Virus record (IMG/VR): IMGVR_UViG_3300043446_004500
Coordinates: 64,001-128,000 of that record
Strand: one strand, 5' to 3'
DNA length: 64,000 nt
Source: a virus
Made by a program: the position numbers and the translations under genes. Positions 1-64,000 of this stretch are shown here, piece by piece (position 1 is the first letter of the stretch; each line of letters starts with the position of its first letter). Below the pieces are notes generated by a model. The model had not been told where the DNA came from and did not search any database. It saw only the letters and a list, made by a program, of their open reading frames with translations.

Positions 1-2
1 CT

Positions 3-215
3 GGTGGTGGAGTTCCTACATTTGAAGAACTTAAAATAATTAAAGAACATCCAATCAAAAATCATACTCTTTTGATTGATGATATTCCTCTTTATTTTGG
101 AGATGGTCAAGAATTAAAGGAACGAATTCTGGAAATAAATACAAAATACAAATTTAAAACACACGATCCAGATACAAGACCAGATTACATTTTGGTTGCG
201 TATATTGATGAATGA
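3..215 (+). CDS. 3' end of a gene entering the window (hypothetical, part of glycosylation island)
   Basis: Open frame GGGVPTFEELKIIKEHPIKNHTLLIDDIPLYF...VAYIDE* ending at TGA 213-215. Confidence 0.6.
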   Translation, partial: GGGVPTFEELKIIKEHPIKNHTLLIDDIPLYFGDGQELKERILEINTKYKFKTHDPDTRPDYILVAYIDE

Positions 216-250
216 TGTTAGTATTACTAATTCGAAAAGAGATTTGAATA

Positions 251-1162
251 ATGAAAAAATTTATCGTAACAACAACAATCAATAGTCCAACTATTGCCAC
301 TAAAAAATTCTGCGAATTTAAAGATTGGACTTTAATAGTAGTTGGCGATACTAAAACTCCTCATCGTGAATATGAGGATTTAGATTGCATTTACTTGTCT
401 CCTGATGAACAGGAAAATATTAGTAAAGAACTTTCTGATATTATTGGATGGAAAAGTATTCAACGAAGAAACGTTGGGTTCCTCTTTGCATATCAACAAG
501 GCGCAGACATTGTTGCAACAGTTGATGATGATAATATTCCTTATGATGATTGGGGGAAAGATGTTTATGTTGGACAAGAGATAGAGTGTGACCTTTATGA
601 GTCGGAGCACGGTGTTTTTGATCCTCTTTCTGTAACTTCAAGAAATGAAGTTTGGCATCGTGGATATCCTATTGAATATGTTCCTACTCGTCATAGAGTT
701 GAGTATAAAGGTAAAACAAAACGAAAGGTTTTAGTTCAAGCAGATTTATGGGACGGTGATCCTGATATTGATGCTATGGCAAGACTTTCAATTAAACCCA
801 TTGTCAAGTATACTGATGTAACAAAACCATATTGTTCCAATCAAATTGCTCCATTTAATAGTCAGAATACTTTTCTTGCCCGTGAAGTAATTCCTTTTTA
901 TTCAGTTCTTCCGCACATTGGCAGGATGGATGATATCTGGGGTTCTTATATTCTTCAACACTATTTCCCAAATTCAGTCATTTATAATAAAGCATCGGTT
1001 TATCAGGATAGAAACGTTCAAGATTTAATTACAAATCTTGAAAATGAAATTATTGGTTATAGGAATACTTTGAAACTCGTAAATAATCTGGAAAATTATG
1101 AAGACTATCTTCCAGAAAAAGCAAAATTGTTCTACCAAATTTATAGAAATTGTTTTAACTAA
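251..1162 (+). CDS. STELLO/RGP (GT75-like) glycosyltransferase or nucleotide-sugar mutase
   Basis: IVTTTIN.PT, VVGDTKTP, RRNVGFL, DDDN (DxD), WHRGYP, DGDPDIDA, PFNSQNT, RMDDIWG motifs. Confidence 0.7.
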   Translation: MKKFIVTTTINSPTIATKKFCEFKDWTLIVVGDTKTPHREYEDLDCIYLSPDEQENISKELSDIIGWKSIQRRNVGFLFAYQQGADIVATVDDDNIPYDDWGKDVYVGQEIECDLYESEHGVFDPLSVTSRNEVWHRGYPIEYVPTRHRVEYKGKTKRKVLVQADLWDGDPDIDAMARLSIKPIVKYTDVTKPYCSNQIAPFNSQNTFLAREVIPFYSVLPHIGRMDDIWGSYILQHYFPNSVIYNKASVYQDRNVQDLITNLENEIIGYRNTLKLVNNLENYEDYLPEKAKLFYQIYRNCFN

Positions 1163-1165
1163 AAA

Positions 1166-1999
1166 ATGTCTACTACTACAATTGTTGTCACTTCAAGAAA
1201 TGATGGATATGGCGGGAACCTTGAATTACGTGGTTCCCACGCATTAAATACTATGATCCAGCATTATGATGAAGTCATTTATGTGGATTGGAATTCGCCT
1301 AATGATGATAGTCTAATTAATCACTTAACATTGGAGGGAAAGGAAAACCTTCGTCACATTCAAGTAAAAAGATCAGATATTGAAAAAATAAATCCAAAAT
1401 TACTTGAACTGCCAATAGTTGAAGTTCTTGGAAGAAATATTGGTATTCGTAGAGCAAAATCTGATTGGATTGTTTCAAGTAACATTGACATTATGCCAGA
1501 CGAACTTGACACTTCCAATCTAGAAGAAAATGTCTTTTATGCAGTGGCACGAAGAAATGTTCCAGTTCCATTTTTTCAATCTGTAGAGAAAGACTTTTTT
1601 TCATATTGTAAGAAAAACGTTAATAAGTTTGAGCAAGCATACATCATAGAAAACGAACAATGGGCAGGGCAATACAATCCCTGGTCCTTGGTCGTTTGTT
1701 GTGGTGACTATCAATTAGCACATTCAAGTCTTTGGAATAGAATGAAAGGATTTGAAGAGAGAATGATATATAGAGACTGTGCAGACACTAATGTTATGAA
1801 GAAAGGAAAAATCTATGGTGATGATTCTAGAATTTTGGATCTAGATGTTTTTCATTTGGATCATAGTGGGCACGAAATGAAAGTTGGAGGAAAGTCGTTA
1901 TTTAATAGTTGGGATGAATATGTTGTAAATTTTGAAAATACTTTTAACGAAGATAGTTGGGGATTGGTTGACTATCCATTCTTTGAGGAGATAATCTAA
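1166..1999 (+). CDS. GT-A fold glycosyltransferase
   Basis: SRNDGYGG, VDWNS, RNIGIRRA, NIDI, GDYQLAH, KGFEE motifs. Confidence 0.65.
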   Translation: MSTTTIVVTSRNDGYGGNLELRGSHALNTMIQHYDEVIYVDWNSPNDDSLINHLTLEGKENLRHIQVKRSDIEKINPKLLELPIVEVLGRNIGIRRAKSDWIVSSNIDIMPDELDTSNLEENVFYAVARRNVPVPFFQSVEKDFFSYCKKNVNKFEQAYIIENEQWAGQYNPWSLVVCCGDYQLAHSSLWNRMKGFEERMIYRDCADTNVMKKGKIYGDDSRILDLDVFHLDHSGHEMKVGGKSLFNSWDEYVVNFENTFNEDSWGLVDYPFFEEII

Positions 2000-2619
2000 T
2001 GCTAGAAAACTATAATAAAAATAAAGATGGAATAATCTATCAAGTTGATAAGACTCCATTTGACTATACTGGTTCATACAACGAATATTATAAAAAGATT
2101 GAGTCTTATAGTTGGCATACTTCATATCTTCGTTTGGGTTATATTGTTGGTTCTATTGGAAGAGTTCCAAAAAGTATTTTGGATGTTGGGTATGGTACTG
2201 GTGCATTTTTGAAAGTGTGTGAGGATGAAATTGTAGATAGATATGGGCACGATATATCTGGATGGCAAGTTCCTGATGGATGCTTTTTTGTTGAAAATAT
2301 TTTAGAATCTGAATATGATGTAATTACATTTTTTGATTCTTTAGAGCATATGAATGACATTGAGTTTGTCAAAGATTTGAAATGTAATTACGTTTGTATA
2401 TCAGTGCCTTGGTGCCATAATTTTAGTGATGAATGGTTTAAAAGTTGGAAGCATAGAAAACCAGATGAGCATCTTTGGCACTTTAATGATCAATCTCTTC
2501 AAACATTTATGAGTAGGATGGGATACGAAACCATCAATGTATGTAATTTGGAAGATATTACTAGAAAAAATAATCAACCATATCAAAATATCCTTACAGG
2601 AATTTTTAAAAAACTATGA
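1999..2619 (+). CDS. class I SAM-dependent methyltransferase
   Basis: ILDVGYGTG motif I, YDVITFFDSLEH, EHLWHF. Confidence 0.8.
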   Translation: MLENYNKNKDGIIYQVDKTPFDYTGSYNEYYKKIESYSWHTSYLRLGYIVGSIGRVPKSILDVGYGTGAFLKVCEDEIVDRYGHDISGWQVPDGCFFVENILESEYDVITFFDSLEHMNDIEFVKDLKCNYVCISVPWCHNFSDEWFKSWKHRKPDEHLWHFNDQSLQTFMSRMGYETINVCNLEDITRKNNQPYQNILTGIFKKL

Positions 2620-3341
2620 CTAAAACTTGTTTAATATATCAACCTTTGGGACTAGGTGATATCATTTGGTTACTCCCAATCGTTGATACTATTATTAAAA
2701 GTGGATATAAAGTTTATTATCCAGTTGGTGATGTTTATTATGATATGGTTTCTGAATATATTGAAAAAGAAAATTTATTTTGGGTAAAGGAATCTGATGA
2801 TTTTCCATTAAAAGATTATTATGGATCTTTTAATGTTATTGATAAAGAAGATATTCTTTATTTGCCTTTAAGATTTGCTGATAGATATATTCCAAATTGC
2901 TCTGTAATGATCTCCAAGTATTACTTTTTATCCATTCCAATTGGTGATTGGAGGAAAAGTTTTGAATTAAAAAGAAATTATGACCGAGAAATGGTATTGA
3001 TGAAAAAATATAATTTAGATGATGATTATATTTTAGTTAATAAATCGTTCGGAACTGAATATCAGAATAGAGAATTGGTGATTGAATCTGATAAGAAAGT
3101 TCATTATATGGATATTGAAGAAGATAAGAAAAATGGATTTCACCTATTTGATTGGATTGGTGCTTTAGAAAATGCTGGTGAGATTCACACTGTAGAAACT
3201 TCTCTGTGCTTCTTAATTGACAAGTATTGTTTGAATAATAAGATTCATATGTATGAAAAGAGAAAGGAATCGGAAGAAAATACATATTATAAAAATATAA
3301 ATTTGCTTTTTAGAAATCCTAACTGGGTATATGAAAATTGA
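2616..3341 (+). CDS. putative glycosyltransferase (GT-B/GT9-like)
   Basis: N-terminal QPLGLGDII motif; island context. Confidence 0.5.
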   Translation: MTKTCLIYQPLGLGDIIWLLPIVDTIIKSGYKVYYPVGDVYYDMVSEYIEKENLFWVKESDDFPLKDYYGSFNVIDKEDILYLPLRFADRYIPNCSVMISKYYFLSIPIGDWRKSFELKRNYDREMVLMKKYNLDDDYILVNKSFGTEYQNRELVIESDKKVHYMDIEEDKKNGFHLFDWIGALENAGEIHTVETSLCFLIDKYCLNNKIHMYEKRKESEENTYYKNINLLFRNPNWVYEN

Positions 3342-3702
3342 AGTTTCTAATGGAGAGATAGTAGATAAGTTTACTATACTTGAAATTAAAAAAGAAAAGT
3401 GCTATGATTCTAATAAATTATTTAATATTGAAAGAGAATTAAATTACTTGTCAATCATTGTATCATCTTTAAATGTTCCAGTAGATCTCATTGAATCTTT
3501 AAGAGATATTAATAAAAAACTTTGGGAAATAGAAGATGAGATTAGAACATTTGAAAAGAAATTTATTTTTGATGATGACTTTATATCTCTAGCAAGACTG
3601 GTTTACTATACGAATGATAAGAGATTTGAGATTAAAAACAAAATTAATAATCTAACTAATAGTAACTTTAAAGAAGAAAAAATTCTACCAGATTATGAAT
3701 AA
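3331..3702 (+). CDS. DUF6165-like protein
   Basis: EVSNGEIVDKFTILEIK, LWEIEDEIR, ARLVYYTNDKRF..K..IN. Confidence 0.65.
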   Translation: MKIEVSNGEIVDKFTILEIKKEKCYDSNKLFNIERELNYLSIIVSSLNVPVDLIESLRDINKKLWEIEDEIRTFEKKFIFDDDFISLARLVYYTNDKRFEIKNKINNLTNSNFKEEKILPDYE

Positions 3703-4036
3703 TAGAGAAACGAGACCTTGGGGTTGGTTTGAAACAATAGAAGAAGCACCAAACTACAAGTTAAAAAAGATTTATGTAAATCCGAATCAACAATTTTCAC
3801 TTCAATACCATAATAATCGTGATGAACATTGGATTATTGTTGAGGGTACTGGAGTTATTACCTTAGGGGAGGAAAAATCTTTTGCAAAAGAAAATGATTC
3901 ATATTTTATAGAAAAAAAATTAACTCACAGAATGAGTTCTGGAAATAATGGTATTTTGTTCTATGAAGTTCAGATGGGAATTTGTGAAGAAGAAGATATT
4001 GTTAGAATTGAAGATGATTATGGGAGAGTAAAATGA
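3695..4036 (+). CDS. mannose-6-phosphate isomerase type II cupin domain protein
   Basis: RPWG, SLQYH..RDEHW, EVQ.G...EEDIVRIEDDYGR. Confidence 0.85.
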   Translation: MNNRETRPWGWFETIEEAPNYKLKKIYVNPNQQFSLQYHNNRDEHWIIVEGTGVITLGEEKSFAKENDSYFIEKKLTHRMSSGNNGILFYEVQMGICEEEDIVRIEDDYGRVK

Positions 4037-4875
4037 CTATAGGATATAATCGTTTGGGATCCAATGGAAGACTTGGAAACCAAATGTTTCAGTATGCAGG
4101 ACTTCGTGGAATTGCAGCACATAAAAATTATGAGTGGATGATTCCTGAACCTGTAAGTTATGGTGATAGTAACTATGGATTATTTGACTGTTTTGAAATG
4201 TCCACAGTTGCAAAAAAGAATTTTGGATTTGTAAAAGGACAATCAATTCAAACTGGGTGCTTTCATTTCAGTCAAGAATTTTTTGATAACTGCCCAGACA
4301 ATGTAAATCTTCATGATTATTTTCAAACCGAAAAATACTTTGAAAATATAACCGACACTATTCGTGAAGACTTTACTTTTAAGAAAGAAATATTGAATCC
4401 TTGTTTAGAAATCATTGGTGAACTGGATAGTCCAATTTTTATTCATATTAGAAGGGGAGATTATGTAAACCAACCCAATAATCATCCAGTTTGTCCATTT
4501 TCTTATTATGAAAAATCATTAGAACTATTTGATAATAATTCTCCAGTTCTTGTTTTTTCTGATGATCTTGATTGGTGTAGGGAAAATTTTAAAGATGATA
4601 GATTTCTAATTCCAACAGAAAATCCCATGTATAATCATCTGTCTGATACGAATGATGGTAGAGTTAACTCATTTATTCCATATTATGATCTTTGTATGAT
4701 GTCAATGTGTTCTGGAGCAATTATTGCAAATAGCTCCCTAAGTTGGTGGGGTGCTTGGTTAATTGAAAACCCAAATCAACCAATTGTTGCTCCAATTCCT
4801 TGGTTTGGAGAAAACTATGGTCATTTTATAATGAAAGATTTAATTCCTGAGAGGTGGGTAATAAAGAATGTATAA
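4033..4875 (+). CDS. GT11 alpha-1,2-fucosyltransferase-like protein (copy 1)
   Basis: GRLGNQMFQYA, HIRRGDY, FSDD, IIANSSLSWWGAWL. Confidence 0.88.
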   Translation: MTIGYNRLGSNGRLGNQMFQYAGLRGIAAHKNYEWMIPEPVSYGDSNYGLFDCFEMSTVAKKNFGFVKGQSIQTGCFHFSQEFFDNCPDNVNLHDYFQTEKYFENITDTIREDFTFKKEILNPCLEIIGELDSPIFIHIRRGDYVNQPNNHPVCPFSYYEKSLELFDNNSPVLVFSDDLDWCRENFKDDRFLIPTENPMYNHLSDTNDGRVNSFIPYYDLCMMSMCSGAIIANSSLSWWGAWLIENPNQPIVAPIPWFGENYGHFIMKDLIPERWVIKNV

Positions 4876-5674
4876 TTTAACTTTTCTTATTCCAATTAGA
4901 ATTGAGACTGAAGATAGACTAAGAAACGTCATATCTTCAGTTTCTTATTTGCTTAAAAATATTCCAGCAAAGGTACTAGTTAAAGAGGTATCAAATCATC
5001 CTACTTTCCAATTTAGAGCAATTCCAGAAATTAAAAAGCACATAGATACGTCAAATCTTGAATATCTTTATGAAGAATCTCAAGAACCTCTTTTTTGTAA
5101 AAGCAAAGTTTTGAATGATTTGATTGTTACATCATCTACCAAAGTTGTTGCAAACTATGATGCTGACTGTATTCTCCCAATTAGTTCATATCACCAGGCA
5201 TATAATGCAATCAATGATGATCAGGTAGACTTAGTGTATCCTTATGGTTGTGGGATTTATCAATGGAGAGCAGAATATAATTCGGAGATTTATGAAAAGT
5301 TTATTAAATCTTTAGACATTTCTATTTTAGATCAAAACAAATCTCTTTCTAATTCTACGATTGGGTGGACTCAATTTGTGAATAGAAAAAAATATATTGA
5401 GTCTTATATGATGAATGAAAACTTTATTTCTTGGGGATGTGAAGATGATGAATTTTATTATCGCATGAGTATGCTTGGAAATCGTATTGGAAGAATTGAT
5501 AATTATGTTTATCATTTAGAACATTCAAGAACTCATAACTCTTGGTTTAGTAATCCAAAATTTAATAGTAACTATCATCTTTGGAATCAAATTAAAACAT
5601 TTGACAGAAATAAACTGATAAGATATTATGAAAGTCAGGACTATGTAAAAAATCGCAGAAGTCAAATACAATGA
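4868..5674 (+). CDS. GT2/GT7-like glycosyltransferase
   Basis: YDAD (DxD), NENFISWGCEDDE, YHLEH. Confidence 0.75.
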   Translation: MYNLTFLIPIRIETEDRLRNVISSVSYLLKNIPAKVLVKEVSNHPTFQFRAIPEIKKHIDTSNLEYLYEESQEPLFCKSKVLNDLIVTSSTKVVANYDADCILPISSYHQAYNAINDDQVDLVYPYGCGIYQWRAEYNSEIYEKFIKSLDISILDQNKSLSNSTIGWTQFVNRKKYIESYMMNENFISWGCEDDEFYYRMSMLGNRIGRIDNYVYHLEHSRTHNSWFSNPKFNSNYHLWNQIKTFDRNKLIRYYESQDYVKNRRSQIQ

Positions 5675-6495
5675 TTGGGTTTAATGCATTAGGTAGAATG
5701 GGACGTTTGGCAAATCAAATGTTCCAGTATGCTTCACTTAAAGGAATTGCAAAAAATATAGGAACAGATTTTTGCATACCAAATCATTCTCAAGCAATTG
5801 ATGATGGTATTGGAAACAAACTAAGGACAGAACTTTTTGATTCTTTTGATTTGAGAGTTAACGTTGGTCTTTTAAATAATGGGCACGCTCCTACAGTTCA
5901 GGAAAGGTATTTTCATTTTGATGAAGAACTCTTTAAAATGTGTCCTGATCATGTAAATCTCCAAGGTTATTTTCAAACAGAAAAATACTTCAAACATATT
6001 GAATCTGAAATTCGTGAGGATTTTACTTTTAAGGATGAAATTCTGAAACCTTGTAAAGAAATGATTTCTTCTGTTGAAAATCCAATAGCACTTCATGTGA
6101 GGAGAACTGATTATATTGTAAATAGTGATAATCATTTTAATCTGCCATTAGAATATTATGAGGCAGCACTAAATTATTTTGATAATGATCGCAACGTGAT
6201 TATTTTTTCTGATGATCCTGAATGGTGTAAGTCTCAAAAATTATTCTCAGATGATAGATTTATGGTTTCTGAAAATACAGACAACAGAGTTGATCTCTGT
6301 TTAATGTCTCTTTGTAATGACTTTATTATTGCAAATTCGTCTTATTCTTGGTGGGCTGCTTGGTTGTCCTCTAATAAGAATAAAAAGGTTATTGTACCTT
6401 TCCAGTGGTTTGGTAAAACTGGATATACAAAAGATCACGATACCAAAGATTTGATTCCCAATGAATGGACAAGAATTACTGATGGACAAGAATAA
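5671..6495 (+). CDS. GT11 alpha-1,2-fucosyltransferase-like protein (copy 2)
   Basis: GRLANQMFQYA, HVRRTDY, FSDD, IIANSSYSWWAAWL. Confidence 0.88.
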   Translation: MIGFNALGRMGRLANQMFQYASLKGIAKNIGTDFCIPNHSQAIDDGIGNKLRTELFDSFDLRVNVGLLNNGHAPTVQERYFHFDEELFKMCPDHVNLQGYFQTEKYFKHIESEIREDFTFKDEILKPCKEMISSVENPIALHVRRTDYIVNSDNHFNLPLEYYEAALNYFDNDRNVIIFSDDPEWCKSQKLFSDDRFMVSENTDNRVDLCLMSLCNDFIIANSSYSWWAAWLSSNKNKKVIVPFQWFGKTGYTKDHDTKDLIPNEWTRITDGQE

Positions 6496-7279
6496 GTCCT
6501 TATATAAACTCAAAGGAATTCCTCATATTTACTGGTTAAATTTAGATGCAGATACTCATCGTCGTGAGTATATGGAGTCGCAGTTTAAATACTGGGAAAT
6601 AGAAAATCATACTCGTATTTCTGGGTATGATGGAAGAGAAGATGATGTATCAAGTTATCTTAGGGGAAGAATTCCTGATAATGTCACTCAAAATGAGTTG
6701 GGATGTTGTATGTCTCATCTTAAGGCAATCAAACATTTTTATGAAAATAGTGCAGATGATTATTGTTTGATTCTTGAAGATGATGTGAATTTTGATATTG
6801 TAAAATATTGGAACTTTACTTGGACTGATTTTTTTGCCGAAGTTCCTTATGATTGGGACTGTGTACAGTTAACTACAATTTGCACTGGAGATATTCATGT
6901 TAAGTTGCATTTAAAATTTATTAATGATTTCTCTGCAGCAATCTATCTGATTACAAGACATCATGCATCTAAGATTATCAAGAACCACATTCGTGGTGAC
7001 AAATATAAACTTGATAATGGTGTGAAACCTAGGGCAGTTTCTGAAGATGTCATTTTAGAAACTGGGAAGACATATACAATCCCACTATTTTTGTATAATC
7101 TTCAAATGGGATCCGCAATTCATCCAGAACACATTGATATATTTCATAAAGCACCTCATGATGCATTGCTAAATTATTGGCAACAAATGGGTGCTCAGAT
7201 TAATATTAAGGAACATATGGATTATGATCCTTATCTTGGTCGGATAACCGAAAATTCATCCGCACAAAAACAAGCTTGA
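6482..7279 (+). CDS. GT25 family glycosyltransferase
   Basis: YWLNLD...RRE, ELGCCMSH, LILEDD; likely start ATG 6482 (MDKNK). Confidence 0.8.
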   Translation: MDKNKSLYKLKGIPHIYWLNLDADTHRREYMESQFKYWEIENHTRISGYDGREDDVSSYLRGRIPDNVTQNELGCCMSHLKAIKHFYENSADDYCLILEDDVNFDIVKYWNFTWTDFFAEVPYDWDCVQLTTICTGDIHVKLHLKFINDFSAAIYLITRHHASKIIKNHIRGDKYKLDNGVKPRAVSEDVILETGKTYTIPLFLYNLQMGSAIHPEHIDIFHKAPHDALLNYWQQMGAQINIKEHMDYDPYLGRITENSSAQKQA

Positions 7280-7378
7280 CACAATCCTAAAAAAATTGTA
7301 AGATAAATACCGTGATGTGACGATGCCGCAATTAATTGCAAAGTTGCATAATGTCCTATAGAACAAAAACAAATTTTT

Positions 7379-8887
7379 ATGAAACTCAAACAACTGATGC
7401 TTGCACCTGTTGCTCTGGGAATGGTTGCTCCTGTTGCTGCAAGTGCGGCAGACCTTAATATTGCAGCAATCAACCAGTACTCTACTGAACAGGTCACAAG
7501 TATCAATCAACTGTCTGATGTAAAATCTACTGACTGGGCATATCAAGCACTCAGCAACCTTGTAGAGCGTTATGGTTGTGTTGCTGGTTATCCTAACGGC
7601 ACCTATGGTGGTGGTCAAGCAATGACTCGTTATGAAGCAGCAGCTCTTCTGAATGCTTGTCTCGATCGTGTAACTGAAGTTACCGACGAACTGAAGCGTC
7701 TTCAAACCGAATTTGCTGCTGAACTTGCTGTAATCCGTGGTCGTGTAGACAAACTGGAAGCACAAGTCGGCACTCTTGAGGCAACTCAATTCTCCACGAC
7801 TACCAAACTTCGTGGTGAAGCATCCTTCGTTCTTGGTGGTGTTGATAATGCCTGGACCCCTGGTACTTCCAAGAATCCTGCTAGTACGAATGTTGGTAAC
7901 ACCGCATTCAACTATGACCTCCGTATCAACCTTGATACTTCGTTCACTGGTAAAGACCTGCTTCGTACTCGTCTGCGTTCTGGTAACTTCTCTTCCCAAC
8001 CGTTTGGTTCCAGTTCTTCACTCTTTAAACTGGATAAAGCAGAGAACACTGCTGATGCAGTCAAAATTGATCGCCTGTATTACAGTTTCCCTGCCCTTAC
8101 AAAAGGTCTGACTCTGACTGCGGGTGCTCTGGTTCGTAACACCGAAATTGCGTGGGTTCCTTCCGCATACAAATCGGATGTTCTGGACTTCTTCCAACTT
8201 GCTGGTGCTCCTGGTGTCTATAACAAGGCAACTGGTTCTGGTTTTGGTATTCAGTATGTTCAACCTAATAAGAAGGGTGGATTCGTTGCTGGTGTCAACT
8301 ATGTTGCACAAAGCGGTTCTGACTCTACCAAAGGTGAGTTTAATGAAAAGGGTGCTCTGAACACTCTTGCTCAGTTTGGTTATCGTGCTCCTAACTATGG
8401 TATTGCCTTTGGTTATCGTTATGGTACAGAAGGCACCCGTGTTCGCACTTTCAATGGACTTGCTGGTGCTTCTGGTGCCCTTGCTCCTGGTCAGACCTCT
8501 AATGGTTATGCTCTGAGTGCTTACTGGCAACCTTCCAAGTCAGGTATCATTCCTTCGGTGAGTGGTGGTTATGGTTGGAACACTGTAAGTCGCAATGCCC
8601 TTAATCAGGAAACTCCTGCTGGTGCTACTAATTCGCAAACTTGGTATGCTGGTCTCCAGTGGTCTGATGTGCTTGCAAAGGGCAACTCCGCTGGTTTTGC
8701 TGTTGGTCAACCTGGCAATGCAGAAGGACTTGATAAGGATGCAACTATGTGGGAAGCATTCTACAAGTATCGTGTAAGTGATAATATCACCATCACACCT
8801 GCTGTGTTTTATGTTTCTAACAATCAGGCACTTGCTGATACTTCCTCCAACTTTGGTGGAATTATTCAGACAACCTTTAGGTTCTGA
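7379..8887 (+). CDS. cyanobacterial outer-membrane porin (Som/OprB-type with SLH domain)
   Basis: Signal peptide, SDVKSTDWAYQALSNLVERYGCVAGYP SLH, coiled coil, QFSTTTKLRGE, C-terminal TTFRF beta-barrel signature. Confidence 0.92.
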   Translation: MKLKQLMLAPVALGMVAPVAASAADLNIAAINQYSTEQVTSINQLSDVKSTDWAYQALSNLVERYGCVAGYPNGTYGGGQAMTRYEAAALLNACLDRVTEVTDELKRLQTEFAAELAVIRGRVDKLEAQVGTLEATQFSTTTKLRGEASFVLGGVDNAWTPGTSKNPASTNVGNTAFNYDLRINLDTSFTGKDLLRTRLRSGNFSSQPFGSSSSLFKLDKAENTADAVKIDRLYYSFPALTKGLTLTAGALVRNTEIAWVPSAYKSDVLDFFQLAGAPGVYNKATGSGFGIQYVQPNKKGGFVAGVNYVAQSGSDSTKGEFNEKGALNTLAQFGYRAPNYGIAFGYRYGTEGTRVRTFNGLAGASGALAPGQTSNGYALSAYWQPSKSGIIPSVSGGYGWNTVSRNALNQETPAGATNSQTWYAGLQWSDVLAKGNSAGFAVGQPGNAEGLDKDATMWEAFYKYRVSDNITITPAVFYVSNNQALADTSSNFGGIIQTTFRF

Positions 8888-8894
8888 TAAATAT

Positions 8895-8918
8895 GGGGAG
8901 AAGTTTTTCTCCCTTTTT
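8895..8918 (+). terminator. rho-independent terminator after porin
   Basis: GGGAGAA-loop-TTCTCCC followed by T run. Confidence 0.6.
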
Positions 8919-8931
8919 TACAAATAAAACA

Positions 8932-9231
8932 ATGAAAAAGATACTTTCTACTATTGCTTTAGTTTTTATTCCATCCATTGCTTATGCAGGTCCTACCCTG
9001 ACATATGGAATTAAACAAGGTGGAAGTCAAATTGCTTGCATTCAAAAAGCAGAATCTAAACTAGCACAAATTTCTGCTACCAATATTTCAAAAAATAATT
9101 CAATAAACATTTTTGGAGAATATCCAAAAACAACCATTGGGATTATGTGTAGAAATAATGGTGAAGTTCTTGTAACAGTTGCAGGAGAAGATGCATATCT
9201 TTTTAGAGATGAAATTCTAAATGCATTTTGA
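8932..9231 (+). CDS. small secreted protein
   Basis: MKKILSTIALVFIPSIAYA signal peptide; two Cys. Confidence 0.6.
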   Translation: MKKILSTIALVFIPSIAYAGPTLTYGIKQGGSQIACIQKAESKLAQISATNISKNNSINIFGEYPKTTIGIMCRNNGEVLVTVAGEDAYLFRDEILNAF

Positions 9232-9253
9232 TAAGGTACTCATAGGTTGAGTT

Positions 9254-9282
9254 GAACCACTCCAACAGAGTGGTTCTTTTTT
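9254..9282 (+). terminator. rho-independent terminator
   Basis: GAACCACTC-caaca-GAGTGGTTC-TTTTTT. Confidence 0.75.
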
Positions 9283-9292
9283 ATGAAATCAA

Positions 9293-9325
9293 AACCTTAA
9301 CCAAATCTTAGTGGACTTTAAGGTT
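9293..9325 (+). promoter_or_regulatory. candidate cyanobacterial Pho box upstream of pstS
   Basis: CTTAACCA (9296), CTTAGTGG (9307) and TTTAAGGT (9317) at 10-11 bp periodicity; resembles YTTAAYYW repeats. Confidence 0.5.
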
Positions 9326-9364
9326 GTTTTCCAGTATTATTACTTACGAAGTTATTCACTTTTT

Positions 9365-10327
9365 ATGAAACTCAAAAACTTTATTGCTGTTGGTCTGGTT
9401 GCTGCTCCTGCTGCTGCTGTTGCTGGACCTGCTCTGAATGGTGCTGGTGCCACCTTTCCTGCACCGATTTACCAACGTTGGTTCCAAGATTATGCACGAA
9501 CTTCTGGGAGTAGGATTAATTATCAGTCCGTTGGTTCTGGTGCTGGTGTTCGTCAATTCGTTGCGGGCACAGTTGACTTCGGAGCAAGTGACGAACCCAT
9601 CAAACCCGCAGAAGCAGCAAAAGTGAAACGTGGTGTCGTTCAAATCCCGATGGTCGGTGGAACGATTGCTGTTGCTTACAATAAACCTGGATGCTCTCTG
9701 AAACTGACACAGAAGCAAACTGTTGATATTTTTGCTGGACGTACTAAAGATTGGAAAGCACTTGGATGTGCTTCTGGTCCTATTCGGGTTGTGCATCGTG
9801 CTGATGCTTCTGGAACCACCTTTGCCTTCACTAACTCTCTGGAAGCATTTGGTGGTTGGACTTATGGTGTTGCCAAGTCTGTGAACTGGCCCATTGGTGT
9901 TGCCTCTAAGGGTAATGAAGGTGTTGCTGGTACAATCAAGAACACTCCTGGATCTATTGGTTATGTAACGACTGGATTTGTTCGTTCTAACAAACTCCAA
10001 GCAGCAGCAATTCAAAACAAGGCAGGTAAGTTTATTCTTCCGACTGCTTCTTCTGGTTCTGCTGCTCTGAACAGTATTACTCTTGATAGTAATCTTGCTG
10101 GTGAAAATCCAAATCCTGCAAATGTAGGTGCTTATCCTATCTCCACTCTGACTTGGATCCTTGCCTATAAGACAGGTAATGGTGAGAAGGTAGATGATAT
10201 TCGTGCTGCCATTAAGTATGCTCTGAGCACTCCAGCACAGAGTATTGCTGATGATCTGGGTTATGTCCCTTTGAGTGGTTCTGTTCTCAACAAGGCACGT
10301 ATTGCTACTGACCGTATCGGTAAGTGA
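9365..10327 (+). CDS. pstS: phosphate ABC transporter substrate-binding protein PstS
   Basis: GAGATFPAPIYQRW, YQSVGSGAG, VDFGASD, HRADASGTT, AYPISTLTW. Confidence 0.95.
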   Translation: MKLKNFIAVGLVAAPAAAVAGPALNGAGATFPAPIYQRWFQDYARTSGSRINYQSVGSGAGVRQFVAGTVDFGASDEPIKPAEAAKVKRGVVQIPMVGGTIAVAYNKPGCSLKLTQKQTVDIFAGRTKDWKALGCASGPIRVVHRADASGTTFAFTNSLEAFGGWTYGVAKSVNWPIGVASKGNEGVAGTIKNTPGSIGYVTTGFVRSNKLQAAAIQNKAGKFILPTASSGSAALNSITLDSNLAGENPNPANVGAYPISTLTWILAYKTGNGEKVDDIRAAIKYALSTPAQSIADDLGYVPLSGSVLNKARIATDRIGK

Positions 10328-10339
10328 CGAAACTCTGAC

Positions 10340-10369
10340 AGTCAGGACGGGAAACCGTCTTGACTTTTC
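10340..10369 (+). terminator. terminator after pstS, overlapping the -35 of the hli promoter
   Basis: AGTCAGGACGG-GAAA-CCGTCTTGACT-TTT. Confidence 0.75.
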
Positions 10370-10388
10370 TTAACATTTCCTATATACT
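10360..10388 (+). promoter_or_regulatory. sigma70-type promoter for hli cluster
   Basis: TTGACT-17 bp-TATACT. Confidence 0.65.
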
Positions 10389-10413
10389 ATTGTTGTAAAT
10401 CGTTACAAAAGAC

Positions 10414-10608
10414 ATGACTGTTACTTCTAATGAGTACGGACAACAAAATATGTGGGCGAAAGAACCCGTAATGTACTATGAAAACTACGGAATGCTGACC
10501 CCCAACCAAGTCAAGGAGAGGACTAATGGACGCTGGGCGATGATGGGATTTGTTGCTGGTGTTATTTCTTATGCTATCACTGGCAACTTCTTCTTCGGTA
10601 TCTTCTGA
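10414..10608 (+). CDS. hli: high-light inducible protein
   Basis: ERTNGRWAMMGF chlorophyll-binding motif. Confidence 0.9.
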   Translation: MTVTSNEYGQQNMWAKEPVMYYENYGMLTPNQVKERTNGRWAMMGFVAGVISYAITGNFFFGIF

Positions 10609-10694
10609 TGACTGAAGCAATCTTTACCGTCACTAGTGTTGCATTTTTAGTTCTTCTGAGTTATTCTGTAGAGAAACTTTGTGAAACTTACTGA
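10608..10694 (+). CDS. 28-aa membrane microprotein (not in ORF track)
   Basis: MTEAIFTVTSVAFLVLLSYSVEKLCETY*; TGATG overlaps at both ends. Confidence 0.6.
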   Translation: MTEAIFTVTSVAFLVLLSYSVEKLCETY

Positions 10695-10969
10695 TGAGTA
10701 TTAATGTTAATGAGCAAATTGAAAATGCTCTTGAAAAACTTAAATGGGAAAAAAGTGATGAAATCGTAGTTGAAATTGGTGGAGTAGCAGTAACAGGAAC
10801 TGCTACTTCTCCTACTTCAAATCCAAAATGGTCTAAACCTTTTGGTACAGTTTCATATCAAAATGATTCTTTTATTATTATTAAAAACAAATCTAGGAAT
10901 CCTGTGATTCCATCTCAACCAAATCCTGAACTTAAACAACAACATTCTTATCAAGGAGAAAACAAATGA
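10694..10969 (+). CDS. conserved cyanophage hypothetical protein
   Basis: Translationally coupled ORF in hli cluster. Confidence 0.65.
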   Translation: MSINVNEQIENALEKLKWEKSDEIVVEIGGVAVTGTATSPTSNPKWSKPFGTVSYQNDSFIIIKNKSRNPVIPSQPNPELKQQHSYQGENK

Positions 10970-11085
10970 ACAAAATTTTTACGGATGCTGCTGAAAAACT
11001 GAACGGTCGCGCTGCGATGATTGGATTTGTTGCTGCTGCTGGTTCTTATCTGATTACCGGTCAGATCATTCCCGGTGTCTTCTGA
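10966..11085 (+). CDS. hli: second high-light inducible protein (39 aa, not in ORF track)
   Basis: MNKIFTDAAEKLNGRAAMIGFVAAAGSYLITGQIIPGVF*; AGGAG RBS. Confidence 0.92.
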   Translation: MNKIFTDAAEKLNGRAAMIGFVAAAGSYLITGQIIPGVF

Positions 11086-11101
11086 TTAATAGATTATAAT
11101 T

Positions 11102-11677
11102 ATGTTTAATATTTTTAAGAAAAAGGAAGAGAAAACTGTGGAGGTTAAAATGCGTAGTGAAGGTTATCAAATTCCTCATGTTGAATTTGTGTTCCGTGAG
11201 TCTGGTGAGTTTGTAAATCATACTTCTGCTGAACTTTTTCACGGAAAACGTGTAGTTATTTTCTCTCTTCCTGGTGCATTTACTCCTACCTGTAGTGCTT
11301 ATCAACTTCCTGGATTTGAGGAAAAGTATAATGAATTCAAAGCACTTGGTATTGAAGAAATCTATTGTATCTCAGTGAATGATGGTTTTGTTATGAATGC
11401 CTGGGCACAAGATCAAAACATTCAAAACGTAAAACTGATTCCTGATGGAAATGCACACTTCACCCGTAGTATGGGTATGCTCGTTAATAAATCAAACTTT
11501 GGGTTCGGTGAGCGCAGTTGGCGTTACTCTGCTGTGGTAGACAACGGGATTATTGAAAAGATCTTTGTTGAAGAAGGTCAACGTGATAATGCTGATACGG
11601 ATCCTTACGAAGCAACAAAACCAGAATCAGTTCTGGATTATGTAAAATCTACAATTTTAGAAAAAGAACTGGTGTGA
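11102..11677 (+). CDS. type II (Prx5-like) peroxiredoxin
   Basis: FSLPGAFTPTCS, SVNDGFVMNAW, RSWRYS; the true start may be ATG 11150 after GGAGG. Confidence 0.9.
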   Translation: MFNIFKKKEEKTVEVKMRSEGYQIPHVEFVFRESGEFVNHTSAELFHGKRVVIFSLPGAFTPTCSAYQLPGFEEKYNEFKALGIEEIYCISVNDGFVMNAWAQDQNIQNVKLIPDGNAHFTRSMGMLVNKSNFGFGERSWRYSAVVDNGIIEKIFVEEGQRDNADTDPYEATKPESVLDYVKSTILEKELV

Positions 11678-11680
11678 TTT

Positions 11681-11707
11681 AAAGGAGGGGTAAAACTCTC
11701 CTTTTTT
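11681..11707 (+). terminator. rho-independent terminator
   Basis: AAAGGAGGG-gtaaaa-CTCTCCTTTTTT. Confidence 0.65.
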
Positions 11708-11737
11708 AATAAATACATTTGCTCATGCAAAAGAGAA

Positions 11738-12439
11738 ATGCAAATAGATCTTCATAACTTTTTTAGATATTATGATGAAAAGAATCCCAAACACGTTGCG
11801 GCAGTAGAGCAACTTGAAAAGGATTTGCTCTTGAAAGCACAAGGTCTGATGCAAGATGATGCAAATTGGGTAAGAATCTATAGAACAAAACCAGAAGCAC
11901 CAAAATCAAATATTCTTGCGGTTCCATTTTACCCACAAACAGACAACTACAGGGATGCAAATAGAACCTGCAATTCTTCTTCCTGTGCAATGTGCCTTGA
12001 GTATTTTAAACCAGGAACTTTAAAAGGAGCAAAAGGCGATGATGCCTATGTTCAAAAAGTTTTTGCAATTGGTGACTCAACTGATCACTTGGTTCAAACC
12101 CGTGTGCTGGCGTCTTATGATGTTCAGTCATCTTTTAGTTACAGCCTCTCTTTTGATGATCTTGATAATGAGTTATCCAACAATAGACCTGTTGTCATTG
12201 GTATTTTACATAGGGGTCCTATATCTGCTCCTACTGGTGGGCACATGATTGTAGTTATTGGCAAAACTCCAGCAGGAGATTATGTTGTAAATGATCCTTA
12301 TGGTTCTTTAAATGATGGATATACTGGTGCGGTAATTAATGGTAAAGGTGTAATATACAAGAAATCTGAACTAGTTCGTAGATGGACTCCAGATGGTCCT
12401 AAATCTGGTTGGGGAAGAATTTTCCGAACAAAAAAGTAG
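11738..12439 (+). CDS. C39-like cysteine peptidase (putative cell-wall peptidase)
   Basis: Q.DN...RTCNSSSCAM, GGHMIVV, VNDPYG catalytic C/H/D; late-promoter ATAAATA upstream. Confidence 0.8.
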   Translation: MQIDLHNFFRYYDEKNPKHVAAVEQLEKDLLLKAQGLMQDDANWVRIYRTKPEAPKSNILAVPFYPQTDNYRDANRTCNSSSCAMCLEYFKPGTLKGAKGDDAYVQKVFAIGDSTDHLVQTRVLASYDVQSSFSYSLSFDDLDNELSNNRPVVIGILHRGPISAPTGGHMIVVIGKTPAGDYVVNDPYGSLNDGYTGAVINGKGVIYKKSELVRRWTPDGPKSGWGRIFRTKK

Positions 12440-12918
12440 AATCAACATTGCAAGGCAGTATCCCTCAATGTGGTGTTGATTTAATCAAACAATTTGAGGG
12501 ATGTCACTTGAATGCTTATCCTGATCCTTTAACTGGAGGATTGCCTATTACAATAGGGTGGGGAAGCACTAAAGATTTTGATGGATCTTTCTTTAAGATG
12601 GGAAGAAAAATAACACAACAGTATGCAGATAAACTGTTAATTTATAGTTTAAAAGTAAGATTTATTCCTTTATTAGAAAAAATACCTTATTGGAATGAAA
12701 TGAATGAAAATCAACAAGGAGCACTTATTTCTTTTGCTTATAATCTTGGTGCTAGTTTTTACGGGTCTCCCAATTTTAATAGTATAAGTAAAGTTCTTAA
12801 ATATAAGCAATGGAATAAAGTTCCTGATACTTTGTATCTTTATAGGAATCCTGGAAGTAAAGTTGAAGAAGGATTGATGAAAAGAAGAAAAACTGAGGGA
12901 CAACTTTGGATGAATTAA
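12409..12918 (+). CDS. GH24 phage lysozyme (endolysin); probably the C-terminal part of a -1 frameshift fusion
   Basis: LIKQFEGC...AYPD...TIGWGST, ALISFAYNLG, GL.KRR..E; no ATG start upstream of the catalytic Glu. Confidence 0.88.
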   Translation: MGKNFPNKKVESTLQGSIPQCGVDLIKQFEGCHLNAYPDPLTGGLPITIGWGSTKDFDGSFFKMGRKITQQYADKLLIYSLKVRFIPLLEKIPYWNEMNENQQGALISFAYNLGASFYGSPNFNSISKVLKYKQWNKVPDTLYLYRNPGSKVEEGLMKRRKTEGQLWMN

Positions 12919-12949
12919 TCAATAGTCCAATGATGGATATATTTTTTAT

Positions 12950-13288
12950 TTACATATAAGGATGAGCAATACCTTCATTCAACATTTTTTGATTTACTGT
13001 AATTGAATCGCCTACACAATAAAGAGTACCAAGTATTCTTCCATACTTATCTTCTTTAAATGTTTCTACAATCCACTCTCCTTCACGGGAGAGTTCTTTT
13101 TTTAGATATTCTTTTGCTTGTAGACCTTTTTCTTTCTCTTCTGCATTTAAGGTTCTTGTTTCCGAAGCATTGATACCTTTTAGACGAACTCTTTGCTTAA
13201 TTGTAAGACTAAACCCCAGATCAATATCAAGATCAACGGTGTCTCCATCAATCACTCTGTTGATCTTTTTTATTTTGTACTGATACAT
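12950..13288 (-). CDS. thermonuclease (SNase-like) family protein
   Basis: RVIDGDTV, RVRLKGINASE, DKYGRILG. Confidence 0.88.
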   Translation of the reverse strand: MYQYKIKKINRVIDGDTVDLDIDLGFSLTIKQRVRLKGINASETRTLNAEEKEKGLQAKEYLKKELSREGEWIVETFKEDKYGRILGTLYCVGDSITVNQKMLNEGIAHPYM

Positions 13289-13388
13289 TTTCTTGATTTG
13301 CAGTGAGTAGAATTTTATAAATTGCCCAAGCAGTTCCTAATAATCCAATTCCAAGTAAAATATTTACACTCCAGACTACATCGGTCAT
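13248..13388 (-). CDS. 46-aa single-TM protein (not in ORF track)
   Basis: MTDVVWSVNILLGIGLLGTAWAIYKILLTANQENVSVQNKKDQQSD*; ATGA overlap with upstream gene. Confidence 0.55.
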   Translation of the reverse strand: MTDVVWSVNILLGIGLLGTAWAIYKILLTANQENVSVQNKKDQQSD

Positions 13389-13576
13389 CTTTCCTCTTGT
13401 TTATGGATCCAAGTCTTTAATTCACTTACATATACTCTCAGCATTTCTGCTTTTTCTAGATGCCACAAATCACCACTCTTGAAATACTCTTGAGTGTGAT
13501 TATCTATTGCTTTAAGGATATTATGAATAGGTGCGTTCCAAGGTTCCCTTTTGGGAGTATTCCATTCTCGTGGCAA
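13385..13576 (-). CDS. hypothetical protein
   Basis: ORF track; GAGG RBS before TTG start. Confidence 0.6.
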   Translation of the reverse strand: MPREWNTPKREPWNAPIHNILKAIDNHTQEYFKSGDLWHLEKAEMLRVYVSELKTWIHKQEER

Positions 13577-13585
13577 GGTGACACC

Positions 13586-13687
13586 TCACTTTTTCTTGCC
13601 ACCATTTTTTGCTTTCTTCGCAGTCGCATTACCTTGATTTTGTTTTGAAGGTCCCTTCTTACCCTTCTTGTTAGGCGACTTAGACAT
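13586..13687 (-). CDS. 33-aa highly basic peptide (not in ORF track)
   Basis: MSKSPNKKGKKGPSKQNQGNATAKKAKNGGKKK*; AAGGA RBS and TAAATA late-type element upstream. Confidence 0.6.
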   Translation of the reverse strand: MSKSPNKKGKKGPSKQNQGNATAKKAKNGGKKK

Positions 13688-13722
13688 TAGTAGTCCTTAT
13701 GATACAAGAGTATTTAGAGGGG

Positions 13723-13756
13723 TTGACAGGTCCATGAAGAACTGTTATAATAAATA
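13723..13756 (+). promoter_or_regulatory. psbA promoter: perfect sigma70 consensus overlapped by T4-type late promoter
   Basis: TTGACA(13723)-17 bp-TATAAT(13746); ATAAATA 13750-13756. Confidence 0.85.
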
Positions 13757-13796
13757 CATCAACAAGTTAAGAAATGTAACAAGTTCTTAATGTTGC

Positions 13797-13875
13797 CCTC
13801 TACCTAACCGAGACCTATGGGGAGGTTAAACACAGTCTCTCATATCCACACTGGAGGGTGCTGTGGAACATAACA
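13797..13875 (+). ncRNA. structured psbA 5' UTR, PhotoRC-II-like motif
   Basis: GAGAC/GTCTC stem, CTCATATC linker, CCACA/TGTGG stem with GAGGG loop; family assignment from memory. Confidence 0.6.
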
Positions 13876-13921
13876 ATAATCGTTCGTCCCCCCGAACTCT
13901 TATCTAACTCTCTTAACAAAA

Positions 13922-15259
13922 ATGACTGCTACACTTTCACAACAACGACAATCAAATACTTGGGAACAATTTTGCGAATGGGTCACTTCCACTAATAATC
14001 GTCTATATATCGGAAATTTTGGAACCTTGATGATTCCAACGCTGCTTGCTGCAACAATGTGCTTCATCATTGCCTTCATTGCTGCACCTCCTGTAGACAT
14101 TGACGGTATTCGTGAACCAGTTGCTGGTTCACTTATGTATGGAAACAACATCATTTCAGGTGCTGTAGTTCCTTCAAGCAACGCCATTGGTCTTCACTTC
14201 TATCCAATCTGGGAAGCAAATTCACTTGATGAATGGCTTTATAATGGTGGTCCTTACCAACTGGTAGTGTTCCACTTCCTTATCGGTGTATTCTCTTATA
14301 TGGGTCGTGAGTGGGAACTTTCCTATCGTCTTGGTATGCGTCCTTGGATCTTCGTTGCTTACAGTGCTCCTGTTGCTGCTGCAACTGCCGTATTCCTGGT
14401 TTATCCTTTCGGTCAAGGTTCTTTCTCTGATGGTATGCCTCTGGGTATCTCTGGTACGTTCAACTACATGCTTGTGTTTCAGGCAGAACATAACATTCTG
14501 ATGCACCCTTTCCATATGCTTGGAGTTGCTGGTGTCTTCGGTGGATCATTGTTCAGTGCTATGCACGGTTCTCTGGTGACTTCTTCCCTTATTCGTGAAA
14601 CGACTGAAGATATCTCTCAGAACTATGGTTATAAGTTTGGTCAAGAAGAAGAAACCTATAACATTGTTGCTGCTCATGGATACTTTGGTCGTCTGATCTT
14701 CCAATATGCTTCCTTCAACAACTCTCGTTCACTTCACTTCTTCCTTGCTGCTTGGCCTGTAGTTGGTATCTGGTTTGCTGCTCTTGGTGTTTCCACGATG
14801 GCATTCAATTTGAATGGATTCAACTTTAATCAATCACTTCTGTCTTCTGATGGTCGTGTGATTAATACTTGGGCTGACATTCTGAATCGTGCCAATCTCG
14901 GATTCGAGGTGATGCACGAAAGGAACGCTAGATTTGTTGGTGTTCTTGCCTAGTAATAGGCATTAGTAAAATCGGGTTAAACGGGGAAACTCTCTATGAG
15001 ACAATCCCGTACCAAGTCAGAAAGGGTTTAAGTTTTCTGAAAGGTCTAACGACTAGGTAGTGAGTCCCAACAATAATCTACCCACGAATGCCCGACTCCT
15101 TAATAAACATAAGGATGAAGAGATAGTCTGAACTTACTGGTGACAGTAAGAAGTAAAGAATAAAGAGTCTTTACGATAACAAAATTGCACAACTTCCCAC
15201 TTGATCTTGCGGCAGCAGAAGTAACACCAGTTGCTCTTACTGCTCCTACTATTGGTTGA
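13922..15259 (+). CDS. psbA: photosystem II D1 protein, 2 exons (13922-14929, 15188-15259), 359 aa spliced
   Basis: Canonical D1 sequence; exon 1 ends HERNA(336), exon 2 [23 protein letters not shown]; Glu130 (high-light-type isoform). Confidence 0.97.
14930..15187 (+). ncRNA. group I self-splicing intron in psbA (258 nt, no internal ORF)
   Basis: 5' exon ends in U, intron ends in G; IGS GGUGUU pairs AACGCU with U-G at splice site; P7 GACUA/UAGUC (AAGAGAUAGUC); removal restores the frame. Confidence 0.92.
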
Positions 15260-15285
15260 TATAAAATTGAATATGTGATATAATT

Positions 15286-15316
15286 AAGAGACCTTCGGGT
15301 CTCTTTTTTATAAATA
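15286..15316 (+). terminator. psbA terminator abutting late promoter TATAAATA
   Basis: AAGAGACC-TTCG-GGTCTCTTTTTT then TATAAATA 15309-15316. Confidence 0.85.
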
Positions 15317-15342
15317 GTTATGGAAAGTTATGAGCAACTTAT

Positions 15343-15940
15343 ATGGATTTACACAAATTAGTAATAAATGAATGTGAAAGACGAGGACTGGAATTAATAT
15401 ATCTCCCAGAAAAACTTGTGCGTCGTTCTACTGATGTGATTGTTAGTTGCCCCTGCACAGGAAAAAGAAATATGAGTATAAGAAACTTTATTGTGACTTA
15501 TGAGAAAGATGGTGAAGCATTTTGTTGTAAAAGAAAATCAAAAGTTGGAAAAAACAATCCAGCATTTGGAAAACCAACTTGGAATGCTGGAACTGTTGGT
15601 GTATCAAAAAGTTATGGATTTTTTGGGTTTAAGGAGGAATGGTCTGATAGAGAAGATTATTTGTATTTTATAGAAACTACATATGGAACCTATAAAATAG
15701 GTAGGTCTTTTCACGGAATAAAATATCGTTTTACTGAAACTACAAAAGAACTTGGTGAATGGAAAGCAACTCATAAAGAAGTATTTGATTGTGAAAGATA
15801 CATATTGAACACATATAAACAATATCAAAAAAAAGATTGATGGTATAATTGGAGGGTCTGAACATTTCACAAAAGATTTGCCTATAGATAAAGTTATAGA
15901 ATACGCTAATAGTAATTTGCACAAGAACAATGTCTCATAA
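15343..15940 (+). pseudogene. free-standing GIY-YIG/T5orf172-like homing endonuclease with NUMOD3-like motif, frameshifted at an A8 run
   Basis: GKNNPAFGKPTWNAG, YLYFIE..YKIGRS; the +1 frame after A8 (15827-15834) continues IDGIIGGSEHFTKDLP...VS*. Confidence 0.6.
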
Positions 15941-16049
15941 ACCTCAACACGAACCTATGGAGCCCTGGGTAGTCTGGGCAGGTATAGGGATTATGTTGTT
16001 CACAGTTATTATATTTCTCGTATTTACTCTCAGTTTAATATATTTTTAA
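15930..16049 (+). CDS. 39-aa membrane microprotein
   Basis: MSHKPQHEPMEPWVVWAGIGIMLFTVIIFLVFTLSLIYF*. Confidence 0.5.
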   Translation: MSHKPQHEPMEPWVVWAGIGIMLFTVIIFLVFTLSLIYF

Positions 16050-16053
16050 ACAT

Positions 16054-16122
16054 ATGTTTTTCATTCTCGCAGTTCTTATTCTTTTTGGAATCTTTATGTT
16101 TGTAATGTCTATGATAGAGTAA
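16054..16122 (+). CDS. 22-aa hydrophobic microprotein
   Basis: MFFILAVLILFGIFMFVMSMIE*. Confidence 0.35.
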   Translation: MFFILAVLILFGIFMFVMSMIE

Positions 16123-16196
16123 TATCTTCAATTCATAACATTTGGATGACATAGAAAAAGGACTCAGTATAATTACTTAGGAGTTCTTTTTCTTTT

Positions 16197-16862
16197 ATGA
16201 AGATCTTTTTAGACACAGCAGATGTTGATATGATTGGTCCAGCATATGATACTGGACTGTTGGATGGAGTCACTACGAACCCAACTCTCATCCTCAAAAG
16301 TGGAAGACAATTAAAGGAAGTTATTGAAAATATTTCACAAGCATTTTCAAAGTTGGAAAGCATTTCTGCAGAAGTAGTTGCAGATACATCAGAAGAAATG
16401 CTTTCTCAGGCAGAAAAGTATTACACAATTGCACCAGCAGTCACAATCAAAGTTCCTTGTACTGTAGAAGGACTGAAGGCTTGTAAGTTTCTTTCTGACA
16501 AAGGAATTAAAACGAATGTAACTCTTGTGTTCTCAGTTGCACAAGCAATCCTTGCATCAAAAGCAGGAGCAACTTACATCTCTCCTTTCGTAGGAAGATG
16601 GATGGACAACTCTATTGATGGTATTGAACTCATCAAGAATATTCGTAAGACATTTGATCTTTCTGGTACATCAACACAAATTCTTGCAGCATCTCTTCGT
16701 GATGTGAGGCAGGTAGAACAATCTGCTCTTTCTGGTGCAGATGTTGTTACAATTCCACCAGTTGTATTCTGGTCAATGTATAAGAATGTAATGACTGAAG
16801 TTGGACTTGATTTATTCCAAAAAGATTGGGAGGAAGTTCTTAAGAGTAAAGGTGAAGAATGA
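16197..16862 (+). CDS. talC: transaldolase (TalC/FSA family)
   Basis: MKIFLDTA, GVTTNPTL, IKVP, TNVTLVFS, YISPFVGR, ILAASLR. Confidence 0.95.
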   Translation: MKIFLDTADVDMIGPAYDTGLLDGVTTNPTLILKSGRQLKEVIENISQAFSKLESISAEVVADTSEEMLSQAEKYYTIAPAVTIKVPCTVEGLKACKFLSDKGIKTNVTLVFSVAQAILASKAGATYISPFVGRWMDNSIDGIELIKNIRKTFDLSGTSTQILAASLRDVRQVEQSALSGADVVTIPPVVFWSMYKNVMTEVGLDLFQKDWEEVLKSKGEE

Positions 16863-18184
16863 AAGGTATAGTTATATTCGGGGCAACTGGAGATCTCTGT
16901 AAAAAGAAATTAATTTCGGCACTTTATACTCTTCATAAGAAAAGTCTTTTGCCAAAAGGACTAAAGATCATCGGTGCCTCCAGAACCCAACACACAAAAG
17001 AAAGTTGGGTTGGAATTCTTGATAGTTATTCTCAAGAGTTTATTAAGAGACTTGAATATGTTTCTTGTGATTTAAGTGATGCTGAATCTCTTAAATCGTT
17101 GCCTGATTATGAGGATATGACATACTTCTTGTCAGTTCCTCCAGAACGATATGCCGATGCTGTTACAAACCTCAAAGAAGCAGGTAAGTTAGATGACGCA
17201 GAAAAATCAAGAGTTATTATTGAGAAACCTTTTGGCACCGATCTTCAATCTGCTAATTATTTACAATCTGTGGTGGCTGGATATCTACGGGAAAAACAAG
17301 TATATCGCATTGACCATTATCTCGGTAAAGATACTGTTAATAACATTCTTGCCACTCGTTTTAGCAATATACTTTTGGAACCACTATGGAATAGAAGTTT
17401 CATAGAAGAAATCCAGATTTTTGCTACGGAAACAATTGGTTGTGAAGGACGAGCACAGTATTATGATACTGCTGGTGCTGTGAGAGATATGCTCCAGAAC
17501 CATATGCTTCAGGTTCTGGCACTGATTGCTATGGAACCACCTTGTAGAAATGACGCAAGGGAAATCCGTAGAGAGAAGGTTAAGGTTCTTGCTGCAACCA
17601 GATTAGGTGATAATGTAGTTCTTGGACAATATGATGGTTACAAGAATGAAGACGGAGTAAAGTATGACTCGCAAACACCAACCTTTGTTGCTGGTGAGTT
17701 GTATATTGATAACTGGAGATGGAAAGGAGTTCCTTTTTACTTCATGACTGGTAAGAAAATGCCAGTTGGATGTGTGGAAGTTGTGATTAAATTTAAAGCA
17801 CCTCCACAGCAATTGTTTGAAGGGCATGAATGTAATGATAGAATAGTCATGAGATTACAACCAGATCCACATTTGGATATGCGTATTGATATTAAATCTC
17901 CAGGACTAAATGATAATGTAGAACCAGCACTTCTTCAGTATCATTATCCTGTGGAGAAAGCGATTGATGGTTATGTGAAACTTTTTTATGATGCTCTTAA
18001 CGAAGATCAATCACACTTTGTTCACGCAGATGAAGTGTTGGAGTCGTGGAGAATTGTTGATGATCTCTTATGTACTGGAGATTATTGCCCGATTAATACA
18101 AGACCTTATTCTTATAATGAAAGCACTTGGGGTCCAGAAGAAAAAACAATTACGAAGTGGGACTATCCACTCAAATTAAAGTAG
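16859..18184 (+). CDS. zwf: glucose-6-phosphate dehydrogenase
   Basis: GATGDL, EKPFG, RIDHYLGK, RDMLQNH, NWRWKGVPF. Confidence 0.95.
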   Translation: MKGIVIFGATGDLCKKKLISALYTLHKKSLLPKGLKIIGASRTQHTKESWVGILDSYSQEFIKRLEYVSCDLSDAESLKSLPDYEDMTYFLSVPPERYADAVTNLKEAGKLDDAEKSRVIIEKPFGTDLQSANYLQSVVAGYLREKQVYRIDHYLGKDTVNNILATRFSNILLEPLWNRSFIEEIQIFATETIGCEGRAQYYDTAGAVRDMLQNHMLQVLALIAMEPPCRNDAREIRREKVKVLAATRLGDNVVLGQYDGYKNEDGVKYDSQTPTFVAGELYIDNWRWKGVPFYFMTGKKMPVGCVEVVIKFKAPPQQLFEGHECNDRIVMRLQPDPHLDMRIDIKSPGLNDNVEPALLQYHYPVEKAIDGYVKLFYDALNEDQSHFVHADEVLESWRIVDDLLCTGDYCPINTRPYSYNESTWGPEEKTITKWDYPLKLK

Positions 18185-18194
18185 GAGAAAGAAG

Positions 18195-19217
18195 ATGAGA
18201 GTAGGAATGATTGGACTGGGAAGAATGGGAGAAGGAATGTCCCGTCGTATGATGAAAGCGGGAATTGAAGTGTGGGGTTACAGGAGGAACTATGAGAAGG
18301 CAAAAGAAGCATATGAAAACGGATATGTTAATGGTGTTACAACTACTATACAAAGCCTTGTTCAAGTAGTTAAGCAAAAAGACCAACCAGGAATTTTCCA
18401 GATGGTAGTTCCAGCAGAAACTGTAGAGGAGACGATTAATGAGTTACTACGATTTTGTGGTGAAGGAGATATTATTATTGATCATGGCAATAGCAATTTT
18501 AAGGACAGTAGGAAGAGAGCAGAAAGGTTGGCAAAACTTGGCATCCAATATATTGATTGCGGCACTTCTGGGGGTGTTTATGGTTTGGATCGTGGATACT
18601 GTCTTATGGTTGGCGGTGGAGATACTGCAGTCGCCACTTGTAAAAGCATTTTTAATGCCCTTGCCCCAGGAGTCGATGCTGCCCCGAGGACTGAGTTTGA
18701 CTCACCTATAACATCTGCTGAGTATGGTTGGTTGCATTGTGGTGGTCCTGGTGCTGGACATTTTGTGAAGATGGTTCACAATGGCATTGAGTACGGTATT
18801 ATGCAAGCATATGCCGAAGGATTTAATATCATCAAGAACGCAAACGCAGGTGTCAAATATGTTAGAGAAGGAGACGCAGAGGTGGCCCCTATGGCAGACC
18901 CAGAATCCTACTGCTATGATATTGACGTTGCTGAGGTTGCTGAGTTATGGCGTCGTGGTAGTGTTGTTGGTTCTTGGTTACTTGACCTTACTGCTGATGT
19001 GTTGCGCCGCAGCCCACAGCTTTCTAACTTCTCTGGAGGGGTATCCGACAGTGGTGAAGGTAGGTGGACGGTTAATGCTGCTGTGGATCTGGGGGTTCCC
19101 GCTCCTGTCATCACAACTGCTCTTTATGAAAGATTTAATAGTCGCAATCTGGGTACTTTCGCAGCCAAGATTCTAAATGGTATGAGATATATGTTTGGAG
19201 GACACCACGTTAGATGA
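18195..19217 (+). CDS. gnd: 6-phosphogluconate dehydrogenase (short type)
   Basis: GLGRMG, IDHGNS, SGGVYG, GAGHFVKMVHNGIEY, DSGEGRW, MR..FGGH. Confidence 0.95.
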   Translation: MRVGMIGLGRMGEGMSRRMMKAGIEVWGYRRNYEKAKEAYENGYVNGVTTTIQSLVQVVKQKDQPGIFQMVVPAETVEETINELLRFCGEGDIIIDHGNSNFKDSRKRAERLAKLGIQYIDCGTSGGVYGLDRGYCLMVGGGDTAVATCKSIFNALAPGVDAAPRTEFDSPITSAEYGWLHCGGPGAGHFVKMVHNGIEYGIMQAYAEGFNIIKNANAGVKYVREGDAEVAPMADPESYCYDIDVAEVAELWRRGSVVGSWLLDLTADVLRRSPQLSNFSGGVSDSGEGRWTVNAAVDLGVPAPVITTALYERFNSRNLGTFAAKILNGMRYMFGGHHVR

Positions 19218-19325
19218 TTAGTTCAACAACTCCTTATAAAGTTGCTGAGATTATTCGGGATACTTGGCCTGGACTTTACAGACCACCAAAGAAGACCTAT
19301 AATAAGTCCAATACTCCAAAAAAGA

Positions 19326-19601
19326 ATGAATGAATACTATTCAGTAATTAACCTCAATACTGGTGAAAAAGTCTGCGAATGTGCTACATTAGAAGATGCT
19401 CAAATGGTAGTTGGATTAAATCCAGCAAATAGAGCATACCGAAGGGATAGATTTCTTTTAGATCAAGTGATTGATGTAACATCAACAACCGATAAACAAC
19501 TCCCAGGTCAATTGGGATTACCTGAAGGTAAATATCCTCTACCTCCACTTCAACAAGAAATATGTCTTCCTGAAAGTGAAGCAAAACCAATTAATATATA
19601 A
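19326..19601 (+). CDS. hypothetical protein
   Basis: ATG 19326 (MNEYYSV) in the ORF-track frame. Confidence 0.6.
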   Translation: MNEYYSVINLNTGEKVCECATLEDAQMVVGLNPANRAYRRDRFLLDQVIDVTSTTDKQLPGQLGLPEGKYPLPPLQQEICLPESEAKPINI

Positions 19602-19621
19602 TATTAAGTTTTATAAAGCAT

Positions 19622-19861
19622 ATGAAATTTACAGTTTATTCTAAGAACGGTTGTCCTTATTGCGAAAAAATTAAACAAGTGTTAGAGTTGGCAAATCTTG
19701 AACATGTTGTTTATACTCTTGATGAAGATTTCACAAGGGATCAGTTTTATGCTGAATTTAGTGAAGGGTCAACCTTTCCTCAAGTTATTTTAAATGATCA
19801 AGAACATCTTGGTGGATGCACTGATACAGTCCTATATCTAAAGGAGAATAGTTTAGTTTAA
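19622..19861 (+). CDS. nrdC: glutaredoxin
   Basis: CPYC, TFPQV, LGGCTD. Confidence 0.9.
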   Translation: MKFTVYSKNGCPYCEKIKQVLELANLEHVVYTLDEDFTRDQFYAEFSEGSTFPQVILNDQEHLGGCTDTVLYLKENSLV

Positions 19862-20220
19862 TGGAATCAACAGTTCACGAAATTTATTTTGATGTAGAAA
19901 AAGCAATTGACTATGCATTTAATGGGCAATTTGTGTTAAAGTTTTATGATTACCTAAAAGTTCGTGGAACAAAAAAAATGGAAGTTGAAGAATTTATTGA
20001 AAGTAAGACAGCATTCAATATTAGTGAACTTGTGATGGATCTTGATCAATATCTAGAAGGTGGTTCTGATATTAATCATAAACAACTTCGTGAGGCATAC
20101 GGGCATATTCCAAAACCTCAAGCAAGAAAAATAAAGAATTACCTTTATGGCATTCTTGAAGATGCATGGAGATATAGTAATGATAGAAGACCAGGAAGGA
20201 GAAAAAAGCAAACTAAATAA
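19861..20220 (+). CDS. conserved cyanophage hypothetical protein
   Basis: ORF track, coupled start. Confidence 0.7.
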   Translation: MESTVHEIYFDVEKAIDYAFNGQFVLKFYDYLKVRGTKKMEVEEFIESKTAFNISELVMDLDQYLEGGSDINHKQLREAYGHIPKPQARKIKNYLYGILEDAWRYSNDRRPGRRKKQTK

Positions 20221-20386
20221 CAATGAACTCCAAATTAATCGGGGTGTTGAATTACTACTACGCAATAGGAGAAGAAAGGAATCAAAACCAAAAACTTTTC
20301 AAGTGAAGTTTGGTAAGATGATTTCTCTCTTCCAAAGAGAGTTTCATTTTTTTATAGAATTTAACTTTGATGTAAAGAAGAAATAA
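20147..20386 (+). CDS. hypothetical protein (start uncertain)
   Basis: INRGVELLLR basic protein. Confidence 0.5.
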   Translation: MAFLKMHGDIVMIEDQEGEKSKLNNNELQINRGVELLLRNRRRKESKPKTFQVKFGKMISLFQREFHFFIEFNFDVKKK

Positions 20387-20405
20387 ACTCTCTGGAGAAA
20401 AAAAA

Positions 20406-20630
20406 ATGGAAACAGCATACGTCATAACATTCACAGTAATGTTCACTTTGCTCTTTTTTATGGTTGGTAGTATAATTGGGTGGTTAGTGTATAGGCATCT
20501 TTTAGAGTCTAGACCTCCATATCTGCATCCAGAGTTTTTTGATGAAAATGGTCAGGTGATTCCTGATGAAATTGTATCTGTAAGATTTGAAAACGATTAT
20601 GACTACGACGACGAAGACGAAGAGGACTGA
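20406..20630 (+). CDS. membrane-anchored hypothetical protein
   Basis: N-terminal TM, HPEFFDENG, acidic tail; GGAG RBS. Confidence 0.7.
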   Translation: METAYVITFTVMFTLLFFMVGSIIGWLVYRHLLESRPPYLHPEFFDENGQVIPDEIVSVRFENDYDYDDEDEED

Positions 20631-21165
20631 AAAACCATTAGAAACTCTTCCAACAAATCCTTTTGTATTTGAAATTCTAGAACTTGCTTCTAAACAAAGA
20701 AGTAATGCAAAGAAAGTAGAAGTTCTAAAAACATATGAACACGATTCTCTTAAGACTGTTTTTATTTGGAATTTTGATGATTCTGTGATTTCTCTTCTTC
20801 CTGAAGGAGAAGTTCCTTATGGGAATGCTGATCAGCAATCCGTATATTCCGGAACTTTATCGGAGAATCTTAAAAAAGAAGCATACGGTGGAGAATCTGC
20901 CACAGGACAAGATCTAGATGGTCGTGGTAGAACTTCATTACGCAGAGAGTATCAAAATCTCTACCACTATGTAAAAGGTGGAAACAATACTCTTACTACA
21001 ATTCGTAGAGAGATGATGTTTATTAATCTCCTACAAGGACTTCATCCAAAAGAAGCAGAAGTAATAATTCTTACTAAGGATAAAAAACTTACTGATAAAT
21101 ACAAAATAAGTTTTGATAATGTAAAAGAGGCTTATCCTGATATTCAATGGGGTGGTCGTTCATGA
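20599..21165 (+). CDS. conserved T4-like/cyanophage protein (DUF6433-like)
   Basis: SLLPEGEVPY, RREMMFINLLQGLHPKEAE. Confidence 0.65.
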   Translation: MTTTTKTKRTEKPLETLPTNPFVFEILELASKQRSNAKKVEVLKTYEHDSLKTVFIWNFDDSVISLLPEGEVPYGNADQQSVYSGTLSENLKKEAYGGESATGQDLDGRGRTSLRREYQNLYHYVKGGNNTLTTIRREMMFINLLQGLHPKEAEVIILTKDKKLTDKYKISFDNVKEAYPDIQWGGRS

Positions 21166-21497
21166 GTGTAGCAGTAAGCACGGAGAAAGATATGGCAGAT
21201 TATGGAAACGAAGAAAGAGAAGTTCTGCCCTCTAAATATGGTTGTGAAGTTCTTCTAGAAAAAACAACACTGGCAAAAGCAAAAGATTCTTCATTTCCAA
21301 ATGATGCTTATCTAATTTGGTATGAACTAAAAGGAAAAGAACATATGGACTTAGTTCGTGGAACAAGAGTTCGTATTTTTGATATGTACTATGACAAATA
21401 TGGTCCTGGTGCTATTAAAAAAATTGATTTTGGTTATGGTCGTGTGAGCCCCAAATTGTGGGGTTATAAACAACCTGAAAAGAAGAAAAGAAAATGA
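21162..21497 (+). CDS. conserved cyanophage hypothetical protein
   Basis: IFDMYYDKYG, GYGRVSPKLWG. Confidence 0.65.
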   Translation: MSVAVSTEKDMADYGNEEREVLPSKYGCEVLLEKTTLAKAKDSSFPNDAYLIWYELKGKEHMDLVRGTRVRIFDMYYDKYGPGAIKKIDFGYGRVSPKLWGYKQPEKKKRK

Positions 21498-21706
21498 GTG
21501 CTGGATTTGGGGGAGATCCTAATCAGGGAAGAACTGGTAAGGACTTAAGTATCAATATTGATCTAGATAATGTTGACTTTATTTTAAGGCAATATAAAAA
21601 GATTAAAAAATATCAAAAATCATCTCTGTATGCTATCAAAACAATGGACGGCACAGAAGAGATTGTGAGTTCATTGATTAAAGAGGCGGAGGATAATCCA
21701 CTATAA
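21494..21706 (+). CDS. hypothetical protein
   Basis: ATGA-coupled ORF. Confidence 0.6.
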   Translation: MSAGFGGDPNQGRTGKDLSINIDLDNVDFILRQYKKIKKYQKSSLYAIKTMDGTEEIVSSLIKEAEDNPL

Positions 21707-22033
21707 ATGGGAAAGCATTATCTACTTAACTTGTATGGATGCTCGTTTGTTCTTTTGGACGACGAGCGTTGTCTTATAGACCTATTAGAAAACGCAGCAG
21801 CAGCAAGTGGTGCTACTGTGGTTCAGACAATTTCAAAAAAGTTTGAACCACAGGGAGTCACTGTAATTTGTTTGTTGTCGGAAAGTCATATTAGCATTCA
21901 TACATGGCCAGAAGAAGGTAAAGCAGCAGTAGATGTTTATACTTGTGGAGACTGCAACCCAAAGATTGGATGTGATATAATCATTCAACAATTATATGCA
22001 ACTAATCATACTCTGAGTTATATTGAAAGATAA
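21707..22033 (+). CDS. speD: S-adenosylmethionine decarboxylase proenzyme
   Basis: KFEPQGVT, LSESHISIHTWPE (ES cleavage site), DVYTCG. Confidence 0.93.
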   Translation: MGKHYLLNLYGCSFVLLDDERCLIDLLENAAAASGATVVQTISKKFEPQGVTVICLLSESHISIHTWPEEGKAAVDVYTCGDCNPKIGCDIIIQQLYATNHTLSYIER

Positions 22034-22075
22034 ATTTTGTATTGAATTATACAAAATAAATCTTATACATATTTT

Positions 22076-22122
22076 ACGTTCATCACATTATGTGACGGAA
22101 GTACCATTTAGGGAAGGAACGC
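22076..22122 (+). ncRNA. glutamine-I (glnA-type) riboswitch
   Basis: CGTTC/GAACG P1, TCACA/TGTGA P2, CGGAAGTA...GAAG E-loop signature. Confidence 0.8.
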
Positions 22123-22151
22123 ACCAATACCAAAAGTAAAGGAGCAAACCA

Positions 22152-22238
22152 ATGGCACTTATTCTGATTAAACAGAAACTTCTCAAAGAGCAACGTCTTC
22201 GTGAAGCACAACTTTATATGGCATCACGACTTGCCTGA
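22152..22238 (+). CDS. 28-aa peptide downstream of glutamine riboswitch
   Basis: MALILIKQKLLKEQRLREAQLYMASRLA*; AAGGAG RBS; terminator follows. Confidence 0.7.
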   Translation: MALILIKQKLLKEQRLREAQLYMASRLA

Positions 22239-22243
22239 TATCA

Positions 22244-22280
22244 GAGGGGACTTGACTCCCCTCTTTTTTTTGTCTATAAT
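22244..22280 (+). terminator. terminator with embedded sigma70 promoter
   Basis: GAGGGG.A-cttgac-TCCCCTC-T run; TTGACT...TATAAT. Confidence 0.7.
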
Positions 22281-22303
22281 TGATTGCGTGAGAGTTCTAT
22301 CAA

Positions 22304-22468
22304 ATGAACAAAGAAAAATTAAAATTAATCGTAAGAAATCTTGAACTGCTTGTTCAATCACTAAAAGAAGAACTTGATTTGGAAGATAGACCACAATATA
22401 ATTACGAAGAAATTACATCTAATTTAACTGATTACGACGAAGTATTTTATGACGAAGACGATGAATGA
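22304..22468 (+). CDS. 54-aa acidic hypothetical protein (not in ORF track)
   Basis: MNKEKLKLIVRNLELLVQSLKEEL...DYDEVFYDEDDE*. Confidence 0.65.
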   Translation: MNKEKLKLIVRNLELLVQSLKEELDLEDRPQYNYEEITSNLTDYDEVFYDEDDE

Positions 22469-23183
22469 ATTCTTAACAGAGTTTGAGTTTATGAAACCCG
22501 AAGTAAAACTAGTATCAGTAACACCAGATGCAGAAAAGCATATGGCATATTGTGCTCGGGTTTCAAATCCATCAAATCAAACAAACCAAAAGTTTGCAGG
22601 ACTTCTCAAATACTGCATTGAACACCAACATTGGAGTATCTTTGAACAGGCAATCATGACAGTAGAAATCAATACTACAAGAGGTATTGCTGCTCAAATT
22701 CTACGTCATAGGTCATTTACTTTTCAGGAGTTTTCCCAAAGGTATGCTGATACCAATCTTCTAAATCAAACTATTCCTCTTCCTGAACTTCGTCGTCAAG
22801 ACACAAAGAACCGACAGAACTCAATTGATGATCTTCCAGACTATTTGAAACTTACTCTACTAGAAGACATTCGTGTTCTGTTTGAGCAGTCGCAGAGAGT
22901 CTACAACCGTCTTCTGGACAAAGGAGTAGCAAAGGAGTGTGCAAGGTTTGTACTACCCTTAGCAACCCCTACAAGACTCTACATGACAGGTTCTGTGAGG
23001 TCTTGGATTCATTACATCAATCTTCGTGCTGGACATGGAACACAGAAAGAACATATGGATATTGCTGAGGCAATTCGTTGTATTTTTACTTGTCAATTCC
23101 CAGCAGTTTCTTCTGCTCTTGATTGGACTCGTGATAACTGTGTCGATTGTGAAAGTATTCAACCATCAGTTCGTATAGACTAA
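22461..23183 (+). CDS. thyX: FAD-dependent thymidylate synthase
   Basis: HWSIFE, RHRSFTFQEFSQRY, KECARFVLP; start could be 22461 or 22491. Confidence 0.93.
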   Translation: MNEFLTEFEFMKPEVKLVSVTPDAEKHMAYCARVSNPSNQTNQKFAGLLKYCIEHQHWSIFEQAIMTVEINTTRGIAAQILRHRSFTFQEFSQRYADTNLLNQTIPLPELRRQDTKNRQNSIDDLPDYLKLTLLEDIRVLFEQSQRVYNRLLDKGVAKECARFVLPLATPTRLYMTGSVRSWIHYINLRAGHGTQKEHMDIAEAIRCIFTCQFPAVSSALDWTRDNCVDCESIQPSVRID

Positions 23184-23212
23184 ATATTGACATATAAAAT
23201 GGAGGAATAAAT

Positions 23213-23461
23213 TTGGCGACTTATCCTGTTGTTAATACAAAAACTGGTGAGCAAAAAGAAGTTGTCATCAGTGTTCATGAGTGGGATCAGTGGAAAAAAG
23301 ATAATCCAGACTGGACAAGAGATTGGAGTGATCCTTCAACTTGCCCTGCTTCTGGAGAAGTTGGTGAAGTTTATGATCGTCTTAAAAAATCTCATCCAGG
23401 TTGGAACCAAATCTTACATAAAGCAAGCAAGGTTCCGGGATCAAAAGTTAAACCAGTTTAA
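23213..23461 (+). CDS. conserved cyanophage hypothetical protein
   Basis: GGAGG RBS, TTG start, ATYPVVNTKTGE. Confidence 0.65.
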   Translation: MATYPVVNTKTGEQKEVVISVHEWDQWKKDNPDWTRDWSDPSTCPASGEVGEVYDRLKKSHPGWNQILHKASKVPGSKVKPV

Positions 23462-23505
23462 TCCATGTTATAATATAAATAGTTTATATTATTCCAACCT
23501 GGTTT

Positions 23506-24108
23506 ATGCGTAAAAATTATACAAAACATCCAGAAATAAAAGTTGGGGATAAATTTTATTTTCTTGAAGTTATATCTCCTCCTTTTTTTGAAACATATCC
23601 AAATGGAAAAAAAAGAAAAAAACTTTTATGTAGATGTATTTGTGGAAAAGAAAAAATTTTTAGATATGATAGTTTTGTATGTAAAAATGAATTAGACAGA
23701 GCAAAAAGTTGCGGATGCAAACATGTTTATAGAAACAATCTTAATGCTCAAAAAAGAAGAAAACCTGAGAGTGTTTACAGATACATTTATGAACAATATC
23801 AATCTAGTGCTAAAACTAGAAATATAGATTTTTTATTGACAAAAGATGAATATATTGAAATTGTAAAGAAAAATTGTAATTATTGTGGAGAACCTGCACC
23901 AGTTAAACAACCAAATAGAGGAAAGGAAAAATACGTAGGAGTTCCTGTTACATATAATGGAATTGATAGGATAGATAGTAATAGAGGATACGAAAAAGAA
24001 AATTGTGTATCTTGTTGCACTAAATGTAATTATATGAAAAGTGATATGGATGTATCTTTATTTACTGAACACATTTTAAAAATTGCAAACCATTTACAGA
24101 AATTTTAA
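23506..24108 (+). mobile_element. free-standing HNH homing endonuclease
   Basis: CRCICG, KSCGC, CNYCG, GIDRIDSNRGY..ENCVSCC..CN..K; late promoter TATAAATA upstream. Confidence 0.8.
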
Positions 24109-24863
24109 TGGCAAGAAGAAATCGGAAGGAAGATCAACCAATTGGTGTTGGAATGACTGCTAAGCAGATGAAGAGGAAAAAACCAATCAACTCAGATTTA
24201 ATGAGAGAGATTGAACCTTTAACAGAAAATCAAAAACTATTGTATTCTGCTTACGAAAAGAATCAGAATATCGTAGCATATGGATGTGCTGGTACTGGTA
24301 AAACCTTTATCACTCTCTATAATGCACTTCAAGATGTTTTAGATGAAAGAAGTCCTTACGAAAAAATTTATATTGTAAGATCTCTTGTTGCTACCCGTGA
24401 GATTGGATTCCTTCCTGGAGATCATGAAGATAAATCCTCTCTCTATCAAATTCCGTATAAGAACATGGTTAAGTACATGTTCCAACTTCCTACAGATGCT
24501 GACTTTGAGATGCTCTATGGAAACCTCAAAACTCAAGGAACGATTAGTTTTTGGAGTACTTCTTTTATTAGGGGAACTACTCTGGACAATGCAATCATTA
24601 TCGTAGATGAATTTCAAAACCTAAACTACCATGAGTTAGATTCTATTATTACCCGTGTTGGTGAAAATAGTAAAATTATGTTCTGTGGTGATGCAACTCA
24701 GAGTGATCTGATCCGAACAAATGAAAAGAATGGAATCATTGATTTTATGAAGGTTCTTCGCATCATGCCTTCAATGGATATTATTGAATTTGGTGTTGAT
24801 GATATTGTTCGTTCTGGTCTAGTTAAGGAGTATATTCTTGCAAAAATGCAAATAGGTGTATGA
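24108..24863 (+). CDS. phoH: PhoH-like ATPase
   Basis: GCAGTGKT, IGFLPG, RGTTLD, DEFQN, GD..QSD, DIVRSGLV. Confidence 0.95.
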   Translation: MARRNRKEDQPIGVGMTAKQMKRKKPINSDLMREIEPLTENQKLLYSAYEKNQNIVAYGCAGTGKTFITLYNALQDVLDERSPYEKIYIVRSLVATREIGFLPGDHEDKSSLYQIPYKNMVKYMFQLPTDADFEMLYGNLKTQGTISFWSTSFIRGTTLDNAIIIVDEFQNLNYHELDSIITRVGENSKIMFCGDATQSDLIRTNEKNGIIDFMKVLRIMPSMDIIEFGVDDIVRSGLVKEYILAKMQIGV

Positions 24864-25540
24864 GTTTTATTCATCATAATTTTCTAGGTGATATTGAATT
24901 AGAAAAGAAAGAAACAAACGGCATCCGCCTTTACCATCTTCCTGATGGACAGTGGGTGCCTTCTATTACTTCTGTTACTTCATTTTATAATCGTCAAATC
25001 TTTATTGACTGGCGAAAACGAGTAGGACTTGAAGAAGCAAATCGCATTACCAAAAGAGCAACTGCAAGAGGAACTGATTTCCACCTAATCTGCCAAGATT
25101 ATCTTGAAAACAAAGAACTTGAATGGAATGATTATCAACCTCTGACAAAGATTATGTTTCATTATGCTAAACCTTATCTTGATAAGATAAATAATATTCA
25201 TGCAATTGAAAGAACTTTGTACTCTCAGTATTTTGGACTTGCTGGACGAGTTGACTGTATTGCTGAGTATGAAGGAGAACTTGCAGTTATAGACTTTAAA
25301 ACTTCAGATAAAATCAAGCCAGAAAAATGGATTGAGAATTATTTTGTTCAAGAGATGTTTTATGCATCTGCTTATTATGAGATGACTGGAAAACCAATTA
25401 AAAAACTGATTACATTAATGGTGACTCCTGGTGGAGAAGTTAAAGTATTTGACAAAAGAAACAAAGGGGATTATATTAAACTATTAGTTCGGTATATTAA
25501 AGAATTTGTACATCACAATATTAGGGAAAATGGAGAATGA
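24860..25540 (+). CDS. PD-(D/E)XK exonuclease
   Basis: PSITSV, RGT.FH, AGRVDC, IDFKTS. Confidence 0.85.
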   Translation: MSFIHHNFLGDIELEKKETNGIRLYHLPDGQWVPSITSVTSFYNRQIFIDWRKRVGLEEANRITKRATARGTDFHLICQDYLENKELEWNDYQPLTKIMFHYAKPYLDKINNIHAIERTLYSQYFGLAGRVDCIAEYEGELAVIDFKTSDKIKPEKWIENYFVQEMFYASAYYEMTGKPIKKLITLMVTPGGEVKVFDKRNKGDYIKLLVRYIKEFVHHNIRENGE

Positions 25541-25787
25541 ATTAGAGAAAGCATTAGAAAATAAATTTTATTGCCCATCTAAATTCGCACAAGAAATTGA
25601 AAATCTTGTGAGGTATAACAATGACATGAATTATATTGATGCTATTGTTTATTTTTGTGAGCAGAATAATCTAGATTTAGAATCTGTTCCAAAACTAATT
25701 TCAAAGCCACTTAAAGAAAAAATTCGTTATGAAGCAATGGAACTTAATTTTCTGAAAAAGACCTCCCGAGCAAAATTAATCTTTTAA
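25530..25787 (+). CDS. gp33: late transcription coactivator gp33
   Basis: YIDAIV.FCE, KLISKPLKEK...EAM.LNFLK; synteny. Confidence 0.85.
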   Translation: MENELEKALENKFYCPSKFAQEIENLVRYNNDMNYIDAIVYFCEQNNLDLESVPKLISKPLKEKIRYEAMELNFLKKTSRAKLIF

Positions 25788-26383
25788 TGGTCCCTTTTGA
25801 TTGCTATAAAACATATCTTGCATTAAAAAATCATTTCACAAAAGATAGTTACGACTATCATAAGTATTGTAAAAAAACTAGAGCAACTGTTCAATCTTTT
25901 TATAAGAGGAAAGATAGGTTTTTCTTTGAAAAAATGTCCAGACAAAGAAATGAAAAGGAAGTAGAAGATTTCTTTGTAGCAAATTTTGTTTCTTGTAATG
26001 ATCCAGAATCTTTATGGATTGGTGAAATAATTAAAGAAGGAGAAGGTAGGTATAGGAATTGGCAGAAAAAACTGCAGTCCTTATCCTACCTTTTTAAAGA
26101 AGAATCTCAGTCTCTCTTTGAAGAGAATAAGTTTGATGATGTTTTTAATTGTTCTAAAGGTCATCCCCCTCTTCTAAAAAAATTCCTTATTGGGAAAATT
26201 AGTCTAGAAACATTGGTAATTTATGATAAAATATTCCTATTTGGGAATAAGTTTGATAAGAAACTTCAAGATCCAGTGTGGGAAACCGTAAGTCGTAGAA
26301 TTAAAAAATATAGTCCGTTTCTAAATATTGATGTATTTCTTTATCGTAAAATTTTAAAAGAATTGATCCTGGGGGAAAAATGA
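25787..26383 (+). CDS. gp59: helicase loader gp59
   Basis: YLALKNHF...YDYHKY, FYKRKDRFFFEK, ISLETL. Confidence 0.88.
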   Translation: MVPFDCYKTYLALKNHFTKDSYDYHKYCKKTRATVQSFYKRKDRFFFEKMSRQRNEKEVEDFFVANFVSCNDPESLWIGEIIKEGEGRYRNWQKKLQSLSYLFKEESQSLFEENKFDDVFNCSKGHPPLLKKFLIGKISLETLVIYDKIFLFGNKFDKKLQDPVWETVSRRIKKYSPFLNIDVFLYRKILKELILGEK

Positions 26384-26724
26384 GTTTTTTTGAATCTGAA
26401 GTTGTTCGTGCTGAAATGGTAGAAATATCAGAACTTCAAGAAGAAATATATTCTAATGTATTTGAATTTCCTAGTATGTCAAAAGAGGAAAAAATTGAAC
26501 ATGTCAACATATTAGAAAAACTTCTTGACAAACAAAAAGTTTTGTATACACGTTTGAGTTTATCTGATGATCCAGAAGCCCAGGAAATGAAAGAAAGAGT
26601 TATTGAATCTGCTCAATTGATGGGACTTCCTCCCAATGTTGACATGAATGTTATTTTTAACAACATGTCAAAAATGCTTGAGGTCATGAAAGAGCAGATT
26701 GACAAAACGGGTTCCGACCTGTAA
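26380..26724 (+). CDS. DUF1825-like cyanophage protein
   Basis: MSFFESEVV, YTRLSLSDDPEA. Confidence 0.7.
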   Translation: MSFFESEVVRAEMVEISELQEEIYSNVFEFPSMSKEEKIEHVNILEKLLDKQKVLYTRLSLSDDPEAQEMKERVIESAQLMGLPPNVDMNVIFNNMSKMLEVMKEQIDKTGSDL

Positions 26725-26727
26725 AAT
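26699..26727 (+). promoter_or_regulatory. sigma70-type promoter for gp32
   Basis: TTGACA-17 bp-TAAAAT. Confidence 0.7.
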
Positions 26728-26771
26728 AAAGAGGTACACAAAGGCCAAATCCAATTTAATCCGAGGTACAC

Positions 26772-27731
26772 ATGTCTAATTTCGCAAATCTTAAAAAACA
26801 ATCTTCCGTTGGTTCACTTACCGAAAAACTAGTGAAGCAAGTAGAGAAGATGAACTCCACTTCTGGTGGTTCTGATGAACGTCTCTGGAAACCAGAAATG
26901 GATAAAACTGGAGTAGGTTCAGCAGTTATTCGTTTCCTTCCTGCCCCTGATGGAGAAGAACTTCCTTGGGTCAAGATGTATTCCCATGGATTCCAAGGTC
27001 CTGGTGGTTGGTATATTGAAAACTCACTAACAACTCTTAGTCAAAAAGATCCCGTTACTGAGTACAACCGTATGCTCTGGAACAGTGGTAATCCTAAAGA
27101 TCAAGACACTGTACGTAAGCAAAAACGCAAACTCTCTTACTACAGCAATATTTACGTCGTAAAGGATCCTCTTCATCCTGAGAATGAAGGTAAGGTATTC
27201 CTCTTCAAGTATGGTAAGAAAATCTTTGATAAGATTCTGAATGCTATGCAACCTGAGTTTGATGATGAAGAACCAATCAATCCATTTGATTTCTGGAAAG
27301 GTGCTAACTTCCGTCTGAAGATTCGTAAGGTAGAAGGTTACTGGAACTATGACAAGTCAGAGTTTGATTCATCTTCACCTCTTCTAGATGATGACGATGC
27401 ACTAGAAGCACTATGGAAAAAAGAGCATTCTCTCTCTGCTCTGATTGCTCCAGATCAATTTAAAACCTACGAGGAACTTGAGAAACGTCTGAACTATGTT
27501 CTGGGAATTAATCAGACAAGTTCTCCTACTCAATCCCGTGCTGTGGTTGAACAAGAAGATGATTATGAATCATATTCTCAACCAGTAAGTCGTGAAGAAA
27601 AAGTAATGGAAGAACTAGAACAATCTTATACTCGTTCTAAGTCACCTTCACCATCACTTCCTAAAATCACACAGGATGATGAGGATGAAGATGATGCTCT
27701 CAGTTACTTCCAACGACTTGCAGAAGATTGA
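26772..27731 (+). CDS. gp32: single-stranded DNA-binding protein gp32
   Basis: DERLWKP, AVIRFLP, GGWYIENSLTT, YGKKIFDK, NYDKSEF, acidic tail. Confidence 0.95.
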   Translation: MSNFANLKKQSSVGSLTEKLVKQVEKMNSTSGGSDERLWKPEMDKTGVGSAVIRFLPAPDGEELPWVKMYSHGFQGPGGWYIENSLTTLSQKDPVTEYNRMLWNSGNPKDQDTVRKQKRKLSYYSNIYVVKDPLHPENEGKVFLFKYGKKIFDKILNAMQPEFDDEEPINPFDFWKGANFRLKIRKVEGYWNYDKSEFDSSSPLLDDDDALEALWKKEHSLSALIAPDQFKTYEELEKRLNYVLGINQTSSPTQSRAVVEQEDDYESYSQPVSREEKVMEELEQSYTRSKSPSPSLPKITQDDEDEDDALSYFQRLAED

Positions 27732-27739
27732 TTAACTGA

Positions 27740-28552
27740 TTAACTGAATAACTTAATATTATCTCCTCTCTTCAGGGTTCTAGACACATACTGTTTAGAA
27801 CCCTGTTTATATGGCATAATATCACTCATATCATTTAGTACAATATTTAAGTACTGTTTCTTAAGTAAAAATATATTTCTCTTCCCCTCTTCAAGTTTTA
27901 CTTCATATTCATAGTTTGTAACTGGATTAGTAAATTCAGTTGTAGGAATTACAACCTCTGTTTGAAGCCCATTGTCATAATATGAATAACCGATTACTAA
28001 GGTTGTGTTTCCATTTGCAGCAACAAACCTTCTAGTTTCTGGAAGGAAGTATGGAACTGCAACTCTTTTAACGGCATCTTTTTCTACTACATATTCTACT
28101 CTATAACCTAGTCTTACTCCTTTTGGAATTAATGTTATTCCATTAGAATCCTTTACATCATTAGTTACTTCAAAGTGATGAGGAGCATAAAAATCTGTTC
28201 CAGTATCTCCAACAGAATATAGATTTTCATAGGAACCATACTTATCTAAAACACAATTCTCAAAGGATTGCTGAGGCATAGGCCATTCACTTTGAACATT
28301 CAAAATATTATTTGATAATAATACCAACCAATCTAGAGTCTCATCCCCATAATATTTAAATGCTACGTTATCTGGTCTTTCATCTCCAATAATATTATAT
28401 TTTTCAAAGAACACAGCACTTTGAAATATTTCATCTCTAATCTTTCCTCTTTTGAAAAGATTTTTTACTGGTATGTATTCTGAAATGTTTCTTTCTTTTG
28501 GGTTCCTATTGACATATTCAAAGTTAGGAACTTGTCTAAAGTAACTTGGCAT
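27740..28552 (-). CDS. gp53: baseplate wedge gp53
   Basis: YFRQVPNFEY, ERPDNVA..YYG...LDWLVLLSNNI. Confidence 0.85.
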   Translation of the reverse strand: MPSYFRQVPNFEYVNRNPKERNISEYIPVKNLFKRGKIRDEIFQSAVFFEKYNIIGDERPDNVAFKYYGDETLDWLVLLSNNILNVQSEWPMPQQSFENCVLDKYGSYENLYSVGDTGTDFYAPHHFEVTNDVKDSNGITLIPKGVRLGYRVEYVVEKDAVKRVAVPYFLPETRRFVAANGNTTLVIGYSYYDNGLQTEVVIPTTEFTNPVTNYEYEVKLEEGKRNIFLLKKQYLNIVLNDMSDIMPYKQGSKQYVSRTLKRGDNIKLFS

Positions 28553-28553
28553 C

Positions 28554-29951
28554 TTAGAAACCTATTGGGTGATCTTCTTCATAATCCTTATCATATAGTG
28601 GAACAAGTTCTGAAAATGTTAAGTTTATGGTATAAGAAACCATGGTTGCTTCATCATCAATAAATGTTGAATATGTACCTAATGGAGTATAATCAACTAC
28701 ACAATTTTGCAATGCACACATTTTAATCAGATTAATAGATTTGTGATTATCACTCGTTCCTCCATTTATGTATTGTATTCTAAAAATATTTGGAGCACCT
28801 AAAAATATTCCATTAATTTTTGGTGCCATATTTTTTTTGAATGCTCTAATAATTTTTTTTACAATATCAGACTCGTCTTCACTTCTTGGCGAAAGTTTAA
28901 ATGTAAAATTAAATGGTCTTAATTGTGGACCTTGGAATAGTAATTCCATATTTGGATTTAAAATTCCACCAGTTGCTCTTGAAAGTAATCCTGGTGCTTG
29001 AACTGCTTGTTCAAGGAGAGCAGTAAGAAGTAAATTTTGAAATTGTCCACCATAGTTTTTTACAGTGGTTGCAATATCTTGCATTCCTTTGCCTAATGCA
29101 GATGCAAAACCACCAGGACTAGTCATTCCCGTGGCTGAAGCTTTTACTAACATTCTTTGTAATTCATTTAATTCTCCTGGTCCCCAATTCACAACGTTTT
29201 GATCATTAATTGGTGCTTGTATTGGAAGAATTATTGGTTTTTCTGATGAAACTTTTTCATACAAATTAGTGTCTACACTTGATCCAAATTTTTGATTTTC
29301 TCTTGCACTTTTAAAAGCATCTGGAAGTTTTTTATAATCCATGTCAGGATTTTTTTTCAATTTCCAAATTTCAAATCTTACATGATCTTGCGATTCAAGC
29401 ATTTTTTCTGGATAAACAAGAACCGTTGGATCTTTTGTTACACGAAATGGTTGTTCATTTGGTGCTGTTGGTGCTGGAGTAGATCCACCTGTTGGAGAAG
29501 ATTGTGAATTTGGATCTGTTGGTGCTGGAGTAGATCCTCCTCCTGGTGTTCCTTGTTGGTTTGGATCTGTTAGTTGTCTTCTTAAATTTGAATCTGAAAA
29601 GATAGAAGTTGCTTGATCATAATTTCCATTATCGCGTTCATTTCCAGGAGGATATGTTGTGAAGGTCCAATTTCCATTCGGTTGTTGTACATATCCAGAG
29701 TGTTGAACATAAAATTTTCCAGTAGTGGGATCTCTTCCAGCATATTGACTTCCACTTACTTGAGATGTTGTTTGCTGAGAAACTGGTGCATTTGGGTTAT
29801 TAATTATTGTATATGTTTTGTTAGCAACTCTTTGTGCTTCAGTTTCATTCGTTTCATAGTATATAAAAACTGTTTTTCCGTCCTCACTAGGTACTGATTT
29901 CCAGGGTAATTTCCTTCCTCCGTGCATAAAGGTTTGTTCTTTTAATGTCAT
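28554..29951 (-). CDS. gp48: baseplate tail-tube cap gp48
   Basis: NPNMELLFQGPQLRPFNFTFKLSPRS; GGAGG RBS before ATG 29951. Confidence 0.85.
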   Translation of the reverse strand: MTLKEQTFMHGGRKLPWKSVPSEDGKTVFIYYETNETEAQRVANKTYTIINNPNAPVSQQTTSQVSGSQYAGRDPTTGKFYVQHSGYVQQPNGNWTFTTYPPGNERDNGNYDQATSIFSDSNLRRQLTDPNQQGTPGGGSTPAPTDPNSQSSPTGGSTPAPTAPNEQPFRVTKDPTVLVYPEKMLESQDHVRFEIWKLKKNPDMDYKKLPDAFKSARENQKFGSSVDTNLYEKVSSEKPIILPIQAPINDQNVVNWGPGELNELQRMLVKASATGMTSPGGFASALGKGMQDIATTVKNYGGQFQNLLLTALLEQAVQAPGLLSRATGGILNPNMELLFQGPQLRPFNFTFKLSPRSEDESDIVKKIIRAFKKNMAPKINGIFLGAPNIFRIQYINGGTSDNHKSINLIKMCALQNCVVDYTPLGTYSTFIDDEATMVSYTINLTFSELVPLYDKDYEEDHPIGF

Positions 29952-30025
29952 CAAATCACCTCCCAACCAAGAGGATTAACAATCTCAATTTTTTGTAGAG
30001 TATGAGACATTGATGAGAGTGGTTT

Positions 30026-30418
30026 TTATTTATTTAGACGGAATTTTTCATAAGGTATTGAAAGAAGTTCATCTAATTCATTATACTTGACACTATAAAG
30101 TTTTCCGGCAACTTCTGCCCAAGTATAATTCCTATATTTTCTCCAATGAAAATTTAAACCTCTAAATCCCCAATTAAACAATTTTGTACAAACAATTAAA
30201 GGGTGTTGATCGTATTCAATATCGGGAGTTTTTGGATTATATACAAAAGTATAAAACTTATCTTGTTCGGGAAGTATGGAATCTTCTTTGAAGATTTCCA
30301 TAATTAACAACATTAAATCTTCAGCATCAGTTACTTTTTCTTTGGCAATTCTTTTTTTTAATTCTCTAACTCTTGGAGTTGTTGATTTTTCTATGTACTG
30401 ACCGAAACCTTCTGCCAT
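30026..30418 (-). CDS. gp2-like DNA end protector
   Basis: YTFVYNPKT..YDQHPL, GFRGLNFHW; synteny. Confidence 0.65.
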   Translation of the reverse strand: MAEGFGQYIEKSTTPRVRELKKRIAKEKVTDAEDLMLLIMEIFKEDSILPEQDKFYTFVYNPKTPDIEYDQHPLIVCTKLFNWGFRGLNFHWRKYRNYTWAEVAGKLYSVKYNELDELLSIPYEKFRLNK

Positions 30419-30861
30419 TATTTGATACCTAAGTGATCTTCTGTAACCAGCATAAATTCTATCATTCTATCTTTACAAAATTCTTCTGCTGCTTTCCACT
30501 TTGCTTGATTGACTGCATAAGTTCTGCATTCGTGCAGATAAGATTTAGTCACTCTTGATTTTTGTTTTGGTGGAACTGTTTGCTTCTTTGGTTTCACTTC
30601 AACAACATAAGTTTTAATTTGTCCTGATTGTTCTTTGACTTTAATAAGATAATCAGGAAAATATCTATGAACTCTATTATCTATAGGTGACACATAAGGA
30701 ACACAAAATTCCTCTGAAGCCCAGGAAACTATACTTGGATTATGGTCGCACCAATAACAAAATTTTCTTTCCCAACTACTTCTACAAATAATATTATTAT
30801 AGTCTCCTTTGTACTTGTTAGGATGAGAAGGTTTGTAGATGCTCTTGAGACTTTCTGCCAT
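30418..30861 (-). CDS. gp4: head completion nuclease gp4
   Basis: YKGD..NIICRSSWE, W.SEE, HRYFPD, EVKPKKQT, VNQAKW. Confidence 0.9.
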   Translation of the reverse strand: MAESLKSIYKPSHPNKYKGDYNNIICRSSWERKFCYWCDHNPSIVSWASEEFCVPYVSPIDNRVHRYFPDYLIKVKEQSGQIKTYVVEVKPKKQTVPPKQKSRVTKSYLHECRTYAVNQAKWKAAEEFCKDRMIEFMLVTEDHLGIK

Positions 30862-30900
30862 TATCCTGTCTACATAATATATTAGTAAAAGTATTTATAG

Positions 30901-31704
30901 ATGGCTGGTCCCTCTACAAGAACATATTCTGTAGCAGACTTAAAAGCAAGGTTAATGAGACCTGCTTTAACTTCTCATTATGTGTGCAGATTTCAACCTC
31001 CTCAAGATGTTGTAGAATGGATGGCAGCAAGATCTGATGCAGGTGCTTCTGGAGAAAACTATAATGATACTTTTATTCAAGAATTGATTGAAATTTCTTG
31101 TTCTGAAGCATCTTTGCCAGGATCATCACTGACTACAAACGATGTGAATGATGATTATACTGGTGTAACCCAAAAGTTTGCGTATAGAAGATTATATGAT
31201 TCTACTGCAGACTTTACTTTTTATGTTGATAATAATTACACGACTCTTAGTTTTTTTGAAGGTTGGTTGTCTTATATTGTAAGAGAAGACATAACCAGTG
31301 GAGTTCAAAATGAAAATTATTTTTATCGTGTAAGATTTCCAGAATCTTATAGAACACCTTATTTGTATATTACCAAATTTGAAAAAGATCATAACAGTCT
31401 TGAATCTGGACCATATTTGAATTATCAATTTATTGGAGCATATCCAATAAGCATTTCTTCAATGCCAGTAAATTATGATCAATCTCAATTATTAAAGTGT
31501 ACTGTTTCTTTTACTTATGATAGATATGTACTTACTAAAACTCCGTTAAGTCCACTTCAAAGAGGATTTATTCAAGATAGACTTGTTCGTGAAGATAATG
31601 CAAGAGGAGCAGCTGCAGCAGCTGCTGGACGTGGATTGGAAGAATTAAATAGAGCAAACGAAGAAGCATATTATAGAGCAAATCCTGATCAAAGACCTAA
31701 ATAA
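30901..31704 (+). CDS. tail tube initiator/tube-like protein (gp54/gp19-like)
   Basis: CSEASLPG, FTFYVD, AYPISI, CTVSFTY. Confidence 0.75.
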   Translation: MAGPSTRTYSVADLKARLMRPALTSHYVCRFQPPQDVVEWMAARSDAGASGENYNDTFIQELIEISCSEASLPGSSLTTNDVNDDYTGVTQKFAYRRLYDSTADFTFYVDNNYTTLSFFEGWLSYIVREDITSGVQNENYFYRVRFPESYRTPYLYITKFEKDHNSLESGPYLNYQFIGAYPISISSMPVNYDQSQLLKCTVSFTYDRYVLTKTPLSPLQRGFIQDRLVREDNARGAAAAAAGRGLEELNRANEEAYYRANPDQRPK

Positions 31705-31731
31705 TCACACCTGAAAATTCTATAGGACATC

Positions 31732-32451
31732 ATGCCATTACCTAAGATTTCTACACCAACTTATGAACTTGAGTTGCCTTCATCTGGACAAACAATCAAG
31801 TACAGACCATTTCTAGTAAGAGAAGAAAAACTTCTGGTTCTTGCTATGGAATCGGAAGACACAAAAGAAATTACAACAGCAATTAAGGCAGTAATTAAAA
31901 ATTGTATTGAAACGAAAGGAATTAAAGTAGAGACTCTTCCTACTTTTGATATTGAATATATCTTTTTAAATATTCGTGCAAAGTCAGTTGGAGAAGATAT
32001 TGAAGTTAATATTCTCTGCCCTGATGACGAGGAAACTTCTGTTCCTGTAAAAATTAGTGTTGATGATATTAAAGTTCAAAAGAACGAAGAACACAATAAG
32101 CAGATTAAAGTAGATGACAATATTATGATGGAAATGAAATATCCATCACTTGAGCAATTTATTAAAAATAATTTTGACATCTCAAATCAAAGTAATGTTG
32201 AGCAATCTTTTGATTTAATTGCTTCTTGTATTGATAAAATTTATACTGAAGATGAAGTTTGGTCAGCATCTGATGTGACTAAAAAGGAACTTAATGAATT
32301 TCTTGATCAAATGAACTCTGTTCAATTTAAACAGATTGAAAAGTTCTTTGAAACTATGCCCAAACTATCTCATAAAATTTCAGTTACTAATCCAAATACT
32401 GGAGTTGAAAGTGAAGTTGTTCTAGAGGGTCTTTCCAGTTTTTTCGCCTAG
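31732..32451 (+). CDS. gp26: baseplate hub assembly protein gp26
   Basis: MPLPKI.TPTYELELP, YRPFLVREEK, FDIEYIFL.IRAKSVGE, FFETMPKL, LEGLSSFF. Confidence 0.9.
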   Translation: MPLPKISTPTYELELPSSGQTIKYRPFLVREEKLLVLAMESEDTKEITTAIKAVIKNCIETKGIKVETLPTFDIEYIFLNIRAKSVGEDIEVNILCPDDEETSVPVKISVDDIKVQKNEEHNKQIKVDDNIMMEMKYPSLEQFIKNNFDISNQSNVEQSFDLIASCIDKIYTEDEVWSASDVTKKELNEFLDQMNSVQFKQIEKFFETMPKLSHKISVTNPNTGVESEVVLEGLSSFFA

Positions 32452-32453
32452 GA

Positions 32454-32630
32454 ATGTCCCATATGAACTTGGAGAATTACTTCAAGTTAAACTTTGCCTT
32501 GATGCAGTATCATAAATATTCATTAACAGAGATTGAAAATATGATGCCTTGGGAAAGGGACATCTATGTGATTTTACTTCAACAGCATCTGGAAGAAGAA
32601 GAACAAAGATTAAAACAAGCAAATGGATGA
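32454..32630 (+). CDS. gp51: gp51-like baseplate assembly chaperone (58 aa, not in ORF track; -1 frame to gp26)
   Basis: NYFKLNFALMQYHKYSLTEIENMMPWERDIY. Confidence 0.85.
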   Translation: MSHMNLENYFKLNFALMQYHKYSLTEIENMMPWERDIYVILLQQHLEEEEQRLKQANG

Positions 32631-35421
32631 TCAGGATTCTAATAATCAAGTCATAACTATAGAACCTGAGATTTCTCAAATTCTTGGGTTACAGGATGAC
32701 TTTGATTTAGATCCTGATGAATATTTGCAACTTGTAAGAGAGAAGTTAGTTCAATATGATTTTTTAAGTGGTTCTAATGAAATTACAGATGAGCAAAAAG
32801 AAGAACAAAGATTATTAGCAACTAAAGTTAGAGAAATACGAGGTCAAAAAAGAGAAGGTGTTGTAAAATATAATACAGGTAAAGTAGGAAAAAAGATAAA
32901 TGTAGACTCTTTTTTTGGAAGAAAACCGGAAGAAGAACAGGATCAGAAAAAAATTACCGATCCGTCAAAACTTCTTCCTGGAACTGCTGCTAAAACAGGT
33001 GACATAATTAAATATAAATCCCAACAAGTTGAAGATTTAAAACAACCAGAAGAGAAAAAAGAAAATAAAGAAATTGCTACAATATTAAAAATATTAGATT
33101 CTATTTTAGACACATTAAAAAATAATTTTAAGTTTGATCAGAAAAAAACGGAAGTAGATAGAAAAGACAAAGAAAAGAAGAAGAGGGAAGCAAGAGAATC
33201 TAATCTTGAAAAAGGATTTGGAATGGTTAAAGGTGCCATTCAAAAAATGCTGGCACCATTTCAAAATATTCTTGATGCGATTTGGAGATATATTTTCTTT
33301 ACTTTCTTAGGTAAAATGTTTACCGATTTGATGAATTGGTTGAAAGATCCTAAGAATAAAAAGAAAATAGAAGTTATTGGTAGATTCTTAAAGGACTGGT
33401 GGCCTTTATTATTGGGTGCTTATCTTTTATTTGCATCTCCTCTTGGGTTGTTTATCAAAGGTGCAATCAAATTAATTGGAGGTTTAACTTCTCAGATTCT
33501 TAAACTTCTTCCAAGATTATTAAAACTTTCTGGAAGTTTGCTAAGAGGTGCTGCGTCTGCGGCAAGAGCTGCTGCACCACTTTTAACAAGTCCAGAAGTT
33601 GTGATTCCAGCAACGGTTTTGGGCGCTGGTGTTGTAATAAATGAACTAACAGGACAAAGAAAAGCAGCACCAGTACAAGCAGAAAATAAGGCAAGAGCAC
33701 AAACAGGAAAAGGTTTAGGTGTTCAGGGTGTTGATACTGCTGCAGAATCAAAAGCAGCAAAAGCACCAACTCCAGGAAGTATGGGTCCAACAACACCTTA
33801 TGGACTTTTGCAAGGTGTAAAACTTGGTGGAATTGTTCGTAGTCCTCGTAACATACGCAGATATACAAATGGAGCAGAAGTTGTTGAAGATGGATATAGT
33901 GGAGTAGATTCTGATACCGGAATTTCAATTACTGGTGCAGGTAAAGATACACAATTGATTGCAGCAAGACCAGGAGAAGTTGTATTAACTCCAGAGGATG
34001 CTGGACACATTCAACAAAAAACAGGATTTGATGTTTATAAATTTGTAGGAAACAGAAAACCTGGATATACTAATTTTAATAAAATTAAAACATCTGGTGG
34101 AATTTCTCTTGCAAATAAAGGAGGAATTTTAGGATTTGCTGATGGTGGTATTGTTGGAGGAAATACACCTCAACAATCAGAAAATCCAAAAATAAATTTA
34201 CCCGATTATTACTCTTTATTAGCAATATCCGCATTAGAAGATGATAAACCTCAAGGTAGAGCAGACGTTGCACAATCAATTTACAATAGATTGCTTGCAG
34301 CAAATAGGTATGGTGTTAATTTCTATCAAAGAACTAATAGTTTGAAAGATTTAATTACTGCCGGAGGAGGAAAAAAAGATGGAGGTCAATATGAACCAAC
34401 TTTTTCAAATAAGGGCGATTGGTTAAATATCAAGGATAAAAATAGTGCAGTGATTGCAATTATGAACTCCAAAAAAGGTAGAGATCATAAGTGGACTTTT
34501 AAAGATGCTATGGATCAGTTGAATGCTACAGAATCTGCTCTTAGAAATCCATCTTTACAATCATCTGCCCAAAAACATGTTGGTGGAAGAGCATATTTCT
34601 TAGGAACTTCTGAACAAAAAAATATGAAACCTGGTTCTGGTGATGTTTTAAGAGGAAAAGAATATAATTATTTTTCTCCTTGGTTTTTGGAAGGAAAACC
34701 ATACGATAAAGAAAGAAGAAATATTGCTTCTCCAATTCCTCAAATGCTATTACCTAAACCCGAATCAACATCAGGAACGGAATCTTCAAATATTTCTCAA
34801 GATAAAAATAAACAAAATCCAATTCAAAATTTTGCTTCCAATATTTTTAACTTATTTTCGTCACCACCATCAGGATTTGCAAAACCTACAAAGACTAAAC
34901 CTTCATCAAAACCACCAAAGAGATGGGCAATTGATCCTCGTGGATGGTTTGGTATGCAAGGTGGAGGTTCTATTATGCCAATAACAACTAAAATTGGAAT
35001 ACCTACATCTAAAATGAATATTGAAGCAGGTGCTGATACACAATATCTTCCTCAATACAACGTTGCAGTTCAACCTGGAGAGCAATTATTTAAATATGTA
35101 ATTCCAAAAGATGCTGCCGAAAAGGGTGCAGGAAATCAATTATTATATGCTGCAAATAAGATTATTGGAGATAAAGATTCAAATTCAAACGCAGCAAAGA
35201 TTGGAATAAGAAATAAATCCATAGGAATAAAACCATATTCATCTGGAGGATTAAATAGTAGTAATATTACTATGCTTCCTCCTATTAAAAATTCTTCAAT
35301 GAGTGGACAAGGAGTAAAAGGATCCATAAGTGGTTCTCAACATTATTCCTTTAGTCCTGTTCTAGATTCTGCTTTTGATGTTAGAAAAATGAATTGCGAT
35401 ATCTACGAAATCGTTGATTAA
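32623..35421 (+). CDS. tape-measure-like/baseplate hub protein with SleB-like hydrolase domain
   Basis: Coiled coil, hydrophobic helices, ALEDD..QGRADVAQSIYNR...GQYEP. Confidence 0.6.
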   Translation: MDDQDSNNQVITIEPEISQILGLQDDFDLDPDEYLQLVREKLVQYDFLSGSNEITDEQKEEQRLLATKVREIRGQKREGVVKYNTGKVGKKINVDSFFGRKPEEEQDQKKITDPSKLLPGTAAKTGDIIKYKSQQVEDLKQPEEKKENKEIATILKILDSILDTLKNNFKFDQKKTEVDRKDKEKKKREARESNLEKGFGMVKGAIQKMLAPFQNILDAIWRYIFFTFLGKMFTDLMNWLKDPKNKKKIEVIGRFLKDWWPLLLGAYLLFASPLGLFIKGAIKLIGGLTSQILKLLPRLLKLSGSLLRGAASAARAAAPLLTSPEVVIPATVLGAGVVINELTGQRKAAPVQAENKARAQTGKGLGVQGVDTAAESKAAKAPTPGSMGPTTPYGLLQGVKLGGIVRSPRNIRRYTNGAEVVEDGYSGVDSDTGISITGAGKDTQLIAARPGEVVLTPEDAGHIQQKTGFDVYKFVGNRKPGYTNFNKIKTSGGISLANKGGILGFADGGIVGGNTPQQSENPKINLPDYYSLLAISALEDDKPQGRADVAQSIYNRLLAANRYGVNFYQRTNSLKDLITAGGGKKDGGQYEPTFSNKGDWLNIKDKNSAVIAIMNSKKGRDHKWTFKDAMDQLNATESALRNPSLQSSAQKHVGGRAYFLGTSEQKNMKPGSGDVLRGKEYNYFSPWFLEGKPYDKERRNIASPIPQMLLPKPESTSGTESSNISQDKNKQNPIQNFASNIFNLFSSPPSGFAKPTKTKPSSKPPKRWAIDPRGWFGMQGGGSIMPITTKIGIPTSKMNIEAGADTQYLPQYNVAVQPGEQLFKYVIPKDAAEKGAGNQLLYAANKIIGDKDSNSNAAKIGIRNKSIGIKPYSSGGLNSSNITMLPPIKNSSMSGQGVKGSISGSQHYSFSPVLDSAFDVRKMNCDIYEIVD

Positions 35422-35423
35422 AG

Positions 35424-38400
35424 ATGGCAATAAACACTCAAAATTTTTTACCTTTAGCAAAATCTTCCACAGCAATTGTAAAACATGCTGGATCTCAAAT
35501 TTCTACTGAAAAGAAAGATAAAGGTGGAGCAATAATTAAGCAGAAAAAAATAGATATACAACGGTTTAGACCACCAGAAAAGCAAGAAGAAGAAAAGAAA
35601 GAAGAATCTTATGGTGCTATTGTAAAAAGTTTAATTACAATTGATAAATTCTTAAAGACAAATTCTTCATCAGAAAAGAAAACTTTTGAAAAAGATAGAT
35701 TAGAAAAAGAAAAAGAAGAATCGCAAAAAAAAGAAAAGAAATTAGAAAGTAAAGAAAGGGGAAAAGGTAAAGGAATTAATTTACCTTCAATATCATTACC
35801 CAAATTTGATTTCTTAGATGCTGTAAAACGATATTTTCTTTTTACATTTCTTGGTTGGTTATTTACTAATACTCAAAAATTTCTTCCTCAGTTAACTAAA
35901 ATTTTAGACATTATTAAACCTGTAGTAAATGCTGCCGAATTTATATTCAAAGGTTTATTAAATGGTTTTGTTACTTTTATTGAACTTGGATATAATGCAT
36001 ATGATAAGGTAAGAGATACTGTAAAGAATCTTGGTGGAGAAGGGGCTCAAAAAGTATTTGATGACCTTTCTAAAAATCTCAATACATTAATTACAACAAC
36101 GATTTTAGTTGCTGGTGCTATTGCTACTCTTGGAGAAAAAAGTAAACCTAGTGGACCAAAAGGTGGAGTTCCTGGAAGTCCAAGAGGTGGTGTTCCAAGA
36201 GGTGGTCCAAGAAGATCTCCAATTACTGGCAGACCAGTCCCAACTACAAGTGGTGGAAGAACTGCTGGTAGACCAGATATTAGAAATCCACTTAGAGAAA
36301 GACCAAGAATAACTGGAAGTGGTGGTGGTCGTGCAGGTCAAATTGATATTAGAAATCCTCTGAGACAAAGACCAGCAATAACTAGAAGTGGTGGAGAAGG
36401 AAGATTTGCAGGTAAAGGTTTAGGAAAGTTCTTGTCAAAAGGTGCTCCAATCATAGGACCACTAATTGATTTTTCAATTAGGACATTAATTTTTGGAGAA
36501 TCTCCTGGTCGTGCTGCAGCTGGTGCTATAGGTGCTGGAGTAGGACAAGCATTGGGTGGTGTTTTAGTTGGAACAATTGGAGGAATCGTTGGAAGTGTAA
36601 TTCCAATTGCTGGTACTCTTTTGGGAGGATCTGCAGGTGCTTTTGTCGGACAATTGATTGGTGGATTTGTTGGAGATTGGATAGGAACTTCTTTATATGA
36701 TGCAGTGGCATCAATGAAAGATAAGAAAAAAATTGAGAAAAAAGAGACTGGTGGAAAAGTATCACCAAAAACAAGAGTTAAAGGAAAGAAAAACTCTAAA
36801 AGATCAATTAAAGTTGCTTCAAAGAGACATCCAAAAATAACACCACAAGTATCTCAACCTGGTAAAGATGTTGGTGGAGAGAAAAATATTAAGGTATTGT
36901 ATCCAGATCCAGACAAAAAAATGTCTTTGGATGAATTTCTTATAAGTGAAATGGGTCAGGGTTCATATTCATATAGTCAATATGAAAATGACTTTAAGAA
37001 AAGAACAAAAAAACCAAATCCATTTAAAGCACTCACAGCAACTGCAAAAATATTAAAAGAAATTCCATTATTTGGTGGCACGATTGGTTCAATAATGGGG
37101 GCAGGTGTTGATATTGCATTGGGACAGAAACCTGACAAAAAAGTATATCAGTCAATTGCATCAGGAATTGGTTTTCTTGTTGACACTCTATCAGATCAAA
37201 GAGTTAATAAAAGTATGGGTTCTTTGATGTCTCAAATTAGAGGATTTGCTGAAGGTGGAACAGTTCCTACAAGAGAATTAAAATTAGGAGATGATACTAC
37301 AAATACTACTAAATTACTTACAAAAATTATTGAACCTGCAATAAGTCAAAAAGTAAATCAGGCATTTCAAAGTATTCAAAAAGAATTGCAATTAAAAGGT
37401 AAAAAAGAACCTGGTCAACCTGGTGGAGGTCAACCTGGTGGAGGTGGACCTGGTGGTGGAGGAGGACCTTCAGTAGAATCTATTGATATGAATGGATTAA
37501 GTAAAGAAGATGTTGATGCATTAGGTAGAATGGTTCAAGCAGAAGCAGGTAATCAATCTGCCGCAGGAAAGGCATCCGTAATGAACGTTATACTTAACAG
37601 ATATCGTTTAGCAAAAGCAGGTAAAGGATATCTTCCCTCAGGTAAAACTAAAGATACCGTAACAATAAGAGATATTCTTTATGATCCAAATCAATTTTCT
37701 CCTATTGATGATGGCAGATTTGATAGAACTTCATCGGCTGCCGGCAGAAGTGCATTAGCACAAGCAATTTCTGCTGGTGGAAATGATCCAGAAAAACTTA
37801 AAAAAGTTTTAATGGAAAAATATAATTTGAATGAGCAAGATGCAAATTATGTTATAGTTTCAACTGTTTTTTCCAATCCAGAAGCTAGAGGTTCTAGACC
37901 TTTTAATACTAGAGAAGTTACCGTAGGTGATCACACTTTCCAAGAATCTCCTGATGCAAGATTAAGAGCTCCTGGTCAAAAAATTGATGCTACAGTTAAG
38001 GAAACTCCATCACTAATAATTAAAGGTGGTCCAATTAAAGGTGGAGCAATAGTAACTCAAAGAGGAGATCCTGATAACGAACAAACTGGATCAGATATTG
38101 CAGTTGGTAATTATCAAGTGGGAGATCAAATTCAAAATCCTTTCCAAAGTTTAAAAATCACTAAAATAGGTTTTCAGGGAAAGGGGTCTGGAGAATCTGG
38201 ACAAGGATTTGGTAGATATGTAACAGGTGAAACAATTATTAATGGAAAGAGATATGAAATTTTATTGGGACACTTAAATAAAGCACTTGTAAAAGAAGGA
38301 GACATTTTAGAAGCAGGTGATGTTATTGGAACCCAAGGAATTTCTGGACATGCAACTGGTCCTCATGTTTCAACTCACATTAATGCTTTAGATGGTGGAG

Positions 38401-39131
38401 ATCCATCAAAGGTATTATCATCTGTAGAAAATGTTTGGACAAGAGGTGGTGCGATTGAAACAAAGTCTATGGGAAGACCAACATCTCAATCACAACCACC
38501 AAAAGCACCACCCGGACAAACTCCAGGTAGAACGGGCACAGAACTTGCCGAAGAAATGGAACTACTTCAAAAACCAGTAGTAGAATCATTTAAAGTTGGA
38601 AGTGATACCTATACTCATAGGCAAGGCGGAGTATATACAAAAAATGGAAAGAGAATAAACAAAGATGAATTTGATAAATCTAAAGGATCTCAAGGACAAG
38701 GAAACTGGTGGTCAAATCTTTTTGGTCAAAACAAACCAACACCATCAGCAAAAGTAGAAGGAATAATAAATCATAATGGACAAACTTATTATAGACAAGG
38801 CGACAAATACTTTAAAAAACCTGGACCAGGAGAAGACATCATACAAATACCTAAATCCATTTACGATACGGTTTTAAGAGCAGAAACAATACAAGCACGT
38901 GGTAATCTTCAAGGTGGTGGTTTGATAGGGAAACCAAAATCAAAATTACCAATACCAAATAAGTTTGCCTCTTATGAAAACTATGGTCAGCAATCAATGA
39001 TTGCTATTCTTCCAATTCAAACAGAAGTTATGGTTCCTGTTCCTACAGATGGTGGAGGACCTATGATGTTCCCATCAGCAAATCTAAATACAAAAGATTC
39101 TCACAAAATTCATAGTCTAAGTAGGGGATAA
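35424..39131 (+). CDS. tape-measure-like protein with Hydrolase_2 (SleB) and M23 peptidase domains
   Basis: Glycine-zipper helices; LGRMVQAEAG..VMNVILNR..QFSP; GHL....VKEGD...GDVIG.QG.SGHATGPH. Confidence 0.7.
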   Translation: MAINTQNFLPLAKSSTAIVKHAGSQISTEKKDKGGAIIKQKKIDIQRFRPPEKQEEEKKEESYGAIVKSLITIDKFLKTNSSSEKKTFEKDRLEKEKEESQKKEKKLESKERGKGKGINLPSISLPKFDFLDAVKRYFLFTFLGWLFTNTQKFLPQLTKILDIIKPVVNAAEFIFKGLLNGFVTFIELGYNAYDKVRDTVKNLGGEGAQKVFDDLSKNLNTLITTTILVAGAIATLGEKSKPSGPKGGVPGSPRGGVPRGGPRRSPITGRPVPTTSGGRTAGRPDIRNPLRERPRITGSGGGRAGQIDIRNPLRQRPAITRSGGEGRFAGKGLGKFLSKGAPIIGPLIDFSIRTLIFGESPGRAAAGAIGAGVGQALGGVLVGTIGGIVGSVIPIAGTLLGGSAGAFVGQLIGGFVGDWIGTSLYDAVASMKDKKKIEKKETGGKVSPKTRVKGKKNSKRSIKVASKRHPKITPQVSQPGKDVGGEKNIKVLYPDPDKKMSLDEFLISEMGQGSYSYSQYENDFKKRTKKPNPFKALTATAKILKEIPLFGGTIGSIMGAGVDIALGQKPDKKVYQSIASGIGFLVDTLSDQRVNKSMGSLMSQIRGFAEGGTVPTRELKLGDDTTNTTKLLTKIIEPAISQKVNQAFQSIQKELQLKGKKEPGQPGGGQPGGGGPGGGGGPSVESIDMNGLSKEDVDALGRMVQAEAGNQSAAGKASVMNVILNRYRLAKAGKGYLPSGKTKDTVTIRDILYDPNQFSPIDDGRFDRTSSAAGRSALAQAISAGGNDPEKLKKVLMEKYNLNEQDANYVIVSTVFSNPEARGSRPFNTREVTVGDHTFQESPDARLRAPGQKIDATVKETPSLIIKGGPIKGGAIVTQRGDPDNEQTGSDIAVGNYQVGDQIQNPFQSLKITKIGFQGKGSGESGQGFGRYVTGETIINGKRYEILLGHLNKALVKEGDILEAGDVIGTQGISGHATGPHVSTHINALDGGDPSKVLSSVENVWTRGGAIETKSMGRPTSQSQPPKAPPGQTPGRTGTELAEEMELLQKPVVESFKVGSDTYTHRQGGVYTKNGKRINKDEFDKSKGSQGQGNWWSNLFGQNKPTPSAKVEGIINHNGQTYYRQGDKYFKKPGPGEDIIQIPKSIYDTVLRAETIQARGNLQGGGLIGKPKSKLPIPNKFASYENYGQQSMIAILPIQTEVMVPVPTDGGGPMMFPSANLNTKDSHKIHSLSRG

Positions 39132-39135
39132 TTGA

Positions 39136-40482
39136 ATGGGAAAGAATACTGCGGCAGCTGCAGGAGAAGGTAAAATTGAAGAGTTTGTTATTTTTTCAAA
39201 CGATTCAAGTGAAAAAGAAAAAAAATTAGATATAGTTGGTGGATTAATAGAACTTATAATTACAGAAAGTATTCTTGACAATTCAGTTAGAGCAAGGTAC
39301 ACCTATGCTGATGTTGGACATGGAGAAGGAAGAACAACAGCATCGGATGAAAAGGGTGATATAAATCTAAGCACTTCAGAAAAATGTCACCTAGTGGTTT
39401 CTGATGGATTTGGTAATAAAATTGTTTTTAAAGATGACTACCATTTAAGAGTAAAAAATAGAGGCAATAAAGAAACTACTCGTAATTCTATATTAACTTT
39501 GGATTTTTACTCGGAAGAAAGTATAAAAAATACTTGGGAAGAAACAAGAGTCATTAAAAGTTTTGATGGAAAAATAACAAATCACGTATATGATATATTA
39601 AAAAATATTTTAAAAACTCCTAAAAATGTTTCTGGTGATCCTGGACTGAATAATTTTGTTTTTACTGGAAAAACTGAAATGCCATTTTATGTTATTCCTT
39701 GGTTAGCAAAAAGATGTATTCCAGACTTCGGACCACCTGGAAAATATGCAGGATATTTTTTCTATGAGGTTTCTGATAATGGAAGTAAAACTGGAGGTTA
39801 TAGATTTAAATCAATAGATGTATTAACGCAACAAACTCCAAAATTAAAACTTTCTTATACTGATACTACAGTTCTTCCTATTGGATATGATATGGGAATT
39901 GTTGATTATTCATTTAATAATAACTTGGATTTAGAAAAAATATTAAAAACAGGTTCTTATGTACCTTCAAAATTAAAAACATTTAGTCCATATTCAAATG
40001 AATATAAAGAGACAGTATTTAATGATTTTGAAAGATTGACTCAATTTAATTTATTAGGTCAAGAGATTCCAAAAATAGGAACGGATTTAGATTTGATCAA
40101 TAAGTCAACAAGAATCTCAACAAAAATAAAACAAGATGATGTAAGTAACACTGGAAAATCTTTAAAAGATCAATTAGAAGTGTCTAAAGGAAAATATATT
40201 AACTACCCAGAGGATCAAATTATAAATCAATCTAGATCAAGATATAATAATCTTTTTAACATAAGACTTAGTATTACTATTCCTGGAAGATTTGATCTTC
40301 ATGCGGGAGATTTAGTTCATTGCGATTTTCCAGAAGTATCATCAAAGAAAACACAAGTTGTAAGTGATAAAAAAAGTGGACTATATATGATAGTAGATGT
40401 GGGTCATCGAATTAGTAAAAACAGTTGTTATACTACATTAAATCTCACTAGAGAATCTATTTACAGAAAAGGATCAAGATGA
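39136..40482 (+). CDS. baseplate hub/tail protein (gp27-like)
   Basis: ESILDNSV, GYFFYE, GYRFKSID, IPG.FDLHAGD, SGLYMI. Confidence 0.6.
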   Translation: MGKNTAAAAGEGKIEEFVIFSNDSSEKEKKLDIVGGLIELIITESILDNSVRARYTYADVGHGEGRTTASDEKGDINLSTSEKCHLVVSDGFGNKIVFKDDYHLRVKNRGNKETTRNSILTLDFYSEESIKNTWEETRVIKSFDGKITNHVYDILKNILKTPKNVSGDPGLNNFVFTGKTEMPFYVIPWLAKRCIPDFGPPGKYAGYFFYEVSDNGSKTGGYRFKSIDVLTQQTPKLKLSYTDTTVLPIGYDMGIVDYSFNNNLDLEKILKTGSYVPSKLKTFSPYSNEYKETVFNDFERLTQFNLLGQEIPKIGTDLDLINKSTRISTKIKQDDVSNTGKSLKDQLEVSKGKYINYPEDQIINQSRSRYNNLFNIRLSITIPGRFDLHAGDLVHCDFPEVSSKKTQVVSDKKSGLYMIVDVGHRISKNSCYTTLNLTRESIYRKGSR

Positions 40483-40694
40483 CAAGATCACTTCAACAAC
40501 ACATTAATGATGATAGGGATGAACTTGATAATCCCAACACAAGTGGACAAAGAAAACGCCATCTAGAAGATGAACTAAATTCACTTGAACAATACCAATC
40601 AAATCATCCAGATACAAATCACGATCCAAATCCCTTAGAACTTTATTGTGATTTAAATCCAGAATCTCCAGAGTGTAAATTTTATGAGGTGTGA
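40479..40694 (+). CDS. cp12: CP12 Calvin-cycle inhibitor
   Basis: C-terminal PLELYCDLNPESPECKFYE motif. Confidence 0.88.
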   Translation: MTRSLQQHINDDRDELDNPNTSGQRKRHLEDELNSLEQYQSNHPDTNHDPNPLELYCDLNPESPECKFYEV

Positions 40695-40700
40695 TAAGTA

Positions 40701-43442
40701 ATGACCTTTTATAATAATCAATCCATAGGTGAATATGGAGGATTCTGGATTGGTCAAGTAGTTGATGAAGCAAATTGGATTGATAATGTCAATCCAAAAT
40801 TCCATAATCGTGATGATATTCCTGGTTGGGGATCTAGATGTAAAGTCAGAATTATTGGTAGAGATCCTCAACAAAAAGTAACTCCAGATGATAAATTGGA
40901 GATGGCAGAAATTTGGGTTCCAACCACGGCAGGTAGTGGTCATGGTGGGGCTCATCAAACACATAGTATTCGTCAAGGATGTTATGTTGCAGGTTTTTAT
41001 AAAGATGGTATTGATAAAAGAGAACCTGTTGTAACTTTTATACTTCCAAACAATTCTCAAACCAGATTATTTGGCGGAGATCCTGATATAGGATATGTTG
41101 CTAGAAGTGGATATCTAGGCAAAAGTGGAAACGTTCCAGTATCAACAAAGAACATTTATCTTGCTGGACCAAATAGTTCAACAATAGATGAAGCAAAAGG
41201 AACATCTCCTACAACTTCCGATGTCAGAAATGCTGACCAACAAAAAGATGGAAATAGATGTCATTATATTCCAAAAACAAAAGCTTGCGATGGTGCTGGA
41301 GGAGAATTAAAGGGAATACAGAAATTTATTAAAGATGCTCTTGCTCTTATTAATAGAATTAAAGCAGAGGCAAATGCATTTTTAGGAGCAGCATCAGATC
41401 TTACTGCAAGTATTTCTCAAATTGTAAATAACGTAAGTTCTGCAATTTCTGGTTTATTCAAAACTCTTCTCGGTAGAATGAGAGGTTATATTACTAAAAA
41501 ATTAAATGCAGGAGTAAAAGATTTACTTGATATTATAGTACCAAATCAAAGAGCTAAAATTAATCAATTAAATGAAAAGATAACAGACACACTTCAGTGC
41601 GTTTTTAATAAGATAATCAATCGTCTTAAGAGTTTAGTTTCAACATTATTAGGACAAATTATAGACAAATATATAAATGCACCTCTATGTGCTGTTGAAA
41701 GTTTTGTAGCAAATTTACTAAGTTCCGTTTTAGGAGATATTACAGGTGCAATTCAATCGGTAATTTCTCAAGTAAGTGGAGTGCTTGGAAAAATTGGCGA
41801 TATTGCAGGGAAAGTTTTTGATGTGTTGGATATGGTAACGGGCATTTTAAACTTCTTGTCCTGTGATGAACCATTGGATTGTACAATGGGAGAAGAGTGG
41901 AGTTTCTGGGGTGGTGTAAAATGTGCAACTACAAGTGCAAAAGATGCAGTATCATCTGGTATAAAATCCACATCCGATAAAATTAAAGGATGGATTGCCG
42001 GATCTACCGATGCCCCACCTTGCAACACTTCTCAACTTCCTTGTGGTCCACCAACCATATCAATTACTGGTGGTGGGGGAAGTGGAGTTTTAGCAAATCC
42101 AATTATAAGTGCGACTGGTTCAATTCTTGGAATTGATTTTGTGAATGGAGGTTCTGGATATGTTTCTCCTCCTAATATTAATATTGTTGATAGTTGTGGT
42201 ATTGGCAATGGTGCGGTAGTTGTTCCAATTATAAGCACATCTGACACTCAAGAAAATACTGGATTAACTACAATAAATGAGGATACAGTGACCACCACCG
42301 AAGGTGAAACGGTTATTGAAGGAGGATCAATAACCATCACTAATGGAAGTAATGGGTCAACTGAAGAAACATCTTTAGGAGGTACTGGTGCTGGAGGTAC
42401 TGGTACTGGTGGAACTGGAAGTACTAGTACTGGTGTCGGAAATATTATAGGAAGTGGTCAAGCAGTAATTTCTCAAGCAGGAACTTCTGGTGCTAATTAC
42501 ATTACTAACGCAACTATTATGTCAAGTGGAGGAAAAGTAACTTCTACTGGCGGAAATACTGTAGCAACAACTACAGGAGGAAATACTACTGGATATGGTT
42601 TAAATGTATCAATAACTGGAGGAACATCAACATTTGTAAATGGGGTTCAAACTGTTACTGGAGGAAAAGTAACTCTTACTGGAGGAACAGTTACTACCAA
42701 TGGAGGATCTACTCAAGTTTCTTCTTTAAATAATGCAGGTTCTATAGTTGGATCAGTGATTGTCAATCCAGGAACTGGATACTTATCTGCACCTAATGGA
42801 AGCACTGGTGGAAATGGATCTGTATTTTCTAAAGTTGGAGATACGATATTATTCAATAGTAATTCTGGGTATAACGTTTATGGACCAAATCAAACTATAT
42901 CTGTTTTAGATGGGGATTTAATTTATACTCCTGCAGGAACTGTTTCTGAAGTGTATAATAATGATGGAGAAATAGTTCAAACGATAATAGGTAAAGGAGG
43001 AACTTCACCAATTAATATAACGTCTTCTGGAACCTTAACAACTCCAAACTATGTTTCCGATGAAGCACTCGGTATGAATAGAGATTCTCCCTCTTCTAAT
43101 GGATCTTATCCTGTTGTATTAACGATTAAAGATGTTGCGATTTTAAATGGTGGTGTAAATTATGATCCAAATGATGAAATTGTCATTTCACCAGACAATG
43201 GGGCAGAGTTGAAACCAATATTTAATGATGTAGGAAGACTGATTGATGTAAAGATTATAAATTCAGGTATTGGATTTACAGAGTTTCCAAATCTTTTCAT
43301 ACAATCACAAAATGGTATTAATGCCGTAATTGTTCCAGTCTTTGATATTTTAAGAGTCAATGATCTTTCTGAAGATCAAGATATTATTCCACCTGGAACT
43401 CCTATAATTAGTGTAGTAGATTGTGTAGGTAGAGTAATTTAA
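40701..43442 (+). CDS. gp5/VgrG-like baseplate hub protein (N-terminal OB fold)
   Basis: WIGQVVD, RCKVRIIG, V.GFYKDG; Gly/Thr-rich insert. Confidence 0.7.
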   Translation: MTFYNNQSIGEYGGFWIGQVVDEANWIDNVNPKFHNRDDIPGWGSRCKVRIIGRDPQQKVTPDDKLEMAEIWVPTTAGSGHGGAHQTHSIRQGCYVAGFYKDGIDKREPVVTFILPNNSQTRLFGGDPDIGYVARSGYLGKSGNVPVSTKNIYLAGPNSSTIDEAKGTSPTTSDVRNADQQKDGNRCHYIPKTKACDGAGGELKGIQKFIKDALALINRIKAEANAFLGAASDLTASISQIVNNVSSAISGLFKTLLGRMRGYITKKLNAGVKDLLDIIVPNQRAKINQLNEKITDTLQCVFNKIINRLKSLVSTLLGQIIDKYINAPLCAVESFVANLLSSVLGDITGAIQSVISQVSGVLGKIGDIAGKVFDVLDMVTGILNFLSCDEPLDCTMGEEWSFWGGVKCATTSAKDAVSSGIKSTSDKIKGWIAGSTDAPPCNTSQLPCGPPTISITGGGGSGVLANPIISATGSILGIDFVNGGSGYVSPPNINIVDSCGIGNGAVVVPIISTSDTQENTGLTTINEDTVTTTEGETVIEGGSITITNGSNGSTEETSLGGTGAGGTGTGGTGSTSTGVGNIIGSGQAVISQAGTSGANYITNATIMSSGGKVTSTGGNTVATTTGGNTTGYGLNVSITGGTSTFVNGVQTVTGGKVTLTGGTVTTNGGSTQVSSLNNAGSIVGSVIVNPGTGYLSAPNGSTGGNGSVFSKVGDTILFNSNSGYNVYGPNQTISVLDGDLIYTPAGTVSEVYNNDGEIVQTIIGKGGTSPINITSSGTLTTPNYVSDEALGMNRDSPSSNGSYPVVLTIKDVAILNGGVNYDPNDEIVISPDNGAELKPIFNDVGRLIDVKIINSGIGFTEFPNLFIQSQNGINAVIVPVFDILRVNDLSEDQDIIPPGTPIISVVDCVGRVI

Positions 43443-44113
43443 TGGCAATAGATCTTTCAAGTTTAAAAATTAGAAGTGCAACTGGCGAAAAGGAAAATCC
43501 ACATTTAACTTCCTACGGAAATGATCTTGGCGAAATTCAATTTGGAGTTTTAAGAGCATCAAATCCAGAGGTTACTTCTTCTGATACTACTGCTGGTGTT
43601 CATTTGCAAGGTTATAATTCTCTTCATTATATGACCTTTGAGGCTGATGGTCCTAGAGCAGGATGGACATTAAATCGTTGTCCAGGTCCTTATCAAATTA
43701 TATCTGCTTCAAATAATGCTGGGGTAGTTGGAGAAACAGGATCGCAAACTTGGCCGGGTGTTGGATATTTTCTTTTAGCAGAAAACGGAGACATTGTAAT
43801 CCGTGCTCCTAAAGGTAGAATTCGTATGTCTGCTTTAGATATAGATATAAGAGCAGATGGTCCGGATAATACAAAAGGATCTATTAACTTAGATTCTAAT
43901 CAATCAGTAAACATCAAAACTCAAACTTTTGATGTGTCGGCAGATTCTGGAATAAAAATTTTTACTCCAAAAAGTATGAATCTTGTTGCTAATACTTCCA
44001 TGGCAATGGTAAGTAATTTTATAAATGGATTAACTGCTGCTTCTGCAAATAAACCAAATAAATCTGCACCAGCAACTCAATCTAGTTCAAGATTAAATCA
44101 ATATTACGTTTAA
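43442..44113 (+). CDS. gp5 C-terminal-like beta-helix tail spike protein
   Basis: AENGDIVIRAPKGRIR repeats; position. Confidence 0.5.
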   Translation: MAIDLSSLKIRSATGEKENPHLTSYGNDLGEIQFGVLRASNPEVTSSDTTAGVHLQGYNSLHYMTFEADGPRAGWTLNRCPGPYQIISASNNAGVVGETGSQTWPGVGYFLLAENGDIVIRAPKGRIRMSALDIDIRADGPDNTKGSINLDSNQSVNIKTQTFDVSADSGIKIFTPKSMNLVANTSMAMVSNFINGLTAASANKPNKSAPATQSSSRLNQYYV

Positions 44114-44117
44114 AATT

Positions 44118-44903
44118 ATGGCATTTCAACAAGACGATGTATGCGTATCCCATCAACTTGTGGTAGGAGATGGATTTCCAGTCACAGTTTTAGGAGTTGG
44201 AGAAGCAAAAGTCAGAGGATCTGCATTCATAGAAGGTCCTGCAGTATTTGGAGATTCAATGACATTTCCAAATGTTTGGGCAACGGTGATGATAGGTCCA
44301 AATTCTAATATTGATTCATTACCACCTATAATTCCTGGCACACTATGCACTGGAGTTCATAATCCATATTCTCTTGCAGTTCAAGGACCATCCGCATTTA
44401 TGGATACCGTTGACACAGCATTAGGAATTAATGTTGGAACAAATCTAATAGCACAGGGAGAGGTAATTTCACGTTGCGGAAAACATATTCTTTCTGCTAA
44501 AAAGAATTTTGATATTCCTCACCCATCAAAAGAAGGATGGAGATTGAGACATACTTGCCCAGAAGGTCCATCTAATGATGTCTATATAAGAGGAAGAATT
44601 AAAAATAAAACAGAAATAGATCTTCCAGAATACTGGGAAAATTTGGTAGATTCAAAGTCAATTACAGTTAATTTGACTCCTATTGGTGCTCATCAAGATA
44701 TAATTGTAAAAAGAATTGGAGAGAATAAAATATTTTTGCAATCAAAAGGTGGCATTCCAATTGATTGCTTTTATCATATTTTTGCCGAAAGATGTGATGG
44801 TGAAAAATTAATTCCAGAATACAAAGGAGAAAGTCCTGCAGATTATCCGGGAAATAATGATGAGTATTCAGTTTCAGGATACCACTATGATGTTAAGGAG
44901 TAA
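44118..44903 (+). CDS. tail/spike-associated protein, paralog A
   Basis: KNFDIPHP...RLRHTCPEGP...RGR...LPEYW. Confidence 0.55.
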   Translation: MAFQQDDVCVSHQLVVGDGFPVTVLGVGEAKVRGSAFIEGPAVFGDSMTFPNVWATVMIGPNSNIDSLPPIIPGTLCTGVHNPYSLAVQGPSAFMDTVDTALGINVGTNLIAQGEVISRCGKHILSAKKNFDIPHPSKEGWRLRHTCPEGPSNDVYIRGRIKNKTEIDLPEYWENLVDSKSITVNLTPIGAHQDIIVKRIGENKIFLQSKGGIPIDCFYHIFAERCDGEKLIPEYKGESPADYPGNNDEYSVSGYHYDVKE

Positions 44904-44908
44904 TTAAA

Positions 44909-45529
44909 ATGACTGATAAATTTACACCAAAAAATATTGGTAATGAAGATTGCAATTATGTCAATACTACTTTAGTTCCTACAAGTTCTTGGCAATTTCA
45001 AATTTACCCCTCAACAGGGGATTCTGAGTATCCAGTTGATGCTTGCCCAATTTATAGGCACGATTTCCTTGAATGCACTGATTTAAAATGGGCAGGAGGA
45101 ATTTTATCGGTAAAAGCACCAATTTGGGATTCTAAAAAATCATTTGATATTCCTCACCCCACAAAAGAAAACCATAGAATTCGTTATATTTGTTTAGAAG
45201 GTCCAGAAGCAGAGGTTTATTTTAGAGGAAAATTAAAAAACGAAACAATTATTAAACTTCCTGATTATTGGAGAGATTTAGTTGATGTTGAGACAATAGG
45301 AGTCACATTAACTCCTATTGGAAATTGGCAAGAATTGTTTGTTGAGAAAGTTGAATGGGGAACTCACATTCATATAAAAAATAATTCTGGTGCATCAATT
45401 AATTGTAGTTTCGTTGTTTATGGAGAAAGAAAAGACGTTTCTAAAAATATTTCTGTCTACGAAGGAAAATCGCCAAATGATTATCCAGGAGATAATAGAG
45501 AGTATGTAATTAATGGGGGGAGGTCTTGA
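44909..45529 (+). CDS. tail/spike-associated protein, paralog B
   Basis: KSFDIPHP...RIRYICLEGP...RGK...LPDYW. Confidence 0.55.
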   Translation: MTDKFTPKNIGNEDCNYVNTTLVPTSSWQFQIYPSTGDSEYPVDACPIYRHDFLECTDLKWAGGILSVKAPIWDSKKSFDIPHPTKENHRIRYICLEGPEAEVYFRGKLKNETIIKLPDYWRDLVDVETIGVTLTPIGNWQELFVEKVEWGTHIHIKNNSGASINCSFVVYGERKDVSKNISVYEGKSPNDYPGDNREYVINGGRS

Positions 45530-45580
45530 CACCAGCACCCCACCGTGCTATGATACTAAGGTAATCACGAGACGAACCGA

Positions 45581-45763
45581 ATGCAAGATGAGTACCTGAC
45601 ACGATGCGTCGTTGATCCAATCAAACGAACCGTGTATCTTTACTCTAGTGAGGGGTCAGAAAAGCAAGTGTCCTGTGATACGGTTGAAGAGTTTATGAAT
45701 GTGCTAGAATTTGTTCGTGCTACAGTGGATGAGGAAACACTCTCATACGCAAATCCACTTTAA
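45581..45763 (+). CDS. conserved hypothetical protein
   Basis: ORF behind TTGACA promoter at 45526. Confidence 0.6.
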   Translation: MQDEYLTRCVVDPIKRTVYLYSSEGSEKQVSCDTVEEFMNVLEFVRATVDEETLSYANPL

Positions 45764-45821
45764 AATCCATTTTTGGTCGAAAAAATTCTCCGGTAAAAAT
45801 TGCCCTTATTACTTTTTTTAA

Positions 45822-46001
45822 ATGCGTCCAGAAACACGACAATCAATGGAAATGTTGTTCACTGCAAAGTGGAACGTTCCGACCGCAGCAAAAAACTGTA
45901 ATCTCACAAACAAAGAAATGAAGATTACGTTTAATGAATACTGCACTTTACATCCACCGACTTATGTGGTAGAATCGGGTAGTCAACTCAATCTTTTTTG
46001 A
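45822..46001 (+). CDS. 59-aa hypothetical protein (not in ORF track)
   Basis: MRPETRQSMEMLFTAKWNVPTAAKNCNLT...QLNLF*. Confidence 0.6.
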   Translation: MRPETRQSMEMLFTAKWNVPTAAKNCNLTNKEMKITFNEYCTLHPPTYVVESGSQLNLF

Positions 46002-46020
46002 GTTTTTTATGAGTTAAAAA

Positions 46021-46458
46021 ATGAAAATATAGGGTCCTTATACTGGAAAAGACGGAAGACAAAGAATTGTTCTTTATGAAAATGGAAAAAGAACAACGGT
46101 TTCTTATCCAAAATATCTTTTAGAACAAAAAATTGGTAGACCTCTTTTGCCCGATGAAACTTGTGACCATATAGATGGAGATGTATCAAACAATTCTCTT
46201 GACAATTTACAAGTTTTAAGTAGAATTGATAATATAAAAAAACACGCAGCGGTACATAATAAAGCAGAAATGATTTATTCTGTGTGTCCCGAGTGTAATA
46301 AATCTTTCTATAAATCAGCAAGAGACATTAGACATAACAATATAAAACAACAAAAAGTTGGTCCATTTTGTTCTAAATCTTGTGCTGGTAAATATGGTCA
46401 AAGATTAAACAAAACTTTTAGAGGAGGAAAACCAAATCTAAACTATAAGCCCGTGTGA
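46021..46458 (+). pseudogene. HNH homing endonuclease with in-frame amber stop at codon 4
   Basis: ATG AAA ATA TAG GGT CCT TAT... then GKDGRQ, SYPKYL, DHIDGD..NN..DNLQVL, CPEC, FCSKSC in one frame. Confidence 0.7.
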
Positions 46459-46522
46459 CCCAGCGGAATGAGGTTCTCGACTTAAAATCGAGCAGTCGGC
46501 GGTTCGAATCCGCCCACGGGTA
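46449..46522 (+). tRNA. tRNA-Leu(UAA)
   Basis: GCCCGTG/CACGGGT acceptor, CTCGA-CTTAAAA-TCGAG anticodon arm, GGCGG-TTCGAAT-CCGCC T arm, A73. Confidence 0.85.
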
Positions 46523-46571
46523 TTGGAAGATTTAAACGTCTTCTAAATAATCAAAAGTAGGAACAAATCCT

Positions 46572-46841
46572 ATGAAGTACAGAATTGATACCAGATATGT
46601 ATGGTACAATCGTGGATCCCAAATAGTCCTAATGTATTTCATTCAGAATATTCCATTTTCTTTTGATGATGTTCCAGATGATGGTTTAAATGATTTGGAA
46701 CTAATTAATTTGGCAGATAAACAAAAACGTTGGGAACCAGAGGATTTATATCAAGCATCCTACTATCTTATGATGGAAGAATGTCATCCTCTTATGTTTG
46801 AAGTCGATCTGGAAAATCCAGAAATGATGCCTGCAGATTAA
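46572..46841 (+). CDS. conserved cyanophage hypothetical protein
   Basis: ORF with AGGA RBS, TAAATA upstream. Confidence 0.65.
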   Translation: MKYRIDTRYVWYNRGSQIVLMYFIQNIPFSFDDVPDDGLNDLELINLADKQKRWEPEDLYQASYYLMMEECHPLMFEVDLENPEMMPAD

Positions 46842-46842
46842 T

Positions 46843-46913
46843 GCCCCTAAAGCATTGTGGTGATGCACCGCTCTTGTAAAGCGGAGACGACAGTTCAATT
46901 CTGTCTAGGGGCT
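46843..46913 (+). tRNA. tRNA-Thr(UGU)
   Basis: GCCCCTA/TAGGGGC acceptor, CCGCT-CTTGTAA-AGCGG anticodon arm, GACAG-TTCAATT-CTGTC T arm. Confidence 0.9.
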
Positions 46914-46933
46914 CTTAAAACACAAGTTTTAAA

Positions 46934-47104
46934 ATGAAAATCAATCTCTGGTACTGCAAAGATATGCAACAGTGGCGTTGGACGCTATGTGATGATTCAC
47001 GTCCTATTGTCAAACAAGAATCGGGGCAACAACCATTTCTTCGTGATGCTATGAATGATGTTGCCAATACCGTAGAATATATGATGAAACCCTCACAAGA
47101 ATGA
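46934..47104 (+). CDS. 56-aa hypothetical protein (not in ORF track)
   Basis: MKINLWYCKDMQQWRWTL...QESG; ATGA overlap with next gene. Confidence 0.6.
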   Translation: MKINLWYCKDMQQWRWTLCDDSRPIVKQESGQQPFLRDAMNDVANTVEYMMKPSQE

Positions 47105-47727
47105 GTAAAAATACTCAATACTTTATAGATAGAGTAAGTAAAAAGGAACTTGAACCACTCCTTTTAACTTATCATTATCTTAAGGATGAAAGTAAATCAT
47201 ACAAGTCGGGTTTTAATTATGGACTCTTCAAGTATAACGAATGGGAATGCCCTCTTAGAATTGGCAGCCCTCTTGCTTGCTGCATTTTTACTGGTTTCCC
47301 AGTACCAGAAATAGCAGTTGGTGCTTTTGGATTACAAAGACACGAACAAGAAGGTCTTTATGAACTCTCTAGACTATGCGTTCATCCAGATCTTCAAAAG
47401 ACCGAATATAATATCACTTCTTGGTTTGTTTCAAGGTGCATAAAAAGGTTTCGTAAGGAAACAAACGTAAGAGCAATATTATCTTATGCTGACTCCTCTC
47501 ATCATTCTGGAGTGATTTATCGTGCTACAAACTTTAAATATTATGGACTCACAGATCCTAAAAAAGACTTTTATTATGCTGATGGTACAAAACATTCAAG
47601 AGGAAGTGTTAAAGGTGCTGAAGGAGAATGGAGAGAGAGGAGTCGTAAACACAGATATCTTTTGGTATATGATAAGGCATTAAATATTCTTTGGAAAGAA
47701 CAAAAATATTTCTCAACCTCCGAGTAA
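47101..47727 (+). CDS. Mom-like GNAT DNA-modification protein
   Basis: YHYL, YELSRLC, SWFVSR, ILSYAD..HHSGVIYRATNF.YYG, KHRY. Confidence 0.75.
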   Translation: MSKNTQYFIDRVSKKELEPLLLTYHYLKDESKSYKSGFNYGLFKYNEWECPLRIGSPLACCIFTGFPVPEIAVGAFGLQRHEQEGLYELSRLCVHPDLQKTEYNITSWFVSRCIKRFRKETNVRAILSYADSSHHSGVIYRATNFKYYGLTDPKKDFYYADGTKHSRGSVKGAEGEWRERSRKHRYLLVYDKALNILWKEQKYFSTSE

Positions 47728-47783
47728 TCGGGGGTTTTCTTGTTGATAAATAACTTATAACGGAACTATAAGAATTAATAAAA

Positions 47784-50700
47784 ATGGGTCTCTCCAGATT
47801 AGATAATTTTTTGAAGAACACTAAGGGAAATCTAATTTATGTAAATCCAAACGATATTGATGCTACAGACGCAATTGAAAATCAAGGCAACTCTTTGACA
47901 AGACCTTTTAAAACAATTCAAAGAGCACTAATAGAAGCAGCAAGATTTTCATATCAATCTGGTAGAAATAATGATAGGTTTGGAAAAACCACGGTTCTTG
48001 TTTATCCGGGAGAACATGTAGTTGATAACCGACCTGGATGGATTCCAGTTCATGATACTCCAATTAATGGCAACAATTATCTGTTAAGAAGTAGTGCAAC
48101 TTCTGATAATTTAATACCTTTTAGATCTGTTACTAATTTTAACGTCAATAGTGCAGATAATGACTTATACAAGTTGAATAGTATTCACGGTGGTGTTATA
48201 ATTCCAAGAGGTGTTTCTTTAGTTGGTGTTGATCTTAGAAAAACAAAGATCAGACCTAAGTATGTTCCTTCTCCAGAAAATGATGATATTGAAAGATCTG
48301 CAATCTTTAGAGTAACTGGTTCTTGTTTCTTCTTCCAGTTCAGCATCTTTGATGCCGATCCAAATGGAGTTATATATAAAGATTACACTGACAATTTATT
48401 TGTACCTAATTTTTCCCATCACAAACTCTCTTGTTTTGAGTACGCCGATGGAGTAAATCCAGTCTCAATTGATGATCAATTTATTACATATTCAACATCA
48501 AGAACTGATCTTGATATGTATTATGAGAAGATTGGTCTTGTTTATGGACCTTCATCAGGTAGACCTATTCCTGCTACTACAGATACTCTTTATGGAGATT
48601 ATCCTGCAGTAGTTGATATTGAGAAAAAGGTTGATGAATACCGTATTGTTGGATCTACTGGTTTAGAAGTTGGAATTTCAACAATTACAGCAACAGCAGG
48701 ATCAACTGCAATTACTGTTGGTCTCCAAGAATCTCTTCCTGGTCTTGAAGTAGATACTCCTATTCAAATTAATGGAGTTGGTGCAAATGGATATGATGGA
48801 CAATACGTTGTAAGTGAAGTCCTTGATTCCAAAACTATTAAATATGAAGTACAAAATACTCCATTAAACTTAATTCCACCAATCGCAAGTGCTACATTAA
48901 GTCTTTCTGTAGATACAGTAACTTCTGCATCTCCATATATCTTTAACGTATCATTGAGATCTGTCTGGGGTATGTGCGGTATGCTTGCTGATGGTAGCAA
49001 GGCAGATGGATTTAAATCAATGGTTGTTGCTCAATTTACAGGCATTGGTTTACAAAAAGATAATAATGCTTTTGTGAAGTATAAGACTTCAGAAACAGAA
49101 GGTTTATATCAAGACACTACAGCAAGTGGAAATGAAAATATACATACCGATTCTCTTGCAAGATATAAACCAACTTACGAAAACTTTCATATTAAAGCAA
49201 TAAATGATTCTTTCTTGCAGTTAGTTTCAGTATTTGCTATTGGATATGCTGCTCACTTCGTTGCCGAAAGTGGTGGTGACTTATCCATTACTAACTCAAA
49301 CTCTAACTTTGGTGCAAAGGCATTAGTTGCAGATGGATATAAGAGCACTGCTTTTGCAAAAGATGATACTGGATATATTACTCATATTATTCCACCAAAG
49401 CAACTTGAAACATTAGAAAGTAGTGTAGAATATATTGCAGTTGATGTTGGAGTAACTACAGGCATAGGAAGCACAAGTAGATTATATCTCTACAATCAAA
49501 CAAATTCCGCAGTTTTGCCCGATTACACAATTGATGGGTATAGAATTGGAGCAAAAGTTAATGATAAATTAAATGTAATTCTATCAAAATCTGGAATCAG
49601 CACTCAGTATTCGGCAAGAATTATTATGCCGAATACTCAAAATAATCAAGAAATATCTTTTGAAAAATCATATTTTGTTGGAAAGAGTACTTTAGGAATT
49701 AATAGTATTTCCTCTAGTACTATTACCTTTACAGAACCACACTCTTTTTTAAATGGTGAAAGTGTTCGTGTTATAAGTTTGGATGGAAATATTCCTGATG
49801 GAATAAGAGCAAATCAACTTTATTATGTAATTACTTCTGGAATTGGAAGTGATCAGATTAAACTCGCACAGACTTTCAATAATACTATAACTAATGACTT
49901 TATTTCAATCAATAATAGAGGAGGAACATTAAAAGTTGTAAGTAGAGTTTCCGATAAGAAATCTGGAGATATTGGACACCCAATTGGATTTGATACTTCA
50001 GTAAATCAATGGTATGTTAATGTTGCAACAGCAGCATCTGAAAATAGCATTTATCCAGCATTGTCTGGTTTAGGTGGTGTCGCCGTTCTTGGTTCAGCAA
50101 CACCTAGAACATTTATTACAAGAAGACCAGATACTAGAAACTTAGTTGATACAATTTATCGTGCAAGATATGTAATTCCTGCAGATTCTTTTGCAAGACC
50201 ACCTCTTGATGGATTTGTAATTCAAGAATCTAGTGAAACAATCGGTATTACTACCAGTGAAGTTGAATCATACTCAAGTATTCTTCCATTTACTCTTGCA
50301 AATACAACTCAACTAAGAAATTTTAGAATTATTTCAAATGCGGAGTGGAGTTCAAATGTAGCAAAATACACTACTGAACTACCTCATGAATTGAGTGCAG
50401 GTTCTGAAGTTGAAATCTTAAACATTAAGAGTGCAAATAATTCAACTGGAGTTGGAAACTCAGGATTTAACGGAATTTTCACTGTAACACAAATTAACAA
50501 TTCTAAACAATTTAGTGTTACATTAAATAGTGCTGTTGGTCCCGGAACATTTACGAGTGACACTTCACTAAGAAATGTTTCTCTTCCATACTTTAAGAGA
50601 AAAAAATATTCAAACACTTATACTGTATATAGATCTCAAGAAGTACAAAAACATGTTAGAAAAGATGTTGCAAATGGAATAAGTGGACAAGATGGAATTT

Positions 50701-53480
50701 ATCATTTACTTTTAGTAAACAACTCTAACAGTCCAGATATTTCTCCATTTACTGATTTAAATTTCTCACAACCAATTCAGAATCTCTATCCACAAACAAA
50801 TAGAGATAATCCAAATTCAGATCCAAGAGAATCAACATCGTTCTCTCTTCCAGACCCAATTGGACAAGTTGTTGTTAATGATCCACAATATAGTATCACA
50901 AAAGAAACTGTCAATAAGATTGCAAATGATTTTGGTCTTGGAATTGGAGTAACTAATGTTTATTCTACTAGTGGTTCTGATCACATTATTCACACTGAAA
51001 TTGATCATGGATTAAATCGTATTACTAGAGTAGGTATTGTAAGTGCCGGTCTTAATTATGGTTCAGGTATTGGAGTAACTCAAACATTTTATAATGCAAG
51101 ACTTGTTGGATTTGCGGGATCAACTACGGGAGATTATGCTACCGCAAGAGTAACTGTTAATAATGTTGGTTCAATTACTGCCGTTAAGATTATTGATGGT
51201 GGTAGTGCATATGGTATTGGAAATACTTTAACAGTTGTTGGTATTGCAACAACAACTGGACATATTGTTGGTGTAGTAAGTGTAACATCTATTTACAATA
51301 ATGTTGGTGATTCATTAAAACTAGATGGAATTATTTCTGACGTATATACAAAATATAATACTCTTTATAGAATTACTGGAATTGACACCGGATCTACAAA
51401 AATAGTTAAAGTATCTTCAGCATCAACATTATCATCGCCATATGCAGTATCGGGAATTGGCAATACAGTTGCAGCAAACGCATTTATTTCTTTAACAGGA
51501 CAAGCACTTAAAGTTAATTCTATACAATATAATCCAGTCTCTGGATTGGCAACAGTCACAACTCAGCAAAGACATGGTTTATTTGTCAATAATTCAGTAA
51601 AAGTTGGTGGAGCAAATAATTCATTCTATAACGGCGACTTTATAATTAAAAAAATTCAGTCCTCTAATTCTTTCCAACTTTTTATAGGAATTAGTACGGT
51701 TGGATTATCAACTTCTGGCAATATCTATGCATTTAGAACTGGATATTCTGCAAATGGCGGAAATGTTTCAATTGATGACGAAAATGTTTCTGGAAGAATG
51801 GTTTCAGAATATGCAGGAATTACAACTACTATTTCTGCACCAATTGTTGACGAACTAACAACAACTGTTGAAATTGCAAATCTTACCACACTAGATTTAC
51901 AAATTGGTGATCATTTAGAGATTGATAATGAAATCGTTAGAATTAAAACAACGGTTTTACCAGCAGATACAACAGTTTCTGTCTTTAGAGGAGTATTAGG
52001 AACAAGACCAACACAACACGATACAAACTCTGTTATTCGTAAAATTAAACCAAGACCAATAGAATTAAGAAGAAATTCAATTATTCGTGCTTCTGGACAT
52101 ACGTTTGAATATGTTGGATTTGGTCCTGGAAACTACTCCACTGCACTTCCATCAAAACAAAACCGACAAATTACTGCACAAGAAGAAATTCTTTCCCAAT
52201 CATTCAAGACTGATGGTGGACTTATTGTTTACACTGGAATGAATAATGATGGAGACTTCTACATTGGAAATAAAAAAGTAAGTTCTGCAAATGGCCAGGA
52301 AGAGGTTTTTGATGCTCCTATTCCGACTATAACTGGAGATGATATTTCTTCTGGTGGTTTTAGTCTAGGATTTGATGTTCTTACTCCACTTGAAGCATCA
52401 ATTAGTAGATCACTCAGAGTTGAAGGTGGTCCAAATGCAGATATTGTATCCGAATTTGATGGTCCCATTATTTTCAATAATAAGGTTACATCTAATTCTG
52501 AAAAGGGTATTGAAGCATATTCAATATATTTGCAAGGTGATGCTACAATCTCAAGAAAATATACTGTTGGTATTGCTACACCATCTACTTCAGGAACACC
52601 TGGAGATGTTGTCTTCCGTTCAGAACCAGTAAAAGGTGGAACTGTTGGATGGGTATACACTACAGATAATGATTGGTATCCTTTTGGAAATATTAGTATT
52701 TCCAAAAATTCTAGAATTGGAATTTTTGATCAAGTTGGAATTAACACAACCGATCCTGGAACTTGTCTCTTAAGTATTGTTGGATCTGCTTCTACTTATT
52801 TCTGCTTTAATCAGTGGGGCGTTGGTATTAATACCAACGCAAATGCAACTTACGATTTAAATCTCTTAGGAACAGCAAATATCACGGGCGATCTTTATGT
52901 AACTGGAACAATTTATGGAGCAGTAAATATTGATTCTCTTTGGTCATCAAATGCAACTGGTATACATACTACAAGAAGTGTTGGAATTGCAACCACATCT
53001 GCAAAAGCAAATACTGCATTATATGTAAATGGTAAAACTGAAATTAATGGTGCCTTAAAAGTAGTTGAAGTTATTGAAAAGGCAACTGTTAACACATCAA
53101 CAGTTCCAACAGGAACTTTGAATATTGATCTTGCAGAAAATAATGTTTATTATTATACCCAACAAGCAACAGGAAATTGGACTATTAACTTTAGAGGAAA
53201 TTCTGGACAAACTCTTGATAATTTCTTAGAAGTTGGAGATTCAATTACTGTTGCAATTATTACAACCCAAGGAGTAACACCTTATTATAATAACATAATT
53301 AGAATTGATGGACTTCAAGTTACACCAAAATATTATGGAGGAACCCAGATTTTATCTGGAAATTCAAGTGGAATTGATATGTATACATATGTTATTGTAA
53401 GAAAAGCAAACTCTTCTGGTCCATCATACAATCCAAATGATGATTTCACTGTGCTTTATTCACAATCCCAGTACGCATAA
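47784..53480 (+). CDS. large virion structural/tail-fibre protein (1898 aa)
   Basis: MGLSRLDNF, RPFKTIQRAL, beta-rich repeats, VGI.T motifs; ATAAATA late promoter. Confidence 0.75.
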   Translation: MGLSRLDNFLKNTKGNLIYVNPNDIDATDAIENQGNSLTRPFKTIQRALIEAARFSYQSGRNNDRFGKTTVLVYPGEHVVDNRPGWIPVHDTPINGNNYLLRSSATSDNLIPFRSVTNFNVNSADNDLYKLNSIHGGVIIPRGVSLVGVDLRKTKIRPKYVPSPENDDIERSAIFRVTGSCFFFQFSIFDADPNGVIYKDYTDNLFVPNFSHHKLSCFEYADGVNPVSIDDQFITYSTSRTDLDMYYEKIGLVYGPSSGRPIPATTDTLYGDYPAVVDIEKKVDEYRIVGSTGLEVGISTITATAGSTAITVGLQESLPGLEVDTPIQINGVGANGYDGQYVVSEVLDSKTIKYEVQNTPLNLIPPIASATLSLSVDTVTSASPYIFNVSLRSVWGMCGMLADGSKADGFKSMVVAQFTGIGLQKDNNAFVKYKTSETEGLYQDTTASGNENIHTDSLARYKPTYENFHIKAINDSFLQLVSVFAIGYAAHFVAESGGDLSITNSNSNFGAKALVADGYKSTAFAKDDTGYITHIIPPKQLETLESSVEYIAVDVGVTTGIGSTSRLYLYNQTNSAVLPDYTIDGYRIGAKVNDKLNVILSKSGISTQYSARIIMPNTQNNQEISFEKSYFVGKSTLGINSISSSTITFTEPHSFLNGESVRVISLDGNIPDGIRANQLYYVITSGIGSDQIKLAQTFNNTITNDFISINNRGGTLKVVSRVSDKKSGDIGHPIGFDTSVNQWYVNVATAASENSIYPALSGLGGVAVLGSATPRTFITRRPDTRNLVDTIYRARYVIPADSFARPPLDGFVIQESSETIGITTSEVESYSSILPFTLANTTQLRNFRIISNAEWSSNVAKYTTELPHELSAGSEVEILNIKSANNSTGVGNSGFNGIFTVTQINNSKQFSVTLNSAVGPGTFTSDTSLRNVSLPYFKRKKYSNTYTVYRSQEVQKHVRKDVANGISGQDGIYHLLLVNNSNSPDISPFTDLNFSQPIQNLYPQTNRDNPNSDPRESTSFSLPDPIGQVVVNDPQYSITKETVNKIANDFGLGIGVTNVYSTSGSDHIIHTEIDHGLNRITRVGIVSAGLNYGSGIGVTQTFYNARLVGFAGSTTGDYATARVTVNNVGSITAVKIIDGGSAYGIGNTLTVVGIATTTGHIVGVVSVTSIYNNVGDSLKLDGIISDVYTKYNTLYRITGIDTGSTKIVKVSSASTLSSPYAVSGIGNTVAANAFISLTGQALKVNSIQYNPVSGLATVTTQQRHGLFVNNSVKVGGANNSFYNGDFIIKKIQSSNSFQLFIGISTVGLSTSGNIYAFRTGYSANGGNVSIDDENVSGRMVSEYAGITTTISAPIVDELTTTVEIANLTTLDLQIGDHLEIDNEIVRIKTTVLPADTTVSVFRGVLGTRPTQHDTNSVIRKIKPRPIELRRNSIIRASGHTFEYVGFGPGNYSTALPSKQNRQITAQEEILSQSFKTDGGLIVYTGMNNDGDFYIGNKKVSSANGQEEVFDAPIPTITGDDISSGGFSLGFDVLTPLEASISRSLRVEGGPNADIVSEFDGPIIFNNKVTSNSEKGIEAYSIYLQGDATISRKYTVGIATPSTSGTPGDVVFRSEPVKGGTVGWVYTTDNDWYPFGNISISKNSRIGIFDQVGINTTDPGTCLLSIVGSASTYFCFNQWGVGINTNANATYDLNLLGTANITGDLYVTGTIYGAVNIDSLWSSNATGIHTTRSVGIATTSAKANTALYVNGKTEINGALKVVEVIEKATVNTSTVPTGTLNIDLAENNVYYYTQQATGNWTINFRGNSGQTLDNFLEVGDSITVAIITTQGVTPYYNNIIRIDGLQVTPKYYGGTQILSGNSSGIDMYTYVIVRKANSSGPSYNPNDDFTVLYSQSQYA

Positions 53481-53486
53481 TAACAG

Positions 53487-56400
53487 ATGAGTCCACTATT
53501 AGGTGCTATCGGCGGAATTTCCGAATATAACTATAGAGGTAATTTTGATGATTGGCCAAATCCTTTTATATTCGGAAATTTAGTTAATGTTGAACCTGGT
53601 TCAACTGTTGGAGTTTCTACAGTTATTACTGGAATTAATTATAAATCAATAGTAACAACTTCACCAGGTTCTCAAGTATCCGTCAGAAATATTATTGGAA
53701 TAACTAGCATTTATTCTGGGGATAGTAATACACCTTCTTCAACTGCTACAGTTTCAATTGCAAAAAGCACTACTGAATTGGCAGTAGGAAAAAATATAAG
53801 AATTTTAAATACTTCAGATTCAACTTATAATGGAGTTTTTGTAGTTTCATCAGTCATTGACTCTCCTTATGTAACTAGATTTACTTATGAACTGCCAGGA
53901 ATCGCATCTACTGCTAGACCTGGAATAAGTACAGCAGAGTTTAATTATGAAGTTTATCCTTTTTCCGAAAGTGGATTAACCTATATTAGAAATGATCAAA
54001 TATTAGAGGTAAGTCTTTCAACAACTTCTGGAAATAATGTTGATTTTGATAAGCAATACAGAACTACTGTAAAGGTAGGAAAAAGAACATCAGATTGGTC
54101 AGTTAGAACTAGATCAAAAGATTCTACTCCAGATCCATTTTTCTTCAGCAATTTAATTGATTTAAATGTTGGAATTGCTACCACAAGCAATTCAATTACT
54201 TTAGCAGGACTTGAACCGGGAATTCCATCTTTTGCTTTTATTTCTTCCGGAATTGGATCGTTTAGTGTAAATGGTTCTGTAGGAGTAACTACGGCAAATG
54301 TAAATAATGGTGACATCATTTTTATGAATGAAGTCACCTCACAAAATTATTTGTCCACAAAAACTTCATTTATTACTGTTGGAACTTATACAACATCATT
54401 TAGTGTTACTACAAGAGCAGCAGATAGAACACTAAATCAATTTGCATTTAATACTTTAGTTAATGTTCCAATTAATCAAGATCAAGTTAGTATAACTACA
54501 AGTTTAACCGGTGCTGATAACAATATACCATTATCAGCATCTGTTTCTTCACCTGGACAATTGCAGGTAAATTCCGATAACTATATTTCTGGATCTACAG
54601 AAGTCTTTAATGGAGATAATGTAAAATTAAAAATTCTAGGATCAACAATTAAAGAATATGGAACTACTTATTCGACATCTTTATCCATTTCTGGTGTAAG
54701 TAGTAGTTTTTTTGTTACAACAAGACCAAGACCAATAAAAACTTTTCCAGATCAATTTACATTTACCGATATATTAAATGCCTCTCCAAATTCAACTGTT
54801 GAAAGTTCTTTAGTAACTCTTTCTGGAATGACAGTTGGAGTTGCAGATACTGGACTTGCAACAATTACTGGTGGAGCAGAATTTAGAGTTTATAGAAATG
54901 GATCACTGATTCGTGATTATAATTCATCTTCATTTCCTGTAAAAAATTCTGACCAAATTCAATTAAGAACTATTTCAGCAGGTGAAGGTTCAAGAATTCA
55001 ACCAAAATTAACAGTTTCTGGAGTAGATACAAGACAGGTTATTAGTGGAGTAGAAGGTTCTACAAGTGATACTTGGGATGTAATATCTAGATTTTTATCA
55101 TGTAAGGTCAATCAAACGACATTTAATGCGGCATTGTCTACCGTATCTAATGCAAAAATTAGAGAACTTAAATCAACCAGTTTTACTGTTTCTGGATTAG
55201 ATAATGGTTGCGATACTATTATTACAACATCAAATCCAGACTCTTATATTAGAAATCAAAATGGAACTCAAGTAACATATTCACAACCTCTTGATATTAA
55301 AAATGGTGATGTGATTACCATTTACATGACTGCTTCGGCAGCATATAATACAAATAAATCAACAACCATAGAATGCAAAAGAAGAAATGGTTCAGATTTA
55401 GTTTCTGGAACTTGGACAATTAGAACACAAGTTGAAGATAGATTACCAGATCCTTTTGATTTAATTTTTAGAAGTCTAAATGATATAACTCCTTGTACTT
55501 ATCGTTCTACATTTGTAACAGAAAGTTTGTCTGGACTGTCTGAAGAAACTATAGTTCCAGCTTCTGTAACTTCAACAAATGGAACTGCACAAATTTCCAA
55601 AAATGGAGGAATATTTGGAACCTCTATTGATGGTGGAGTTAAAAACGGAGACAGAATTGATATTCGTCTAAAATCAAATTGCGAATATGGAGGATCTTGT
55701 GAATCTGCAACTGTTACTGTTGGAGAAAGATCTGAAGATTGGGTTCTATGTCCAGAGAAAATTTCATTACCAACAGTAAATCTTCAAGCAAATTCAACTT
55801 CAATTAATTATGATGGATCAGTAACTTTAACTTGGACTTCTACATTTGCTGCTTCTGTTAGAAGCAGCAGTGGAACAGGATTTGTAGGTGTTGGATCTAC
55901 TCAAGGAACTATCACTATTAATAATTTAAAAGCAAACACAACATATTCAATTACTGTAGAAAATTCTAAAGGTTATGCTACTTCTTCAGTTGATATCGTA
56001 GTTGCTCCAGAACCATCACCAACAGTAACTTTAAAAAATATTGATAAAACAACTATTGCGCCAATTTACACTGGGGTTAAAGAGGGAATTTATGCAAATG
56101 GACAATATATTTTTATTGGCGGATATGATCCTTATATTTTTGATCCATATGCTTATATTCCAGGGAAATCATATATTTTTATAAGTAATAATGGATTTTC
56201 TTGGGAAGTTATTTCTACAAATATTAGTGACTTACTATATGATGTATCATATAGTTCCGGATCTACATTTGTATCTGTTGGTAGTAGAGGGACAATAGTA
56301 AAAACTACGGATAATTGGAAAACAATTACAAATCATTCTATTGCATTTGAAGGAGATTTTCCATCGGTTACTTATGGTAATGGAAAATTTATAGCAATTA

Positions 56401-58916
56401 CTCGTATAAGAAATCAATATGTATATACGTCTACGGATGGAGCAACCTGGGTAAAACAAACTATAGGAGGATCATCAAATCTTTCTCAATCGGGTAGATA
56501 TTTTAGAAAAATTAGATTTTTAAATGGAAATTTTTATCTTTTGACAAATAAAGACTCTTCCGATGCAAAAATTTATAGAAGTTCTGATGGACTCTCTTGG
56601 ACTGAGGTGTTTAGTTATAACAATACTGCGACTTATTATTTAAATGATATTAGTTATGATGGAAACGTTTATATTGCCGTAGGAGGAGGATCCAGTTCTA
56701 ATTCTGGATTAATTGTAAGAAGTATTGATGGAATTAATTGGAATATTGTCGCACAAGTTTCAAACATATATGAATCATTTAATCACGTTAAGTCTGATGG
56801 AAGTTTGATCATTGCACAAACATCTTCTGGAAATGTATTAATACCTTATTATACAAGTAGTGATGGTGGTATTTCTTGGATAAGAAGAACTAGTCAAATA
56901 TCAGATCTTTATTCTACACGACTTTGTGGACCCATAATTTTTGATGGAACTAGATTTATATCTATGGGTGGTAGTCCTACACATTCATTTATTTGTAAAA
57001 CTACCATTAATGGAACAAGTTGGGACTTTACTGGACAATCTGTAAGATACAAACTTAGCAGTAGTACTTCTCTGTATTCTCCATTAGATAGTTTAAATAG
57101 AAGTTTTAGTATTGCGGTCAACAATCTCAATACAGGAACAGTATCTACCAGTTTAATTGAAGGAAATTATTATAGAATCAGATCTGGAATGTATGATTAT
57201 CAAATTAATACAAAAACCTCTGATGGTTCTTTTGCAGCATCAACTTCAATTTATACAGGTTCATCCGATTTAGTTTGGTCTTCTATTAATTCAACTTCTG
57301 TAGTATCCACTTCAGGTTCCGGATTTACTAATATAACTGCACTAAATGGAACTACTACAGTATCCCCAAGACAAACAACTGATTATTCTATAACTGTACA
57401 AAATTCTTCTGGAGTAAAGGCAACAGCATCAACTACTATCTTTATTGCTGGTACAACACCATCCCCTACACCTACACCATCCCCTACACCTACACCTACG
57501 GTAGTACTAAGTTCAAATACAACATCAATAGAAAGAGGTGGTTCTGTCACATTAACTTGGTCTTCTGCTAATTCAACATCTATAAGTTCATACACTGGAT
57601 TTGGATTTATTCCAACGTCAACTTCTGGTTCAGTGACTGTAAACAATATTACGCAAAATACGTCTTATAGTATTACAGTAACTGGACCAGGTGGAACAGT
57701 AACATCTAATACTATTTCTGTAGCAATTAAAGCACCAACAATTACTTTAAGTGCCAGTCCAACAACAGTTAATTATAATGGATCAACAACATTAACTTGG
57801 TCCTCCACTAATGCAACATCGGTAGATTCTTCAAACTTTGGCGCTTCATCGGTCGGGGGAAGTTTAACATTATCCAATTTAACTACTACAACTTCATCAT
57901 TTTCTGCTCAAACTTATTCTATAACAGTAAGAGGTCCAGGAGGAACTGCAACTGCTTCTGTAGATGTAAATATTTTACCCCCACCTCCTTCGGTAACACT
58001 TACCGCATCTCAAACTTCAATTCCTTATAATGGATCTGTCACTTTAACTTGGACTGCTTCTAGAGGAATTAGTGGAACTTCAAACTTTACATCAATTGGT
58101 TTATCAAATTTAAATGGAGGATCTGTAACTCTAAACAATTTAACAACCAGTAAAAATTATTATGTCACAATTTATGGAATTGGAGGACAATCCACAACTG
58201 CATCAGTGGACATAACAGTTTTACCACAACCACCAACAGTAAATCTTTGTGCTACAAATGGTGGCGATGGATTAATGGCACAATCAACAACTTGCACCTC
58301 CACAAAAACTGTCGGATATGCTGCTCAAGTTAGTTTGTCATGGACTTCAACAAATGCAACTTCTGTAGTGTCAACATCAGGAAAATCATTTACCGGAATA
58401 ACAGCAGTAAATGGAGGATTTTCTCTCCCATATTCATATACAAGTGAAGAAACATATTCAATTACTGTTTCTGGACCTGGAGGAACTGCTACTGATTCTA
58501 TAAAGATCACTCCTACAGCATGTACTCCAAATACAGGAAATAATACTTTCTCCAATTATAAATTAGGAACAGTAATTTATAATAATGGATCTAAAGATAC
58601 TCTAGCAATATATCATACTTCATCTACATCATATGCCATTTCCACTAAACTCACAAATAAACCAACCTTTACCTTTGACCAGGTTCAAACCTATATCTCA
58701 AATTATTATCGTAACAATTTAGGAAGACCTGTTGATATTAATGATCTTTCAAATTGGGTCACATTCTTCAATACAAGTTCTTATACATCTTTATCACAAT
58801 TAGATGCTGACATTTTAAATAATTATAATAATGTAACTAAAGAAGCACAAAAAGTTTCTGCAAGTGGAGGAAGAAAAGGAGTTTATGATACTTGTGATAA
58901 TATTTGGACTCTATAA
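53487..58916 (+). CDS. tail-fibre/adhesin-like protein with Ig-like repeats and Asp-box propeller (1809 aa)
   Basis: PDxFxF repeats, PTVxL..G.SVTLTWxS repeats, SxDGxxW Asp-boxes, PT linker. Confidence 0.75.
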   Translation: MSPLLGAIGGISEYNYRGNFDDWPNPFIFGNLVNVEPGSTVGVSTVITGINYKSIVTTSPGSQVSVRNIIGITSIYSGDSNTPSSTATVSIAKSTTELAVGKNIRILNTSDSTYNGVFVVSSVIDSPYVTRFTYELPGIASTARPGISTAEFNYEVYPFSESGLTYIRNDQILEVSLSTTSGNNVDFDKQYRTTVKVGKRTSDWSVRTRSKDSTPDPFFFSNLIDLNVGIATTSNSITLAGLEPGIPSFAFISSGIGSFSVNGSVGVTTANVNNGDIIFMNEVTSQNYLSTKTSFITVGTYTTSFSVTTRAADRTLNQFAFNTLVNVPINQDQVSITTSLTGADNNIPLSASVSSPGQLQVNSDNYISGSTEVFNGDNVKLKILGSTIKEYGTTYSTSLSISGVSSSFFVTTRPRPIKTFPDQFTFTDILNASPNSTVESSLVTLSGMTVGVADTGLATITGGAEFRVYRNGSLIRDYNSSSFPVKNSDQIQLRTISAGEGSRIQPKLTVSGVDTRQVISGVEGSTSDTWDVISRFLSCKVNQTTFNAALSTVSNAKIRELKSTSFTVSGLDNGCDTIITTSNPDSYIRNQNGTQVTYSQPLDIKNGDVITIYMTASAAYNTNKSTTIECKRRNGSDLVSGTWTIRTQVEDRLPDPFDLIFRSLNDITPCTYRSTFVTESLSGLSEETIVPASVTSTNGTAQISKNGGIFGTSIDGGVKNGDRIDIRLKSNCEYGGSCESATVTVGERSEDWVLCPEKISLPTVNLQANSTSINYDGSVTLTWTSTFAASVRSSSGTGFVGVGSTQGTITINNLKANTTYSITVENSKGYATSSVDIVVAPEPSPTVTLKNIDKTTIAPIYTGVKEGIYANGQYIFIGGYDPYIFDPYAYIPGKSYIFISNNGFSWEVISTNISDLLYDVSYSSGSTFVSVGSRGTIVKTTDNWKTITNHSIAFEGDFPSVTYGNGKFIAITRIRNQYVYTSTDGATWVKQTIGGSSNLSQSGRYFRKIRFLNGNFYLLTNKDSSDAKIYRSSDGLSWTEVFSYNNTATYYLNDISYDGNVYIAVGGGSSSNSGLIVRSIDGINWNIVAQVSNIYESFNHVKSDGSLIIAQTSSGNVLIPYYTSSDGGISWIRRTSQISDLYSTRLCGPIIFDGTRFISMGGSPTHSFICKTTINGTSWDFTGQSVRYKLSSSTSLYSPLDSLNRSFSIAVNNLNTGTVSTSLIEGNYYRIRSGMYDYQINTKTSDGSFAASTSIYTGSSDLVWSSINSTSVVSTSGSGFTNITALNGTTTVSPRQTTDYSITVQNSSGVKATASTTIFIAGTTPSPTPTPSPTPTPTVVLSSNTTSIERGGSVTLTWSSANSTSISSYTGFGFIPTSTSGSVTVNNITQNTSYSITVTGPGGTVTSNTISVAIKAPTITLSASPTTVNYNGSTTLTWSSTNATSVDSSNFGASSVGGSLTLSNLTTTTSSFSAQTYSITVRGPGGTATASVDVNILPPPPSVTLTASQTSIPYNGSVTLTWTASRGISGTSNFTSIGLSNLNGGSVTLNNLTTSKNYYVTIYGIGGQSTTASVDITVLPQPPTVNLCATNGGDGLMAQSTTCTSTKTVGYAAQVSLSWTSTNATSVVSTSGKSFTGITAVNGGFSLPYSYTSEETYSITVSGPGGTATDSIKITPTACTPNTGNNTFSNYKLGTVIYNNGSKDTLAIYHTSSTSYAISTKLTNKPTFTFDQVQTYISNYYRNNLGRPVDINDLSNWVTFFNTSSYTSLSQLDADILNNYNNVTKEAQKVSASGGRKGVYDTCDNIWTL

Positions 58917-58949
58917 ATAGTTAAAACTTAGGGTGGATAGGGAAACCCA

Positions 58950-59588
58950 ATGGCATCTATTAACAAAAATTTTGTAGTTAAGAATGGCATTGAAGTTGGA
59001 AGTAATTTAATATTTGGAAATAATTTAACTGGAAGAGTTGGAATAGGAACAACAAATCCAGTAGAAGATGTTGATTTATTTGGAACTACTGCAGTTGATG
59101 ATTTAATCATTTCCGGCACAGTAAGTGCTGGTAGTACCATAGGCAAATCAAATCAATATTTAAGGGCAACTGGAACTGGAGTAACTTGGACAGACTTTCC
59201 AAGTTTAAGAACTGGATTTACTACAACTGCTTTAGGAAATCAAACCACCTTCACATCAACTGGTTTTTCATATACACCAGGAATCATTGATGTTTATGTA
59301 AATGGAGCAAGATTGAGAGGAAATGGTTTATCAGATATTTCTGAATTTTCTGCTACAGATGGAAGCACAGTTACATTACAAAATCCTTGCTTTGGTGGAG
59401 AAACTGTAGATGTATTTGGATATTCAGGAATTAGTGCAGCACAAATGGATGGTGTTGCTGGAATCGTAACAGCAACTCAAGGTTTTATTAGTATTGCAAA
59501 TACTTCTCCTGTTCAAATTTTAGTTTCTGCCAATATATTAACATTTAATGTTGTTGGCATTGGAAGTACCTCTTTAACTTTATATTGA
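58950..59588 (+). CDS. tail-fibre-related structural protein
   Basis: KNFVVKNGIEV, VGIGTTNP, DVYVNG. Confidence 0.65.
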   Translation: MASINKNFVVKNGIEVGSNLIFGNNLTGRVGIGTTNPVEDVDLFGTTAVDDLIISGTVSAGSTIGKSNQYLRATGTGVTWTDFPSLRTGFTTTALGNQTTFTSTGFSYTPGIIDVYVNGARLRGNGLSDISEFSATDGSTVTLQNPCFGGETVDVFGYSGISAAQMDGVAGIVTATQGFISIANTSPVQILVSANILTFNVVGIGSTSLTLY

Positions 59589-59614
59589 TAAATAATTAAA
59601 AATCCTCAAGACAA

Positions 59615-59947
59615 ATGGCAGTTTCAGCAGTTAATATTGTCATAGAACAAGGCACTGATTATCAAGAAGTTTTTACTGTAAACAATCCAGATGGAACTCC
59701 ATTAGATCTTACGGGATACACTGGAGCAGCAAAAATTCGCAAGTTTCCAGAGTCAACAACATCTACTTCATTTAGTGTCGGTATTGTGTCTACTGCAGGA
59801 CAAGTTGTAGTTTCACTTGCAAATACAGTCACCGATGACTTAAAGGGTGGAAGATATTATTATGATATAATAATTACTTCTTCTGTTGGTAAAAAAACTA
59901 AAGTCGTTGATGGAATGGTGCTTGTAAATCCTAGTGAGTCAATCTAG
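59615..59947 (+). CDS. small Ig-like virion protein (BppU-like)
   Basis: IEQGTD, LDLTGYT, GRYYYDI. Confidence 0.65.
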   Translation: MAVSAVNIVIEQGTDYQEVFTVNNPDGTPLDLTGYTGAAKIRKFPESTTSTSFSVGIVSTAGQVVVSLANTVTDDLKGGRYYYDIIITSSVGKKTKVVDGMVLVNPSESI

Positions 59948-59959
59948 TGAGTCAATCTA

Positions 59960-62900
59960 ATGAGTTATAACGTAACAGTAGGATATACTCCTTCTCTCAA
60001 AGTTTCAAGAGAAGCAGCTGGTTTGCAAGGAACTCAGGGAACAACCGGTTCTCAAGGAATTGGTGGTTATATTGGTGCTGATGGATCTCAAGGAACTCAA
60101 GGAACTCAAGGGACTCAAGGGACCACAGGATCTCAAGGGGCTCAAGGATCTCAAGGAACTCAAGGAACCACAGGATCTCAAGGAACACAAGGAACCACAG
60201 GATCTCAAGGAACACAAGGAACCACAGGATCTCAAGGAACTCAGGGGACCACAGGATCTCAAGGAACTCAAGGGACTCAAGGAACACAAGGAACCACAGG
60301 ATCTCAAGGAACACAAGGAACCACAGGATCTCAAGGAACACAAGGAACCACAGGATCTCAAGGAACACAAGGAACCACAGGATCTCAAGGAACACAAGGA
60401 ACCACAGGATCTCAAGGAACTCAGGGGACCACAGGATCTCAAGGTATTCAAGGAACCACAGGAACCACAGGATCTCAAGGTATTCAAGGAACCACAGGAA
60501 CCACAGGATCTCAAGGTATTCAAGGAACCACAGGAACCACAGGATCTCAAGGTATTCAAGGAACCACAGGATCTCAAGGTATTCAAGGAACCACAGGATC
60601 TCAAGGTATTCAAGGAACCACAGGAACCACAGGAACCACAGGATCTCAAGGTGCTACGGGTTCTCAAGGTTCAACAGGTTCTCAAGGAACACAAGGTATT
60701 TACGGTCCAGTAGCAGGTTCTGCTAATCAAGTTGTTTACAAGGATGGATCTAATAATCCAGCTGGATCTGGTAATTTAACATTTGATGGAACTAATCTTT
60801 ATGTTGCAGGAAACATAACAGTTGGTGGAACATCTTCATATATTATATCTAATCAACTTAATGTTGCAGATAAAGATATAGTAGTTGGATACACTACTAA
60901 TGCTTTTGGTGTTGATGTTTCTACAGATACAACTGCAAATACTGGTGGTATTGCAGTTGCTTCTACCATAGGAACTCCACTAGTTAGCTTTAACTCTGGA
61001 GGAGAAATTACTCCAGATACTTATAAGCAACTAATGTGGTTTAAGGCTGGTACTTTTACTGGATTAAACACGGATGCCTGGGCATTCAACTATGCTCTTG
61101 GTATTGGAACTTTACAAATTCCAAATGGAGTAAGACTTGCTGTAGGTGGAATGCAAGTTACTGATTCAACAGTAAGCACTCCACAATTGAGTATTTCTGG
61201 TCTTTCTACTTTTGGAAATACCATTAAACTTAATGCTGGAATACTTGATTTTTATAGTAATGTAGGCACTGCAGGATCAATTTTAATTTCTACTGGTGCT
61301 GGAGTTTCTTGGACAACTCCTTATGCTGCCGGATTACAAGGTGTTCAAGGTACACAAGGTCTTCAGGGAACTCAAGGTACTCAAGGTTCAACAGGTTCTC
61401 AAGGAGCCACTGGAACTCAAGGTGCTACAGGTTCTCAAGGTGCTACAGGTTCTCAAGGAACTTTAGGTTCTCAAGGAGCCACTGGAACTCAAGGTGCTAC
61501 AGGTTCTCAGGGTGCTACAGGTTCTCAAGGAACTTTAGGTTCTCAAGGAGCCACTGGAACTCAAGGTGCTACAGGTTCTCAAGGAACTTTAGGTTCTCAA
61601 GGAGCCACTGGAACTCAAGGTGCTACAGGTTCTCAAGGTGCTACAGGTTCTCAAGGAACTTTAGGTTCTCAAGGAACTTTAGGTTCTCAAGGAACTTTAG
61701 GTTCTCAAGGAGCCACTGGATCTCAGGGTTCAACAGGTTCTCAAGGTTCAACAGGTGCTCAAGGAGCCACTGGATCTCAAGGTTCAACAGGTTCTCAAGG
61801 AACTTTAGGTTCTCAAGGAGCCACTGGATCTCAGGGTTCAACAGGTTCTCAAGGTTCAACAGGTGCTCAAGGAGCCACTGGATCTCAAGGTTCAACAGGT
61901 TCTCAAGGAACTTTAGGTTCTCAAGGAACTTTAGGTTCTCAGGGTTCAACAGGTTCTCAAGGAACCACTGGAACTCAAGGTACTCAAGGAACTCAAGGTA
62001 CAACAGGTCCAGTAGCAGGTTCTGCTAATCAAGTCGTTTATAAAGATTCATCTAATAATCCTGCAGGTTCTAATAATTTTACTTTTAATGGAACATCAGT
62101 TGGCATTGGTACTACAAATCCAACCTCAAAACTTTATGTTGTTGGTGATACTTATATTACTGGTATTTTAACTGCTAATAGAATTATAAGTTCTCTTTAT
62201 GGTGAATTTACTGGTGGATCTGTTTCTGGTTCAAGTATTGTAGGAACTTCACTTTCAATATCTGGAATTTCTACTTTAGGAACCGTTCAAATTTCTTCTG
62301 GAATCGTAACAGCAACTACTGGAGTTGTTACTTATTATGGAGATGGTTCTAAATTATCTGGAATTTCTGCAAGTGCAGTAGTTGATGGATTTAATACTGG
62401 AATTACAAGTTCAGTAAGAATTCTTCCATTATCTTATGAAACTACTGTATTTACATTTCCATCAACAGCAGGAAAACAATATGTGATTGAAAGTATTAAT
62501 GTTGCAAACGTAGATACATCTGTTGGTGTAGGAACAACAGTGAATATTATTGCATCAATTCAAGATTCAACTGCAGAGCAAACATACATTGCTTATAATG
62601 TTCCTGTTGTAAATGGTGGTTTGATTGAACTGTTAAAAAATCCAATGGTTGCTGGTCCAAGTGATGTTATTAAAATGTGGGCCACAAACTCAGGTTATGT
62701 TGGAGTAAATAGTTCAGTTGAAGTTTATATAAACTATAGTGAATATACAAGCACAAGATATATTAGAGATTATTCTTCTACAGTTTCAATTGCAACAACA
62801 GACTTAACAACGGTTTATACATCAACTACTTACCCAACAACAATTCAAAGTATTCACTTAACAAATAGAACAGATATTGGTGATTATCCAGTTTCTGTTA

Positions 62901-63076
62901 CCATTACAAATGGAACATCAACCACATATCTTGCAAGAGACTTAATTATACCAAGATATTCAACTGTTGATATTTTAGATCGTCCAAAGAGAGTTGAACT
63001 TAATGGAACTATTGGTATTAAAGTTGGACAGACATCAACAATTGATGTGATTATTGCCGGTAAGCAAATTGTTTAG
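59960..63076 (+). CDS. collagen-like tail fibre (Gly-X-Y, Ser/Thr/Gln-rich)
   Basis: Two long GXY blocks (GTQ/GTT/GSQ/GAT) plus a VGIGTTNP fibre motif. Confidence 0.85.
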   Translation: MSYNVTVGYTPSLKVSREAAGLQGTQGTTGSQGIGGYIGADGSQGTQGTQGTQGTTGSQGAQGSQGTQGTTGSQGTQGTTGSQGTQGTTGSQGTQGTTGSQGTQGTQGTQGTTGSQGTQGTTGSQGTQGTTGSQGTQGTTGSQGTQGTTGSQGTQGTTGSQGIQGTTGTTGSQGIQGTTGTTGSQGIQGTTGTTGSQGIQGTTGSQGIQGTTGSQGIQGTTGTTGTTGSQGATGSQGSTGSQGTQGIYGPVAGSANQVVYKDGSNNPAGSGNLTFDGTNLYVAGNITVGGTSSYIISNQLNVADKDIVVGYTTNAFGVDVSTDTTANTGGIAVASTIGTPLVSFNSGGEITPDTYKQLMWFKAGTFTGLNTDAWAFNYALGIGTLQIPNGVRLAVGGMQVTDSTVSTPQLSISGLSTFGNTIKLNAGILDFYSNVGTAGSILISTGAGVSWTTPYAAGLQGVQGTQGLQGTQGTQGSTGSQGATGTQGATGSQGATGSQGTLGSQGATGTQGATGSQGATGSQGTLGSQGATGTQGATGSQGTLGSQGATGTQGATGSQGATGSQGTLGSQGTLGSQGTLGSQGATGSQGSTGSQGSTGAQGATGSQGSTGSQGTLGSQGATGSQGSTGSQGSTGAQGATGSQGSTGSQGTLGSQGTLGSQGSTGSQGTTGTQGTQGTQGTTGPVAGSANQVVYKDSSNNPAGSNNFTFNGTSVGIGTTNPTSKLYVVGDTYITGILTANRIISSLYGEFTGGSVSGSSIVGTSLSISGISTLGTVQISSGIVTATTGVVTYYGDGSKLSGISASAVVDGFNTGITSSVRILPLSYETTVFTFPSTAGKQYVIESINVANVDTSVGVGTTVNIIASIQDSTAEQTYIAYNVPVVNGGLIELLKNPMVAGPSDVIKMWATNSGYVGVNSSVEVYINYSEYTSTRYIRDYSSTVSIATTDLTTVYTSTTYPTTIQSIHLTNRTDIGDYPVSVTITNGTSTTYLARDLIIPRYSTVDILDRPKRVELNGTIGIKVGQTSTIDVIIAGKQIV
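60020..60705 (+). repeat. 9/27/36-bp tandem repeats encoding collagen block 1
   Basis: GGAACACAA GGAACCACA GGATCTCAA units. Confidence 0.9.
61331..62008 (+). repeat. 9/18-bp tandem repeats encoding collagen block 2
   Basis: GGTTCTCAA GGAGCCACT / GGTGCTACA / GGAACTTTA units. Confidence 0.9.
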
Positions 63077-63154
63077 TGAGGTAATAAGAAATGAGTATTC
63101 GTGAAGATGTATTTGGATTACCACAATAAATACCTCAAACACACATAAAACATT

Positions 63155-63808
63155 ATGAGTCTAATGATTGCTCTCCCTTGTCATGGGGGAATTGTGAGTG
63201 AAAAAACAACAATGAGTTTATTCAATCTAGGCAAACTTCTTGCTAGAAATAATATTTCTCACGGACTTTTAACACAGGCAAATTCTTCTTTAATTACAAT
63301 TGGAAGATCTAAGTGTGTTAATTTTTTCTTGAATAATACAGAACACGAATATCTTCTTTTCTTAGACAGTGATATTGGTTTCAATCCAGAAGATGTATTA
63401 AAACTTTTATCTCATCAAGTTGATATTGTTTCTGGTGCTTATCCAATGAAAACGATACCTATTCGGTATTGCATTGATATACTGCAACCAGAAGAACGAA
63501 AAGGTGATTTAATTAAAATTGGTGGAAATGGAATGGGATTTGTTCTTATTCATCGCAATGTGTTTTTGAATATATCACAAAATTTTCCAGAACTTAAATA
63601 CATTCCACCAACAAATGATAGCAATTATTCACCAACACAAGCAGAGTTAAATAATTCATATCATTATTTTATGGAGCACAAAGAAAATAATTCCTTTATG
63701 AGTGAGGACAAAAGTTTCTTTTTCCGTGCTAAAATGTTAGGATATGATATATGGTTAGATACATCAATTAAATTGCAACACATTGGTTCACATATTTTTA
63801 CTGAGTAA
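63155..63808 (+). CDS. GT-A fold glycosyltransferase
   Basis: IALPCHGG, SLITIGR, LFLDSDI (DxD), GMGFVLI.R, SEDKSF, LQHIG. Confidence 0.8.
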   Translation: MSLMIALPCHGGIVSEKTTMSLFNLGKLLARNNISHGLLTQANSSLITIGRSKCVNFFLNNTEHEYLLFLDSDIGFNPEDVLKLLSHQVDIVSGAYPMKTIPIRYCIDILQPEERKGDLIKIGGNGMGFVLIHRNVFLNISQNFPELKYIPPTNDSNYSPTQAELNNSYHYFMEHKENNSFMSEDKSFFFRAKMLGYDIWLDTSIKLQHIGSHIFTE

Positions 63809-63811
63809 CTT

Positions 63812-64000
63812 ATGAAATCTGGAGCAAGTGAAAGTTCTTATCATTACCTTTCACAACACTATGTAATTCCCGAAGATGTAGAAGTATCACATCTTCCAGA
63901 AGTTCTTAAAAAATCAAATAAACCTTACAAGATTTTATGGGGTCAACACGCATATGACCAACCAGTCTTTGTAAATTTTAATCACAAAGATGTGACTCAT
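63812..64000 (+). CDS. 5' part of a probable glycosyltransferase (runs off window)
   Basis: MKSGASESS...KILWGQHAYDQP; open to end. Confidence 0.55.
   Translation, partial: MKSGASESSYHYLSQHYVIPEDVEVSHLPEVLKKSNKPYKILWGQHAYDQPVFVNFNHKDVTH

Follow-up and report, generated by a model that had tools for sequence, protein, structure and literature searches.

Phage tail chaperones, dnaX and insertion sequences are well-known cases of recoding. In Escherichia coli dnaX, the heptamer A_AAA_AAG and a 3' stem-loop yield two products with a common N-terminus, tau and gamma; the shift relies on a single tRNA-Lys(UUU) that reads AAG, an SD-like element contributes to it, and the shifted product is the short one. 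IS3-family elements such as IS911 and IS150 carry A_AAA_AAG shortly before the upstream ORF ends, next to the 0-frame stop and followed by a stem-loop or pseudoknot; the short product OrfA corresponds to the upstream ORF, and the long fusion OrfAB adds a second catalytic domain to make a transposase. In lambda and many other tailed phages, a conserved -1 shift shortly before an ORF ends gives, from one locus, the short structural tail chaperone G and its C-terminally extended form GT, with another slippery sequence and as a rule without a strong 3' structure. Lysis genes with a long and a short form that have a domain in common are also known, in the clostridial endolysins CTP1L and CD27L and the enterococcal Lys170, where the second form comes from internal in-frame initiation and the common part is the C-terminal wall-binding domain. 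The -1 frameshifts of the IS3 family and dnaX have been reviewed (PMC5009743), and the G/GT-type shift of tail assembly chaperones is discussed elsewhere (PMC10885494). In our literature search, we found neither an endolysin described as the product of a frameshift nor a cyanophage gene described as having a programmed one.

We analyzed a stretch of 64,000 nucleotides (hereafter the window; positions 64,001 to 128,000 of IMG/VR record IMGVR_UViG_3300043446_004500) from a T4-like cyanophage of lake water. Sequence comparison makes it very probable that a peptidase ORF and a lysozyme ORF in this window make up a single lysis gene whose two frames are linked through a programmed -1 ribosomal frameshift. 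The locus contains the following features:

11738-12439, plus strand: peptidase ORF in the 0 frame, 233 amino acids, the short product; from the ORF list, with its stop TAG at 12437-12439
11738-11902, plus strand: N-terminal helical module (NTD) of about 55 amino acids, without a Pfam family and common to both predicted products
12430-12436, plus strand: slippery heptamer A_AAA_AAG, phased with the peptidase frame; direct reading
12437-12439, plus strand: 0-frame stop TAG, adjoining the heptamer; direct reading
12436-12918, plus strand: -1 frame segment of 160 amino acids, a linker and a GH24 lysozyme, with its stop TAA at 12916-12918; from Pfam, PDB and PHROG
12439-12482, plus strand: stem 1, 12439-12452 with 12469-12482, 14 bp and a 16-nt loop; from folding and relatives
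12460-12502, plus strand: possible stem 2 (H-type pseudoknot), 12460-12468 within the stem 1 loop pairing with 12494-12502, 9 bp; unproven
12496-12498, plus strand: GAG codon of the catalytic Glu of the lysozyme; direct reading

The original prediction had read the end of the peptidase ORF as ACA AAA AAG TAG, with the heptamer in phase just before the stop, and had placed the lysozyme in the -1 frame with no ATG ahead of its catalytic Glu. Direct reading and the ORF list, in which the lysozyme ORF runs from 12409 to 12918, bear out both statements. Its arithmetic also holds, as the 233 residues of the peptidase and the 160 of the -1 segment add up to a predicted fusion of 393 amino acids with the junction ...RTKK-VEST.... 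The heptamer has the X_XXY_YYZ form in phase with the upstream frame; AAAAAAG occurs 72 times on the same strand of the genome, and AAAAAAGTAG just once. The arrangement is like that of IS3-family elements in its heptamer, adjoining stop, downstream structure and second catalytic domain, but it concerns cell-wall hydrolases, and the 3' arm of its stem falls within the codons of the first, conserved helix of the enzyme domain that follows. Compared with dnaX, the shifted product is the long one and the 0-frame stop abuts the heptamer.

Both ORFs encode recognizable enzymes. The peptidase matches Pfam Peptidase_C39_2 (PF13529) over residues 60-188 (49.2 bits against a cut-off of 24; 1e-12), and its residues Cys78 (TGC 11969-11971), His169 (CAC 12242-12244) and Asp186 are invariant in 23 relatives. 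A sequence search of the PDB with the peptidase gave no match. For structure comparison we used a model of a natural in-frame homologue (L213), standing in for the trans-frame protein of the window; its peptidase part matches the C39-like peptidase 3erv and staphopain. Profile, residues and the modeled fold of the homologue together assign the protein to the papain-like (C39-like) cysteine peptidases, and its presumed substrate is the peptide stem of peptidoglycan. The -1 segment matches Pfam Phage_lysozyme (PF00959; 73.6 bits against a cut-off of 22.3; 2e-20) and carries the motif FEG-CHLNAYP-D, in which the catalytic Glu is followed after 8 residues by Asp. Its sequence matches in the PDB are the GH24 lysozymes 9kbq, 6et6 and 2anv (P22 lysozyme), and the model of the fused homologue resembles GH24 endolysins with TM scores of up to 0.90, normalized to the target. 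On the basis of these matches, we classify the predicted domain as a GH24 phage lysozyme.

A search for relatives with a hard-wired fusion, proposed as a check, found that ACG-2014f and eight IMG/VR contigs encode in-frame fusions of 398-405 amino acids, with a linker (...FDAKVEEKK...) that can be aligned to the trans-frame junction (...FDVKK|VE...). Moreover, the PHROG profile phrog_3617 (405 positions) is covered collinearly, with the peptidase ORF on 1-235 and the -1 segment on 243-404. As judged from the in-frame relatives, the linker alignment and this collinear profile, the peptidase-lysozyme fusion is a natural protein. The ACG-2014f-group fusions (phrog_3617) and the S-CREM1 fusion, in which the order is reversed to lysozyme-peptidase, have the same two domains, the same NTD and a linker homologous to the junction, but they are single ORFs with one product and have no cassette of heptamer, stop and stem. 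The C-terminal domain of the S-H34 fusion had no Pfam match at 0.001. Other relatives encode peptidase and lysozyme as separate genes with ATGA overlaps; in tail chaperones, likewise, a fused or split gene replaces the frameshift in some lineages.

The existence of in-frame fusions raises the question of whether the two frames of the window are an artefact or a sign of decay, since one more A would restore a single ORF: the true run could be A7, misread through sequencing error, or a recently broken fusion gene could be on its way to being lost. We consider this highly improbable. The original prediction had named A7 in raw reads as the sign of an assembly error, and contigs from 4 runs of 3 studies, crossing 12430-12436 without a gap, all have A6, so that assembly error is rejected. 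The same A6 is present in both deposited S-PM2 records and in more than 100 assemblies from many samples. Both domains retain their full length and catalytic residues, and the stop lies directly past the heptamer in every lineage.

An alignment of homologous loci had also been called for, and it showed that S-PM2 and at least 116 metagenomic contigs have kept the heptamer together with its adjoining stop and the -1 register. In the isolate S-PM2, the junction reads GCA AAA AAG TAA and is followed by an 11-bp stem and by a -1 lysozyme without ATG, GTG or TTG before its catalytic Glu; LN828717, a spontaneous deletion mutant of S-PM2, has an identical junction. A pattern scan found at least 119 contigs with the pattern, at least 116 of them IMG/VR contigs with a -1 lysozyme ORF. 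Protein-based retrieval, which is unbiased as to the heptamer, gave 72 loci with both domains. Among these, wherever the stop overlap offers the lysozyme no ATG or GTG, the heptamer is present, and wherever the heptamer is absent, an ATG or GTG start is found at the overlap; expressed as distinct junctions without an overlap start codon, 40 of 40 have the heptamer. Loci with the peptidase alone (n = 15; 14 metagenomic contigs and S-SZBM1) end in GRVF... and have no heptamer. Heptamer and stop recur across many unrelated linker sequences. In the unbiased set, the codon preceding AAA AAG is always NNA (GTA, GCA, ACA or GAA), for comparison with a genome codon usage of 0.35 for GTA, 0.58 for GCA, 0.71 for AAA and 0.29 for AAG. 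When the protein-retrieved set was pooled with the pattern-scan matches listed, giving 91 distinct junctions, TAG followed the heptamer in 74 of these (81%, among the matches listed), compared with 8 of 86 long ORFs of the genome (9%). Most relatives have a TGA in the -1 frame just 10 nt ahead of the 0-frame stop, which leaves the heptamer as the only place where they can shift. Judged by this conservation across relatives, the junction arrangement is far beyond chance.

Another slippery run occupies the same -1 register in S-CAM7 (two isolates) and two contigs, which read GTT TTT TTT (U_UUU_UUU, a T8 run); junctions of this type lack a start codon and are followed after 5 nt by a stem of 8 bp. 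Separately, five junctions (S-SRM01, L022, L082, L085 and L084) keep a slippery heptamer, AAAAAAA in one of them, although the lysozyme can start at an ATG or GTG of its own, which means that a heptamer by itself is no proof of use.

Ahead of the catalytic Glu, the lysozyme frame of the window contains TTG 12409 and TTG 12448 as its only potential starts, with no ATG or GTG. Independent initiation at these two codons had been named as evidence that would speak against a fusion. We found that they are unique to the window or not conserved (relatives have CCA or TCA there) and that TTG 12448 falls within stem 1, and we rejected both as starts. Among the matches listed, the stretch before the Glu is free of ATG, GTG and TTG in 44 of the 91 distinct junctions, contains such a codon only within 7 amino acids of the Glu in 14, has a GTG or TTG at least 8 amino acids before it in 28, and has an ATG in 5. 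The -1 frame is thus open across the site and appears to encode an extension without a start of its own, and some lineages, those with an ATG or a more distant GTG or TTG, could additionally initiate the lysozyme independently. For the locus as a whole, it is unlikely that two separate proteins are made, with the lysozyme initiating alone or by termination-reinitiation (at an uncommon or non-canonical codon such as TTG 12448, ATC, ATT or similar) and the stem coupling translation. The two TTG codons of the window would permit this, as would a GTG overlapping a TGA stop in L082-L085, L103 and L114 or an ATG just past the stop in L031, L098 and L199, and separate expression does work in the family, as the ATGA overlaps of relatives show. 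However, separate initiation fits poorly with the 44 junctions that offer no such codon and with TTG codons that are not conserved, and it leaves unexplained why A_AAA_AAG is so strictly kept where synonymous codons would do, why S-CAM7 has another slippery run in its place, why the overlap is confined to a 10-nt window and why the first -1 frame codons (V-E) are homologous to the linker of the in-frame fusions.

The RNA downstream of the heptamer gave further support to the programmed frameshift. The original prediction had drawn a stem-loop between AATCAACA (12440-47) and TGTTGATT (12474-81) with an inner pairing of ACATTG and CAATGT. The first pairing is real, being the core of the conserved 14-bp stem 1, while the inner register is replaced by the conserved one, 12439-12452/12469-12482. 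Stem 1 has a dG of -13.0 kcal/mol with 4 G.U pairs among its 14 bp, and its 3' arm sits in the CGVDLI codons, where the lysozyme domain begins. Across 20 distinct relatives, 98.9% of cells are paired and 4 pairs show compensatory, both-sided changes, which is the covariation that had been proposed as a check; it was reached by 0 of 500 shuffles. At least 6 unrelated arm sequences, among them those of other linker classes, build a helix at the same position. For lysozymes that lack their own start, the best helix starting no more than 10 nt from the heptamer has a mean length of 12.1 bp (shuffled, 6.2 bp); for those that have one, it reaches 6.2-7.7 bp, and the stem is missing. Stems of at least 8 bp begin 3-9 nt past the heptamer in 83 of the 91 junctions (among the matches listed). 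In the class to which the window belongs, stem 1 begins 2 nt past the heptamer, the usual spacing being 5-8 nt, so that its three weak outer pairs would need to be open during slippage. The minimum-free-energy fold of the window prefers the stem 2 helix; we took stem 1 instead because the comparison of relatives decided in its favor. Stem 2 (dG -11.6 kcal/mol), whose 3' side covers the Phe-Glu-Gly codons, is paired in 97.8% of cells with one-sided changes only and was not seen in other linker classes, and an H-type pseudoknot is possible. Together, the comparative data argue for a stimulatory 3' structure that covaries and stands behind a shorter spacer than is typical.

An upstream stimulator of the kind that contributes in dnaX had been suggested as well, in the form of an SD-like GGGGAAG (12411-12417). 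The element does lie 12 nt upstream, but we found no support for an SD-like role: it encodes the conserved residues Gly-Trp-Gly-Arg (GWGR), varies synonymously to GGGGTAG or GGGGACG in relatives, is also present where the heptamer is absent, and has no match to GGAGG. In this respect the locus differs from both dnaX and the IS3 family.

Slippage could in principle occur during transcription rather than translation, with the polymerase adding an A in the A6 run (or a U in the T8 run of S-CAM7) to give a share of fused mRNA. One added A would yield the identical fusion frame, and the S-CAM7 run is nearer to the lengths known to slip. Efficient polymerase slippage usually needs a run of about 8-9 bases, for which six A are short. 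Moreover, the run is A6 followed by G in X_XXY_YYZ phase and is never longer in the 91 junctions (among the matches listed), the DNA contigs have A6 only, and a covarying 3' stem is a hallmark of ribosomal shifts with no evident role for a polymerase. We therefore regard transcriptional slippage as very unlikely.

According to the programmed frameshift that we favor, ribosomes translating the peptidase would meet A_AAA_AAG (12430-12436) while their mRNA entry channel faces the stem (from 12439). The majority would stop at the adjoining TAG and release the 233-amino-acid NTD-peptidase. In a fraction, two Lys-tRNAs would slip back by one base (from AAA-AAG to AAA-AAA), and GTA GAA... would then be read via a short linker into the GH24 lysozyme, giving the 393-amino-acid NTD-peptidase-lysozyme. 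Because the window phage has no conserved start codon for it, the lysozyme would be made only as a fusion, and its production solely via slippage at the end of the peptidase gene is the most likely route. The anatomy, its conservation, the covariation of the stem and the in-frame fused relatives are computational findings; slippage on the ribosome, its efficiency and the action of both products on the host wall at lysis are what we infer. The phage genome has no tRNA-Lys genes. In the Cyanobium MAG with the closest psbA, an incomplete genome that represents a candidate host clade rather than an identified host, tRNA-Lys(UUU) is the sole tRNA-Lys among 41 tRNA matches, as in the dnaX system. 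A sole tRNA-Lys(UUU) is the condition that makes A_AAA_AAG very shifty, as established by work on E. coli dnaX.

The NTD, common to both predicted products, matched nothing significantly in Pfam. In phages DSL-LC02 and DSL-LC03, the lysozyme is a gene of its own and begins with the same module (54% identity, E 2e-17). The longer N-terminal extension of L029-type lysozymes was considered as another NTD and rejected, with no detectable similarity (BLAST E 22). A homodimer model of the NTD scored 0.63, compared with 0.00 for the best control, and the module is accordingly predicted from modeling to dimerize. This allows a tentative suggestion, rather doubtful at present, that the frameshift determines, beyond the ratio of two free enzymes, how a lysin complex is composed, in which short and long forms would assemble through the NTD as homo- and heterodimers. 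The NTD, carried by each of the split enzymes in DSL-LC02 and DSL-LC03, would pair them there with no covalent bond, and fusion, frameshift and NTD pairing would be three interchangeable ways of coupling the two activities against the cyanobacterial wall, which is thick and highly cross-linked. The isoforms of CTP1L, CD27L and Lys170 can likewise form hetero-oligomers, which for the lysin of the window is a hypothesis; those endolysins differ in that here the second form would come from a frameshift and the common part is the NTD and peptidase.

Current annotations list S-PM2 p157 as a 72-amino-acid lysin and S-CAM7 gp246 as a 90-amino-acid lysin, and in metagenome annotations the lysozyme is split off or truncated. 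If the frameshift is real, the annotation of the lysis enzyme has been wrong for some twenty years in a large group of T4-like cyanophages, freshwater and marine, and gene callers and lysin-mining pipelines should merge the peptidase and lysozyme ORFs. The junction would also provide a conserved, structure-stimulated -1 signal for recoding studies on cyanobacterial ribosomes. Finally, these phages would offer a clean natural series that comprises the in-frame fusion, the frameshift with its two different slippery sites and the split genes, and in which one could ask for what reason a phage might adjust the ratio between two activities that cut the wall.

The peptidase-lysozyme locus adjoins psbA, hli and peroxiredoxin genes in a phage record of 153,677 bp (35% G+C), and the same DNA was found in freshwater metagenome runs. 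All coordinates of the original prediction were correct, as was the size it gave for the fusion, 233 + 160 = 393 aa via a slip on A_AAA_AAG (12430-12436). The two reading frames are as follows.

11738-12439, + strand: peptidase ORF, 233 aa, with Peptidase_C39_2 at aa 60-188 and the 3' end ACA AAA AAG TAG
12436-12918, + strand: GH24 lysozyme (PF00959) in the -1 frame, continuing from the peptidase end

Upstream of the codon for the catalytic Glu (12496-12498), the -1 frame of the window holds TTG 12409 and TTG 12448 only, with neither ATG nor GTG. Assembled contigs from four runs of three studies (X5 record 9, X6 record 19, X7 record 23 and X3 record 4) span the site free of insertions and deletions. 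The A6 is real and not an A7 misread in assembly. Error or decay is hardly credible as the origin of the frame break. By eye, we also noticed a terminator-like hairpin, AAGGAG...CTCCTTTTTT (11681-11715), 3' of the peroxiredoxin gene, followed immediately by TAATAAATA, which differs at a single position from TATAAATA, the late-promoter box of T4. Given this hairpin and near-match, read by eye, the lysin locus may be its own late transcription unit.

Using the peptidase protein as query, we retrieved 80 IMG/VR loci (77-84% identity), which together with six isolate records and the window gave 72 loci with both domains, corresponding to 55 distinct junctions. We found A_AAA_AAG, 0 or 3 nt before the 0-frame stop, in every one of these loci with neither ATG nor GTG for the lysozyme at the stop overlap, and every two-domain locus free of the heptamer has such a start. 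Free-standing peptidases (14 metagenomic loci and isolate S-SZBM1) end in ...GRVFS or ...GRVFQP, with no Lys-Lys heptamer at their ends. Alignment of the homologues showed that the heptamer, the adjacent stop and the -1 register are conserved. Moreover, the -1 frame is in most loci blocked by a TGA as little as 10 nt upstream of the 0-frame stop, so the frame could change on the heptamer only. The codon preceding AAA AAG is NNA in all cases, with a variable amino acid (V, A, T, E); codon usage in this genome is 0.35 for GTA, 0.58 for GCA, 0.71 for AAA and 0.29 for AAG.

A scan for the DNA pattern GWGR-x-F-x-x, AAAAAAG and a stop matched at least 119 contigs, and in at least 116 of them the -1 frame encodes the lysozyme, in an ORF of 156-176 aa where the contig includes all of it and less in a few contigs. 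Pooling the protein-retrieved and pattern-retrieved sets gave 91 distinct junctions among the matches listed: 44 are devoid of ATG, GTG and TTG codons before the Glu, 14 carry such codons no farther than 7 residues from it, 28 show a GTG or TTG farther upstream (many in or beside the 3' arm of the stem described below), and 5 contain an ATG. Translation of the lysozyme from a non-canonical or re-initiated start, for which the two TTGs would be the window's candidates, thus appears quite unlikely. TAG, which as the least used stop of this genome ends 8 of 86 long ORFs, directly follows the heptamer in 74 of the 91 junctions among the matches listed. Candidate reasons are that its G starts stem 1, that the conserved linker residues V-E are encoded by GTA-GAA, or that termination would depend on RF1 only.

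Folding of the 75 nt 3' of the heptamer gave one long helix in nearly all loci without an own lysozyme start. The 5' arm is the linker just 3' of the stop and the 3' arm is made of first-helix codons of the lysozyme (CGVDLI, GVELIK, VGIxLI etc.), and such a helix is formed by six or more unrelated arm pairs, as exemplified by GAAUCAACACCACA/UGUGGUGUUGAUUU, GCCAACUAA/UUAGUUGGC, AGUUCUAUUC/GGAAUAGAACU, AGCUCUACUUCC/GGAGUAGAGCU in S-PM2 and GUAGAACC/GGUUCUAC in S-CAM7. Two helices were found in the window.

12439-12452 with 12469-12482, + strand: stem 1, dG -13.0 kcal/mol, four G.U pairs
12460-12468 with 12494-12502, + strand: second helix, dG -11.6, which would form an H-type pseudoknot with stem 1

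Alignment A1 covers the window's class with 20 distinct sequences. In it, 98.9% of the cells of the 14-bp stem are paired, and this share falls to 34-47% when the partner is slid by 1-3 columns. The predicted hairpin also covaries, with two-sided changes at four stem pairs, matched by none of 500 shuffles. Among helices beginning no more than 10 nt past the heptamer, the longest has a mean length of 12.1 bp in loci without an own start (6.2 when shuffled), and only 6.2-7.7 bp where the lysozyme has one. The second helix is 97.8% paired in relatives, through one-sided changes only and with both arms coding, which leaves the pseudoknot a possible structure. Beside this stem, polymerase slippage on the A6 is a highly improbable source of the fusion. 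The upstream GGGGAAG, proposed as an SD-like stimulator, is not credible in that role.

The cultured relatives compared were all Kyanoviridae. S-PM2 has the window's design (GCA AAA AAG TAA, then a -1 lysozyme frame), with ATG, GTG and TTG all absent before the Glu, and the junction is identical in the other S-PM2 record, which comes from a spontaneous deletion mutant. S-CAM7 (two isolates, 56% identity) uses another slippery run, GTT TTT TTT within T8, keeping the -1 register and lacking a start codon. In S-CAM7-type loci (L206 1891-1938; L209 1391-1438; L210, L211) the T8 run replaces A_AAA_AAG and is followed, 5 nt downstream, by an 8-bp stem, GTAGAACC/GGTTCTAC. The annotated lysins are truncated, called from internal ATGs as a 72-aa 'putative lysin' in S-PM2 and a 90-aa 'lysin' in S-CAM7. 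In these references (L002 2190-2460 and L206 1908-2145), the first ~80-90 lysozyme codons, Glu included, are unannotated 'intergenic' DNA. S-SRM01 has AAAAAAG together with a separate ATG for the lysozyme, which overlaps the stop as ATGA. S-SRM01-type loci (L001 2190-2204; L022, L023, L055) combine the in-phase heptamer with an own ATG and no downstream stem; here, the heptamer is either an evolutionary remnant or a secondary path to the fusion, used at a low level. In DSL-LC02 and DSL-LC03, peptidase and lysozyme are two well-separated genes.

The hard-wired fusions anticipated among relatives were found. ACG-2014f, whose group is closely related to the S-CAM7-type phages, encodes both domains in a single 405-aa ORF, and the S-CAM7 peptidase as query returned eight in-frame fusions of 398-405 aa and two further T8-type loci. 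As judged by alignment of the fusion linker ...FDAKVEEKK... with the trans-frame junction ...FDVKK|VE..., translation seems to include the -1 codons from the first one on. In PHROG family phrog_3617 (405 positions), the window's peptidase covers 1-235 and its lysozyme 243-404. S-CREM1 has both domains in one ORF in reversed order. S-H34 (L207 1183-2451) fuses the same peptidase with its N-terminal module in frame to a different C-terminal domain, which had no Pfam match at E 0.001 and carries a motif that, by eye, we presume to be GH19-endolysin-like; the peptidase would thus have glycosidase partners of at least two kinds.

For L213, a homologue naturally fused in frame, the AlphaFold model (mean pLDDT 78) consists of two distinct domains. 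The N-terminal one matches the C39-like peptidase 3erv and other papain-like proteases, and the C-terminal one matches the GH24 endolysins AbLys1 (8app), PHAb10 (9kbq), P22 lysozyme (2anv) and R21 (3hde). All 23 peptidases compared have Cys78, His169 and Asp186, and the lysozyme Glu is kept together with an Asp nine residues downstream.

The peptidase begins with a small helical module of ~55 residues (11738-11902; MxIDLHNFF.YYDEKNPKH...W..IYR) that matched no Pfam family. In DSL-LC02 and DSL-LC03, this module is found again at the start of the stand-alone lysozyme genes (L004 2568-2720; L005 2275-2425; 54% identity, E 2e-17). Complex prediction with two copies gave an ipSAE of 0.63 (median of three runs) compared with 0.00 for the best of three controls, with contacts agreeing at 98% or more between runs and pLDDT of at least 80; in calibration of the tool, 20 of 30 proteins with solved pair structures attained this mark, compared with 1 of 23 whose structures are single chains. 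The modelling supports dimerization of this module.

Together, tandem -1 slippage of two Lys-tRNAs on A_AAA_AAG is the best-supported reading. The 3' stem, and perhaps the adjacent stop as well, would promote slippage; termination would yield the short product (module and peptidase) and frameshifting the long one, extended by the lysozyme. In E. coli dnaX, a single tRNA-Lys(UUU) makes A_AAA_AAG so shifty. None of the phage's 11 tRNA genes is a tRNA-Lys. The Cyanobium MAG with the closest cellular psbA (91% identity) resembles E. coli in that tRNA-Lys(UUU) is the sole tRNA-Lys among its 41 tRNA matches, which, as this MAG is incomplete and may not represent the host, is only a hint that host tRNA-Lys supply favours slippage. 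Separately, a lake-metagenome contig binned as a Rubrivivax MAG (JBIKLC010000084.1) carries a psbA that shares 89% identity with that of the phage, and is probably a cyanophage or cyanobacterial contig in the wrong bin.

Full-text literature searches returned tail-chaperone and similar frameshift cases and nothing on a peptidase-lysozyme gene; a 1994 lactococcal paper, cited elsewhere as a lysin frameshift, lay outside their coverage. The junction fits an established type of system, the -1 frameshift cassette. The finding has practical consequences for annotation, and the natural series of fusion, frameshift and split genes can be used in experiments.

What the first reader, a model, noticed from the sequence alone, without database searches (positions are those of the whole stretch)
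32420..32630. gp26/gp51 look like a lambda G/GT-style -1 frameshift chaperone pair in a T4-like phage
Seen: gp26 ends AGT TTT TTC GCC TAG, giving an in-phase T_TTT_TTC heptamer (32439-32445). The 58-aa gp51 ORF is in the -1 frame and open from the slip site (FF-RLGMSHMNLENY...), which gives a ~299-aa fusion. SD-like AGAGGG lies 9 nt upstream, a 9-bp hairpin lies at 32466-32488, and the pair directly precedes the tape-measure-like genes. Established: frameshifted tail-assembly chaperones upstream of tape measure genes are conserved in lambda (G/GT), P2 and Mu. Inference, partly from memory: T4 gp51 resembles a gp26-like N-terminus plus this C-terminal domain, so T4 may hard-wire the long form while cyanophages make it by recoding. 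This would extend the G/GT rule to T4-like myoviruses.
Basis: partly seen in the sequence, partly recalled or inferred. Interest (0 to 1): 0.82.

Follow-up and report, generated by a model that had tools for sequence, protein, structure and literature searches.

The report
Frameshift in baseplate-hub chaperone gene
One tail-assembly gene of this T4-like cyanophage very probably makes a 239-residue and a 299-residue protein because some ribosomes slip back one base on a strictly conserved TTTTTTC; phage T4 makes the same pair from two separate genes (26 and 51).

Summary
gp26 (31732-32451, PF12322) ends AGT TTT TTC GCC TAG, with T_TTT_TTC in phase at 32439-32445. The 58-aa gp51-like ORF lies in the -1 frame, which is open from 32415. 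A slip gives a 299-aa product.

One TTTTTTC means nothing in this AT-rich window (52 found, 51 expected). Conservation carries the case:
- All 166 related loci that could be read keep an in-phase T_TTT_TTN with the gp51-like domain in the -1 frame. They run from cyanophages to KVP40, phiAS5, PhiW-14 and YB07.
- In 61 close relatives, only the two slip-site Phe codons are invariant among 136 conserved degenerate codon columns.
- In 41 of 116 unique junctions, the first ATG lies inside the conserved domain.
- T4 gp51 is a gp26-like domain plus this C-terminal domain, and it aligns gap-free across the junction.
- Phages with a separate gp51 have no heptamer.
- The gp26 N-domain model best matches tail assembly chaperones (HK97 2ob9, Z 7.7).

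The hairpin at 32466-32488 is real but not conserved. No protein data exist, and I found no published report. This scan has noted the same slip in at least 245 other genomes. Verdict: first reading supported; a new member of the G/GT-type chaperone frameshift.

The parts
30901..31704 (+). Tail-tube-fold gene (267 aa) directly upstream. It is annotated 'gp19 duplicated' in KVP40 and 'tail tube initiator' in phiAS5.
   Evidence: PF23849 Phage_TTP_2 E 3.6e-17; phrog_45 'tail tube' E 4.9e-34; same position in KVP40 and phiAS5.
31732..32451 (+). gp26-like gene. The 0-frame product is 239 aa and is the short form (the G equivalent).
   Evidence: PF12322 T4_baseplate E 6.3e-79; phrog_150 E 3.9e-84. 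The AF2 model has pLDDT above 90 over this part. Residues 1-90 best match tail assembly chaperones.
32424..32429 (+). SD-like AGAGGG, with 9 nt between it and the heptamer. It is a possible dnaX-type upstream stimulator.
   Evidence: Sequence. An SD-like 4-mer lies 5-18 nt upstream in 91% of 117 unique junctions, against 18% of background windows in the same genes. This is confounded by a conserved Gly codon.
32439..32445 (+). Slippery heptamer T_TTT_TTC (Phe237-Phe238 of gp26), the proposed site of the tandem -1 slip.
   Evidence: invariant in phase in all 166 readable loci (TTC 88, TTT 22, TTA 6 among 116 unique junctions).
32449..32451 (+). TAG stop of the 0 frame, one codon after the heptamer.
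   Evidence: In relatives the stop lies 0, 1, 2 or 8 codons after the heptamer.
32445..32630 (+). -1-frame extension: 61 aa (RLGMSHMNLENYFK...QANG) plus a TGA stop. Base 32445 is read twice. Long form = 31732-32445 joined to 32445-32627, 299 aa.
   Evidence: Homologous to the C-terminal ~48 aa of T4 gp51. Alignment A3 shows seven invariant residues: F17, H23, S26, P35, E37, Y41 and L45.
32454..32630 (+). The gp51-like ORF as usually annotated (58 aa, from ATG 32454; a second ATG lies at 32463).
   Evidence: phrog_634 'baseplate hub assembly catalyst' E 3e-28. It also matches positions 240-281 of phrog_150, E 2.4e-5.
32466..32488 (+). 9-bp hairpin, present in this phage only. Probably not a frameshift stimulator.
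   Evidence: -9.3 kcal/mol, 20 nt after the heptamer, RNAalifold consensus empty over 57 unique relatives; downstream MFE z-score averages -1.3.
32623..35421 (+). 932-aa gene whose ATG overlaps the end of the -1 ORF (ATGGATGA). It sits where the gp29-type tape measure is expected.
   Evidence: No Pfam family; phrog_35029 only. In KVP40, phiAS5, OC and YB07 a protein of 620-660 aa follows.
35424..39131 (+). 1235-aa protein with tape-measure-like stretches, an M23 peptidase domain and a cell-wall hydrolase domain.
   Evidence: PF01551 and PF07486; phrog_794, phrog_10030 and phrog_23574 'tape measure', and phrog_1047 'tail associated lysin'.

Best explanation
This is a programmed -1 ribosomal frameshift at the 3' end of the baseplate-hub assembly chaperone gene.

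Mechanism. Most ribosomes read ...Ser-Phe-Phe-Ala-stop and release the 239-aa gp26-like protein. A minority slip while tRNA-Phe occupies UUU in the P site and UUC in the A site of U_UUU_UUC (32439-32445). Both tRNAs re-pair one base back on UUU_UUU, and decoding continues in the -1 frame (Arg-Leu-Gly-Met-Ser-His...) to TGA at 32628-32630. This gives a 299-aa protein: the gp26 domain plus a 61-aa helical C-terminal domain.

Relation to T4. The two products correspond to T4 gp26 (short) and T4 gp51 (long). T4 and its closest relatives encode these as two paralogous genes.

Function. By fold, gene position and two-form logic, the pair works like lambda gpG/gpGT. The shared chaperone body would hold the tape-measure/hub proteins, and the rare long form would add a domain that recruits a further assembly partner.

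What is shown: the sequence anatomy, the conservation, the homology to T4 gp26/gp51 and the fold match. What is inferred: that the slip happens in vivo, its rate, and the binding partners.
For: 1. Anatomy. The heptamer is in phase and the -1 frame is open from 32415 to 32630.

2. Conservation of the slip site.
- 80 close IMG/VR loci plus S-BM3 all keep T TTT TTC.
- 80 loci of 36-94% identity keep T_TTT_TTC/T/A, always with the gp51-like domain in the -1 frame.
- The same holds for KVP40, phiAS5, Ochrobactrum OC, YB07, PhiW-14, LPCS28 and LG08.

3. Codon-level constraint. Among 136 conserved degenerate codon columns in 61 unique ORFs, only 2 are invariant: Phe237 TTT and Phe238 TTC. Ser236 is AGT or TCT only, while Ser235 uses TCA, TCG, TCC and TCT.

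4. Where the heptamer is TTT TTA, the 0 frame reads Phe-Leu but the -1 frame still reads Phe-Phe. The last 0-frame residue varies (A, E, V, S, G, I) while the overlapping -1 codon stays Arg. This points to selection on the -1 reading.

5. No start codon. In 41 of 116 unique junctions the first ATG is at least 20 codons in. In some loci a -1-frame stop lies immediately 5' of the heptamer.

6. T4 comparison. T4 gp51 and gp26 both match PF12322, and only gp51 carries the C-domain. The fusions align gap-free with gp51, and T4 gp26 ends at the same point (EFFELL*).

7. Controls. T4, Erwinia IT22, Acinetobacter DP45, the RB49-like phage 011D4 and Aeromonas B614 have a separate 248-256-aa gp51. None has a heptamer (T4: TTC TTT) or a -1 domain after gp26.

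8. Tree. T4-type gp26 and gp51 form one clade (support 96/98), apart from all single-gene forms.

9. Fold. Out of 48,161 chains, the N-domain's top matches are the HK97 tail assembly chaperone 2ob9 (Z 7.7, 85 residues aligned, rmsd 3.9), 3fgx (Z 7.4) and YqbN 3klu (Z 7.1). The best unrelated chain scores 4.3. Foldseek gives the same order.

10. Sullivan et al. 2010 (PMC3037559) recorded, without explaining it, that cyanophage and vibriophage gp51 lack the first ~200 residues.
Against: - No protein, ribosome-profiling or reporter data exist.
- In this phage gp51 has ATGs at 32454 and 32463, and AGGA lies 9 nt before the second. Some independent initiation is therefore possible here.
- No conserved downstream stimulatory structure was found.
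- The SD-like element upstream is confounded by coding constraint.
- The fold match has Z below 8 and Foldseek E 0.16. It is convincing through its ranking and its gap to the next hits, not through its score.
- The first downstream gene has no recognisable tape-measure family.
- One TTTTTTC is not unusual in this genome.
Confidence: 0.85

Rival explanations
1. There is no frameshift. The small ORF is translated on its own, by termination-reinitiation or a weak SD, as a free ~58-aa 'mini-gp51'. The T-run is kept only because Phe-Phe is needed at the gp26 C-terminus.
For: The window has ATGs at 32454 and 32463, with AGGA at 32450-32453. 75 of 116 unique junctions have an ATG within 11 codons of the heptamer. 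Databases annotate it this way.
Against: - A need for Phe-Phe does not explain invariant TTT TTC plus a T-ending preceding codon, when the ten other conserved Phe columns mix their codons.
- It does not explain TTT TTA, which reads Phe-Leu in the 0 frame.
- 41 of 116 junctions, and phiAS5 and OC, have no start before the middle of the conserved domain.
- The residues between the heptamer and the ATG (R-L/I) are conserved and align with K-L of T4 gp51.
- T4 FF is TTC TTT.
Confidence: 0.07
2. The long form is made by transcriptional slippage. RNA polymerase adds one U at the T6 run, and standard translation then reads through into the gp51 frame.
For: The conserved element is a homopolymer run (T6-T8). 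Its product would be identical to the -1 ribosomal product. Some relatives have T7-T8.
Against: - From my own knowledge, efficient slippage usually needs runs of about 9 or more.
- The phase of the run relative to the 0 frame is strictly fixed (first T always at codon position 3). Ribosomal slippage requires this; polymerase slippage does not.
- accepted a T-run only where it opens a -1 ORF behind a long ORF one base further on, so that fixed phase is partly built into the search.
- The check made without that filter is the codon alignment.
- No RNA reads could be examined.
Confidence: 0.05
3. It is a split or decaying gene: an ancestral full-length gp51 broken by a 1-nt deletion, with the downstream piece drifting.
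For: Rare 301-302-aa fused ORFs exist in ENA metagenomes.
Against: - The same break at the same base recurs across at least five viral families.
- The C-domain is under strong purifying selection: seven residues are invariant in A3.
- The fused ORFs are singletons, and 119 of 119 genuine IMG/VR matches to the tested flank are T6.
- About 5,200 representative proteins (50% clusters) matched at E<=0.001; nearly all of the 150 best stop at the FF.
Confidence: 0.01

Closest known systems
Lambda gpG/gpGT and the conserved -1 frameshift of tail assembly chaperone genes in long-tailed phages (Levin, Hendrix & Casjens 1993; Xu, Hendrix & Duda 2004, 2013, 2014, as summarised in PMC5009743)
   Same: - Two overlapping ORFs, with the second in the -1 frame and without a dependable start.
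- A heptamer near the end of the first ORF.
- Short and long forms that share the chaperone body.
- A position between a tube-fold gene and the long tape-measure-position genes.
- A chaperone-type fold for the N-domain (HK97 chaperone 2ob9 is the top hit).
   Different: - No sequence membership in a chaperone Pfam family; the gene belongs to PF12322.
- The protein is larger (239 aa), with about 150 extra residues after the chaperone-like domain.
- The extension is short (61 aa).
- The slip site is U_UUU_UUC, not lambda's G_GGA_AAG (the latter from memory).
- In T4 the pair acts in baseplate-hub assembly.
- The binding partners are untested.
Phage T4 gp26 (208 aa) and gp51 (249 aa), hub assembly chaperones (Leiman et al. 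2010, PMC3004832)
   Same: Direct homologues. The window's gp26 and both T4 proteins match PF12322. The -1 extension is homologous to the last ~48 residues of gp51. Leiman et al. 2010 state that gp51 is required for baseplate assembly but is absent from the final particle.
   Different: T4 encodes the two forms as divergently transcribed paralogous genes, with no slippery site (FF = TTC TTT). Here one gene plus recoding gives both. The tree places the duplication inside the T4-type lineage.
E. coli dnaX tau/gamma -1 frameshift (from my own knowledge)
   Same: A tandem -1 slip on a heptamer, with an SD-like element about 10 nt upstream. GAGG ends 10 nt before the heptamer here, and the element is enriched in relatives.
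   Different: dnaX also uses a strong downstream hairpin, and its slip shortens the product. Here no conserved hairpin was found, and the slip lengthens the product.

Membership tests
T4 gp26/gp51 family (Pfam PF12322 T4_baseplate; phrog_150) | Full-length match to the family profile above the curated cut-off | tested here: met
   E 6.3e-79, 265 bits against a cut-off of 24.5, residues 9-239 on profile positions 2-219; phrog_150 E 3.9e-84.
T4 gp51 long form | A gp26-like body followed by the conserved C-terminal domain (phrog_634; ...NF.LMQHHKYSL.E...PWER..Y) | tested here: met
   Met only through the -1 reading. The small ORF matches phrog_634 at E 3e-28 and phrog_150 positions 240-281. T4 gp51 residues 147-246 match phrog_634. 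The alignment is gap-free across the junction.
G/GT-type frameshifted tail assembly chaperone | Second ORF in the -1 frame, overlapping the end of the first, with an in-phase X_XXY_YYZ heptamer | tested here: met
G/GT-type frameshifted tail assembly chaperone | Slip site and frame relation conserved among diverged relatives, despite synonymous change elsewhere | tested here: met
.
G/GT-type frameshifted tail assembly chaperone | Located between the tail tube gene and the tape measure gene | tested here: inconclusive
   The upstream gene has a tube fold (PF23849). The next gene (932 aa) has no family, and BLASTP finds no similarity to the KVP40 counterpart. The gene after it has tape-measure-like phrog hits. 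In KVP40 and phiAS5 the order is tube-like, gp26, -1 ORF, ~620-660-aa protein, gp3.
G/GT-type frameshifted tail assembly chaperone | Chaperone fold (HK97 gp10-type / XkdN-YqbN-type) | tested here: inconclusive
   By VIA-align, the top three of 48,161 chains are 2ob9 (Z 7.7, rmsd 3.9, 85 aligned), 3fgx (Z 7.4) and 3klu (Z 7.1); the next unrelated chain scores 4.3. Foldseek gives the same ranking, but with E 0.16 and prob 0.87. The ranking is clear; the scores are below the tool's safe threshold of 8.
G/GT-type frameshifted tail assembly chaperone | Both products made in vivo at a fixed ratio, and both required for tail assembly | not testable with these tools
G/GT-type frameshifted tail assembly chaperone | The G part binds the tape measure; the T part binds the tube protein | not tested
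Alignments A3 and A4 had been prepared for it.
dnaX-type stimulated -1 frameshift | Functional SD-like stimulator 10-14 nt upstream and a hairpin 5-9 nt downstream | tested here: inconclusive
   An SD-like 4-mer is present in 91% of junctions against 18% of background windows, but it overlaps a conserved Gly codon. No conserved hairpin was found.

The most novel reading that the evidence does not exclude
gp26/gp51 is the T4-superfamily version of the tail assembly chaperone frameshift found in other long-tailed phages. On this reading:
- The single recoded gene is the ancestral state across Kyanoviridae, many Straboviridae and several other large myoviruses.
- The T4-type lineage duplicated the gene and hard-wired the long form as gene 51.
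- The long-known 'catalytic' need for gp51 reflects the low-abundance GT-like form. Its 60-residue domain would recruit a tube-fold or hub partner to the chaperone/tape-measure complex.
Probability: 0.5. Interest if true: 0.8.

Novelty: new member of a known kind. Interest (0 to 1): 0.7.

Why it matters
- It gives a concrete, testable function for T4 gp51. Leiman et al. [quoted passage not shown]
- It explains why cyanophage and vibriophage 'gp51' appear to lack the first 200 residues (PMC3037559).
- It ties the T4 hub chaperones to the chaperone frameshift of other long-tailed phages.
- It would correct the annotation in over a thousand sequenced phages. The -1 ORF is currently called a free 40-60-aa protein, is started inside its conserved domain (phiAS5, OC), or is missed altogether (LPCS28, SFP10, 3M).
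- The ratio of short to long form may be a tuning point for tail assembly in abundant marine viruses.

Tried and rejected
- **Downstream stimulator.** The window's hairpin is not conserved.
- **PDB by sequence.** Nothing was found.
- **Foldseek on the whole 301-aa model against PDB.** Nothing below E 0.4. Only the domain-wise and VIA-align searches surfaced the chaperones.
- **BFVD.** It returned only gp26-type 'baseplate hub' proteins.
- **Downstream gene.** BLASTP of the 932-aa protein against the KVP40 counterpart found no similarity.
- **Fused ORFs.** The natural fused ORFs (P0002-P0004) are singletons, so I treat them as probable indel errors.
- **T5/T7 variants.** A length-tolerant pattern scan of IMG/VR found none. 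The one non-T match (L236) is an unrelated chance hit.
- **More loci from IMG/VR.** Queries with KVP40, PhiW-14 and T4 gp26 returned too few loci to add statistics.
- **PF28602.** This label appears in the precomputed annotations of the C-domain but is not in the local Pfam.
- **Literature.** The searches and the recoding review gave no report of a gp26/gp51 frameshift. The library lacks most subscription journals, so an existing report cannot be excluded.

Full report
**What is in the sequence**

The + strand carries a 239-aa ORF at 31732..32451. It ends AGT TTT TTC GCC TAG. It is a full-length member of Pfam PF12322 'T4_baseplate' (E 6.3e-79) and of phrog_150 'baseplate hub'.

T_TTT_TTC lies at 32439-32445, in phase with that ORF. 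The -1 frame is open from 32415 to TGA at 32628-32630. It contains the 58-aa ORF 32454..32630, which matches phrog_634 'baseplate hub assembly catalyst' (E 3e-28). That ORF also matches the C-terminal positions 240-281 of phrog_150 (E 2.4e-5), the gp26 family itself.

A tandem -1 slip would give 238 + 61 = 299 residues reading ...LEGLSSFF|RLGMSHMNLENYFK....

A single TTTTTTC proves nothing here. The window holds 52 of them, against 51 expected from shuffles.

**Conservation**

- Eighty IMG/VR loci with 79-87% identical gp26, plus Synechococcus phage S-BM3 (50%), all keep T TTT TTC in phase, with gp51 in the -1 frame.
- A second set of 80 loci at 36-94% identity to S-BM3 gp26 keeps T_TTT_TTC, T_TTT_TTT or T_TTT_TTA at the aligned position. 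This holds although the 0-frame stop sits 0, 1, 2 or 8 codons further on.
- In all, 166 of 170 loci show the signal, and the other four run off their contigs. There are 116 unique junctions: 88 TTC, 22 TTT and 6 TTA.
- The codon that supplies the first T is always NNT: AGT 55, GAT 39, TCT 13, AAT 6, GCT 2 and ACT 1.
- In 61 unique close ORFs, 136 codon columns have a conserved amino acid with degenerate codons. Only two of these are invariant at the nucleotide level, Phe237 TTT and Phe238 TTC. The ten other conserved Phe columns all mix TTT and TTC.
- A length-tolerant pattern scan found T6 in 119 of 119 genuine matches. The one other hit is an unrelated region.

**The -1 reading is the one under selection at the junction**

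- With TTT TTA the 0 frame reads Phe-Leu, but the -1 frame still reads Phe-Phe.
- The last 0-frame residue varies (Ala, Glu, Val, Ser, Gly, Ile), while the overlapping -1 codon is nearly always Arg.
- In some loci a -1-frame stop lies immediately 5' of the heptamer, so the open -1 frame starts exactly at the slip site.
- In 41 of 116 unique junctions the first ATG is at least 20 codons into the -1 ORF, inside the conserved domain.
- In Aeromonas phage phiAS5 and Ochrobactrum phage OC, the annotated small ORF starts in the middle of that domain.

**Breadth**

The same layout is found in these phages:

| Phage | Taxon |
|---|---|
| Vibrio phage KVP40 | Schizotequatrovirus |
| phiAS5 | Chrysonvirus |
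| Cronobacter phage LPCS28 | Nanhuvirus |
| Stenotrophomonas phage YB07 | Menderavirus |
| Delftia phage PhiW-14 | Ionavirus |
| Rhizobium phage LG08 | not assigned below Caudoviricetes |
| Ochrobactrum phage OC | Kyanoviridae |

In each, gp26 ends D/S-F-F-x-stop on T_TTT_TTY, and a -1 ORF of about 56-63 aa follows.

**T4**

T4 genes 26 (208 aa) and 51 (249 aa) are divergently transcribed. Both products match PF12322: gp26 over 1-206 and gp51 over 1-201. Only gp51 continues to the end of phrog_150 (positions 13-280) and matches phrog_634.

In a MAFFT alignment, the conceptual fusions of seven phages align with T4 gp51 without a gap across the junction (SFF-RLGM against DVF-KLLV). T4 gp26 ends at the same point (EFFELL*).

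T4 FF is encoded TTC TTT, which is not slippery, and the -1 frame closes at once.

Four further phages carry a separate 248-256-aa gp51: Acinetobacter DP45, the RB49-like phage 011D4, Aeromonas B614 and Erwinia IT22. None has a heptamer or a -1 domain after gp26; gene 25 follows instead. In this sample, heptamer plus -1 domain and a separate gene 51 are mutually exclusive.

A maximum-likelihood tree puts T4-type gp26 and gp51 in one clade (support 96/98), apart from all single-gene forms. gp51 is monophyletic within that clade (100/100). This fits a duplication inside the T4-type lineage. The root was not determined, so 'recoding is ancestral' is an inference from distribution.

**Fold**

An AlphaFold2 model of a natural fused singleton (P0002, used as a stand-in for the long form) has mean pLDDT 89. 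The gp26 body is above 90, and the extension is three helices at 63-82.

Foldseek on the whole model found nothing in the PDB. VIA-align against 48,161 representative chains ranked these three first:

| Chain | Protein | Z |
|---|---|---|
| 2ob9 | HK97 tail assembly chaperone | 7.6 |
| 3fgx | uncharacterised protein rbstp2171 (Bacillus stearothermophilus) | 7.5 |
| 3klu | YqbN | 7.2 |

All three matched on residues 1-90.

A separate model of residues 1-100 (pLDDT 89) gave the same three at Z 7.7, 7.4 and 7.1, with 83-86 residues aligned. The first unrelated chain scored 4.3, and lactococcal p2 ORF12 scored 3.1. Foldseek on this domain also ranked 2ob9, 3fgx, 5ir0 and 3klu on top, but with E 0.16-1.1.

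The scores are below the tool's safe level. The ranking, the coverage and the gap to the next hits still make a chaperone-type N-domain likely. I record the membership feature as inconclusive.

**Possible stimulators**

The 9-bp hairpin 32466-32488 exists (-9.3 kcal/mol). It starts 20 nt after the heptamer and has no counterpart in 57 unique relatives. Across 117 junctions the downstream 55 nt are only mildly structured (mean z -1.3).

An SD-like 4-mer lies 5-18 nt upstream in 91% of junctions, against 18% of control windows. The spacing here (GAGG ending 10 nt before the heptamer) is dnaX-like. However, the element overlaps a conserved Gly codon, so I treat it as suggestive only.

**Context**

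Upstream lies a tube-fold gene (PF23849). Downstream, a 932-aa gene overlaps the end of the -1 ORF, and a 1235-aa protein with tape-measure-like stretches, M23 and hydrolase domains follows.

In KVP40 and phiAS5 the order is tube-like gene, gp26, -1 ORF, a protein of ~620-660 aa, then gp3. The long proteins share no detectable sequence similarity. 'Tape measure' is therefore an inference from position.

**Literature and earlier notes**

- Sullivan et al. 2010 recorded that cyanophage and marine vibriophage gp51 lack the first ~200 residues, and gave no explanation.
- Leiman et al. 2010 list gp26 and gp51 as hub assembly chaperones. [quoted passage not shown]
- The large recoding review describes lambda G/GT but mentions neither baseplate nor cyanophage.
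- Eight full-text searches found no report of this slip. The library lacks most subscription journals.
- This scan has noted the same gp26/gp51 slip in at least 245 other genomes, with follow-ups reaching the same reading. I did not count those notes as evidence.

**Verdict**

The most likely mechanism is a tandem -1 ribosomal slip on U_UUU_UUC that gives short and long forms of a chaperone-type hub assembly protein (confidence 0.85). It is not shown at the protein level. Independent initiation of the small ORF may add to it in this particular phage.

Noticed in passing
L087:3220-3405 (Salmonella phage SFP10); L304:1869-2072 (Serratia phage 3M): These Ackermannviridae have an unannotated -1-frame gp51-like ORF after gp26. 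It has no ATG and no X_XXY_YYZ heptamer, only an in-phase T_TTC tetramer (ATT TTC / GTT TTC). VAP7 and K476 have an ATG overlapping the stop. This may be a tetramer-type slip, or another route to the same domain.
   Followed up: partly
L182:2148-2345 (Cronobacter phage LPCS28); L083:3208-3390 (phiAS5); L084:3187-3396 (Ochrobactrum phage OC): The -1 ORF is not annotated in LPCS28. In phiAS5 and OC it is annotated from a start codon inside the conserved domain. The current records are probably wrong.
   Followed up: yes
proteins P0002, P0003, P0004, P0012, P0038 (ENA metagenomes): These are singleton fused ORFs of 301-357 aa that read ...SFFRLGM... They could be indel errors at or near the T-run, or rare hard-wired variants.
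   Followed up: partly
window 32623-32630: The ATG of the 932-aa gene overlaps the stop of the -1 ORF (ATGGATGA). Ribosomes that finish the long form, or a free gp51, could couple into the next gene.
   Followed up: no
window 32380-32400 against L082, L083, L085, L086 and T4 gp26 (alignment): KVP40, phiAS5, YB07, PhiW-14 and T4 gp26 carry a CPxCG motif near the C-terminus, and a Cys pair earlier, which looks like a zinc ribbon. The window and S-BM3 have NPNTG/NPETG instead. The cyanophage clade seems to have lost the Cys ligands.
   Followed up: no
precomputed annotation of P0002-P0051: The C-domain carries a Pfam label, PF28602, that is absent from the local Pfam copy. A curated family for this domain seems to exist, under a name I could not read.
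   Followed up: partly
window 35424-39131: This 1235-aa protein combines tape-measure-like stretches, Gly/Pro-rich repeats, a cell-wall hydrolase domain (PF07486) and an M23 peptidase domain (PF01551). It follows a 932-aa protein of no known family, so two very long genes sit where T4 has gp29 alone.
   Followed up: no
I did not examine it.
   Followed up: no
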